A stretch of 63,987 nucleotides of DNA, filler included, from Platydemus manokwari (GCA_037951405.1; 5 parts of 5 records of this genome joined end to end with filler, not necessarily neighbours in it); one strand, 5' to 3'; numbered from the whole stretch's first letter, positions 1 through 63,987 are shown. The notes: generated from the letters alone by a model not told the origin. Numbers and translations are program-made.

Positions 1-3000
1 TATCGTACATTTATTAATATTCGATATCTTTATTAGAGCAGTTTTGATGATTCAATGAACCGTCTGAAACGTTTAGCTAACTTCACAGAATACTGATAAT
101 TGTGATTATTAATTTTTCATGATTTTCTTCCACATCAATTGGCTCTACTCTGAAAGCTTTCAGCTTACTGAAATCGATATTAAATCATTTTGAATACACA
201 GCTGAATTTTTCTGAAAAAAGAACAAAATTAGAAACGACTATTTCACATATCACGAAAATTCTGTCAACTAAAATTTCATAAATGTCTGAATTGATCGAT
301 CAATTAAAGTTGGCAGCTATTTAAGCCAAAATCGGAATAAATTCGACTGAAATCACTCGTAAAAATTGAATTGAATTAACTAGTTCGATTAAATGTGTGG
401 TTAAGGAAGATTAATTTTAGAGTTTTTAATCTTGTAAGAGATTATTAAAATTGTTAACTGGAAAATATGATGGAAATTATCATTGTTATTATGTCTATAA
501 TAAGGAAAACATTCATATTACTACATTCAATTGTTTGCAGTAGCCAGGAACACTTGACGTATCTAAACAATCTCAATAAGTATGATTGACTTTTACATCA
601 AAATAATCTGATTTATCATCAAAACATTTTGATTATCAAAACCGTCTAGCTATTGCTAAAATAAAAGAATAATTTGGATCTAAAAAATTTAAACAATCTA
701 TAACAATAAGTCATTTACAATTTTAATTAATATTTATTTTAAAATTTAAAATAAAGATCGATTTATCAAATCAAATAATTTTAAATTATTTTAGATATTC
801 AGTTTAATAATATTCAATATAATTACAGACAATAATAGACATTACAGAAATTAAAATTCGCCTTTAGCAACTTAATTGTTTTACAACACGAAACACAGCA
901 TGTTTATTTTGAAATGAATAAATTGTTTTTTTGTTTCTTATTAAAGTTAAGCAGTATACCAGAATTTATTTGTAAAAAAAAGCAGATGACATTTGACTTA
1001 TTTCTGCTCAGCACTAAACTTTTGAATAAGCAAAATAAACATGACAATTTTCTTCTTTTTATCGACTGGTAATAGACTATTTTTGAATTGTCATTTATAA
1101 ACAGAGTTTGTATGTGTTTTTGTGCTGTAAATTTATTACGATTTTCTATTTTCCAATTCCTATTGCGTCTACCAATTTTCGTAAATTAGATTGGTCAGTC
1201 CTTCTGAATGTGCTATTGTGTAGTCATTGGCAAATTGAAATATTTAATTCATGTTGTCTCTGATTGGTTGGTTATCACGCTTGTGTTACTGTGTAGGTAT
1301 TCATATATGCGAAGTATCAAAATAAGAGTTCAAACTTTTCAAAATCGTAATTTTGTATGGAATTCGTCTTTGTTTAACATTATGTAATGATGGCTTTGAT
1401 TTAATATTCCCACCTAATGGTATTAAGTTCACAGTTGATTGCTTTCTTATTATATTCTCGTTGTCATTTTAATTGCCAATTACTCAACCTTCTCAAAATT
1501 TATTTGAATTTTATTGGCAAAATTAGGCTTTTTGGAAGATGAACCATTTTTTTCATCATTGATACATCTGCTTCCCACCCAGTGAAACTATCTCTGCAAG
1601 AAACTTGGCTTTGCATAATTTAATACGTTCAGATGCAAGGATTTTTGTTTATTTATTTTTATTGAGACTTGGATGTTGGCTATATTCCAAGGACTCCAAC
1701 TGTAAAGTATAAGATAGAACGGAGCAAAAGCTCTTATCAAAACCATGGTAAAAAGTGCAAAAGGGATGCACAGAAACATAATAGACACGCAGTTCAGTTA
1801 CCAACCAGAGACCTAGAAATCAGCACTCTGTGATTGGATTTCGATTTTCAATTTTTCCATACCTACATTGAAATGCACCAATAACGTAAGATTTAAAAAA
1901 TCAACCAACAAAATCGAAAACAAAGTTTGAGAATAAAATTAAAAACTCAACCATCAAATTGATAGAAACCAAAAATATAAATTACGATTGTTTTTAAGGG
2001 AATTACCACCATTTTGTCGGTAAACAATTGAGTTTGTTTATTCATGAGTGCCTATTGTGGGTTATTTAAAAAATGAAATTATATTATTTCCTACTCTTCG
2101 ATTGAATTTTTATTTAAACACAACTATGAAAGTAAGTAGTTTCACTGTCCAATCAGATCAGATCGCCTAGTACCTCTTCCAATAATTTTGGCTCATTTAT
2201 TAGGCATTTTAAGGCATTAGTAGCGTAGTACTCCTATTTGTATTTGCGTTGTCAACTCATATCTTTAAATTTGTGAATTAGCATTCCTTATTTGCGTAAG
2301 ATCGGGAGAATGGTTTTGGTGTTATTTAGTGGATTATAATGTTCATTTTATTATATCCAATTTTATAATTACTATGAATTACAAAAGTACTCAGTGGGTT
2401 CCAATACAAAAAAACCTGATTTTTGGTTTCCATAAAAACAACTTATTGGTAAAATAATAAAACCCAAAATCTAAAATATCAAATTGCAAAGCTTAACTCG
2501 AAATATAAAAGATTCATCATCACCGTTAAAAGACTATATAGATTTTAAATGAAAAAAATAATTAAGGAAAATTTATCAAATTGAAAAATTCATCGAAAAT
2601 CACGCAAATTTGATAATAATTTCTGTATATCAGTTATAATTGCACTTTGTAAAAAATAATGAATACAGATCGAATGATTTAATCACAAACAGAAACAATT
2701 CGATCTAATGATGATTTCAAAATCAAAATGAGTTGAGTCTCACAGAAATTTAAATTAATTTTATCAAATCCGAATTATATGAGACCCCATAAACAAAATT
2801 TAAAATCTAATAAAATTAGACAACAAAATCGCGCGATCTTTTATATTCTCATTAAAACAAACATCATCGATAAAAGAAGTTCATTTACCAAAATGAATTT
2901 AATAAAATATTATTACTGAATATTTCATTCGTCTTTAAATTTTTTTAATTTAAATTTCATATAAGCCAACAACAACTATTTATTAACCTTAAAATGAAAA

Positions 3001-3206
3001 CACAAAAAACTCATGTTATGACAATATAATAGACTATAAACTTACTCGATGAAATGTTTCGATGATAGATTATTTTCTTGAATTATTTTATGAATGATAA
3101 TCGTATTAGATACTTTTTCAAAACAGATATAATCAACATTTTTCTCTTTTCAATGTTTCTTAACAGATTTATTTTTCTCATCTACTGCTCGTGATTTTAC
3201 GAATTT

Positions 3207-3523
3207 TCAGAAAATCTTTTGCCACTTTGTCACTGATCTATTTTGATAGTTTATCATTTCTTTCCAATGCATTTGAATGGAATTTTCGTCCGTATACATA
3301 ACTGATCCCAATATTACTTTCCCTAAGAGATGACTGAATCCAATTTTGCTTCGACTACAAACATGGATAGCGACTCCAATTTCCATTATGTTCGCTTTGT
3401 CAATGCTAAATATACATTCTAAATCAAAATACGGTGCATCGATATCTTTCTTGATAGTCATTGATCTTTTTGTTTTGATTGGTTTGTTCCCAATCAACAT
3501 CGTACATCTAGTAAAAACTGAAT
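3207..3523 (-). CDS. Terminal exon of a synaptotagmin-like (SYT15-like) C2B-domain gene; upstream exons not located
   Basis: Acceptor ttttttaattacag| precedes (D)SVFTRCTMLIGNKPIKTKRS...PYF...F...LLGKVILGSVMYT...HWKEMIN...VTKWQKIF*. This resembles the synaptotagmin C2B C-terminus (SYT15 from memory: GRVVVGPYMYT..HWDEML..VKRWH). Confidence 0.75.
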
Positions 3524-3867
3524 CTGTAATTAAAAAAAGATTAAATTCAAACTTTTCATAAATAAATATATTAGAAAATTTCTCAGTGAAATTAAAATTT
3601 TAAATTTAAAGGAATTTTTTGTGTGACAAGTTAATTTATTGTGTAGCTGTGTTATCATGAGTTTTATCAATTAAAAAATGACTGAGAAAAATTCATCAAA
3701 AATCTCGCATATTTGATAATAATTTTTGCATATCACATTCTGATTTATACACACACGTATATATGCTATTGTATAGATGTATATATAAAATTATGAAAAC
3801 AGTCGATATAAAGCCCTTATGGTCATTGTTATTTTTACAGGATTCTTTAGCTCTCAACACTCACTTC

Positions 3868-4422
3868 TGTTGGATTATCAACAACAATTTAAATCTGAAA
3901 ATTTGTATTAACTAAATATTACACTCAAAGTTTAAATAACAACAAATCTCTACGCAATTCGTAAAGAAAATCATTCAAGATGGATCAGCGTCAGAAAGTC
4001 TAAAACAGAATGAAGAGTAATCAAAAAGACTGATAATTAAAATCACACATAAGCTAAGCACTGAAGTTACCGACCAACAAAGACTGGCAGTAGAGTCCAC
4101 GTAACTCAACCAATTTTATAGGCCCATCGTGTGTGTCTGCTTGATGTCACAGATCTTCGTTTTCAATTAGCTGAATTTGTTTGTGGATCGATTTATTTGA
4201 GATTTTCCTTATATCTCTCGTGCGATTGGCGGGTATTTGAGCTTGCTGCCTTTTGCAAGTATATGCCTGTCGATTCTTGGCTTCTATATACGTATTAACA
4301 TTAGAACGAATCCCATTGGTTAATGGCACTTTTGTGTTTATCGAGTTTGTTTGTATTGAGCCTTATTAGGGTTTTTCCTTGGTTCTTGTGACCTTTTTAA
4401 TTGATTTGTGTTATACCCAACA
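3868..4422 (-). mobile_element. Solo-LTR-like repeat (~555 bp), TGTTGG...CCAACA termini
   Basis: On the minus strand it starts tgttgggtat and ends ataatccaaca, and contains a TATA-like ctataaaa. It is clearly similar to 57767-58253 (aatacccgccaatcgcacgagagatataagg vs gttatccgccaatagcacgggagatgtaag). Flanks cttc/catc may be a degenerate 4-bp TSD. Confidence 0.55.
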
Positions 4423-7400
4423 CATCTCATGATCCGGTAAAAACTGAATAAACGGAAAAGAGCTAGTTATTTACCAAGTCTCACTTTAAAAGCTACCCAA
4501 GCATGAATATATTTCATATAGATAATATTCATCATTATAAAATAAAAAAAATATGTTCATGTGTTTTAGCAAATAAAATTTTATTTATTCTGTTTTAATC
4601 AGCGTTTGATAGCACCTTTATTTTTATCATTCAACCAATAACTTTCTATGTGGAGTTTTATGGAATGTGCATCTTTTTTAATTTCAAATGTGCAAACAGG
4701 TCTTCATCAAAGTTGTAAAAATTTAAACTTAAAATAAAACTAAAATAGTCAATATAGAAATCAATCAATATATTGATACGTTTCGAATCAATATCAATAA
4801 TTATTGAATTAACATAAAATCAAGCTAAATTTAATTTAATTTACAATTATAATTGAAGAATAAATTAATTCATTATATCATCTGGAGATTACATTTTATT
4901 ATTTTATAATTTTTTCTAATCTTCGTTAATTAAATCATTGTATCAAAATCATAACAACTAATAATTGAAAAATCGATAATTTGATTCCATTTGATATAGG
5001 GCAAGCTTTCATCTTCATGTGACATTAATTAATTCACTGGTATTTGTTTTAGTAAATTTATCAAGACTAAAACCTTCAGTATTCTAAAAGAAATTTTATT
5101 GATTTTCTACAATTTCATCGTAAATTTAGTTGAATGAAGTGATTGAATAAGAACATTTTATCTAATTATCGCAATTATCAGTTCTATTAAAATAACACAA
5201 ATTATTTTTACTACTATTTAATATGGTTTAATAATAACTTGTTAATTTTATTAAAAATAATGACAAAGATTAAATTTCAGTTTAATATTTTTTGAAAAAT
5301 ATCGATCGTTGAGTAAATAATATTGAAAGTTGTGATTGTAACTGGTGATAGCTCTCAAAGTGTAGATGAACTCTGAAATAATAAGAAATTCATAATCAGT
5401 TCGCGCTCATTACGTGTGTTAAAAGTTTATTCGATGATCGGCTTTTCACGATTTTAATCGGATTTATCGATTTATCATTTCCAGAATTGATCAATTCCTG
5501 TGCATGTGAGATAAAGAAATCATTGAAATTGAAATATTTTCCGTGTTGATTCTGATTTGTCGATTATCGTGATTTTATGATTGTGTATGCACGTGAGTGT
5601 ATACAGTATCCACGGCTCGAAGGATTGCTATGACAATTTGTATGACAGATGACTTCTATGTCAAAAATTTTGCTTGCACAATTTTTTTCTTAATAATTTT
5701 AAAATTTAATTATAATGTTGGGTTACAAAAGAATTGAAGGTCATAATCTATATTTCACTAACAGATACTAGCCAGTACAATACAATTGGCTCAAAACCTC
5801 GACAAAACATTTCATAAACAATTTAAAGCTTGACTTCCATCCTGCAGTTGAGTATCTTTACATTACCATTTATACTTGAGATTTGTGTGTAATTAGTGAA
5901 TCACGTTTTGATTTGATCTTTTATTTTTTCAAGTTCCAATTGTATTTATTGTCTTTGTATTCTTGGAATTGTTCAATTCCTATGTGTGTGATATTTTGTT
6001 GCTTCGAGTTATAATTTTAAATTTAAGTCGGTTGAGATTGATTGATTACTATATCTATATGGCTGTGTAGGCATGCAAATCCTAAAATGGCTAAATTAAG
6101 GGTTCCAATTTGCAAAAAGGTTTTCCTTTTGCAAGATTTCTTCTCTATTCAAATATAAAAATAATTATTTTCATATTAATATCCATTTAATTTCAACTTA
6201 AAATTACTGAAAATCGATAAAATTTCCTTACAAGGTTCAAAAGATTAGAAATCCAGTTTGGATAAATCTGAAAAGTTTTAATTTTAATCGAACCGGCTTA
6301 TATAATTTTTAAGCAATTGATAATAAATTAAAACTTTTTCTTGAAGTCACCCAAAATTATTTCCTTTCTCATTACGCGACGCACTAGATTAAAAATCTAT
6401 TTCCTGCAAATTTTCATTGGCGCACTTTAATTTGTAATAAAAGTAAATTTTCTCACAATTTCAAATACCCGTTTGCCAATGAAATGACAACAATAAATCA
6501 TGGAAATGAATAAAAGTACCAGATAAGAACAGAGTTTACAATAAAAATCGCTTGGCACCTTTTTGATTGATAATAAACAGTTATATTCTTCTCTTAATAA
6601 TAACCATCTGTTTTTTGAAGAACCATGATATGAGATGACAATAAAATATTTCTCCACAAATAAAGTTGATAAATTACTTGCAATTTCCCTCAAATATTCT
6701 TAAATTCTTTGAAAAAATATTTCATCACTGACCGTTTAATTGCCTAAGGAGTGTTTTTTTAAAAAGGAGCTAAAACATCTCATCAAAATTTATACCGAAT
6801 TGTATTTAAAATGTATTGTGTTGAATCTGATTAAAAGATGAATTATTCATGTGAATGCCAAACACTTTTGCAGATATGAAAGCTGAATTGATGTGTAACA
6901 ATTTCTTTTTTCGATAAATCAACATAAAAATTGAAAAATAAGTGATTGAATTTAATAAAAGGAAATTAATCCATTTAGCAGTTGTAGATCGAGATTCTAA
7001 ATTACAAGAAAGAATATCCAAGAAAGATAAAAAACGTGAAGGCTAAATGAAAATATGATATTAAAATTTCTATAAAATTTCACTTGTGGTATAAAATTAG
7101 GAAAATCGACTGCACAATACAGTAGTTAAATATTTCTGGATGTTCCACGGCTATCCTTTAATGAAATTCGGAAAAAGTGTTTTTCGAAACTTTATTTAAT
7201 TATACGTTTACCATAAAAAAAATAAAAAACAAAAATAATTCATAATAATCAATAAAATCAACCATACCATCTACTTTGGTACTTACAATAAAGTGATAGA
7301 AGATATCGATTTTGTCAAATATCGAATATGAGAAAAATCATTACAATTTTTACTGTTTTAAATTTTTTTATTTTGTTTGAATGAACTGCGACTGTAATAT

Positions 7401-9099
7401 ATTTATGCTGTGTTTCGAATAAAATGATTTATTGATTGTTAATTTGTTTTAAACAGATATTTACCCAAAAACCTGCATTGGGTCTACCTGATGTAGAGCC
7501 CAATGTTACTCGTGAAATAAAAATCTTATTCCAAAAGACAAATAAGTAGATCATCATGATTTATTTATTACTATCTTGTACAAACACTTTTACTCTACAA
7601 TATCAAATCACAAGGGCGGAGCCCTTAAATGAGTTCATCACTTAAAATTGGACTAAATCCTGATACAAAATTGAAAATACTGGTCTAGGATCTACTCTTG
7701 GCCTTAGTACTGCGTTCGTAAATACTATTACGATGAATCGAACAAATATTACGGCTGATCGCAAATATTTTCACGTTCCCCTTTATAGTCTAAACTTTCT
7801 AATTTACCGGTATTCGGGAACACTATTCACGATTACCACCTCAAACAATTAATAATAAATTATTCAAAAAACCTGCACTCAACTGCAAAGTTCCTATGGA
7901 ATTCGCTTTAATTAATGGCTTCTCTTAATTTTCTTCAACAATTCCTCATACATATTTTTTCCTTCTTGTTCAATTCGTTTATCAGACTAATTTGTCTCAT
8001 TACGAAGTTCTACGAAATTGTAATCTTAATTCGGATTGCCTTAGTATTTATACTGGTTTGCTTGCAGAACGATGTAATAAACCAATCTACTTTATTTTTT
8101 TAGGCCAAATTTCAACCAATTTTTACTAAAATGATGTTTTTCTCTATTTAAATCGGTCTAAATCGGCCTGAGTCCACCGACTTTACGAAGTTGTTACTTT
8201 GGGCTGCAATTCTTTCCGATTTGGTGACAATTTCTCAATGGTCTATAACAGGTATCACTTCCGTTATCAAATATCAGAACAATGACTTATTTTAATAAAA
8301 TATCATTTAATTTTAATTCCTAGTATTTTATTTATATTTTTATTATCTGGATCCGTCACTTGAATTTACTTATTTCTTCAGTCCGAAATGTCTCATGGTA
8401 ATTGCTGAAAATGCATATGAGAGATGAAAATAGGTTTGAAATTGGAAGTAATTTCACTTTAGTCGTTATTTAAATAAATTTTTGTTTGAATTTTGATTTT
8501 TAGTTTCGTGAGAAGAATACCATATTCTTGTCAGCTGATAAAAGGCAAAGATAATGATTACCACAATAAAGAATGGTAGTCAATAAAATTTAACTGCAAA
8601 TTATTTTTAAATTATTTTACATTACTCCTGTGATTTTCAATGAATGGAAAAACTGTAAAAATCGCTTCGGTTACCAGAGTACCAATCACTACATTCCACT
8701 CCATTAATCATCTAAATTTAATTTTGAGATTTGTTATTAAGGCTTTTTCAGATAAAAGACTTAATTTTTCAGTAAAATTTATCACGGAATCAAAAATATC
8801 CATCAGCAATACACCCGATTTTGTTTTAATTATCAGCTAATTTTAATGAAAACTTTGAAATTTCTCTTTCAGTCACTTCCTAGGTTTCTCTTTTCATGAT
8901 CAATGAGTATAAACTTAATTTAATTTATTTTATCCTCCTTATATAGTTATTATTTTTTGTAGAAAATAAGTATTACAGGACCAAATATATTTAGAGAATT
9001 TACAAGAAAAAATAAGAATATATTGCGCGTATTGTTTTGAAATATTCATTAATAATAATCTCAAATTAACTCCAGATAAAATCAGAAAGTAGATTTCTT

Positions 9100-9660
9100 A
9101 GCCAAAGTTAAAAAACGGTCTGTATTGCAAAATTCTGTATAGTTTATTTAATTATATTCTTTAAAAACATATTGAATTTTTTTATTTAAGCACTTAATAA
9201 GAATTTTAATTGTTTGGAATTAAATAGGCTAGAGCTTACAAATCTTTTAAAATTTGATTATTTGAAAAAATGAAAAAGTCGGTCGAATTGCAATTTATTG
9301 AAAATTAACGAGGACCCTTTTTAACATTAAAAGCAAAATGAGAGATATTCTCAATGTTTACAATTATTTTATAAAAAATTTATTAAACATATCTGTAATT
9401 AACTAACTCGATTTATAATTATAAAAACTTAAATTTATAAAATAAAAATAATCATGTAGTAATGTTGTGATTAGAGAAGGAACTTAGTTTTAAAACTATG
9501 TTTTGTCACTATTAGACATCTTAAAAAATTAGATATTAACTGAATTATGCGAATAAATCAAACATAGCAGTCATATGTAAAATTAAATTATAAAATTGTG
9601 ATGCGCGAAAATTCATTGTAACAAAAGTGGGTCAAAGCACCCTTTTTCTTAACTTAAGCC
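9100..9660. mobile_element. MITE-like non-autonomous DNA transposon, copy 1
   Basis: Ends agccaaagttaaaaaacggtc ... gcaccctttttcttaacttaagcc form imperfect TIRs. The interior is colinear with 38489-39035 and the reverse complement of 56020-56621. Confidence 0.7.
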
Positions 9661-11861
9661 GATTTTTTAATAAAATTTGATTTTCCAACCATTTGATGAG
9701 TTCATGTCAAAATAACGTGTATCAACAAATTCGAAAACCTCACTTTCAAGTGATGTGTGACTTAAACTTTTAATAAAATTCATTTCAAACAATCCTATAA
9801 AGCAATAAACAAGTGGGCAATGGAAATAAAGCGTGAAACTCAAACAAGTTGATACATAAGCATTGGGAAACATTAGGATAATCCATTTTAAATGTATCTA
9901 TAGAAAACGATATGGAAATCGATGCATAATTTATGAGTATCCCAATTTATAACCATGTGAAAATAATCACAAAAACCGATATTTTCAGTTTATGAAAATT
10001 TTCATTGAAATTTCAGTATGTAATAAAAGTAAATAACTGACTTTTCGGAACTAAAAAAAATAATCTAACGATTAATTTCAATTTGTGACAATGAGAAAAA
10101 TTGTATGACCAATGCTTTAAAACAAACATTTTGTTAGTACTGATAAATGAAATATTCAGAACAATTTTAATAAACAGATACATTAAACATAACTATTTTC
10201 TGAGAAATTATAAAATTCTTTAGGATTAGTAATTTATTTATTTATCCTTAGATTTAGATTTTCATTTAGATTTGGTAATGATTAGTGCATTCAATTACAT
10301 GGTATATAGAAAAATTAACGAAAATTATTTAATACTTAATACAGTTGTTTAATTAATTAATATTGACTAAGACTGATGTGAATACGAGCAGGAGAATAAA
10401 TAAATTCGTTAATGGGTGTTATTTTTCATGGATTTGTTATTTTTACATTTTAAAATCTAATTATTATCTCAATTTTTAAAATCTTAATTTAGTATATGTA
10501 AGCATCTACAATTTTATAAACGACACATTAAAAACGAAACTGAAAACTCACGACATCAGATTACATTCAAATATAAATATTTAAACAAATTAATTTGATT
10601 TCATACAACATTTTTTATACAGAATTAAATTTCATATTAAATCAAAATTAAGTTTTTAAATTTTTTAATTCCATTTGAAATTCTGACAGTATATATTAAT
10701 CTTATAATTTGTGTTCGCCATACTCCTACTTCATAATTCAATTATATAAATACATATTATTGATTGTGCTGGTTGTGATGGTTTTTGGATTGATAATGTT
10801 TTGATAAACAGATTTCGATTCGACATCGAATCGGCAATTTACTCATTGATTTATTAGATTATATGGCCATTTTGCATACATTTTCTGTAACTTAACACTT
10901 AGTCAAAAACATCTGATAAAAATGCATCTTGTTGCTTAACAACATATCCGTCACACTATCAAAATATTGATGTTGAGAAATTATGATTGAAAACTTGTTT
11001 ACCAAGATTTTTCAATAATTTGTTTTTATTTATTATCATAGTAATTGTCAGCATTGTAAATTGAATTAATATTTTTATAGATTTAAATTTGCATAAAATC
11101 GAATTGATTTGTTTAAATAATTGTTTTTAAATATAATTTGATGTCATGACTTTCGTTTTCGATGCGTCTTTTATAAAATAGTGGCGGCTTACAGTAATTA
11201 CTCCGAATTAATTAATTACAATGATCACAGCAAAATACAATTGTGCAAGCTGTATGTTTCGGCCATTCAATTCTCCTCTTTGATACGACATTCTTGTAAT
11301 CTAGGAGTCGCAATCTATTTTATTGATCATTACGTTGATCTATTAAATAAAAATCAATAATAAAAACTTAAATCTCTCAAATATTACAAAACATGACACT
11401 GTTGAATATGATGTTAGTTGCTCATGTTTGGAAATGCAAAAACTAGTATTAAATTCTTATCCAATGTTTTGGGATCCAAAAGAATCAAATATTGCAATTT
11501 GTATTTCGCTAATCAGTACGTACACAAATGACTCTAAAATTTAACAAAAACTTCAGAAAACAAAATAAAACAACGGCATAAAACTCAATTTCTATCTGAA
11601 AATTGGATACCTTTAAGTCAGTGTTTATGCCTGGGGTTTACTGGAAAATTGTGTATCACGTTTTGATTTGATCTTTTATATCTCAAGTTCAAATTAGATT
11701 TATTAATTTTTTTTTCTCAGGATTGGTCAATCCCTGTTTTAGTTAATGTTCAGCAATGTCCATTTTCGATTCAGCATCTTTTACGTAATTCTTCTCTGAC
11801 TGGTTGGTTGTTATGCTTGTACGGTTGTGTAGGCATGCAAACGCTTAAAGTGGTAAAATAA

Positions 11862-11935
11862 TATTAGGTTGGTGCAAAAATAATGGCCGTTATCTAACAG
11901 CAACTTTAAAAGACTATAACTCGCTTAAAAAATAA
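11862..11935. mobile_element. Mariner (Tc1/mariner) terminal inverted repeat at a contig end
   Basis: TA-TTAGGTTGGTGCAAAAATAATGGCCGTT closely matches the Hsmar1/cecropia-type TIR TTAGGTTGGTGCAAAAGTAATTGCGGTT and is preceded by the TA target dinucleotide. The sequence runs into a gap. Confidence 0.7.
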
Positions 11936-12035
11936 NNNNNNNNNNNNNNNNNNNNNNNNNNNNNNNNNNNNNNNNNNNNTTAATTAATTAANNNNNNNNN
12001 NNNNNNNNNNNNNNNNNNNNNNNNNNNNNNNNNNN
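11936..12035. other. Artificial contig-joining linker (44N-TTAATTAATTAA-44N)
   Basis: 100-nt block with an all-frame-stop 12-mer at 11980-11991; the same block recurs three more times. Confidence 0.95.
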
Positions 12036-12629
12036 ATTAATAAATCATCCTTTATCAATTTTCTTCGATTTTTATTATTTTTTTTTAATTTTTACCTCAA
12101 TTTTTTGTGGTTTTTTATGATTAAATTCGATTTTTTCCTATTTATATTCGATTTTTAATGTTATATCCTTATTATGTCGAGTCATGATTGCATCATAGAA
12201 CCAAGAAAAAATTCCCATGACTAAATATCGATTTTGACTTCTAAATTTAATTTTTTTTTTCTCCTTTCAAAAGTTTCCAGCAATTTATTAAGTGAAATTA
12301 TTTCGTTGAAAATTTTCAATTTCATAAATGTGACCCAATGAAATTGGAGATCGAAATTTGACGAATTGTAATGATAAGATCAATTCTAATTTAGCAAAAC
12401 AAAATTTAATTCATATATAATCCCATTTATGAGGACAGAAATTTAGAACATCTCACTGTCAATCATGCTTGTATTTTAATAAGAAAGGTATTGGTTTTGT
12501 TATAAATATTTGTGTAATAACGATTTATAATTTTATTGGATTTTAAATTTGACTGTTGATTTTTATGGTGCTATTATTATTATTATGGATTATTATTGAT
12601 TATCACATTTTCTTTCTCATTTCAGATTG

Positions 12630-14733
12630 ATGAATAAATCTTCAAAGCGAAGTCATTCCAGGTAAATTCGTTTCACATGTTCATTTTTCTGTAAATATTG
12701 ATTTTTTCTTTTCAATATCATTGATAATTTTGATAATTTACTGGTCACCGTTTTATGTTTGTAGAGAAACAACGGACTCAGTGAGAGATGGTGGAATCGA
12801 CATTCCACAGTCTTCTAAATCTTTCAGTGCAGCCGATGCGGAAAATTTTCTGACCAAAGCCGTCAAAATATTCACATCGTTGTCTGAATTAAATGATCTG
12901 AAAAACATTTACGAAATGGGCAAGCAATTGAGTCGATTGTATTTTGACTGTGCCGAATTTCGTCCCCATCTCAGTGCAAAACTTATCAAACTGGAATTTC
13001 CGGAATTTGTCGTCAAAATGATGAAGAAGCTCAATAATATGGGCATTTTCAAGCATGATGACATTTGGTTTTCTTCTTTCTATTTTTATAATATATGCTG
13101 GAATTATTCGGAGAGTTCTTTTGAATTTGCTACTGCTTTGTCCAATGCAAGCCTACCCAGCTTGATTGTAATGAATCTTTTGCACAAACCGTATCTAGAA
13201 AATCTGTCAAGTCGCAACATCTATTTCCTCATCAAAGCCTCATTGAGCATCATGCACAATTTGTGTCGTTATCCTGGAAATAGATTCATGTTTAAGTCTG
13301 ATAAAGTTAAAGATGCACTCATTGATTTTACAAGTCGTGAAGAAGAACTCATTAGAGTAATTTCGATTCTTTGTTTAGCATTCCTTTTAGAAGACGACGA
13401 AGCGGCAGTGGTTATCAAACAATGGAATAGCTTTACTTTTAATTTTATCGATATAATCACAAAGGCTAAGTTGCACGATCGCGGCAGATTTATGGGATTT
13501 GCAACTTGGGAATTGCTTCAAGCCTTAACGATATTTAGCAGCAATGACAGTGTAAAAAAAGCTATTGTAGAATCCAAAGGCTTGGTGATGGTTTTTGATA
13601 TTCTTAGTAAAGCTTCAAATGTAGAAGAAGTTAGGGAATGTCTCATGATCGTCTGGAATTTCGCATTTGATAATGATTTGAAATCTATATTGATTAAGCA
13701 GCACAATGCATTACAGGTAATAGACTCTTTTCTCAATCATGAAGATGAGGAAGTACGAAACAATGCGGCTGGAATTAAATGGCTCCTCGAAGATCATATG
13801 AAAAGTGGTCGTTTATTGACAGAAATAGTTCCATCACAACCAACCCCGATAAGCACAGCTGGATTTCATGTCTATATCTGTTTTGCAGAAGAAAATCGGG
13901 AAATAGTTCAGAGGATTGCTGACAGACTGAAACGAGCTAATTTGTCGCTTGTACTACCAAAAAATTCCAACATCGAATCGGCTCTTAAAAATCAAGAAAA
14001 TCGATACCGGGGAATTGTACAGTCGACTCTATTTTTGTTTGTTTTATCCGAAGCCAGTAAATCTTGTCAACAATGCCGTTCAGAAACACAATATGCAGCA
14101 TATTTGAAAAAACCAATTATCCCAGTAATAGTACAAACAAAATTCAAACCGTCTGGTTGGATGGATAAGTTCACTGATAAATTGTTCTTTGATTTCGGTG
14201 GCAAACGAGATTTTGAAACTAATATTGAATTGTTGAAAAATACTCTTCTTAGTGAATGTATGAACGATGAAGATTTGAAGTCCGTTCATTCTTTGAAATC
14301 GGGAAATTCTCGACCGGAAATAATCGCTCAATTGCCGGTTAACTGCCGGTTGCAGTTAGCTCACTCAATGGACTCTTCACACAGACATCATTTCAATCAC
14401 AGCGCAAGTCTTAATAGCAATCAACCACCGCTTCTAGATTCTACCGATCAGTTGCCAGAACTCGTCCCGAACAAAATTAACTCCAACTTATCAACCATAG
14501 AAAGTATTAAGAAATGGTCGAAAGAAGAAGTGACCGAATGGTTGGTGAGCAGTGATTTATCACATCTGAGATTAAAATTGTCTAAATTTAACGGAGCGAT
14601 GCTGGCATCTCTTCTAGAAATCAAACGAGAAGCGCCTGAATATTTCTATAAGTGCTTGGAAGAAAAACTTGAACTGCATTTCATGGATACTTTAGCATTT
14701 ATCGATGCCCTTCATAAACTGACTAGTTGTTGA
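12630..14733 (+). CDS. ARM-repeat / TIR / SAM domain protein (~666 aa); exons 12630-12661 and 12765-14733
   Basis: Exon 1 ATG AAT AAA...TCC AG|gtaaat joins in phase 2 to tttgtag|A GAA ACA. Helical ARM-like repeats (ASLSIMHNL, LLQALTIFSSNDSVKKAI, CLMIVWNFAFD, VRNNAAGIKWLL). TIR at ~13864-14260 (FHVYICFAEENREIVQRIADRL...LFLFVLSE...CRSETQYA..LKKPIIPVIV...PSGWM...FDF). C-terminal SAM-like domain at ~14506-14720 (IKKWSKEEVTEWL...FNGAMLASL). Confidence 0.85.
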
Positions 14734-17700
14734 AAAATAGTGATAGTTGCCGCTTATGATGTTTATTTACCTTTTCTCAATCTGCAGTCATTTTTATTTT
14801 TCAAGATATTCTTGTCTAGGTTTACTGTGTTGAATATTTAGAATTTTATCTATTGTTTTACAACATAGATTGCTGATTTTTTTTTAAAATGAAAGTGCTT
14901 AGAAACTTTACTTGATTCGATTAAAAAATAGCAAAGAAATGAAGTTGTTTCTTATTGAATATTATATTAAAATGTTCTTTATTTTTCCCTAATTAATAAC
15001 CAATGAGAGATCAGGAAATAAATAAAAATATTTATTTTTGTATTGATTTTCAGATGAAATAGAATTTTAAGGGAAAAATTAAAGAAATACGTAGATTTTA
15101 CAATGGATAAAAAGATATATATATATATATATTTATTAAGAATTTATATCAAAAATGTATTTTGTTTAAATGATTAGGTTAAATGTGCTTTGTGTGGCTG
15201 ACTTTTTAATTCGTTTCCAATCCACAGTTTATGAATTAGTAGCACTTAATGTAGCGAACACGTATTTGGATTCAATTCTGAGAAGATCAACTGCAGAACA
15301 TTATAGAAAAGAAGACGATATTATACTAGACGTCGAAAAATTATGGATAGCAAAACACGATTGTTATCAAGTTCAAATGTTGATTAGGTATTTTTCTGGA
15401 TCGCCTCTATTTTATCAACTACGAACAAATGTAGTGGATTGCTAGTGGAAAAGTAGACTACAGATTTATCACAATATAAATATTCTTAAAATTTAAAAAG
15501 GTTTTTTATACAACACTCTTTTTTCTATTGTGATGTATTTTTGTGTTATCTTTTTATTAAATACGTCTTTTCAGTTTGAATTTTAAATATTTTTTTTATT
15601 CAATTCACGGGCATTCATTTTAAAAACCAAAAATTTCTTCGGGTGCAAAGCAGTAGGATGTATTGATTTTACGATATCTATATATGTCATTGTATTCATG
15701 GGATTCTTGTCTGTGCGCATTAGGATTTCGGAAAGTGTTTCTTATCACTGTCGTTGATTTTATCCAGATGTTTTGAGGATATTAATTGGTCGTCATAAAT
15801 TTATAAATATCGAACTTATAAACGAAAAAATGCTGATGTAAATATTAAAGGAATAGTTTAGAGAAAGATTTCTTACCCCGTTTTCTATCATAATGAAATC
15901 TCGTCATTCTCTGCAGTGATTTGAAAATTTAATTAATTAGAAATATTTCGTATTTTTAGATTTCAAACAAAATGACGACAAAAATTATGTTGATGTTCTT
16001 CTTTGTAGTGTAGTGAAATGAATTCAGAGATTTGATGGGTAATAATTCAGAATTATGTCGCAAATACTTGCTTTTTTAACCGGTCATATAATTCAATACA
16101 AGGATGGTCTATAAAACACAGAAATCCAATATACGAAATCTTGGTAATTCATTTCTATTTCGATATCGATTTAAACAAAAAATGAATTATTTGACAATAT
16201 TTTGACAATAAGTCATTTTAAATATCTCTTTATTTGTTGTTTAGAAATGTCAAATTGGTAATAAATTTTCTCATCCCGTGATCTGTCATTAAATAATATC
16301 ACGGGAATTTTATTTGACTTTTCTTTTCGTACAAGATATCACAAAAATTTCTCTCTACAGAAAAGGACATTTTTCTCATAAATAGTTCTTGAAATAATTT
16401 TTAAAATATGTTTTGATTATCGCTTTTAAAATATTGTTACCCTGGACATTTTTGAATTTTTTTCGATTCACAACATGTAATCTATTGAAGAGATCGAAAT
16501 TTAGCTAACACAGTTAATAACAACTTATATATAATTAAAACAAAAACATTAAAAATCCGAACATCCTTAATTAGCCATTGCTTTAGTCACGTAAATAAAT
16601 CTTAATATCTTAATTGATCAAGGCTTATTACAAAAAATAGCAAAACCAGTAACTGCTATCACCATTTTTAAAAGATAACAAATAAAGTCAGAATAGGTAT
16701 ACATGTTACTAAATAAAAATAAGATCATTATGTTATTAAACAAACAGACCTGTACATACAGGATTCTAATATATAAAATAGTTGTTATAACACAAAATGA
16801 TTATTGTTCAATCGTTAAGAGGCTTAAATTAAGAAAAGGGGTTCTTTGAAATACTTTCATTATGATGAATTTTCGCATGTACAATAATTTTATAAATTAA
16901 GTTTATTTAAATTATTCTGAGATTTTGTGCCAATATTGATTTTTATAAAAATATAATTTAAGATCAAAATTGTATGAATTAATTATTCTTCGATACTATG
17001 GTAATATATTTATCGATTTCGAATATTGATGGATCGATATGAATGAATAATATTATCATGTTGATAAACAAAGTTTAGAAGGATACTGTGTTGAGCACAC
17101 AAATTGATAAAATAAATGTACATGTAAAATAAATAACAGCGAAAAGGAAAATATAAAGATATAACAATGAATAATGACCAGAAATTAATAATAAATGCAC
17201 GAAATAAAGTAAAATTATAATAAAATGATTTAGTCTGATGTCTTTCTAATACACAATGCTTCTTTGACCTGGCTTTTACTGGATCCGAGTACTATTAGCT
17301 CACATAATTGATTATGTAATCAGAATTGTTTCATTCAACTGCGAATTTGCTATTTTGTATTATCTGTTTTTGTCTTTCGTATTATTTATAGCTAGCATTC
17401 TGATTAATTTGATAATGGTCAGACAGTTAGTGGAATTTATTGATCTATTAACGGTTGACAGTAACAAAAACTGATATAATAGTTCAAATTATCCATGACA
17501 TGTCATAGTCACATATCACAACACTAAAATTACATCATAATTTCGCAATGTTAAACCCATGAAATCGTGTTGTTATTTTTAAGCAATTCTTGTCGATTTT
17601 GACATCAGTACGATTATATTTAACTATTAGATAAATAAAATCGATTCATTTCCCCATTTTATTGGGGTTTAATGAATGTTTTCGATAAAATCCGAGTGTC

Positions 17701-20700
17701 ACTCTTTTCGTTTTACTTTAAAGTTTATGAATTGTATTCTCGTTATAATTACTGTACACCCTGTGTCATGCGTTCATCTTTTATATAATATAAACATCGG
17801 TATAAATATCCTAGAATCAAAACCGATAATGTCTTAAAATCAGTCTCAGAACAGTTGAGGCTATTTTTGAATTTAAACTTCACCTTGTAAAACATAAATA
17901 CAATTCCATCAATGTTTTTCTTTCCGACAAAAATCCCAAAATAACAATCGATAAAATTGAAGTGAAATTGAATAAATCTCATATGAAAGTACATGAATAT
18001 ATTTCATAAAATAATTCAATAATTCATTTCCCATCATACATACAATAAGAGAAATTTCTTTCAATCTAAACAGTGGACTTCTGATTTCCATTTTTGAGTT
18101 TTGTTTTCATTTAAGGAAAATCAATGGTTAATCATTCAGAGAAACGTGAAAATCGATAATTTGTGATCTGAACATACGAAAGGAAATTCATATCCAGTAA
18201 TAATTGTCTAATAATATGGAGTTGTAGTGGATAAAGTCGTAGGGGCAATTTGTCTTTGGTGGTGTGGTATACATTCAACAAAGTCGATGCAGTTTAAAGG
18301 AAAATCCACTGCAAATTGCATAATTATGGGAATCGAAAGTTTTATTCACGATTCCATAATGGTAATTATCAGCAATCATAATTTACCAGTGAATGTGAAG
18401 GACGAAGATTTCATTTCATTGATCAAAATATGCAAACGAAAATAATTGATTCTGCTGTTAATCAAAATAATGAAGTAGAAAATATTGACAAATCTAAAAT
18501 TTCTTCTTTTTTTAAAAAATATCTGCCTATTTTTAACTATTTTTAAAAATATTTCAAAATCCTTTATTTTCGTTCAATGTTTTAACTGGAAATATTGCAG
18601 ATGTTGAGTCTTCCTGGTGTAGAGCACAGCAATACTCGTTACTCTATTAATATGACTTCAAAAGACAATAAGTGGATCATTAAGTTCAATTTAGTATAAC
18701 AATGGACAAATCAGTCACATGGGACTGAGAACTTAAATAAGATTTGTCAATTAAATAAAAACGGATTTTGTCCGTTCACAATCTTATCGATACGGTCTAA
18801 TGATCAACTCCTGACCTTACCACGACGCTTGTAAATACCATAATCCATACTCTTTTACAATACATTGCAGTTAATTCTACTAATGTTAGTAAATACTTTC
18901 ACTAATATAGTGTTCAATGTTTTAGAAATATAAATAAATTTCCCAGGTCGAAAAATCATTCTTGTCAGTCCTTTTAGTGGCAGTCTTCATCTGATTATCA
19001 TGACATTATATACTGATTTTTCTCTCCTCACTGTGTTGCAATTCCACACACGTTAGCTTGACATTTATAAAATGTCAAATCAATAATTATCGATTTATTC
19101 CGAATAAACAAATTATATTTTTTAATTATTTTATTTTATTAGTTTTTAGTGGTTATTATTCGTTGTGCTCTTAGGAGAAAAAATATCAATTCCCCTGTCA
19201 AATTCTTTGCTTTATATAAAAATATTAATCAATAAAAGTTTTATAAAATTATTTACTCTAATTATTAGTGATTCTTAAAATGTGAATGTCGAAATTCTAA
19301 TCGATAAATAATAATATTAATAAATATTTATTGACAAAACAACGGCCTTGCTGAGATTAAGGTCGCGAGTGTGACATGTTTTAATAACGACATACTTTTA
19401 TTGCCAGTTGATCCAACAGTCACAGAAATTTTTAGTAAAACACATGATCCTATTTACCAAAATTCGTGATTAACTTTTATCGAAGTAACTCTGAGCAGAT
19501 TATGAAACGGAAATCAAGATTTAAATACAAAATAGATTAATATCGTTACAAACAAATCCATTGTATTTTTAAGCTTCTTGTCATAGATAGAATATATTCG
19601 GCGTTTCGAAAATTACTAATGCACCCTTAATGTACTGCCCGTAAAATATTTTTTAAATGTTATATTTTTTTTGATAAATCACTAAGCCTATGACAATTAT
19701 AATTCTAAACCATTTTTAGGAGTTCACTGATAGCCAGACTGCATATCGAACATCCAATCCCAAGCGAGAAAGTACCAAATATTTGATTGGATCAAAATTT
19801 ATGAACTCAATACTTCAAAAATCTTATGTATTTGTAGAGAGATTCTGTTGGTTAAAATTATTTCGAAATAAATAATCGTATATAATCATTAAATTCAGCC
19901 TTGATGCATCTAATACCGATTTAAGAACCAGGATACAATTGTTAGTCTTACTGATGATGGCTTTTTCTATCATTGTGTAATAATGATAAACAATATATTG
20001 TGTTTTAAGCACTATTTTGAGTGCATTCATCGTAATTACGAGCCCTCAGAGATAAAATTAAGCCACAATTATAATCAGATCCCTTTTCAATTGAAAGAAA
20101 ACTATAACTTAATAATTTGTTAACACCGTGCTATTTGTTATTGTTGTCTTTGTGTTACCAAGCAACATCATGTGTATATTCCATATCGTTCTCTTTGCTG
20201 AATATATTCCTTGGATAAACTTTAAAAAAAACATCATAAACATTCGTGTAATTTCTCAAGGCTTTTGAAATTTTTTCTTGATTGATATCGATATACTACA
20301 TGTGGTTATTCACATTAAATAATTTAACAAATATTTATTCCAGAATTAACACACAGCTAAAGATAGATTGACAGTTATCAACTGTGGTTCACTTGATAAT
20401 GACCAACAACATACATAATATCAATCTAATATCCCTTTATTGTAGTTTTTTTGAATTTTCATTAGATTTTCAGAAAACTCGGTTAACAACAGCAATTTTC
20501 CGGGCACAAACAACGTGATTCAAAAATTTCAAACAACATTCGAGTTGGTAAAGAAAATATTGTGATTAGGAGAAACACCGTAATTATTTTACAAAAGCGA
20601 TGCCGAACAGAACTTTAGTATAAAGCGAAAATTATTGGACTATCAAATATATTCAATTTCTCTTTATTAATTTATCCGTGACATAATGGAAAACTCGAAA

Positions 20701-21907
20701 ATGTGGCATTTATGTTTTATAAAAGTATTAAAATGAAATAGACATATCGAGCTACACGTCTGTTTATCGTTATATATAGATCCAATCACAATTTGTTGAA
20801 AACTAACGAGTATCCTTTTTTTAATATTAAGTGTGTCGAGTGAGATGAAATTACGCAAAAGAAAAAAAATTAACCTTAGAACTCGTGTTTAAGCACTTTA
20901 AATCTTTACATGCCCACTCAACCCTACAGGCATAGCAATCAGCCAATCACAACGGAGTTAGATGGTAAACGACAATTGGAAAAAAGCATGTCATGAGTTT
21001 CATAAGTTCATTTTTAGTTAAATAAATTTTAATTAAATAAAAAAATCATGTAGAAATGTTGCGATTAAAATAGGAACTTGATTTGAAAACTGTGTTTTGT
21101 CCCTGTTCGGCATCCTTTAAATTGAGATGTTAATAGAATTATCCTAATAAATCAAACATCGCAATTACATATAAAATTTATTCATTATAACAAAGTAGGT
21201 CACACCCCTTTTAAATCCAATTTTTCATTTCATATTACTTACTAAAACGAACAAATTGAATTTATGATAATATTTTATTACAAGAGCTAGAATATTGATT
21301 AAGTTGAAGCACAGTTTATCGAATTAATAAAAAACATCATTTCAGTCATCATCTTATGCAGGGAAATTGATTTAATATAAATGTAAGGCTTAGGTCTTAA
21401 ATTGTTAATTAAAATTCTCAATTACAACTTTTGCGAAAAACACCAGTTAATTCGCAATCGATTTCTATGAAGCTTTGCTTAAAAATAATTAATTTTAAAG
21501 TCAAAGTGTTTCACGAATAACATGTCAAATTTATTAATTAAAGATTCCTAATTCGTTATTTAGAAATTAAATTCACAAATTAAGCCAGTTAATTCTATTG
21601 CAACTTGGGTTAATTTTTAATTGCAACGATGTAAAGTTATGATTTATGATAAATTAAATTCATCCAACGCTAAATTAGCAAATCAATGACTAAAGTTTAA
21701 AACTTATGTGCTAAAATGAAATTTTAAATTTTTTGAGTATATTGCAAAAATTTACATAGTTTATTTAATTATATTCTTTAAAAACATTTTGAATTATTTA
21801 TTTAAGTAATTAAAAAGAATTTTAATTGTTTGAAATCAAATATTAAATACACTAGAACTTTAAAATCTCCTTAAAATTTGATTATTTGAAAACGGATAAA
21901 AGTAGGT

Positions 21908-22007
21908 NNNNNNNNNNNNNNNNNNNNNNNNNNNNNNNNNNNNNNNNNNNNTTAATTAATTAANNNNNNNNNNNNNNNNNNNNNNNNNNNNNNNNNNNNN
22001 NNNNNNN
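21908..22007. other. Artificial contig-joining linker
   Basis: N run containing TTAATTAATTAA at 21952-21963; total 100 nt. Confidence 0.95.
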
Positions 22008-22160
22008 AAAAACGGATACCAGTACGAAGGCCCCTATCGAATTACCGGATTCAAGTCAGACAGACAGGTGGAGATTCAATTCCCGCACTCGATAAAATCC
22101 AGACGATTAGAGTGGCTGAAACGGTGGAGCGGGCCTTAAGAGGAGACGAGTAACGTGATT
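22008..22160 (+). mobile_element. Ty3/Gypsy LTR retrotransposon 3' end (integrase GPY/F region plus polypurine tract)
   Basis: 22008-22139 reads KNGYQYEGPYRITGFKSDRQVEIQFPHSIKSRRLEWLKRWSGP*. YEGPYRI is the GPY/F motif, and it is followed by purine-rich aagaggagacgag. Confidence 0.6.
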
Positions 22161-24561
22161 AAATAAATAAACACGTGGTGTTTGTTTAAATAATTGATTG
22201 GCGGTTGATTGTAGTTTTTCATATAAATATCATGATGGAATGTGCTTATGACTTAAATATTTTGTTAATAGCTTTATTGGTGTTTGATCAAATATTCAAG
22301 AACATTTACAAAATTATTATGGGATTGTTGATCATTATAATTAGACTGGATAGTTAAATATTCTGTCAATGATAAATGTAAAATCAATCAATAAATACAA
22401 TTTATGAAATATCACTGCAATATGATGTTGATTATATTTCTTAAGGTTGTTACGAATATATAATATTCTGAATCCAAGATGTAGATAACGATTTAAAAAT
22501 CTTATGAAACGAAATTCATGTTGGAAATGGATTAAAGGAACTTTGTTAAGGCCATCTTAGAAAACTTAAAGATTAAAGCAATCTTTAAGTATTCATATGA
22601 AGATCATAAACATGAAGACTACAAATATTTAACGAAGTTGATAGCTTTGGTTCAAGAATTATAGCATGAATTTTTAAAAAAATTTAAAATGGCCAAAACA
22701 TTTTCAAAAAATAATTTACTTAGCACTGATATTGACATTGAAAATATAATGAAAAGTTTAAATTTATTTTAGTTGCTATAAGTGTACGATAAAACGATAA
22801 ATCATCAGAATAGTAAATTTATAATTGCAAAACAGTATATTGTGTCCAGGATGGAATGGCGATTGCATCAATTTTTATATTTGCAATCTGTGTGTAATTT
22901 TTTGTGTCATCTCGTATCATATTCTGATTCGATGTTTGCTTTTCCATGTTCTTATTGAGATTTTAAGTCTTTGTTGAGTGGGATTGGTCAAAATCTATTT
23001 CTGTGTTGTTATGTGGCTATGCCGCCTTTTCTATTGTAGTTTATCATCTAACTTCACTGTGATTGATTAGTTGCTGTAACTGTATGGTCTTGCAGGTATG
23101 CCAATGTTTAGCATGCTTAACAAAGGATTCCAAGATGCGAATGCGTTTTCCTTTTGCTGAATTTCATCTCACCCAACATATGATAAACTGATTGTTATTT
23201 AGTCGGTTTATTCTATCTTTTTGTAAATAAAATCATGGAGTTCTATTAAAGGCATTAATACAGTGTTTCCTATAAGAAAATTAATATATGAGTGAAAATA
23301 ATATTTAAACATAGATTTTGTTTAATTATATAAATAAAATATTACTTCGATTTTATAAAATTTATCATTATTAATCTAGGCGCTATATGATAATATTGTA
23401 CTATAATCTTTAACCTATCTGGGCTCCAAATACAACGTTGGTGCTGCAATTTACCAATTAAGAAATTAAATCTGTCATGCGTTGGCAATTGATCAAGGCC
23501 TCAGAAAATATTTTGTCCTGTGAACTTACAAATGACTTTGAAGAATTTTCTAATAGGAGTTAAGGGCCTAATCATACTTCTAGTCTTAAAAGAAACTACA
23601 ACAAGAAGTATTCAAAAATGTCTAAACTAACCATAGGAAAAACCTAAACTTACCATGGTAGGACAACAAGGACACTGATAAAATACCCCCATAACGTTAA
23701 AAAGCTTCACAATATCTCTAATTCAAAGAGAAATGTTAACAGATCACAATACCTAAATAAAACCAAGACAAAAATAAAAAGTAAAGGGAGGGACTTTGAA
23801 GTGATTAGATCAGCTGCTTAAACAGAGATGAATTCCTTAGTTCTGGGCTTTTCGATCAGTGAACCCCACTTACGTTTGATTAAAATGTGCATTAAAATCA
23901 ATACGGCAACATCTCCTCTATCGTCATTTTCTTTTCATTTTTATTTTGATTTTTGAAATCATTTTGATAGTTTAAGAAATTCTGTTTTTAAAAATAAATA
24001 AACTGAAAATTTAAAATATACATTAAATTTTATAAATTTTAACGATTTTTAAACGATAACGATTCAATGTTTTTGCAGTTTTAACTGAAAATATTTGATG
24101 AATAACCTGTGGTATGCAATTCCATGGAAATTTCAATTTTTATTTGCCTTACACCATCATTTGAATTTTTCTTTTAATCCAAAGAGCTTGTAAATTCTGT
24201 CCTCCTTGTATGAAATAAGTCAGTCTGAGATGAAATTAAAATGAAAGATGAAAATGAAAACTAGTATTAAATGTGTTTTCAAAAAACATTGTTGTTGGAT
24301 ACTATTGTTATTGTATGAAAATTTGAAAGATTGATATGAGATAAATCATCTGTATTTACAAAGTATCAAGTTAAGGAATATCGAAACAATCATAGGTGCA
24401 CATATTGAATGCCGACGCACACCTATAATGTTAATATTACGAAAATGTAAAATAAGTTAGAAGATAGAAAGAGAACATTATTATAAACCAATAAAATAAG
24501 ACTTCAACAATATATTTCATCAAAAGTTTGAATTTTATTTTATTTTTATAATATATCTGAG

Positions 24562-25466
24562 ATGTTACTCTTGTTTCTTATTAACTTTATAATTGGTATC
24601 GATTCTGATAACTTTTACATTCAAACAGAAAGCTGTGTTTATCATCGATTAGAATCAATAACAATTGACTCATTCTTACAATGTCCTATCGAATGTGAAG
24701 TCGAGCAATGTAAAGCGTTCTATTACAACAATATCGATTCAATATGTAATCTGTACGAGTTTGGTGAGATATGCCAATCCAATACAAAGTGTCCTAATGT
24801 GACAATATTTATTAATAATCGATATAATAATATGGTAAATCGATTTAGTCATTTGTTGATAAAATATGTCTATTATTTATTTTTTAGTTTGAAGGAAACT
24901 CGACGAGTGTCGCCTTTCAATTATGCAATCATATCGATTACAAATACGATTATGGTTATCCATCAGTATTCAATATTATCTATGCAACACAAGCAGTTCC
25001 AATCCGTGTTGGGAAAGATAACAAAATAAATATTGCAATTGGAACTTATAAAACAAGTAAATTGATTGTGTATCCTAAAGTCGATTTTTTATTCGAAAAT
25101 AAATATAAAATATATAAATTGGCGAACAATTTCGTGAGATATTTAACAGGAGGAAACTGTACCGATTATAAACAATGCTTTTATTCAATTGAAAACTCCT
25201 ATAGATATATTGGAAAGAGAAATCAGGTTTTTGAAATTACTAGTATTTCGATATTTAATTTTAAGGATTTGTCAAATAAACTAACCAATTATAAGTGGCA
25301 CTTTATCGTTAGTGGAACATTTTGGAGTCAGGGTATTAAGCCTGAATTACAACGTCTGGTTAATCTCTACGGCATTTGTATAACAAGGAAAAAGGGTTCT
25401 ACGACCTGGTTCATTCGAGATAATATTTGTAAAACTCGAACGAATACTATTGAGGAACATTGTTGA
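24562..25466 (+). CDS. Secreted PAN/apple-domain protein, paralogue A (283 aa); exons 24562-24834 and 24888-25466
   Basis: Hydrophobic signal MLLLFLINFIIGIDS and PAN/apple Cys pattern SFLQCPIECEVEQCKAFYYNNIDSICNLYE. A 53-nt GT-AG intron (ATG|gtaaat...tttttag|TTT GAA GGA) joins the two listed ORFs in frame. Confidence 0.8.
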
Positions 25467-26412
25467 TCGAAACTTTATTTGATTACAGTAAAATTTGTAA
25501 CTGACATGCAATTTTATTTCGTGTTGCTGATGATAATAAATATGATCACATCAACGATTTGAATTTTTTTTATTTATTTATATTTATTTATTTATAATGT
25601 TACTTCAAGTATGTATTAATATTATGCACTAAAGAAGTTGCTCATTATTATATCAGATAATTCATATTTATAAAACACACAAATTAATTATATTATAAAT
25701 TATATTTTTATAATTAAAAAATAATTTATTATTTTAATTTATATATTAATATTATCATTATCATTTACATTATATCAACTGCTAAAATATTTTGATTATC
25801 CTTTATTACAGGTGCTTATTAATGTAAATACAGATAAATTATCTCATTTTAATCTTGAACATTTTCAAAGCAACACAAAAGTCACCAATAACAATGACAT
25901 CGTTTATGTGGCGACATATTTTACATTACCCTTTATTATTTTCATTCATTTTAATCTCATTGGAAACTAACTTAGTTATTTTTTAAACAAGGAATTCGAT
26001 GTTGTAATGATTACCAGAAGAATTTGTTTGATGGAGTACGGTAAACAATGAAACATAAAATGAAATTATTCAGTAAAAGCGAGGCTTTCAATTTATATAG
26101 TTTGTGAGGTAAATTTGAATTAACCAAGATTAATTTTAAATAATAATTTTAACAAAAATTCTAATTACAATTTTCAGTGAATTACCTAATATAAAGTAAT
26201 TATTAGTTGCTAACACTTTTTCATTTTTATGTTGGATTCAAAAGTCATAATTTTTTTAACACAATAATATTATGTTTCCATATTATATCTTTTTCAAACA
26301 AATATTATTTTCAAAATTCTTTAAAAATATAAAATTTTAATCGATATTTAAAATCTTAATGTACATATTTCAGTTTTCAATTTTTTAAAATGATTGTTTA
26401 ACATTTTTTTTT

Positions 26413-26762
26413 AAAATGGTGAACAATTTCGTGAGATATTTAGCAGGAGGAAACTGTAACGATTATAAACAATGCCTTTATCCAATTGAAAGCTCCTGGA
26501 GTCATAAGAGAAAAAGGCATCAATTTTTGGAATTACTAGTGTTTCGAAATTTAATTTTAAGGATTTGTCAAATAAACTAGTTAATTTTTAGTGGCACTTT
26601 ATAGTTAGTGGAACATTTTATAATCGAGTTGTTAACCATAAATTACAACCATTGGTTAATCTTTACGGCATTTGTAAAACAAGGAAAAAGATTTTTAAGA
26701 CCTGGTTAATTCGAGATAATATTTGTAAATCTCAAACGGATACTTTTGAGGAACATTGTTGA
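26413..26762 (+). pseudogene. Truncated pseudogene copy of the PAN-protein C-terminal region
   Basis: Matches NNFVRYLxGGNC...RDNICK...EEHC* of both paralogues. It has a 1-nt deletion (catcaatttttgg) and an in-frame TAG (ttt tag tgg), and no exon 1 is visible. Confidence 0.85.
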
Positions 26763-27879
26763 TCGAAACTTTCTTTGATTGCAGTAAAATTTGAAACTGG
26801 CATGCAATTGTTTTTTGGTAAAACTCGAATAAGTTTTAGAAAAAGATTTAGAAGATTACATGAAATAAGAAATTTCAAATAAAAAGAAATTATTAACTAT
26901 TTTGGGTAATTCGTATTTTATGAATACACCAAATTATATAATTATAAATTATATTTTATTAAGAAATTATTAATTTGTGATTTAAATTTATATATTAACA
27001 TTATCATGATTATTAAATGATTATTAAATTATTAGAACATTATATTCATTAACAAAATACTTTATTTTCCTTCGAAATGCTTAAAATGTTTTTATATATA
27101 ATCTGGAAAAATGTTTAACTTCAATAAGAATTTGAAATTTAAAATCAAATCAAATATAAATTATTCAACATATAAGCTACTGACAATAATAAATAATAAA
27201 TTAAAAAAATTATTGTTAACTTATTTAGATAATAAATTGAATAAAAGATTAAGGAAAATAAGATACTTGTACAACAATATTATTTGATATGATTCCAGAT
27301 AAATCATTGAATTAAAGTAAAGATCAAGAAAGATTCAGTCAACCAAATAACCATAAAAAATTATAAATGTTAATTAGGAAGTATTGTGCTAATATTCATT
27401 CTAATGACTGGCACATTAGTTCAGGATATTTATTTCTAACAATTAAGATGGATTTCGTGATTTACTTTAACTAAATTAAAACACATTGCATTTCTCACAA
27501 TAGTTTTTTCATGGGATATCTCTATACATATCCTACAACATGACACCTTTATTATTAATATCTCTTTTGATTCGGCCATTCATAAGTCTCGACAAAGATA
27601 TAAAAGTAAAAACAGGAATTTCTCTTATAAAAATGAAATATTTTCCACATTTCGTTAAAGGACACAATTGCATAAAATCACTCTTATTCTGGAACATTGC
27701 AATCCAGTATGCCTATCTATATAATATCATGAAATGATAATTTATAAAAATAATTTTAATTAATATTTTATAAAAATAAACATCAAAATCAATGATGCGA
27801 TCATATTTATTATCATCAGCAACACGAAATAAAATTGCATGTCAGTTTCAAATTTTACTGTCATCACATAAAGGTTCGA

Positions 27880-28790
27880 TCAACAATGTTGCTCAATAAT
27901 ATCCGTTCGAGTTTTACAAATATTATCTCGAATAAGCCAATCCGTAGAACCCTTTTTTTTCATTATACAAATGCCGTAGAGATTAACAAGGCGTTGTAAT
28001 TCGAGGTTAATAGCCCGATTATAAAATGTTCCACTAACGATAAAGTGCAACCTATTATTCATTATTTTATTTGACAAATCCTTAAAATTTATTTTCGATA
28101 GACTCGTAATTCCAAAAACCTGATTTCTTTTGCTTTTATGACTATAGAAGCTCTCAATTGGATGATAACATTTTTTATAATTGGTACAGTTTCCTCCTGT
28201 TAAATATCTCACGAAATTGTTAGCCATTTTATCAATTTTAAAATTATTTGAAAATAAATTGCTTAAAAGATCGAATTTAGGATACACAATCAATTTACTT
28301 GCATTATAAGTTCCAATTGCAAGAATAATTTTGTTGTCTTTTCCAAAACAAATCGGTATTGCTTGTGTTGCATTGATAATATTGAATACCGACGGATCAC
28401 CAGTATCATATTTGTAATTTATATGATTAAGTAATTGAAAAGCAACACTTGTCGAATTTCCTTCAAACTGAAAACAAAACACCGTCAATATTAACTAACA
28501 CATCTACTTCAATTTACCATATTATTATATCGATTATTGATAAATATTGTTACATTCGAACACTTTGTATTGGATTGGCATAGCTCATCAAACTCGTATA
28601 AACTACACATCGATCGATTCACATCATAATTAAACGCTTTACATTGGTTGACTTCACATTTGATTGCGCATTGTATGTGCGAGTCCAATTGTATTGATTC
28701 TAATCGATCATAAACACAGCTTTTTGTTTTAATGTAAAAGTTATCAGAATCGACACCAATTATCGAGTAGCAGAGAAATAAGAGTACCAT
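27880..28790 (-). CDS. Secreted PAN/apple-domain protein, paralogue B (286 aa); exons 28790-28518 and 28467-27880
   Basis: Same structure as paralogue A: MVLLFLCYSIIGVDSDNFY...QCAIKCEVNQCKAFNYD...CSLYE, with a 50-nt GT-AG intron at the identical position (NNM|FEGNS). The 3' flank is also conserved. Confidence 0.8.
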
Positions 28791-31700
28791 CTCAAGAATA
28801 ATTTAAATGAAATAAAAATCCAATTAATTGATGAAATATATTTATGTGTCTTTCTTTCATTGGTTAGTGAGTATCTTCTTACTAACAAAAAATATTTTCC
28901 TATCTCTCAATCTCAACAACAGTAAATATCCTTGAAAAACACTGTAAATTTTATGAAAATAAATCTTTGAATGAACTACTGATAATTATTGTTGATGAAT
29001 TATATATTTTGGGTATCACTATAATTCTAATTATAAATTATATTTTAATAATTAAATAATGATTATCATTGAAAATTTTAACGTGAATATTATAATTTTA
29101 AAATGATGATGATAATTTTTAAAATCTGAATATATGCGCTTCTATAATATTTTTTGTTTTTTTTTTAAAATTGCAGTTAAATTTATAATTTTTCGATTTA
29201 TAAAATACGGGCTCACAAAAATGAATATAAATTTATTTTAAAATAATTTTAATAATAAAATACTTTCATGCTCAAGTAACACCGATGTTCGATGATTTCG
29301 AAATAGAAAATATCTTAAATCAAGCTTCGAAATTTACAAATAATGTACCTCTACATCTTGAATTGATTTAATTACAGTTTCGAAAAGGTTGAGCATTGAT
29401 TATCTAATTTATTTTCATATAGAGAATATTTTATAAATTGTCTTCCAAAGATCGATATGTACATAGTTCATTTACATTTTCAAATGTTATAAAAGATTTA
29501 AATAAAACTGATAGTTAGTAACTAAGGAAGTTACATGAGTTTCATCAAATCAAGTGTTAAGTGGCAGCAGCATTCAAACCGCGCAAACAGCAAATATAAG
29601 TCCAAATTTTCAAAAAAACAATTCAATTCAAATGTTAGGACTTATCCAACAATTCAGTTCCACACTGTCTACCATTTGGACGATTATAATGAATAGTATT
29701 TACAATATTGTTGTCTACTTGGCGCGATACAACTTGCTGTATGATTTTAATCATCTGCCTTGATTCATTGACAAATTAACAGCTTTTTTAAAATTTATTT
29801 TGCTACATTTTTATTGATAATTTTCTTTGGAAGAAATAAATAATTATCATGTTGCGTGAAATCAAAAAAGGATGATTTATACGCAATAATTAAATGATGA
29901 ATAATAATGTAATAATAATGAGCAAATGAAATAATACGAAATTGCAATTAGACAATAATAAAGAAAAATAAACATTTATTGATAATTTAACTTGAGTGCG
30001 TTTCTAACTATAGCGATTGTTCGAATAAATTTTCTGTAAATTAACAGAGGTCTCTGGAGAATTTTCTAATTAATATGATTGTTAATCAATTTACAACCAG
30101 TCTCAGGCAGTCTAATCTATAAATCAATTATTCCCAAAATCAGATTTCCAAATTTCGGTATTGACCATCACTTGTAATCGAGCAATATATTAAAGTCCTT
30201 TAAGACCAATAAAATGAAATCTTCAAATCGAAAATGAAATATATATGTATCATCTGACGGCTTAGTATAGCCAGTAGGTAACCTTCTATTGGATTATTGT
30301 CTAAAAGCTAACTAAATTACTATGTGAAAAAACTCATTATTATCATTTTTATTATTATTATAGTTGTTGTAATTATTTGTATTATTCATTAATATTATTA
30401 TAATTCATTGATACAATATTTTTTCATTGGTTTCACAAAATGCTGAAATCTCAGATAAAAACAGAACTAAACTATTGATTGAAATGATGTTTTATTTTTA
30501 ACAATAACATATTTTAGAAAAATAAAATGAGCTTTCAATAAATAAATGCAAATTGTTTATGTGGAAATTATTGAGAAATATATATTTGGCAAAAACTGTA
30601 CCTGGATTTTGTTTTTCTGCATTAATTCAACAATCGCTACATGAAAATATGTGATGAAATATTTGAGAACAAAAGAAAATTTACGTCCAACATTTCGGCC
30701 AAGAGATTCAATTGTCCAACAATTTTGAAATCTCATTGCCAAATGAAACAATTATAATGTTTCTTGTTGAAACTGGAAACATGTTGCTGTAACCCATTTA
30801 ATACAATGGAATAACATAAATTCGATGTTTACAAACCTCAATTGTTACTCAGCAGGTGTATTTCTGCTTTTAAAAATCCACAATAAAATCTTTCACAGGT
30901 ATCTTTCAAATTTATCATTTCTAGTTTGCCGATAACAATTCCCGTTCCTTTTATTGTAAAATGTTTATTAAACGGTAGTTCATTCATCTGATATTTAGAC
31001 TGATATGTGTTTCTGATAAATAAATCTCATTTATAGTACAAGAGTTTTTTAGTTATTCTTTAATTAGATTATCTATACGTATTGCAATGATAAAACAGAT
31101 AATGAATAAATATCTGAGACATTTGATATAAACTTCCAATGATAAATCAATAATATGGATCGTCTTATATTTGTCTTATATTTTCTACAAATTTCATATT
31201 ATTTTGTCATAAACTAAAAATTACTTTCAATTATTCTTTGATATTTTACTGTTATCTGTTAAGTGATTATTTGAGTTCAATTAATTTGCCTTCTTTATCT
31301 TCGTATCAACAGTAGCATTTATGTTACCCTGTCAGTGAACAAGGCAATAAACAGTCTTGTGTATGGTTTATTCAAAAATAAAACAACCAACCAATTCCAT
31401 GAGTTTATCATGGCATATTATTATCTTTTACAGCAGTTATTTTTTGGAACTTATCTTTGTTTGATCATATTAACAGCAAAATCCAACATCAGTTAAAACA
31501 ATTACATCAGGTATTGAAAGAAATTGACACAGAGACAAAATGAAGCTTATTAAAAATAATGGATTATAAAATATTGTCTTTATTTATTAAATGGGATAAA
31601 CGGCATATGTGTTATTTATGGAAAAATTGGTTGGAATCGTTTGCTCATAGCATCAACTAAAATGCTACTAAAGTATTAAATCTTTATAATATGTTATTAT

Positions 31701-31959
31701 AAAGCAATTTCGACAATCAGTGACCATCAACCAAACATATAAAATAATTGGAAAATAAATGAAAGAATAAATTTCAAGGAAAATAATGAGTCTGAAATAT
31801 TTAATATTTGATGAACAAACATATACAGAAAAAAGCTTTATATGCAGAACACACAAGTTAGAATACTTTAAAAGTTACTATCAGAGAATATATTGAAAAA
31901 TATAAATATTCTGAATATCGTGAGTTTGATCTTTATTCTTGGCAGCAGTGTCTATTACA

Positions 31960-32098
31960 AGAGGAAGAAGAAGCATTCACAGATGTATCAAAAAGCGGAG
32001 GTAAGCAGTGGAGTGCAACGCTACACATATTGAAATGTTATGGGATTCTGGTGCATCAATAACAGTAATGAACGAGAGCAATTGGAAGCGCATTGGAG
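31960..32098 (+). mobile_element. LTR-retrotransposon aspartic protease remnant (Gypsy-like)
   Basis: 32029-32097 reads IEMLWDSGASITVMNESNWKRIG, the retropepsin D[ST]GA motif. It is truncated by the gap. Confidence 0.7.
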
Positions 32099-32198
32099 NN
32101 NNNNNNNNNNNNNNNNNNNNNNNNNNNNNNNNNNNNNNNNNNTTAATTAATTAANNNNNNNNNNNNNNNNNNNNNNNNNNNNNNNNNNNNNNNNNNNN
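32099..32198. other. Artificial contig-joining linker
   Basis: N run containing TTAATTAATTAA at 32143-32154; total 100 nt. Confidence 0.95.
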
Positions 32199-33217
32199 CG
32201 AAATGTAGCGATAATTTTTGTATTTTTTTTATTCCAATGTGAATTCTGAAAATAAATAATTTATATGATTGTTATGATTATGTAATAAATATATTGATAT
32301 TTTAAAATCATATTTTTCTAAATATAGTAACAATTAATAGAATGGCTGGAATAAATAAACCTTAAGGGAATTTATTGTCATAATATTCAACAAATATATT
32401 GGATATTTATAATATTGCATCGAGATATATTTTATTCGGAATTATTATAAGTGCCGGCATAGAAAAAGTATAAATAGTAGTTGAGAATATCACAACTGGT
32501 CCATTATTTACTAAGAAACCACTAGAGAAGATTACGTGAAGCCAGTTATCTGAAAACAGAAGTCATACGTATTTGCCATAGAAGCCTTCAAGATATTCAA
32601 TTCGTTCTCCAGCATCAGCCATTATATTGATCTATTGTTCAAATCAAAGTGAGTTAGATGAATACCGTAAAATCTCAATCAATACTATCTATTGCATAGT
32701 ATATCATCCTATTATAGAATTTTATCTCACAAAAATCGGCTTTTCGAGTTGAAGTTTGTAACCGTCGCTTTTTTCCAGAATTTGTAAGGTCGTCGTTTAG
32801 ATTTAATTAGAGTGGTATTCCAGAAATATTTCATTATTTTTAAATCAACTTGATAGTTAACTCATGAATTAGTTATTTTCTCATATGTTTATATCGTGGT
32901 TTCTTCAATAAATTTCGACATTATTATTTTAATAATAATGCCAAAATTAATTTCATTCATAAAATATTGATTTTTCTATCCAAATTAATTATGTGAATTT
33001 TAAAAAGTTACTAAGTCATACGGCAATTTTAATAAGCAATTACGCAATCATTTGTATTTATTATGATTCTGCTTTGTACATTACTGCTAAATGGATCTAA
33101 TTAAATTGTGTTTTAATAATTGATTTTGAAAGTTTCTATTTGATTTTATTTGAATTTATTATTATTGTTAATTTGATTAAGTGATTATTATTAACATATC
33201 GTTATTTACAAATATTA

Positions 33218-33574
33218 ATGCTTGGAGATTTTGATTATAATTTATCATTACAAACCTCAATAACGGGAGTTGTATCATCACCTTTGTACGACGGTTGTAT
33301 ATTTGATGGGCAGCAAGAAACCCCAACAAAAAATTACAAAGTTAAAGTCCAGATACAGGCATAATATTGGCTATTTTATAAAACTATTATAATCATTAGA
33401 TTTCAGAATGTCGATTTAAAAAATCAGTTAATATCTGGATATATACACATTGCCAATTTTAATTCTGATAAGTCAAGCTTAACCACTTATTTTGAAGGTG
33501 AATTTATATCAGAAGTCCATCCATTTCTTACAAATAAATGGGGTGCTGACAGAAATATAGATAGCGACCATTGG
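33218..33574 (+). CDS. GID4: GID4 (Vid24) GID/CTLH E3 ligase Pro/N-degron receptor, 5' exons 33218-33358 and 33407-33574; 3' exons not found
   Basis: Spliced translation ...GVVSSPLYDGCIFDGQQETPTKNYKVKVQIQ|NVDLKNQLISGYIHIANF...LTTYFEGEFISEVHPFLTNKWGADRNIDSDHW|gtaaga. It aligns with human GID4 as recalled ([60 protein letters not shown]). It is absent from the ORF track. Confidence 0.85.
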
Positions 33575-34883
33575 GTAAGAAGTATTATATTTTTGATATA
33601 ATACAAGCTAGTTTTATTTGATCACAAAGATCCATTTAATTATTGAATGTTTTATTTTGTTCTTTACAAATCTTTAACTCGACATTATTAACATTAATGG
33701 AAGCTTTATTATTTTATTTTTAATGAAATAGGATATATTTCCGCTTTAAAGTTTGAACCTTCAAGATCGATTTGATTTCTGCAATATTTATATCTGTTAT
33801 CCTACATCAAATATTGTTCAAGGTCATTTTTTAATGATGTCGGGCGCATATGATCCGAGATATTTCATTAAATGTTATCAATATTATTCTTGGAATTATG
33901 TGTTAATCTCTCACTGAACGTCACTCATTTAACATTATGTAATAAAGTTTTAAATATTTGTAATTAAATTTTCTCTTGAAATTGAGATAACATTAAGTAA
34001 TATCGAACGATATTTCCCAATTTGAAAATATTACAATATAATATTGGATCCTGATCATTTGAACCCTCAATACTTAATGATAATACATAATAGACCGATA
34101 TTCATGGTTCAATATCCAAAAACCTATTGTCAATATTATGTTGTATAACAAATTAATTATCAAAATAGTAGAATTATCTACATGCTAGAGTAGGTTTTAA
34201 AAAAATTAGTTTCATTAGTGTGTGTCCTACGTTCTGTATGTCATTGATAATGGAATCTGTTTACTTTATTTTCATTGCTATCCATTTATTAGTTCAGACT
34301 ATTTTTTATGTCTTTGCCAACTAGTTTATTTCTGGCTATAAATATTGTCTTTACTTCATTTTAAACTTCTAGCGATTTTCAAAACGAGATACTTTGATAC
34401 ATGATCTTTTTCCGAAAAATATCCAATTTAATTCAAAAACGATAAAATTTATCAAGATTTTTTGTTTAAATTTGAAAAATTCGATCTATTTGATAAACAT
34501 TGAACCGATAACTGGTTTAGCATTTAATCCAACTTATTAACTTTTCGGGTTTTTCTTTAATTATAGTTTTCATCAATTATCTTGAATAATCAATAATCTT
34601 CAGAAATTCCGCAATTACTATTCAAATTCTTGAATTGTGAAAATCTGTTTGTAACCTTTTGATAACATAAAATATTTTAGAAAAATCAAAATACAAGCAT
34701 CTCTATTAAAATGAGTACATGATTATTTCAAGGTCAAACATGTTTGACGAAATCAAAATATATTATTGTCCTTTAATATCAGATTATCAATTGTTACTGT
34801 TATAAAAATTGAAATAAATAACCTGAATAATATCATTTCATAAATCGCATAATAAATGTTGAAAATAGGTTTATTCAAAACAA

Positions 34884-35575
34884 TTACGCAGCAATTTGAA
34901 CGTCTGGCAAATTGGTGATTCCTTCAGTATCGATCATTTTAATTTTAAAAGTGCTGAGATTGTAAACAAATCTCTTTTGAATTTCATGAATACAATCATG
35001 TAAAAGTTCTACAGCATCGTCTTTCTTCATTGAAGGATCATATTTTCTATCGAGAACACTCAAGCTCATATAACTACCATAACCATGAATTGCAAATGGA
35101 ACTTGGACAAGTGCACCTAAATAATCCATGAAAAATAATTTTGCTTCAGATGATTTATCCATTCCAGCAAGTAATAGATTAACGTTGTACGGATTCTGTA
35201 ATGTAACAAATATTCATTTTAAGCCGACATAAGATATATACTCTTGTTCTAAGACTTTCGGCTATTTGTCTTCGAGTAAAATGCGCAGCTTCATCTGGTG
35301 ACATATCATAACCATGTCTCAGTTTATATAACTGGGCATTTTGTGAAATAAATTCTGCGAAATTTACGGCAGTTCCAAATTCACCGCAGACAGCCAAGGC
35401 CAATTTTTCAGATAATCCATAGATTTTATCAGCATCTGTTAAATTTATTTATCTAGCAAATCTTTTTATTTCATAATTTATTACCTTTTTTCATAGAAAT
35501 TATAGATCTTCCGGCATTACCGTCAGATGCCAGTAAAATAAAATCATTAAATTGTATTCCTATTAAGCATTCCAT
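34884..35575 (-). CDS. PSMB2: 20S proteasome subunit beta type-2 (beta4), 198 aa; exons 35575-35485, 35435-35242, 35195-34884
   Basis: MECLIGIQFNDFILLASD...SIISMKKDADKI...GEFGTAVNFAEFISQNAQLYKLRHGYDMSP..AAHFTRR..AESLR..NPYNVNLLLAG..LFFMDYLGA..PFAIHGYG..EIQKRF. Both GT-AG introns (49 and 46 nt) keep the frame. Confidence 0.95.
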
Positions 35576-36990
35576 TATTATTAGTAAATTATTTAGCTAT
35601 ATTAGAATTGGATCTCAAAGAACCGATTATTTAAACAAATTGCAAACATTTTAAAATTCGTTTCTACAAATAACTTATTTGAAAGTAGAATTAACAAATC
35701 ACATGAAAGAGTGATCATTAATGGAGTAGTTATTCAATAAAATTACTTTTTAATTTTTATCAATTTATTCCGATATTTATATTTAATTTAAAAAGTTCTA
35801 ATTTTTATAATTTGCAATTACATATAAGAAAGTATTTTTTGTGAAATTTTAAAAATTTTAATTAATTTACTTATTTAAAAAAATAATTTGATAAATTACT
35901 TTAAAGTTCTAATTTTTATAATTTGTTAAATATAATCCCTCTTTATTGATTACATATTAATTTTTCACAATATTCATGAAATCGTTAATCTTTTACTCTG
36001 GGAATATAAATCTATACTTTAATTGTTTGGTCACGAATATTTCAAAATAGGAAAATTCAACATAAATAATGTTATTATTTATTTGTAAATTTATTTTTTT
36101 GCTAATGCTTGCCGGGATTTGGTTAATATTTCTTCACTTAATTTACATTTGACGAAAATCTATTTGTCATTTGCTATAGATTACTTGAAATTTACATCAA
36201 TTCATATTAAAAATTCATTGGTTTGGAAATTTTTATAATTAAGTTTTTTATTAAATTTGAATTGATGGAGCAATGAAATTTTAAAGAATAATTACAATTT
36301 TTAATATACATTTTAACTTTGGCTATTTTAGTTTTATTGAATATGACTAGTAACATAGGCATCGCGTAATTTTATTATGCGATTTAAATGGGATGATTAT
36401 TAGGTTATTATTAACCATGACAGATTACTTATAATATACAAGTTTACTTTTGTTTGTAATGCTTTAAGTCAGTAATGGATGGATGAATTCCATAAATTAT
36501 ATGAACCGTAACACATTAATTAAACTGTATTATAAATAATATAAAATATTTATGAATAACGAATTGAACAAGATAGTTCTGTAATTTTCAACTCAATGGC
36601 CTACGATAATGGGAATTTATAAATATTTAGTTCATGCCAATGTGGTTGTTTGCCCTAATGTATACTGAACATTTAATGATGGTACCCTGCTCTGGAAAAC
36701 ATATGTTCGAGAAATATTTGAACATCATAAAACTAGTAAATGTGTGTCGAACTTTGCTGATGTGTTACTGTTCGATTAATCTCGTAAGTAAATGAAGATG
36801 AAAAATTGTCTAAATTTGTGCTTAGCAAAATGATGAAAATATCAAACAAACATCAACATGATGATATTTTTTATATAATATAAAATTAATAAATGACCAT
36901 TGAGACAGTCTGATAATGACAACAGAGTTTAATCCATTTTCAATAATAAATCAAATTAAGTCAATAAGTTGCTCTTTTAAAGTTCATAAG

Positions 36991-37440
36991 CCAGAGGGTT
37001 TGTTGGAGACGTACCCCTCGGAAACAATCCTCTGGATCAAGGAGCCATTGTGCAATAATTAAACTGTTTTATGCAGAAAAAAGCATTTATTTTTAAAAAT
37101 GAAATAAAAGTATTTATGTTCAGACTATTGTACATGTTTGTTGATGAAATGAAAACAAAATTTGTTCATGTTTGAATAGACTAAATTTATTCTAATCAAA
37201 AACTCAGTGGGAAATTTGAGCCTGGTGTTTCTTACATAATTCTTTTGGATTCAGTTATATTTTTGACACACAACACATGATATTCATCTTCCACGGACAG
37301 CGATTGTGCGCGTTTCTTGTTTATGATGGTTGTCAAAGCTGAAAATCAAAATTTACACAAATAAGAGATTAAAAATTTCACAAGAAGTCGTAGGGCTTTC
37401 TGGGCAATTGCAGGATATTCCTTTTCAACCAGCAACTAGA
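36991..37440 (-). mobile_element. hAT (Buster/Charlie-like) transposase C-terminal remnant
   Basis: Minus strand reads LLVEKEYPAIAQKALRLLVKFLISYLCKF*FSALTTIINKKRAQ, matching the hAT dimerisation motif EYP.IA.KAL..L.PF.TSYLCE.GFS. Downstream is a ccagagg...gtacccc...cctctgg inverted repeat. Confidence 0.65.
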
Positions 37441-38488
37441 ATATATAAAAGCAAACCTAATAGTGGTAGCGAATTATGTTAAATTTGGTATATTTAAATA
37501 ATAAATAATAAAAAAATAATAATGATATAATAATAAAAAAGTAGATTTTCGAAATTGAATTTAACATGCTGTTTATTTGTTCGTTCAGATTTAGAAATTT
37601 AGAAATTGCGGAACCCAGGTTGGAAATCACTGTCACAAACAAGTGCTTATTCTAAAAGAATTAGTTAGATTTGAGCTAAATTATTAATTTACAAAACAAA
37701 AATCTGTTTTATCGAATTATTATGTCAAATTTTGTAAAGCTAGTCTGTCGTTTAATCAAAATTAAGATCGGTGTGTGTCAAACAGTTCCATTTCTCAGAT
37801 ATTCTATGTAAATGCAATAATCAATAATAAAGTTTCACATTATATTCCCGTGAATTTGTTTTGTTTTCTCTTGTTTATTATTAATAATCGATTAAATAAA
37901 ATTAAATCTCTCAAGCATATTTAATTATTATTATTCGAGCATTTTTTATCAAAATTTAATATCATTTTCAAGAAATGCAGTTATAATAGCTGATAAAAAC
38001 CATTACAATATGAGCCTTAATTATAAACCAATTAAGTTAGAGCATACTCAGTAAACAAGACATATTGAACTCTTAAATAGTTTTTGTTAATGAAATCAAA
38101 GTTAGGATCAATTCAATAATTATGAAAAATTAATTCATATTTGATGCCATATTTATTGTTTCTTTTTTAGATTATTTTTATTTTGATTTAATTATTATAA
38201 AATTAATAATAATAAAAAATTTCGGCTATAATACCTTTAAAAATTCCATGAGAAATAAAAATCTTTTAGTACCAACAACTCAGATTGAAAATTCTGAAAA
38301 TAAATATCCACCATTGTGAGTACGAACTCACACTCTATTTAATATAAACCGAAATTTGAAAGCAATATTTATTGTTGCAGTTTAGTGGCTCTTATTAATT
38401 CCATGTCACCAATATATTTACAAAATTTCATACATTAATTTTCCTAATCTATTATCATTATTTTTTTAAAATGATCCACAAATTATTT

Positions 38489-39035
38489 GGCTAAAGTTCA
38501 AGAAAGGGTCCTAAAATGAAATTTTAAAATTGTTGAGTGTATTACAAAATTCTTTTAAAAAAGTTTGAATTTTTGATTAAATTAATTAAGAAAAGTTTTA
38601 GTTGTTTGAAATCAAACATTAAACAGATTAGAGCTTAAAAATCTCCTAAAATTTGATTATTTGAAAAATGAAAAAAGTAGGTCGAGTTGCAATTTATTGA
38701 AATTTGCGAAAACCCATTTTTTAACATTAGAAGCAAATTGAGAGATATTCTCATTTTTTACAATTATTTTATAAAAATAACCAATGATATTATTAAACTT
38801 TTCTGTAGTTGATTAACTCGATTTATAATTATAAAAATTTAAAAACTAAAATAAGTGTTGTGATCAGAATTGAAACTCGGATTTTAAACCATCTTTTGTC
38901 TAATGAGACATCTTAAAAAATGAGATATTAATTGAATTACACGAATAAATCAAATAGCAGTTATATATAAAATTAAGTTATAAAATTATTTCGTGTGCGA
39001 AAGTAGGCATGAGGACCCCTTTTCTTAACTTAGCC
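38489..39035. mobile_element. MITE-like element, copy 2
   Basis: ggctaaagttcaagaaagggtcc ... ggaccccttttcttaacttagcc TIRs; interior colinear with 9100-9660. Confidence 0.75.
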
Positions 39036-40572
39036 AAATTATCAAATCGTTTATTTGCCTCAAAATTTATTATTTCAAAAATAACTCCCGTTTTTTCGAA
39101 TATTAAAACAAATCAGATATTCAAGATATATCTAACTTATAAATGTATTTGTTAGCTGCTGCTATTCTACTAAACTGATATAAATAGCAAATTTAAGAAA
39201 ATCAATGTGAAACCTGCAGTAAATTAAAATATTTAAATAAAATTATCTGTTTTTAAAAAATATAATTACATTTTTAATTAATTTGAAAAATTTATATGGG
39301 GACTTTAAAATCTTAATAATAAAAACGTAATGGTTTGATTGAATGTTGTAGTTAAAAATACTTTTCGTATTGTTTTTTTACAGTTATTTTCAATGCGTAA
39401 TTTATGATATAAAAATGAAACACGGCAATCACAATTCGATTCGATTCTGAAAAGATAAATGAATGGGAATTGAAGAAAATAGGCTATATAAAGAACAGTC
39501 AGAATTTATAGAAGATTGAAAAAATTAAGGTCAGAGAATTTAGAGTATATAAAGAGAAGATATAAATGATATAAATGATATCGATAAGTTTTCAATGTAT
39601 TAAAAAATTGCAATTTATCTGAATATATCGGTTAAATATATTTCGTATGTTGACTTTCTTAAGAGTGGCTCTCGCCTCTTGTTTAAAGAAATACGAAAAA
39701 ATAATAATTATAATATTTATTATTTAATTCTCTAGGATAACCATTTTGATTCAAAATATAGATTTTATCAAATCAAAGTTAGTGCGCTAATGTAGAAAAT
39801 TGATTTGTTCCTATGACAATATTATTGTTTTAATTGTTTTTGAAGTGCTAATGGAGAAACTATTTATAAATTCGAATCATTGATACTCATTTTATGTGAA
39901 ATATTAGTTTGGTCTGACCTATTTAATTCTTTCTACGATTAAAATTTGTTCCGACTAAAGACCGATAAACCTTAATCTTTTAAAATTGATTCCAAATGTT
40001 TTCGATCAATAAAGTTCTTGGATTATTTAAGCAAGCCATGTTCAGTAGGAATATAATTTTCAAGATTCATTTGTCAACAGGCCAATTTGTGTATTATTAA
40101 GTTTTATAAATCGATCATTTGTAGAGGAGCACACAAGATAAAATCCAGATGAAAGTGAACTCGTTATTTTAAATTAAATTAATGAGTTACTCTTTTATAC
40201 ATGAGTTGTTAATCTATTTGTGGATATGATAAAATAGACAAACACCAAGTTTGTCGCAGAAACCCGTGATTTTAAAACGAGGAATTCTTAACTTTTTTTT
40301 CAATTCATTTAAGGTACCTGTTTTATTTAAAGCCACAATTTCGTCAAAAAAGGGGTATTGAGCAATTGGCTAAATGACAATCTTATTTGTAGTTTTGATA
40401 GAATTAACCATTTCTATGGACCTATGCAAGCAAATGAAAATACTTATTTGGTAGTAAAACATAAAGGATGTTATATTGTTTTGATCTTTTGTCTTACTGA
40501 AAACTAGTTGGGCATGAGTATTGGTTTAAAAACAATACCCTCTGAATTATAGGTTTATCATAACGAATCTAC

Positions 40573-40838
40573 NNNNNNNNNNNNNNNNNNNNNNNNNNNN
40601 NNNNNNNNNNNNNNNNNNNNNNNNNNNNNNNNNNNNNNNNNNNNNNNNNNNNNNNNNNNNNNNNNNNNNNNNNNNNNNNNNNNNNNNNNNNNNNNNNNNN
40701 NNNNNNNNNNNNNNNNNNNNNNNNNNNNNNNNNNNNNNNNNNNNNNNNNNNNNNNNNNNNNNNNNNNNNNNNNNNNNNNNNNNNNNNNNNNNNNNNNNNN
40801 NNNNNNNNNNNNNNNNNNNNNNNNNNNNNNNNNNNNNN
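40573..40838. other. Assembly gap (N run without linker)
   Basis: Run of Ns seen directly. Confidence 0.95.
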
Positions 40839-43800
40839 ATAATAATAATGTAATCACAAGTAATTAATTGAAGTGTCGAAAGTGAAATAATTACCTTGGT
40901 CATCTGAATCAGCAATAAAAAATAATTGAAAACAATTATATAATAGCCATCAAATTAATATTAAAATATTAATATAATTATTTATAATTAATTAATTTAA
41001 TTCTGAAATTAATTAAAAAAAAACAATTAATTCTGAGCGTACCTTTCATTCGAACAATTATTTTTCTGATTGCGTGTTTTTTTTGGTTTGCTTGAATTAA
41101 ATGAGGATTTTTTTGTTTGTTTACTGACATCATTTAGGATGTCGATTACTATTTTTGAAGTTAACCCATTTTCAAAATAATCCTTTCCCACATAAGGGAT
41201 CAATTGATTTTTAAGATTTTTTTCGGGTCCACTTAAATCACCTTAAAATGGAGTTAATATGAAAATGGCTCGATTCTGGAATTTAATATAATACCATAAA
41301 TACCGCAAAAACCCAACAATTTAAATAATTGAGTTTGTATTTTTGCATTTAATTCAAGTAATTCACAGCATTTGCTTACATTAACTTCTGTACAATTGTG
41401 CTACAATATAATGGGAGTTTTAAATAACTTACATTATTTAAATAAAAGTATAACTTCAAACTCGTATTTCCAATCATTAAGTTTTTCCTGAAGAATATTG
41501 AAACAATTTGAATTTGCTAATGTATTCAGACTTTCCATTTACTTAAAACTAACTTAATAATAAAATAAGAAATACTTATAATTTGTATTATTGCGATATG
41601 CAAACTCTCTAAGAGTCTTGGAAATAAGCTTATTATAACAAATTACAAGAAAGTATAATTTTAAGCTTATAAATCAATTTCTAAATCACAAACTGGTAAT
41701 TTAACATATAACCAACTACTTTTAATTTAATATTTCCATAACTTAATATCTTGTAACATTTTGTAATTTTAGTATTAATGGTTTTGAAAATAATTTCAAT
41801 AATTTTTTATCATTGATTTATAAAATTTAGGATTTTTTAAAATTTAACGAATTATTATTTTAACAAATTAATGTCTCATACAAATTTATGAAATATCTTT
41901 TATTAATTGCAATAGTACAAATTTGATTTAGGTGTCAGGATTGTTGATTTGGGATAAATAAAATAAATGTAGTCCCTAGGCTGATTAGCGATCGTATAGA
42001 TGAAATACAATTCACTATTCTTAACACTAGTTCGTAGTGTTAAGGCTCATGTAATTTGAAGTGAAATGTCTTCATGCTTTATTGATTGTTAGAATCAACT
42101 ATAACTGAATTATAATTTCTTTGTATCAGTAACTGCTCTATGATAATGTGAACTCTATTAGTACCACATTTAATTTTCCACCATAACTTACACTGCTTAT
42201 TTATAAATTTGTCCATAAATAGACTAGATTCGCTTTAGAATTATTGGTCATTGGGAAAATTTCTAAAAGCATGTCAATGTTCACCTAATATGTGCATGAT
42301 ATATTCGTGGATATAAACCGATTTAATTATCTGCTACGTTCGAGTTCCATTGAATTTATTTTTATCAATCTTATTTCTATTCGATGTCACTTTTGTCTTA
42401 ATCACGACCAACGAGTCCTTGATTAAACCCGCAAGTGTAATCTATCTTATTTTATTAAATCTTCGACTCGCACAACCTTATTGTGTGAAGACAATTGATG
42501 TGGTAATATTGATATATCTCAACTATCAGTCTCAGTTTATGTACCTAAATTATCTTCCTTATTACTAGCACCAATGATAACAAACTATGATCTGTGATTC
42601 CTATTAAATCAATAACTAAGGCTTATAACTACAAATATTTATTATTAAATAACAATGACAAAAACTGGTTAACGAATAAAATGACAATACCATATTGATT
42701 TTAATGCTACTATATATACCAAACCTAATAATGAACCTTAACAATTCCTAGACTAAGAAACGGTTAATAAACTTCCTCTCACGAAGCAAAACTAGTTACT
42801 TTTCAAGATGATTGGGTTAAACTCGGTAATAAGATATAGACAATATAATATAAATTGGTATTTTATACGAATGTATCTTACCGTATGGTCTTCCAGTAAA
42901 ATACTGGACATATATAGAAATCCTGATCTTCGACACTGAATAATCATCTTGTGTTGCTCTGGAGTTGTAAAAAACGTGTCCTATTCCCGTGTAACTATTT
43001 CTCTAATAATGTGTCAAATTTGCAGTGGCAATTATGACTGCTACCTCATGTAAGGCCTGATGAGTCACTCTTAGATATCTTCTACGGTTGAATTTATGCC
43101 ATACATTTATTATTTTCTCGTTGGAATTTATTTATCGTAATGAGAAATTCTCTCTGATCGAATTTAATGAATAAATTCATTTTAATGGGGTTTTCAGCTA
43201 TTATTATTTTAGATATTTATAAATAATAATCATTATAAATATTCAATATATTATTTTATAAATATCATTTCAAACTGATTTCACCAAGTTGTTCCTAGAA
43301 TTATCAAATCGTACAAAATTAAAAATTAAATAAAAATTAATACAATAAAAATTAATGCATGTGCAATACATAATGTCACGCATAAAAATACAATTGTCAT
43401 AACAATTAGCACACAATGCAGTACAGTGTTTAGTTCGATTTAGCTGTTTTTCAAAACCCCGACATGTCTATTCCACTTAATTTAAAATATTTTATTCTTT
43501 ATTGTTTTCATTATTATCCGGAGTTAGATTTTCTTTTATAATAAACAATTTATTACCTCATTGAAAATTTATCTTGGAGTGTTATTATTTTGACTTTTGT
43601 CTTTCTTTTTATTTACGATTCACGCAAAAATTAAATAGGAATGAAGTTTAGTTATAAAGATGAATTAAAGATTTCTTTCTTCATAAATAAAGTATTTTAT
43701 ATTCATAAATTGCTAAATAAATAAAATATTTGTTTAGATAAAAGCATTAAATAAATGCCAGTGTCAAAGTTAAGGTCCTACAGACCTGATTTTGATGTTT

Positions 43801-46800
43801 TTCTGCTTCAACTAAACAAGTATGCTCGGAAGGAGATTTCTGGGATTTTAGCTTGAATTATCTCAGTATAACATCACAAAATAACGGGTATTATGAAAGC
43901 AATAATAGACCTTCAACAAAATAAACAATCAATCTGATCCATCATTAACCTCCGTGATCCATCATTAACCTCAATAATTTCCAATTTTTATACTCTTCAA
44001 TTTTGTATTCCAAAATTACAAATTAATATCTCTTCCAACATCATTAAAATCAATCAATATGTAGTTCACTCTATCTACATTACTCAGTTAATATCCAAAA
44101 AATTACAAACCTTAAACCTATAATCAATTTTAATTCCAATCGTGCTTTATCATCGTGTCTGGAAGAAACATAACATGGTAAGTTGATACTTATTTCAGAC
44201 CTCGAAGAAACAGGCAACGTGAAGAGTGAATATCAGTTACTGTTAACCCATATGGGCTATGGAAAAGAAAAATGACGAGAATTAGTATGCTAACTATGAT
44301 ACAACCCCAAAGGAATATGGGTAGACAGAGAAGAAGAGCGATAAATATGTGAAGGTTCATAACTCGCGGCAATATAAAGAAAGATTGGGAATAATTAAAG
44401 AAAAATAGAATATAAAACTGGAGTATGGATTTGTATACCTGAAAATATCCTAATTTCAATCTTCAAATTCCAATTCAATCCAATACAATCCAATATAATT
44501 ACATGACATCTGTTATCTTGGCTCTGCGAACATCTATTAATGTATAAAAATAATTTTTTATGATTTTGTAAAAAAATATTGCATAAAATGATTATTTTTA
44601 CCTGTACAATTATAAAATTTATATTATTATTTATAATATCTAATTAATTATTAATAATAATAAGTAGATTGAACTATGAAAATTAATAAAATTTAATTTC
44701 AAATGTCAAAATCTTTTGTTTAAAGATTAAAATAACTATGCCAAGTATCGAAATGATGAATTTTTCAAATGGTCGTTAGGTACAAAATACCCAAAGTCAG
44801 ATACTATATAAGTTGACGAGAAACAGCCACAAATGGCTTAACTAAAACTTTATAAATTTTTCAATTATTGCGAATTTGTGGAGTTACGAAAATTTGAAGT
44901 TGGAAACGACGTATAAATGAAAATAATAATCAAGCAAGTCGATAGCGATTAATTCTTTCTTTAAGACGTCTTACTAATAAATGATCAAATTAAATTTGCC
45001 GAAAAAATCGGTCCCTTTTGGATTCGGATTAATTAATTCTAAAATATGAAAACAGGAATTACTAAGGCCATAGTTAAGTTATTACTATGTCAGCAAGATA
45101 ACTGTATTGATTGTTTTAATATTACTTGTGTAAGTCAAATTGCTTGTAAAATTATTTGTAATAATAAATAAAAGTCAAAAAAGTAGATTTGTATTTGAAT
45201 ATATTAATTTAAACTTATACATATAAATCAAGCATAAATTTATCATTGGGAACTCACATTGAGAACATCTTCAACATCAACAAATACAAGAACATTGTCA
45301 ATCAATGAAATTCACTTTAAAACTGAACACTTGTAATCTTTTCACTTTAATTCTGGCAATGTTTGAATATTTTATTTGATGTTTATTTATTTTAATTGAG
45401 ATATTTTTTTCAACTTTATTAATGTGTTGCACATACCCTTAAATAAGTTCATAAATAATAATAAGCTAAAAATAAAATTTTAATTTGTATAATAATTAAT
45501 TCAAGTCACCATGGATATTTAATAAGTAATCATGACAATTTAAATGTAACGTATTACTATGACAACATAATAAATCGACTGTACAATTCAGAAAAATTGA
45601 CAAACCGTATATAAATTAGTATCACACAGTATTCCATTGCACAAAAATTTCGCAATCATTTTGAAGCAACTAGCAAGAATTAGTTATTTTCGTGGATATC
45701 AATCACAAATCGGACATCAACCATACGGGAATTTCATTTGTATGCGTGACACTGACCGTCTCATAAATATTAGTTATACATAGTTAGTAGTCAGATTGAT
45801 TACACAACTCTTACTTGTTTCCAGATTATATATTGTTTTTTAACTTTCTAATTCAATAAATAGTGGTAAAATTTATTTATTCTCTTACAAATTATATATA
45901 TCCGAAAGGAAATTCGTTATAATTCACTAAACCAAGTTTCCACATAGTCCATAGAAACTCAAAATCATGCTTTTATTTTTTTATCGAAGAGGGGCCTACA
46001 AAGTTCGCTCCGTCGATTGTTGTTGTCCTGAGATTCGACACTTGCTTACCTTAAAAGTCTAGGATCACACATTTTTTATCTCGCACTTGTTTGGCTTATA
46101 GAGTCTTTTAACATGTTTATTTATGCATATGTGAGTTTGATACTACCGATTGAAGTGCAATGTCAATTCGTGCTCTTATAATTATAATCAAAAAATACAC
46201 TAAATAAACATAATCATGGTAACAATAAGATATATTTTCTATAATAACAAATTTACAAATATCAACGTTTACAACTACAAATATGATAAAATCCCTTTAA
46301 ATTGTTCAGGCAAACTTATTTATACAAACAAATAATATTTCAGATTTTTCACAACGCACAGATTAAGAAATATTTTTCAACGAGAGAATGCTCAGATACC
46401 GAACCTCCTTTGTGTTTATATATAATTTTATATTACTATAGAGTTTACAATATGGGCGGGCCCTTTACTTATATTTATTGCTTATATAAAACATCATTCA
46501 CACGTTATCGATAGTTTAATTTATCCTTTTTTATCTAGCGTCTAAATGTTTATGCCTTTACTGAATCCTTTCAAGATCGTCTAGCAATATTTCGATTTTT
46601 GATAGTGAAATTTGTGATTTTACCACTCCTTATATAGTATTTTCTAGGAAGGATTCTGAATAATCGCTTTTGTTTATTATTTTCTTTTTTCCTATTGGAT
46701 ATTAAATTATTTTACAAATCCGCATAGATTAATAATTTTTATTTATTTTTCACTCGTGTTATTCATAATCTTTCTCTTTTTCTACTACATTTAAAATTCC

Positions 46801-46864
46801 AATTTTCGCCCACAAACACGCCCACATTTTTAATTAATTAATTTTTGCCCACAATTATAATTTA

Positions 46865-46865
<1 letters not shown>

Positions 46866-46903
<38 letters not shown>
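46866..46903. repeat. (ATT)n microsatellite
   Basis: About 12 tandem ATT units. Confidence 0.85.
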
Positions 46904-46904
<1 letters not shown>

Positions 46905-48822
46905 TATTTTACTATTTATTATCTTGTTCAAAAATTATTTCTTTTTTATTTCATGGTTTTATTATTATTAGTTAGATAAATTGTTGTGGTTTTATAATTT
47001 ATTATTGTTTTATATAAAACATAATTTTTGTGATTTTATATTTTTTATTGTTTTTATACACAATTTTCAAAATTTCGTTACACATAAATAAATCAAAATC
47101 ATGCAAGAATCACAAAAATTAAAAGAGTCAGATTAATCATAAAATGTAAGATATAGTCAAATTATCAAAAAAGTAAAATATAGTCCAATATTTGTCACTC
47201 ATCTATGGATTGTAGGCTTTGATAGGAAAAGGTTGATTGGGACGATTGGAGTTTGATCTTCTGATGTGCTGAAGATAAAGATGATATTATTGAGCTTGAT
47301 CCTGTTATGTAACACACTAAACTTAAAATATTTACTATCTTTTTTTATTTTCATTTATTGTTCATATTTATTAATTTATTAATCTGCGAGTTGTCAGATC
47401 TTTCATAGAATCATCAGTTATCGACATCTAGCTCTCTAAATTTAATAAAAATTAAAATCATATATAATAATTTCTTGATTTGTGTCCAACGAAATCACCC
47501 TATAATTCCATCAGATGAAATTTTATTTTTTGACTAATGACTCAAAAGTACTTTGTGTTTGATTCTTTATTTCTATTTCGAAGCACAAAACATGAGCAAA
47601 AATAAAGGAATGAATCCGATAGTAAACTGCTTATTTGATTCAGGATTTTTAATTTAACTTACAATATTATTGTTAATAATTTGGAATTGTGTATATTGTT
47701 GGATAGCTAAAGAATATAATTTTAAAAAGACCTTTGCTTTGTTTTAAATTCAAAAGCCGTCTTCTTGTAATTTGTATTCAAGAATCTTTATAGTCGGCTT
47801 TGTAGTTTTGATGAGTTTTTATTTTTCAATCCTGTTTGTTTTTCCAGATATATATTCTCACATACTCTATTGAAGTTTTTAAGAAACTGAAATCCAAAAC
47901 ACATTAAACACACAAATAATTTGTTTAACAGTTTGAAGAGAATAAGGCTGCAACCAAAATAACTAAATTGCGATAATGATAGGTTAGGTTTTCTGATTAT
48001 CTGAGATTTTCTAATTTTTTCTGTGATTATGTTTTGATTGGATTTATTTATGGTTTGATCGATATAATTTATACCTTACTTTTTTCGTTTGATTTTCATT
48101 AGGGATTTAAAATTGTCACTAGCTTCCAAAAATTTTCGCAGGCATAGTGCAATATTATTATGTACATTTATTCACTTCACGGTAGATTTTGACTTAATGG
48201 TTTATTCAATCTTGAATTTGTTAGCTAATTCAGCTTTTTAGCTAGTACTTACGGTAACATATAAAAAGCCTCTATTCACAAAATTCAGGTTAAAAACATT
48301 ATCATTTTTTTTCAATAATATATAGTAGAAAGTAAAATCATTTCAAAATGATTTTGGTTTATAATAGTTCGATAAAATTTTAATCTAATTTATTTATTAT
48401 TTTAAATATGAATATGAATGACTTATATGATTTGCATTCAAGACTTTTTGTCAAAGTACTCTTTAATCTAATGTATAAATCTATCTATCTTTAAACTAAA
48501 GTTCGAAATTTTTTTAATTTTTCAAGGAATTAAATTTCGAATAATTCCATGATCTCCAAAAATTTATAATATGTAAAGTCACGTCAACTGGTTTAAATAC
48601 AGAACCTAAAATCAAATATAGTGTAAATATAAAATTTTTAACGTTTTCAGTAGAATTAATTTATTAAATTTATCAAAATTATTTAGTTTAAACCACAATT
48701 TTAATGAGTTTATTTTTTAAAAAAATTATAATTTTTCAATACATAATTAAATATATCGAATTGTTTTAGTTTTATGTAACCTCAATTTTGTGAACGTTAT
48801 AAAATATTATAAAATATTCCAA

Positions 48823-50963
48823 ATGAGAAACACATTTAATCCATATCCAGAAACTAATGTGCAAACAAATTTTGGTTACAACGAAGAAGGATTTATTGTG
48901 ACAGATATGGGTAAATTATGCATCAAATATACAATTAAGCTGTTTCGATATAGGTTACAATCAATATCCACAGCCACAAATGTACAACCCTAATGTATTT
49001 CAACCATCTTTCGAGAATAATCAACCAAGCGAGTCTCAAAATTTTCAATTTCCTAATGAATTTATAACTAATGCTGCCATGCAATATGGTTCAAATATGG
49101 TCGAACAAGGGGCCGATTTATTACAAAGAAATGTAATTTGCGACAATTTATAAAGAATGATATTAAATACAAGTTTAGATTGATAAATATGTTCCAACGT
49201 CAACACTGAAATATTATTTTGCAGTTGATAATCTTTATGTTGCTAAAAAGTTAATGTTGTTGATATTTCCATTTGCACATAGAGTAAGTGATTTATTAAT
49301 TTATAAATTATTCAAATAATCTAAATAACAATCTAAAAGCAATTTATTTTTAAAGAGTATTTATTTCACAAGTTTCTAGTTCAAAATTATGATAACAATT
49401 CGTTAATTAATTAGAACTGGGCAATTCAATACAATCATGATAAACAACCAGTTCCTCCTAGATATGATATTAATGCTCCCGATCTTTATATTCCTTTGAT
49501 GGGATTGTTGACTTATGTTTTGATTTGTGGAATGATGTTTGGAATCAAAGATAAATTTTCCCCCGACCAATTAGGTGGAATGGCCAGCAATGCTGTCGGA
49601 TGGCTGGTTGTTGAAATATTGGTATTGATGTTGATATTATACATTGTCAATGCTCGGACATCACTCAGATACATGGATATGGTGGCTTTCTCTGGTTATA
49701 AGTTCGTTGGGTGTGTTTATTTATATATGTATAAAACTTGTTAATTTGATCTTTATACAGGATGAACATTATTTTACTTTCCTCGTTACTATTACAGTCG
49801 GTGGGATTTTATTGTTCTCTTGGTTATTTTAGTGTTTCGCTTGGATATTTTCTGGTAAAAATCATTTTGTTTTAGTTTAATACTTGATTATAAATTAAAT
49901 CTAAATTTTCATATCCTTTAAAATATATTAATTATTATAATCCAAACTAATCATAATTTAACTTGATATTTTAATCGAAATCATTTTCTTAGACTTTCGT
50001 TAGTTTTGTTTTAAAAAATGTAAATATTTTTAGCAATTTAAATGAAATATTTAGTAAAATAAACAGGTTTCATCAAAATAAAGGCTTGAAAAATTCAATA
50101 ACGTTGCCGAAATTCAGTAATTCTTGATAATTAAAACTCATGAATTAACGAAATTTTATCATATTATCTGGCTATTTCGATAAAATGAATCTGCTTTTAC
50201 ATTTGCCGATAATTTCAAGTGTAATTTTTAATATACCTTCATGTACGGTTTATCCCATTAAATAACTCTAGGTTTTTAACTTGGGAAGACACCATAAATG
50301 AATTAATTGTAAAATGTTATATTGTTTGGTTAATGAATATCTAGCATTTATTTTAATGGTAAAATTTATAGTTACGAATGGGGTCTATATTATTATGATC
50401 TGTTTTAGTCGACTGTAATATCGACATTTCGTTTAGGATTATTCTAAGTGGATTAAATAGGCAAATTATGTCATGGTAGAAAATAAATTCAAACGGTTTA
50501 TTCTAATGAACTGTATAAAATTCATTAAATTATTTTCAGTTATCAATGTTTTGAATTAAAATTTGAAAATATTAAAATATTAGATAATTAAATAATTTTG
50601 ATTAGATTTTATAATTTGTTTTAATTTGTCAATGTGATACACTTATTCAAAATTAATGATGCTTGTTTGTCTCCTTTAAAAACATGATATGTTAAATTGC
50701 GATTGTGTAAAATTAGGAGCAAAATTAAAACTCAAAACTATGGTGGCTTATCTATAAGTTTATTTAGCCATGCGATATTTCGAGGATATTAAATTTTAAT
50801 TTTGTAATATTTACAGATCAGAACATTGAAAATTCAAATCATGCCACAAGGTTCGGTAACAGTTTCCGAAGGCACTAAGAAAAGTGTTTATCTCCTCTTA
50901 TTTACAGCTTTGATTCAACCTTTAATCATGTGGTTATTAACAAAATCAATGGTGTTCAATTAA
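48823..50963 (+). CDS. YIF1: YIF1 (Yip1-interacting factor, ER-Golgi transport), ~302 aa; exons 48823-48910, 48954-49132, 49179-49283, 49415-49710, 49761-49854, 50817-50963
   Basis: Motifs [93 protein letters not shown]. All introns are GT-AG and phase-consistent. Confidence 0.93.
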
Positions 50964-51699
50964 TGATGTTGACTGCATGCGGGCTTATCATGGAATGTCA
51001 AATTAATATTAACAAATTTTCAGATATTCTTGGTATTTAATGTGTTATAAAATAAAGATATTTGACACGTTTTGTTGTCTGACCCAAAATCAGAGAATGG
51101 CATTCCTTTTAAAGTTGATTTAATGCTGTGTAAATGAATAATATAATGAAGGTGAAATTTTTTGTATCTTGCATCCGATCGGTAGTCAAATTAATACATA
51201 CGTCTACCAAAAAATCAAGATTATTTCTATCAGCATTCCTGTTCGTAAAAACAATGTAAAATTAGTTTTGAAATCTCTATTTCTATAAATAAAAATTGTT
51301 AAAAACAATTTGATTGTCTTTAATGTTTTTTGCTTTACAATTCCTACGCCTTTGAATTGATTTTGATATTAATGTATCGTTCAATTTTCTAATCCACGCA
51401 ATAAGTTTCATGCGTTACTGTAAAAATACAGTGTGATTACTGTTCGATAATTTAAATATGATTTTGTTTGTAATTAATGGAAATTATGTTGATTTTCGGG
51501 GATTTGTTATCCTGAAAATGTGGTTACAATGATTGGTTACTGTATTTCAATCCATACCTATTTATCTGATGACTATGGAGATTAATTCGGTAATGATGAT
51601 AATCTATTTCATGTTGGTTTGAAAGATTAATTCAATAATTGCTTTCTTATGCCAATTATTATATTCTGAAGTGTCCTTAAAAACGAATAATCAAAGTAT

Positions 51700-53560
51700 T
51701 AATCTCTTATGATAACGGTGAATATCAGAAAAAACATGATACCGAAGGTTTAAAGAATATTAGATCAAAAGCAACAATCAACAACCAACAGATTCCTCAG
51801 TTGTAAGTAGAAGATTACTATAGATACTTGGGAGTAAATTTCTCAAATCATCCACAAACTAGCGATGGAATGCATAAAGTCAAATATCAATGCGTCGTAC
51901 CTCCAATGGCAGTTCCACACTGCCAAAATAAACTCATACTGCTCTAAATTAACGAAAACAAGGGATTGAGACTATTCACAGTTGGACCTTGACTCTGAGG
52001 ACGATTAATGAGCAATAAACTACTGGACGTAGCCAAGCGAAATGTGATAATAGGTTCAATCGCAAGAAAGAATCTATGTTATAAGTCGTGAGTTGTCACG
52101 GCTAACCAATAGATATTTTATTTTTTGTTTTTTTTTACACAATTCAATCGACAATCTGGAAATTTAAGTCAAGTGCTTATCCGAAAAACTCGCTGACAGT
52201 ATCCTGCTACTCTGGCAAAAATTACATGCCTACAGTATGTTCATTCATAGTAAAATTTTATTTTTTGCTAAGACATATGATGTGACCCACACCAGACTGG
52301 TGAAAATGGACAAGCAAATCCGAAAGTTTTGTATGTGGGTGTGGGTTACAGAGTATTGTATCAGAGTTTACGGTCCAAGGCACAACAAATGGAGTAGCGA
52401 TACTCAATACCAAACAGGCAATGACTAGAGAAATCGCGAGAGAATCGTTACACCAAGCGTCCATCCAGAACCTTCTAAACTCTTTAAATTGGCTGAATTC
52501 GCACCCTGGGACAAAAGAGAAGAAGCATTCTTGGTGGGACAAAATTCGAGAGGCATTCAGATACCCTCAGATCGAAATGCTGACAATCATTAGCTTTGAA
52601 ATAATCATTCTGGAGATATTGTGTAAGAATTTATCAAAATATTACAACAGACAGTGAAGACTTATCTACAGAAGCACTACTAGGAAAGAAGCACCTTAAC
52701 AAACTGACCAAGTTACTACGGATATGCTTCAACAGAAGCTACCAACTCGGATGGTCGAAACAAATTCGGTGTGGTAGATACACCAAAATCCTGCCGGAAA
52801 TAACTTCTACCTGGATGAAAGTGGTATACAACGGTGGACTGTCAATTGCGGAATTCTCCTTCCTTTATCAAGCACGCTCAGATACTTTTGCTATTCTGAA
52901 CAAAAAATTCATGCAAGGACATGAATACCGGAAGAGCCTTTACGAAGTGGAATTTCAGATCCACGTGTTTAAAAAGTGTAACGTAGCACTCTGCTATTCT
53001 CAATCGACATATGAATATCATGGAATTACTGGCAAACTATATTAACAATCACACCGACAACGACGTTTTTGGTGAGAAATCTTGTCAATTCACAGGATCA
53101 AAACAGCGAGTTGACCTACAGGTAATCAATAACTGAACCAGAGGAACGACTGATAAAGAAATAAAGAAAGTCAGTCCAGGCTGGACTGTTGAGCTCTATA
53201 CATTCATAATTGGAGTTCTTGGCACTTGGAAATAGGGGAACGAGATCATTCTAAAGAAGCTTGGCTTCAAAACAGACATATCGGAGAAAATACGCTACGA
53301 TTGTGACCGGTCAAACATCAATTTCTCATATCAGCAATGTCAATTCCACCAAGGGAAAGCTATATTACTATCAAGTTCAAGAACCAGATCAAATGACTTC
53401 TCAGATGACGAATATTCAGTTCTGAGGATGATGATGTGTCCGGAAACTTGGATATACGAGTATAAGCGCGTATGAGACGGATAGAATCCTGTGATATTTT
53501 GCCCTGCCACTATGTGGTGATGATGTCGAACATTGTCTGACTTGTATTATAAAAAACTGT
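51700..53560 (+). mobile_element. Degenerate non-LTR retrotransposon with restriction-like endonuclease (NeSL/Utopia/R2-like), copy 1
   Basis: Fragments ILLLWQKLHAYSMFIHSKILF (~52201; cf. LAPWQKL.A...F..P.L.F), MDKQIRK, VYGP, EFSFLYQARSDT, QRVDLQVIN (~53105) and GWTVELYTFIIGVLGTWK*GNEIILKKLGF (~53180). There are many stops and frameshifts, and the ends are approximate. Confidence 0.7.
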
Positions 53561-54890
53561 GTTTTATCAAAATATATGTGTATATTTACAAAGAAAGTAA
53601 GCCCGAATTCACTGATTGATCAACAAACAAATAGTGCTACGTAAGACACGGAACACGAGTACTATCGCGTCATTTTTTAATATTAATCGATGTGTTTATA
53701 TATTTGGAGCCAAGGTTTCATTCGGAAATTCAATTAATTATTGAAATATTCATATTTTGCAGAACCTATGTTTAAATTCTGGTTTCTCTCTCATCAGAGT
53801 TCATTGATTATTATTACTTTTTCGACGATTCACTTCGGAATATCGAACTAAAATATTTGGGTGTTGGGTTTTACAGATATAAAAGTTCAAAGATAACTTG
53901 ATTTCAAGCTTATTATCGGTTTCTTTTTATATAATTTCTATTACTTATTATAAAGTTAATTAAAAATCAATATAATGTTTAAAAAATACATTCATTGAAA
54001 TCAATAAAAAAATATAATTAATTAATAATAAAATTTATTTAAATCATGAAATTATGACAAGTCGTTTAACTTCTTCAAATGATTCTACACTAATATCAAA
54101 TAAATCAACAGCTGCTACACTTTAAATTCTATTCGAATTGTGAGATAGTTGGCTTCTTTAATTAAAAATATTAGTAATGAAAACAATAACAACGGATTTC
54201 ACAAGTAATTATTTCAATTTAACAATCAATATTATCTGACGCTGTCAGTTTTACAATTTTGGAATAGATTGCCTTGTCGATAAACATGATCACTAAAATT
54301 TGCAAGAGATTATGCATATGTTAGATTATTTACTAACACTAAATATTCAAAGTTCCGTTAGAATATTAATTGATTACAAGACTGGTTGTCAGAAAATTCA
54401 TGTAAAAGTTACACAGAATAGAAGTTACCGACTAAAAAGTTTGGTAGATTGAAATACTAATTCTTTTATAGGTTTATTATGTGTATTCGCTTGATGTCTC
54501 AGAGCTTCATTTTCCATTCGACTGAGTTGTTCACATATCGATATGTTAGGAAATTCTCTTGCACCTCTAGTGTCATTGGCTAATCTCAATGTTAGTTGCC
54601 AGTTGTTTTTATCGTTAATTGATTATCGACTACAAAATACTGGTTAATATATTGGAAAAATCTGATTGGCTATTGGCATGTAAGCTAATCAAATATGTGT
54701 GCATAAACCATTTGGGAGTTATTTTCATGAATATTTTGTTTGTTTTGTGACCTACTCAACACTTCTAATTGCAAGATTGCAGTTTGTCAAAAATCTATTA
54801 TTAAAAAGTTAATTACCAGATCACAAGTGCGTTGGGCGTATTAATCAACAATTTAGATCTGAAAATTATATTACCCAAAATCATATTATC

Positions 54891-54990
54891 NNNNNNNNNN
54901 NNNNNNNNNNNNNNNNNNNNNNNNNNNNNNNNNNTTAATTAATTAANNNNNNNNNNNNNNNNNNNNNNNNNNNNNNNNNNNNNNNNNNNN
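54891..54990. other. Artificial contig-joining linker
   Basis: N run containing TTAATTAATTAA at 54935-54946; total 100 nt. Confidence 0.95.
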
Positions 54991-56019
54991 TATTTATCAT
55001 CATTAATATCTACTTCAAAATTACATAACCAAACCATAATTATTTGTTTTTAATGTTCACCATCTGTCAACCTGGTTAAGGGCAATTTTTGTGTGATACT
55101 TATTCCCCTCTTAACTACCCCCATTCCAGGGTTCAATCGTCTTGCCAGGTAGGCATTCTCTTATTTCAGAGGTACTGGTGCAGGTAATGTGTGCGCAAAA
55201 TATTGTGGAGTAATAACAGCAGAGATCTTTATGTGTCTACCCACATTAAGATAGAATAACTAACTAGCCTTTGTCAGTTTCATCATACACAATATGAAAA
55301 AGATTCAGATGGACATTATTAAACTCCAAGTTAGCAATTTGGTAGTCCTACCAAACTCTGATTAAAACATGAAATTTATGAATTTTAAGACCCAGATAAT
55401 AACGTTCAAAACGTTCAAACAACCATAAAGTTCAAAAAGTTTGAACGTCACAACTATGGTCACGGACCTGGTAGACACGAGGCGACACATGAGCCACTGC
55501 CTTTATTAAATTCTATTTCGCTGTATATCGCCAAGTGTAAACTGGATCTGCTTTGCTAATTTAATTTAGCGTTGGCTTTAATTTTAAAGTTTTAGGATCA
55601 TTTATTTTTGCATTCGAATGATAAAGAAATTAGAGTATAAAATTATTATTATTAAAAAGAAAAACAATTTTTGAATGATTATATTTATTTTATTAAACTA
55701 AATATATATTATAATATTATATATGTTTATTGACACTACAATAAACAAAGCGGTATGTAGATCGCAGAAGTGATCTAAGTCTGTAATGCTGAAATCTTTT
55801 CTTGCCATTCGATCTATAAATCACAGGTTTTTTTTCCATTGGTAATTAATTTTGATTAAATGACCTTCTGCATTTTGATATTGACTTACTTTTTTTCGAT
55901 ATTTTTATTTTTTCATTTTTCATAGTTTCTAATCTTCTTATCACTTTAGCATAATGTTTTATAAATTAAATTTTCCAAATTATGAGTAATAAAGACGCTA
56001 ATATTTCGAGCTAATTATT

Positions 56020-56621
56020 GGCTTAAATTAAAAAAGGGTCCTTTGGCCTATTTTCGTTATAATGAATTTTAGCACATGAGAAAATTTTATAACCTAATTT
56101 TATATATAACTGCTCTGTTTGTTTTATTTGTATAAATCAGTTAATATCTCATTTTTTAAGATGTTTAATAGTGACAAAACATAGTTTGAAAACCAAGTTC
56201 CCATTCACAACACTTCTATATGATTATTTGTGTTTTTAAATTTATATTTTTATAATTATAAATCGAGTTAGTTAATTATAGTTATGTTTAATAATATCAT
56301 TGCTTATTTTTATAAAAAACTTATAAAAAACGAAAATATCTCTCAATTTGCTTCGAATATTAAAAAAGGGGTCATCGCTAATTTTCAATAAATTGCAATT
56401 CGACCTAAATTTTTAATTTTTTCAAATAATCAAATTTTGGGAGTTTTTTAAGCACTAGTTTATTTAATATTTGATTTCAAACAACTAAAATTCTTCTTAC
56501 ATACTTAGATAAAAAATTCGACACATTTTTAAAGAATTTAATTAAGTAAACAATATAGAATTTTGCAATACACTCAAAAAATTTAAAATTCATTTTAGAA
56601 CCCTTTTTTTAAACTTTAGCT
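56020..56621. mobile_element. MITE-like element, copy 3 (inverted)
   Basis: ggcttaaattaaaaaagggtcc ... gaaccctttttttaaactttagc; reverse complement of copies 1 and 2. Confidence 0.75.
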
Positions 56622-56999
56622 ATTGTTTTATATTTTCATTTTTATTTCAGTAAATATTTCCGAATTTTATAAATGATTTATTTCTCTAAAAAGTTCATCA
56701 AATTTCATTTAAAATTAACAAAAGTTTAAAAATTTTCATAAAACAATATTTTAAAGTTTTATAATTTTATATAGAATTTAAAAATTTAATGAAAAATTCA
56801 TAATTTTAAAATTTATTTTAATGTAAATTAATGGATATTTTTAAAATCATTTTTAACGTATATATACGTTATCAATTCATTATTTATAATTTTAAAAAGT
56901 TTTTTTCAATTGACATTTTCTTTGTACACTTTTACTAGTTATCCCAAAATTAGTCATCATACTCATCATTCTGCTAACTCTATGAATTGGAGTAGCTAA

Positions 57000-59200
57000 C
57001 TATTTTATCAAGCCCATCTTTTGGACTTCTGTGGCATTGGTGAAATTTCCATCGCGAGAAACTTATTTTTATGTTTGTTTTAATGCATTTAACAAACTTC
57101 AATAGTAGAGTGTAGTTATGCGCTGGCCGTGCTCCGAGTACACCCACTGACCAATTTGGTCTGCCCTTTTTGATGTTTTTCTTGGATCATCGTATTTTCC
57201 GTATTTCATGTATAAGCAATATCCAATTTTTCCGGTACATCTATTCGACATTTCATGTCAATTATGAAAATGATGATTTGCCGTTAGTTTAGCATTTGCA
57301 AATCGACTCTTAGAGGCTATTTTATGAATTAGCACTTCTTTTCTGCATAAAGCCGGTCATCAGTTTTGAGTGTTATTTTATTGACTAAAACTTTCATAAT
57401 ATTTTTGTGACAATGGCATGCAAAGGATTTTGACGTTTCGCATCTAGTGAATACACGAGTTTACGATTCCATACAATGCAGACAATTTTCTTTTCTTCAA
57501 TATGAAATTTAACTAATTTAATGCTCCATTTAAATTTATTTGTGAGCCATAAGTTCTATTCAGTGACACTAAAGCTGTTTCTCTAATTATTCCATGCTTG
57601 CTAGTTCACTAGTTCACAATGGGTTGTATTATGTACACTTTTACAATTCGCAAACTCAATCAGCTCTTGTTAATTATAGATTGTATTTGTAACAGAATTT
57701 AGGTGCTTCAAATACTTTTTAAATGTATTTTTCTAATGTGTTTTCCAATTTGGTGTGTGTAAGATTCTTTGGGTTAGTCACGAAAACATCCAAAAATGCC
57801 TACGGGAACCATGGAAATAAACCTCAAACGGTTAACACACACAGACTCAATAAACGCATGTGTCAACAGCCAAGCAGATTCTCTCTAATATCAATCCAAA
57901 TTTAGAAGTTAATAGTCAACTGGTGCATACCGACAAATGTCTTTAAACACCGTTATCCGCCAATAGCACGGGAGATGTAAGAAAACTGCAAACATCCCCA
58001 ACATATGAATAAATTCAACAATTGAAAAACGAAGTTCCGGGTCATCAAACGGACACGCGTGATAGGTCTATAAAAGATCTATATCTGCCAGTCTTTTTTA
58101 TTTGGTAACCTTCATTCTGCTCTTTGATTTTTGTGTGATTTTTCCGATAACCGGTCATTTGGGTGATTTTAATTGTATCTATTGCAAATCAAACTTGTGA
58201 TTCTGTAGTTTAAATTATAATTTTCAGATATTATGGTTAGTTAATACCCAACAAATATTAATAGTTCTTGGTATAGTTTTGCCTTGAATGAAATCACTGT
58301 GTGCGTTTAATTTTTCCAGTTTAGTAGAAAGATCCATTTTATTTATTGGTGGGTTAATTTCAATATTGAATAGCAGCATTAACATTGAGATTCCGTGACG
58401 TACTCCACTTTTTATGCTTATAGAAGTTGTAATTTAGTCTCCATACGGAAGCGAAGCAGTACAGTCTATATATAAACTGATAATGATTTTGCTTGTCTTT
58501 CAGATGTGCTCATCTTTTTCAGAACTGCAAACATAGAATCAGTAGCTACAAAAGAAAATCCTTCTTTAATGTCAAGAAAATCGAAATGAAAAATGGTTTT
58601 CTTTTTTATCATGGTATCGTTCTTGAAACAATCTTAGAAGGAAGTCGTGTTCTATGCATTCATCGATTGGGCCAAGGTTCTTTTGAAGTGGATTGAATAG
58701 ATTGTTTTAATCAACCTACTTTCTTATTTATGTATATAGTGCTGTCGTATAAATGTTATAAGTTCATTCCACCAATGCGATAGGTCTCCAAGATCCAACT
58801 TAATGGAAATGTTGTAAATTTATCGTTTTTGGAAACATCACTGTGTTATAGTTACACTGTCCATTCGTAATTTTATCTTCAGTCATGTATTTTTAATAAT
58901 TTTAGTGAGTATTTCTGTGTTTGGATCGGGGTATAACATATTTTGTTAACTTACTTTGTTCTTTCCTAATGTACCTTGATTTTTTATTTTCAAAATATAG
59001 TTAATTTGTTCAATCTCAAATTCTTGGAAATCGAACTCAAATCCAGGCTTAATATATTCTCCTCGCATGCAGGAATTTTTGCTAAAGCAATACAATCACC
59101 TACAAATTCATTATAAATTATTTCTTCATCCTGATTTTTTTTAAAATGGTTTTCTAGACTTATTTTGGATGGTCTCATTAGGTTCAATCTTAGGTGACTA
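57000..59200 (-). mobile_element. Degenerate non-LTR retrotransposon (RT + CCHC + RLE; NeSL/Utopia/R2-like), copy 2; may extend to ~60400
   Basis: Minus strand RT fragments: SWRPIAL (~58780), QKNLGPIDECIEHDFLL (~58650), FLDIKEGFSFV, IIISLY..ITTSISIKSGVRHG.SMLMLLFNI (~58370-58490). C-terminal fragments: CLHCMES*TRVFTRC..CHKNI (~57410-57484), RVDLQML (~57300), IIDMKC, KYGKY, VGVLGARPAHN (~57120-57145). Confidence 0.75.
57767..58253 (+). mobile_element. Solo-LTR-like repeat nested inside non-LTR copy 2
   Basis: Homologous to the reverse complement of 3868-4422 and ends ...aattttcagat...aatacccaaca. It sits between the RT and CCHC/RLE fragments of the host element. Confidence 0.55.
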
Positions 59201-61558
59201 GAGTATCATCTTTTCAATATTTCATTTTCCAAAATTACTTTTTGTGTCTTCCTACAGATAGTTACCACATTAATGCTATGTAGCTGGTAATCATGAATTG
59301 TATTAAACACAAAGTTGGGTCATTGTCACCAAATTTGGTTTGCTTTACTTTCAAACTAGGATGAAACATCCACTCTTAAAGGCCTTCCTTTTTTCCACAG
59401 CATTCGGTCAATATTTGTTTTCAGGTTTGTTTTTATCATATTGGTAATTTCTTCATTAATTTCATCAATAAATGGATCAATAACTTGAGCTTGTCAACAC
59501 ATAAACAATGATAGTAATTCATCGTTTTTTAACAGCAGCGAGTTAAATATGATATCTCCATCTTCGAAGTATTTAAAAGATATATTATCTATTATATTTT
59601 CTGCTTCGTATAATACGATTGCTTTTCCAACGGATAGGTCAGATACTAAGTATTTTCTGCATTTAAATTACTTCCTACTTAGAAGCCTCATGTCCGTTTC
59701 TATGAAATAGATATAGTCATTTCTGTTGATATTTGAGAGATCTGGTTTACTATTTATTAATTTTTTAGAATTTTTAACTTTAAATGAGCCCTGATTTTGG
59801 GGCACAACATTCTTATTTACATTACATCGATGTTGTAACATCATTTTTCTTTTGAAATGTTTTATACACAACCACACATAATCGGGCTAAAATCATGGTA
59901 ATTTAATTATAGTTGTCGATTAAAATTCTTAAATAATATTTGTCTTTTGCCATTGAGATATTTCCTATGTCAATCAGGGCGATGGCTTTTGCTTATGTAG
60001 TTACCGTCATTTTCCCATGTAGTAGTAAATCAATGATGTCTCTTCTTTCTATCCGAAACACAAGGTTGGTCCGATGTTTATTTTGCAGTTTAGTGGTGCA
60101 AATGTGATAGTTTTATCGTTGATCTCTATCTCAATTCCAATTTGACATGCCTGCTAAATAACATTTCTCTTATATACCAGCCCATATAGATTTTGTTCTT
60201 TGGGTTGGCATGTTTTAGAATACAGTAATCAATACGGTCACCAGGAACCATTCTGTAAAGGACACTATGTGATTAATTACTACCCTTTGACTGCTCTTTA
60301 GAGTTAGACTATCATTTCCCCGACTTCTTATATATAAAGGCAGTGTTTTGCTTTCCGAAGCATTTGAATTGAGGATGAAAAGTCAAAATCTATTTGGATT
60401 ATGTAAGTTTAAGTATATATAGTTCAATATTAAAAATTGTTCATTTTCAATTTTAACTTAGGTTAAGAAAAGAGGTCATAAAATAATTTTTTAAAATCTG
60501 TACAGCTGCAATTAAGGAATTTACGACTAATCTTAAGCTCATATATTAAGCAGCTGTTTTTCACATTAATTTGATGTTCGATCTACCATTACTATATGCT
60601 GTGGTTATCAATGTCTTTACGCCACTTGATCACATCTTTCATTCATATCTTATACATTCACTGCATCTTTGTGGCATGTAAAAGGCTGAATTTTTATATA
60701 GTTTCGCTGTGATGAGATATATTATAACTATACCTGAAATAAGAAAAGATTATGCTATCGACATTCCAAAACAATTATTGAATTTCTTAATCAACTGATT
60801 AGTCGACAATTACCATATATTTCTGTTTGTGTCTTTAATATCATACACGAATAATTAATATTTAACACCTTACAGCTACGTAATTATTAAAATATTATAT
60901 GATATAAAATTATATCAAAATATCAAAACATTCAAAATTATTTTGAGAAACTAAATAATGATTTGAGCAATTATCGGTCATAATTGTAAATAAATACTGC
61001 ATTGATATTAAAACAAGTTTGTTAATAGCATATTATTGTTAAATTTTGAATTTAATGATTTCATGAATAAAATAAAAAATAAAAGATTTTATTTAAAATT
61101 GTCTCATGGGCAAACAATTATTAATTAATTCAAAATTTACAACTATTGTGGTACATGTTAGTTACATCTGTTTTTGCACATTTACAAAGTTAAGATTAAA
61201 ATTCAAGATTAAAGATGTTATTTGCAAATAATCGCAAACGTTTTGTTATAGAAATAAAATTTCATTTGTCAGATTTTTATTTTAATAATTTATAAAACTT
61301 TTATGTTCGATGAGGAAAAATTTAATTTCGTTTATTTTAAGATTTGGTAATTACGCAGTCTGAAACCATCAAAAGTTCCTTTCGATTTTGCATTTTTTAG
61401 TCTTTAATTAAACTATCGAAATTATATGATTGCCTTGTGATTTAAATTTTCAAATCTTTGCCAATCATTAATCCTGAAGTATTTAATTAACCAAGAATTA
61501 TTGTTACCAGTATTTGTATGGTATCGATTACAATTAATTCAAATATTATAATTTTTAA

Positions 61559-62293
61559 ATGAAAATGAATTGTAAATGTAAGTCGAAAAAAATTGCTTTC
61601 CACGAAAACAATATATCAAAATACAAACGACATCAAAGGCTGAATTCTAATTTAAATGATATAATTCCAAAGAAACGTATTTTAAAAGGAATATATAATT
61701 CACCTTCGTTAAGAAAATGGTTTAAGGAAAAAGATTTAAAACTTCCCCGGAAAATTATGTCACTCAAAGATTCAAGTTTAAAAAAATGTCAATATACTTC
61801 ATGTCCTCGGTTTTCCAATTATTATAAGAACAAAATCGTTTGTCCACACAATAGCTCAAGAAATAGACCCCAATCGCATTGTTTTAGAAAAATACATAAT
61901 ATTGATAAACATTGGAACTACGATAAATCTCAAAATAATGATGACTCTAATAATACAGATGAAATATGTTATTTTGACAATTCGACCAATCGAAATAAAA
62001 ATGATTTGACTAAATTGAAGGATTTGTACAATCTAGAAGATTTTGATTTTAATGAAAACGATAACAATGAGGATGATAATGAAGATGAGGAAATGGATGA
62101 TGAAGAAAATATTGACGGTGATGAAGACATCAGCATGAATGAAGAAGACGATTCTAGATCGTTACAAGATTTAACAGAATTTGCAACTGATAACCCACCA
62201 TCAGGAGAATTTAGCACACCGCCCAGAAAAATTGATATGGATCTCATTATTGGTTCTTGTCCAGGACAACGAAGTAGTGACGATGAAATGTAG
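61559..62293 (+). CDS. Uncharacterised 244-aa protein, Lys/Arg-rich N-half and Asp/Glu-rich C-half
   Basis: A 735-nt ATG-to-TAG ORF is unlikely by chance in DNA this AT-rich. It has an acidic tract (EDDNEDEEMDDEENIDGDED). No family recognised. Confidence 0.55.
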   Translation: MKMNCKCKSKKIAFHENNISKYKRHQRLNSNLNDIIPKKRILKGIYNSPSLRKWFKEKDLKLPRKIMSLKDSSLKKCQYTSCPRFSNYYKNKIVCPHNSSRNRPQSHCFRKIHNIDKHWNYDKSQNNDDSNNTDEICYFDNSTNRNKNDLTKLKDLYNLEDFDFNENDNNEDDNEDEEMDDEENIDGDEDISMNEEDDSRSLQDLTEFATDNPPSGEFSTPPRKIDMDLIIGSCPGQRSSDDEM

Positions 62294-63850
62294 AAAAAAT
62301 GATGAAATGTTTTATTTTTTAATTCACATAATTGTGCTAAATTGCCAATACCTTGATTTGGTCCAGTGAAATATTGTTCACCTATCAAATTAATGATTTT
62401 ATTTGTTATTTATGTGAGAAATTGGATTTGAAAATTTTAAAGATTGTAAATCTGATTTCACATTGAATCAAGTAGAAAATTTTTCTTTTAAATTTATTGT
62501 TTTTGATATTGATTTTTATTGATTTTATAATTCTTTGTTTAACTTAACATATGCACAAGCAAAGATCTACATAAGCAATCAAGACATAGGATAGCTTTTG
62601 TTCTAAAAATGCATTTCCAAAATCTTAAACAGACGACTTAAATGATTTATCGGATTATATAAAAAATAAGTGATAGTTGCTACCACACTTACTTTCAAAT
62701 CAATAAAATGGACAAACAATTTTTCTTTTTATAGGCTTCAACTGGCAGTAGGCAATCTTTACGTGGTCATATACACTCACCAATTTGTATGTGGTTTCGT
62801 GTGGTAAATTTTAATCTGATGTTCTATTTCTTCAATTCCAATTGAGTTTATCAATTTTTCATGACTGGGATTGGTCAGTTTATGTGAACATGTTGTTATG
62901 TAGTCATGCCTTATATTCAATTGAAATCTTTAGTTTTTACAGTGCGATTGTCCGGTTATTATAACTGTATGACCGTATTGATTCGATTATTTGCGAAGTA
63001 TTAAAACAGCAGTTCCAATGCGCTAAAATCATAGTTTTGTGTGACATTCATATTCACTCAATAGAAGCTTCTCCGAGTAGACTTTATCACCTCTGATCAA
63101 TACTTTCAATGCACAAATTCTTCTCTGTCCTTCTGAGTATATTTGATTCATCTTTTGTGTTTTTCTTTATCATAACTTAATTTTTGTTAGCGCTGGTGTA
63201 GCTGTATTTAATGAGATAATGACAAACGCTATTACTATTCTGATTTTAACCAAACTGCCATATCAAATGAGGTTTTTATTTCTCATCAAAAACATCTCCT
63301 CGATAAAAAAATACCAGGAAATTATCATTTCCACAGAATTGAGAATATTCAACAAAGACCACTGTTTGTATGGACCTGAAAATAGAAATTAACTAATATT
63401 GATATTAAAAAATTTCATTAAAAATATTGATAACGGTGTTTGACATGAAAATCAACATTTATCGATCATGGATAAACAGGGCGATCTGAAATTGTGAATA
63501 ATCCTAATGTGACATCAAGTGTAGAGATTGATCTGAAAAAGGTCAATTGATAAGTCAGGTAGATATACAATCAGCAGTTAGCGGTAATCAAATTATTTTG
63601 TTCTCCTAATTTTTTTCAAACTGCTAAATAATTAATACCACTGATTTTTGTTCCAAGATTGCAGTTGGATTTTTAGTTATCAAGGTTCATGATTTGAAAT
63701 TGAATAAATGTAATCAACTATTTTAATATTTGATTATCTGATATTTATTTATTCTAATTTAATTTAGTAAATCCAATTCGTCTAACGCGTATCACTTGTT
63801 AATATCAACTTTGAGTTTAGAATATTCGTCAAAGTTATTATTCGTTAATG

Positions 63851-63987
63851 TTTATTAATATTCATTATTATTCATTGATATTAATTATTATTCATTGATA
63901 TTCATTATTATTTATTAATATTCATTATTATTCATTGATATTAATTATTATTCATTGATATTCATTATTATTTATTAATATTCATTA
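63851..63987. repeat. AT-rich minisatellite: 10-bp monomers in a 60-bp higher-order unit
   Basis: 63851-63900 is identical to 63911-63960. Monomers are ttcattatta, ttcattgata, ttaattatta and tttattaata. The array runs off the window end. Confidence 0.85.

What the first reader, a model, noticed from the sequence alone, without database searches (positions are those of the whole stretch)
12630..14733. SARM1-like parts in a different order: ARM-TIR-SAM protein, candidate NAD+-consuming immune/degeneration signalling enzyme
Seen: an intact ~666-aa ORF with helical ARM-like repeats, a TIR_2-type domain and one C-terminal SAM-like domain after a low-complexity linker. Known: SARM1/TIR-1 is ARM-SAM-SAM-TIR, with ARM autoinhibition, SAM oligomerisation and TIR NADase activity; enzymatic TIRs also act in plant and bacterial (Thoeris) immunity. 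Inference: this is not a SARM1 orthologue but may be a separately arranged sensor-enzyme-oligomeriser module. I recall similar uncharacterised ARM-TIR-SAM models in other invertebrates, so the family may be widespread but functionally undescribed.
Basis: partly seen in the sequence, partly recalled or inferred. Interest (0 to 1): 0.75.

Follow-up and report, generated by a model that had tools for sequence, protein, structure and literature searches.

The report
Flatworm ARM–TIR–SAM gene, known family
This is a real, expressed flatworm gene for a protein with armadillo repeats, a TIR domain and one SAM domain; it belongs to a large, already catalogued animal family that is not SARM1, and its suspected NAD+-cleaving activity is unproven.

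Summary
A two-exon gene (12630-12661 and 12765-14733, + strand, 103-nt GT..AG intron) encodes 666 aa. A spliced transcript from a related species confirms the splice (97% aa identity, dN/dS 0.013).

All three domains are real:
- canonical beta-catenin/Vac8-type ARM repeats (family profile vs PDB, E 1e-39 to 1e-25);
- a TIR_2 domain (Pfam E 6.5e-15, TIR fold by Foldseek) that keeps the catalytic-position Glu;
- one C-terminal SAM (family profile vs PDB SAMs, E 1e-13 to 1e-5).

It is not a SARM1 orthologue. The domain order differs, there is one SAM, and the TIR profile scores CRISPR Cat1, plant, MyD88 and TLR TIRs above SARM1.

It is the flatworm member of a very large animal ARM–TIR–SAM family: 745 clusters at E<1e-10, and 134 of 176 fetched proteins share this order. 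Members come from molluscs, annelids, nemerteans, echinoderms, hemichordates, lancelets and lungfish.

The family is already catalogued. In a 2026 preprint the isolated TIR of the Schistosoma orthologue made no cADPR isomer in E. coli, while an oyster relative's TIR did.

Verdict: a new member of a known kind. An oligomerisation-gated NADase role is plausible but untested. Interest is modest.

The parts
12444..12629 (+). probable 5' UTR
   Evidence: The related transcript L001 aligns at bases 1-51 to 12444-12496 and at 158-198 to 12621-12661. The stretch between is too diverged to align, so the limits are approximate.
12630..12661 (+). exon 1: start codon, 10 codons and the first 2 bases of a split Arg codon
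   Evidence: Sequence read. The same 11 N-terminal residues occur in P0001. Transcript alignment.
12662..12764 (+). intron, 103 nt, GTAAAT...TAG
   Evidence: Absent from the spliced transcript L001 of a related species.
12765..14733 (+). exon 2: 655 codons plus TGA stop
   Evidence: 97% aa identity to P0001 without gaps. dN/dS 0.013.
12823..13815 (+). armadillo-repeat domain (exon-2 residues about 20-350); the first half is the best conserved part of the protein
   Evidence: AF2 helical repeats, pLDDT mostly 84-95. Foldseek top hits are designed ARM proteins. Family ARM profile vs PDB: OR497 9e-39, Vac8 1.6e-32, beta-catenin 7e-25. Mean pairwise identity among flatworms is 77% for residues 1-210, against 44% for TIR.
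13861..14292 (+). TIR domain (exon-2 residues 366-509)
   Evidence: Pfam TIR_2 E 6.5e-15. Domain model pLDDT 88.4. Foldseek hits MyD88, Hydra TRR-2, SARM1, SPARTA and BtpA TIRs at E 7e-6 to 3e-4, TM 0.5-0.7.
14083..14085 (+). codon of the catalytic-position glutamate (E440 of exon 2, E451 of the 666-aa protein)
   Evidence: Translation. Invariant in 16 of 16 flatworm orthologues and present in 66 of 70 wider family members. It aligns with the Glu of the C-x-x-E-L motif of Cat1, RPS4 and a plant TIR in HMM alignments.
14293..14481 (+). low-complexity, disordered linker
   Evidence: pLDDT 24-39. 28% mean identity and variable length among orthologues.
14482..14727 (+). single C-terminal SAM domain
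   Evidence: AF2 five helices, pLDDT 76-90. Family SAM profile vs PDB: liprin-beta-1 1.3e-13, SARM1 SAM 2.5e-6, SMS1 SAM 3.2e-6. Invariant Trp and A-P-E-x-F motif.
14734..14786 (+). 3' UTR (minimum extent)
   Evidence: The transcript L001 aligns up to 14786.

Best explanation
Shown: this is an intact, spliced, strongly constrained gene of a flatworm. It sits on the tree inside a clade holding Macrostomum and the parasitic flatworms. It encodes the flatworm representative of the ancient animal ARM-TIR-SAM family, a cytosolic protein with canonical armadillo repeats, a TIR_2-type domain that keeps the catalytic glutamate, a disordered linker and one SAM domain. It was assembled independently of SARM1.

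Inferred mechanism: the beta-catenin-like ARM groove holds a conserved endogenous partner or an inhibitory peptide. The SAM domain drives self-association. Clustering of the TIR domains then forms composite active sites that cleave NAD+ to ADPR, cADPR or a related product, and/or builds a TIR signalling scaffold. The N-terminal ARM half is far better conserved than the TIR, and the gene occurs in one or two copies per species. I therefore expect a regulated housekeeping or stress-signalling switch rather than a fast-evolving pathogen receptor.
For: Gene reality. Domains. Family: 26 full-length flatworm homologues at 31-40% identity. 2135 library clusters at E<1e-3 and 745 at E<1e-10. 134 of 176 fetched proteins have ARM, TIR and SAM in this order. 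Named members come from gastropods, a bivalve, nemerteans, an annelid, crinoids, a sea star, a hemichordate, lancelets and a lungfish. The tree places the window protein in a starred 20-row clade whose named members are all flatworms, including Macrostomum. Catalytic Glu: invariant in orthologues and present in 66 of 70 family members, aligned to the catalytic Glu of plant and CRISPR TIR NADases. Related animal TIRs of this sequence type (oyster 639-aa protein, an Adineta 666-aa protein, fish TIR-only proteins) make cADPR or deplete NAD+ in E. coli in a Glu-dependent way (Hurieva et al. 2026). The ARM N-half is 77% identical across flatworm classes and carries near-invariant groove-type Asn residues. 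The SAM profile matches polymer-forming SAMs (ETV6, SHANK, DGK-delta, SARM1).
Against: The isolated TIR of the Schistosoma haematobium orthologue (A0A094ZSC3, residues 392-541, Glu481) is not marked active in Table S4 of Hurieva et al. The same is true of an Echinococcus paralogue and four TIRs of the core cluster. The window's TIR departs from the family consensus at four near-invariant positions (S13C, Y14F, Y72S, S75C of the domain). The family also lacks the Trp four residues before the Glu that SARM1, plant and many bacterial NADase TIRs carry (the role of that Trp is from my own knowledge). The region where TIR domains carry the BB loop is short and poorly modelled here (pLDDT 46-64) and highly variable among flatworm orthologues. 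No self-association was supported: the SAM homodimer test gave no verdict. No expression, localisation or phenotype data exist for this gene.
Confidence: 0.5

Rival explanations
1. Non-enzymatic scaffold. The TIR and SAM domains only build a higher-order signalling platform, for example upstream of a MAP-kinase cascade as first proposed for C. elegans TIR-1. The ARM repeats recruit clients, and the conserved Glu is structural.
For: The orthologous schistosome TIR and five related TIRs gave no cADPR isomers. Foldseek's best single hits are the scaffold TIRs of MyD88 and Hydra TRR-2. The TIR is less conserved than the ARM and SAM parts. Hurieva et al. note that some human TIRs with a Glu at this position are inactive.
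Against: The Glu and the C-R-x-E motif are kept in 66 of 70 family members across phyla, which is hard to explain without catalysis. Flatworms are reported to lack TLRs (PMC7958881), so a classical TLR-adaptor role has no receptor. The assays used isolated domains and measured only three products.
Confidence: 0.3
2. The TIR is an enzyme, but its substrate or product is one the published screen did not measure. Examples are linear ADPR with NAD+ depletion, pRib-AMP/ADP-type or His-ADPR-type signals, NAD-capped RNA, or nucleic-acid-derived 2',3'-cNMP.
For: Hurieva et al. list these unmeasured products as a limitation. By profile the TIR is closest to a CRISPR-associated TIR (Cat1) and to plant TIRs. 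TIR proteins can decap NAD-RNA (PMC10937652, listed).
Against: There is no direct evidence. In Table S4 no NAD+ depletion is recorded for the schistosome orthologue's TIR.
Confidence: 0.15
3. A SARM1 orthologue whose domains were permuted in flatworms.
For: It has the same three domain types. Full-length SARM1 appears among Foldseek hits from rank 33.
Against: ARM-TIR-SAM is the fixed order in a family that spans protostomes and deuterostomes. There is one SAM, not two. The TIR profile scores SARM1 (about 8e-4) below Cat1, plant, MyD88 and TLR TIRs. SARM1 is not among the 60 best hits shown for the ARM profile. Planarians are reported to have a separate Smed-SARM (PMC7958881).
Confidence: 0.03
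4. A pseudogene or an assembly or annotation artefact.
For: None beyond the low-complexity linker.
Against: The reading frame is intact, splice sites are canonical, a spliced transcript exists in a relative, and dN/dS is 0.013.
Confidence: 0.01

Closest known systems
Flatworm orthologues annotated 'TIR domain-containing protein' or 'expressed conserved protein' (e.g. Schistosoma P0010 / UniProt A0A094ZSC3, Clonorchis CSKR_100033, Echinococcus ECG_06502)
   Same: Full-length collinear ARM-TIR-SAM. 31-40% identity over 98% of the query. The same invariant Glu, the same SAM motif and a very conserved ARM N-half.
   Different: The window protein is shorter (666 vs about 750-770 aa). It lacks the conserved N-terminal M-D-H-P-E-P start and the long insert in the BB-loop region of the TIR. 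It sits on a long branch.
Wider animal ARM-TIR-SAM family (e.g. Lottia V4A0Y4 = P0051, Owenia A0A8S4NS68 = P0032; TIR cluster A0A0B7AZE4_1 of Hurieva et al. 2026; 'ARM-TIR' class in the Aplysia immunome; 'TIR-SAM' in amphioxus)
   Same: The same three domains in the same order, the same TIR motif S..Y..S..C-R-x-E and the same SAM motif.
   Different: That family is often expanded to many copies per genome. The flatworm clade has one or two copies with an unusually conserved ARM half and a derived TIR.
SARM1 / dSarm / TIR-1
   Same: ARM, SAM and TIR domain types. Glu at the catalytic position. A plausible logic of sensor, oligomeriser and enzyme.
   Different: SARM1's order is ARM-SAM-SAM-TIR, against ARM-TIR-SAM here. 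The ARM here is the canonical beta-catenin type, whereas SARM1's is the NMN/NAD-binding type. The TIR is not of SARM1 type by profile or fold ranking. No octamer-forming tandem SAM.
Crassostrea (Magallana) gigas A0A8W8J0Z4 TIR (639-aa protein, TIR 369-497), shown to make cADPR
   Same: The same TIR sequence type and the same position of the TIR in a protein of similar length.
   Different: It lies in a different TIR cluster (K1QUY0_1). Its activity was shown, while the schistosome orthologue of the present gene was inactive in the same screen. I could not confirm its full architecture.
Plant TIR domains (RPS4, RPP1-type) and CRISPR-associated Cat1 TIR
   Same: These are the best sequence-profile matches of the family TIR (E 1e-9 to 1e-5), with the catalytic Glu aligned.
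   Different: The protein contexts are unrelated (NLR, CARF). The Trp before the Glu is replaced by Asn, Gly or Gln in this family.

Membership tests
SARM1/TIR-1 orthologue group | Domain order ARM - SAM - SAM - TIR | tested here: not met
   HMM coordinates give ARM 12-359, TIR 377-508 and SAM 591-665 in the 666-aa relative P0001, and the same order in 134 of 176 relatives. AF2 segments agree.
SARM1/TIR-1 orthologue group | Two tandem SAM domains forming the octameric ring | tested here: not met
   There is one SAM-length helical bundle (573-654) after a disordered linker.
SARM1/TIR-1 orthologue group | TIR domain of the SARM1 type (closest to SARM1 TIRs) | tested here: not met
   Family TIR profile vs PDB: Cat1 1.4e-9, RPS4 4e-7, MyD88 4e-5, TLR1 1e-4, SARM1 8e-4. 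Foldseek ranks MyD88 and Hydra TRR-2 first, with SARM1 among many near-equal hits.
SARM1/TIR-1 orthologue group | ARM domain with the allosteric NMN/NAD+ pocket | tested here: inconclusive
   The 60 best hits shown for the ARM profile are beta-catenin, Vac8, ODAD2, KAP3 and designed ARMs; no SARM1 chain is among them. Pocket residues were not compared.
Animal ARM-TIR-SAM family | N-terminal canonical armadillo repeats | tested here: met
Animal ARM-TIR-SAM family | Central TIR_2 domain with motif S..Y..S..C-R-x-E and a later G-W | tested here: met
   The window keeps S69, C78, R79, E81, P94, G105 and W106 of the domain. It deviates at Y72S and S75C, and at the first strand (S13C, Y14F).
Animal ARM-TIR-SAM family | Single C-terminal SAM with conserved Trp and A-P-E-F/Y-F | tested here: met
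Animal ARM-TIR-SAM family | Full-length sequence kinship and placement on a tree | tested here: met
   E 1e-118 to 1e-69 to flatworm members. Profile E 1e-100 to 1e-25 to members from other phyla. Nested in a starred flatworm clade within spiralian members.
Catalytic (NAD+-cleaving) TIR domains | [quoted passage not shown] | tested here: met
   E440 of exon 2 aligns to the Glu of Cat1, RPS4 and a plant TIR. Invariant in orthologues.
Catalytic (NAD+-cleaving) TIR domains | Measured Glu-dependent NAD+ cleavage or cADPR-isomer production | not testable with these tools
   Literature only. The S. haematobium orthologue TIR is not marked active, while the oyster and Adineta TIRs are active (Hurieva et al. 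2026, Table S4).
Catalytic (NAD+-cleaving) TIR domains | Activation by self-association | tested here: inconclusive
   The SAM homodimer prediction scored 0.02 against a mark of 0.32, returned as 'no answer'.
MyD88-type TLR adaptors | Death domain next to the TIR | tested here: not met
   No Death-domain hit in Pfam for the window protein or any of 16 orthologues.

The most novel reading that the evidence does not exclude
The flatworm ARM-TIR-SAM orthogroup, which includes the schistosome and tapeworm genes, is an independently assembled functional analogue of SARM1. On this reading, a peptide-binding ARM groove keeps the enzyme off. SAM-driven polymerisation switches on a TIR NADase whose activity is invisible in isolated-domain assays. 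It controls cell or neurite survival, wound response or regeneration in animals that lack TLRs.
Probability: 0.25. Interest if true: 0.6.

Novelty: new member of a known kind. Interest (0 to 1): 0.3.

Why it matters
No ARM-TIR-SAM protein has a known biological role, although the family is among the largest TIR groups in animals outside the TLRs. It reaches from flatworms to lungfish. The flatworm clade is low-copy, under very strong constraint (dN/dS 0.013) and present in schistosomes, liver flukes and tapeworms. That makes it a tractable entry point for asking what this family does, using RNAi in planarians or schistosomes. If it is an oligomerisation-gated NADase, it would be a second, independently built sensor-enzyme-oligomeriser switch beside SARM1. 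As it stands, this window adds one more ordinary member and no new principle.

Tried and rejected
- Single-sequence PDB search found only weak ARM matches. The full-length 16-sequence profile gave nothing below E 0.4. Per-domain profiles from a wider alignment were needed.
- The word-based search with the alignment returned the same 26 flatworm proteins. Relatives in other phyla appeared only in the exhaustive search.
- Complex prediction on two copies of the SAM domain gave no verdict (score 0.02). It is not evidence either way.
- Gerdol et al. 2017 (the ecTIR-DC classification) is not held. Two papers citing it do not name the ARM-TIR-SAM family number, so I cannot give its ecTIR-DC label.
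- The rest of the piece (14787-21907) has no ORF above 91 aa, no Pfam hit below E 0.047, no tRNA, no Rfam family and no meaningful repeats.
- The SARM1-permutation and pseudogene readings were rejected (see rival explanations).
- I did not build or submit the joined spliced protein. P0001 served as the natural full-length proxy.
- The source species was not identified. Only its position on the protein tree is known.

Full report
**1. Gene model**

The piece 12036-21907 is AT-rich. GC is 23-31% outside the gene and 33-38% inside it. Its only long ORF is 12721-14733 on the + strand.

Reading upstream in the same frame shows an ATG at 12630 followed by ten codons. A GTAAAT donor lies at 12662 and a pyrimidine-rich tract ends in TAG at 12764.

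Independent support comes from P0001. This is a 666-aa protein called on a 2222-nt Logan assembly contig (SRR21676451, L001). It begins with the same eleven residues and is 97% identical, without gaps, to the 655 residues of exon 2.

At the DNA level L001 is 87% identical and lacks exactly the 103-nt intron, so it is a spliced transcript of a related species. Nei-Gojobori counting gives dS 1.11, dN 0.014 and dN/dS 0.013. The gene is real, expressed in a relative and under strong purifying selection.

Following the operators' rule, I searched exon 2 by reference (window:12766-14730:+). I never submitted the joined protein.

**2. Domains**

Pfam gives TIR_2 at E 6.5e-15, above the gathering score, for exon-2 residues 369-488. 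For the single sequence, the ARM and SAM hints are sub-threshold.

AlphaFold2 on a 16-sequence flatworm alignment (pLDDT 75.7) gives four segments:
- stacked helical repeats at 20-350;
- an alpha/beta unit at 366-509;
- a disordered stretch at 510-572;
- a five-helix bundle at 573-654.

Foldseek places designed armadillo proteins first.

Per-domain profiles built from 37-70 family members settle the two weak calls:
- The N-terminal block matches a designed ARM protein (9e-39), Vac8 (1.6e-32), ODAD2/ARMC4 (2e-25) and beta-catenin (7e-25).
- The C-terminal block matches the SAM domains of liprin-beta-1 (1.3e-13), ETV6, SARM1 (2.5e-6), SMS1 (3.2e-6), SHANK2 and neurabin.

A separate TIR model (pLDDT 88.4) matches many TIR structures at E 7e-6 to 3e-4 and TM 0.5-0.7, with no clear favourite. 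These include MyD88, Hydra TRR-2, SARM1, SPARTA, BtpA, MAL, AbTir and plant TIRs.

**3. Family**

The word-based search found 26 proteins. All named ones are flatworms: trematodes, cestodes and a monogenean. They are collinear over 98% of the query at 31-40% identity.

The exhaustive profile search found 2135 clusters at E<1e-3 and 745 at E<1e-10. Sub-profiles for the three blocks show ARM, TIR and SAM in this order in 134 of the 176 proteins fetched. Most of the rest are fragments.

Named members come from these groups:
- gastropods (Batillaria, Lottia, Plakobranchus) and a bivalve (Potamilus);
- nemerteans (Lineus, Tubulanus) and an annelid (Owenia);
- crinoids (Anneissia, Antedon) and a sea star (Acanthaster);
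- Saccoglossus, Branchiostoma and the lungfish Protopterus.

On a 56-row maximum-likelihood tree, the window protein and P0001 share a long branch. That branch lies inside a starred 20-row clade whose named members are all flatworms, including Macrostomum. The clade is nested among spiralian members.

Trematodes carry a second, 'long' paralogue with a 450-850-residue insert between TIR and SAM (P0025-P0028). The source is therefore most likely a flatworm that is neither a macrostomid nor a neodermatan. I could not identify the species.

**4. Relation to SARM1**

The likeness is in domain types only. The evidence against orthology is as follows:
- The order differs, and there is one SAM rather than two.
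- The ARM repeats are the canonical beta-catenin type.
- The TIR profile scores SARM1 (about 8e-4) below Cat1, RPS4, a plant TIR, MyD88 and TLR1.
- A planarian review reports a separate Smed-SARM among 20 S. mediterranea TIR proteins. It also reports that flatworms lack TLRs (PMC7958881).

This is an independently assembled architecture, fixed since before the protostome-deuterostome split.

**5. What is already known**

The class is listed as 'ARM-TIR' in the Aplysia immunome, with 11 genes of unknown function (PMC9334734). It is listed as 'TIR-SAM' in amphioxus (PMC2575513).

Hurieva et al. (bioRxiv 10.64898/2026.04.20.719644) clustered about 16,000 eukaryotic TIRs and scored the catalytic Glu. 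Their Table S2 puts Lottia V4A0Y4 (my P0051) and Owenia A0A8S4NS68 (my P0032) in a cluster named about 595 times in the stored part of that table, A0A0B7AZE4_1. That cluster has an N-terminal 'TPR'-clan region and GLU at the catalytic site.

Their Table S4 entry 103 is the TIR of S. haematobium A0A094ZSC3 (762 aa, residues 392-541, Glu481). By eye it matches the Schistosoma row P0010 of my alignment almost exactly. Its 'Active' field is empty, so no cADPR, 2'cADPR or 3'cADPR was detected in E. coli.

Other results from the same table:
- Also inactive: an Echinococcus paralogue (entry 142) and four TIRs of the core cluster (entries 149-152).
- Active: an oyster 639-aa protein's TIR (entry 153, cADPR), an Adineta 666-aa protein's TIR (entry 144, cADPR) and fish TIR-only proteins (entries 145-146).

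The authors stress that isolated domains lack native oligomerisation and that several TIR products were not measured.

**6. Mechanism**

Shown:
- The Glu at the catalytic position (E440 of exon 2, codon 14083-14085) is invariant in 16 flatworm orthologues. It is kept in 66 of 70 wider members, within a C-R-x-E motif.
- It aligns to the catalytic Glu of plant and CRISPR TIR NADases.
- The first 210 residues of the ARM region are 77% identical across flatworm classes. TIR is 44%, SAM 55% and the linker 28%.
- Two groove-type Asn residues are nearly invariant across phyla.

Inferred:
- The ARM groove binds a conserved endogenous peptide or partner.
- The SAM domain self-associates.
- Clustered TIRs cleave NAD+ and/or act as a scaffold.

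Against the enzyme step:
- the negative orthologue assay;
- four departures of the window TIR from near-invariant family positions;
- replacement of the Trp that precedes the Glu in well-studied NADase TIRs;
- a short, low-confidence segment in the region where TIR domains carry the BB loop.

The SAM homodimer test returned no verdict. I put the oligomerisation-gated enzyme model at about 0.5, counting unmeasured products. A pure scaffold is about 0.3.

**7. Verdict**

The gene is a new member of a known, catalogued but biologically uncharacterised family, and interest is modest. Its main value is as a low-copy, strongly constrained entry point, shared with medically important parasites, for finding out what ARM-TIR-SAM proteins do.

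The rest of the piece (14787-21907) holds nothing recognisable.

Noticed in passing
window 14787-21907: About 7 kb downstream of the gene is AT-rich (GC 23-31%). It has no ORF above 91 aa, no Pfam hit below E 0.047, no tRNA, no Rfam family and no real repeats. It is either intergenic or holds small exons that I could not recognise.
   Followed up: partly
window 12799-12828 (exon-2 residues 12-21): A short motif I-P-Q-x-x-K-x-F just before the first ARM helix is invariant in all 16 flatworm sequences. It is modelled as coil but with pLDDT about 86, so it may pack onto the ARM domain as a cap or a cis-bound peptide.
   Followed up: no
P0025-P0028, P0031 (trematode relatives): A 'long' paralogue clade (965-1479 aa) keeps ARM, TIR and SAM but has 450-850 extra residues between TIR and SAM. 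It is sister to the ordinary neodermatan orthologues on the tree.
   Followed up: partly
Hurieva et al. 2026, Table S2: The same TIR cluster that holds the animal ARM-TIR-SAM proteins also lists green-algal proteins (Chlamydomonas, Gonium, a pedinophyte) with an N-terminal repeat region. This points to a very old origin or to horizontal transfer.
   Followed up: no
P0038 (Protopterus), P0040 (Branchiostoma); Table S4 entries for gar: The family survives in lancelets and in non-tetrapod vertebrates (lungfish, gar, bonefish). As far as I know it is absent from mammals, which implies loss on the tetrapod or amniote line.
   Followed up: no
L001 vs window 12765-14730: Synonymous divergence from the nearest relative is near saturation (dS 1.1), yet only 19 of 655 residues differ. 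The two are distinct species, not strains.
   Followed up: yes
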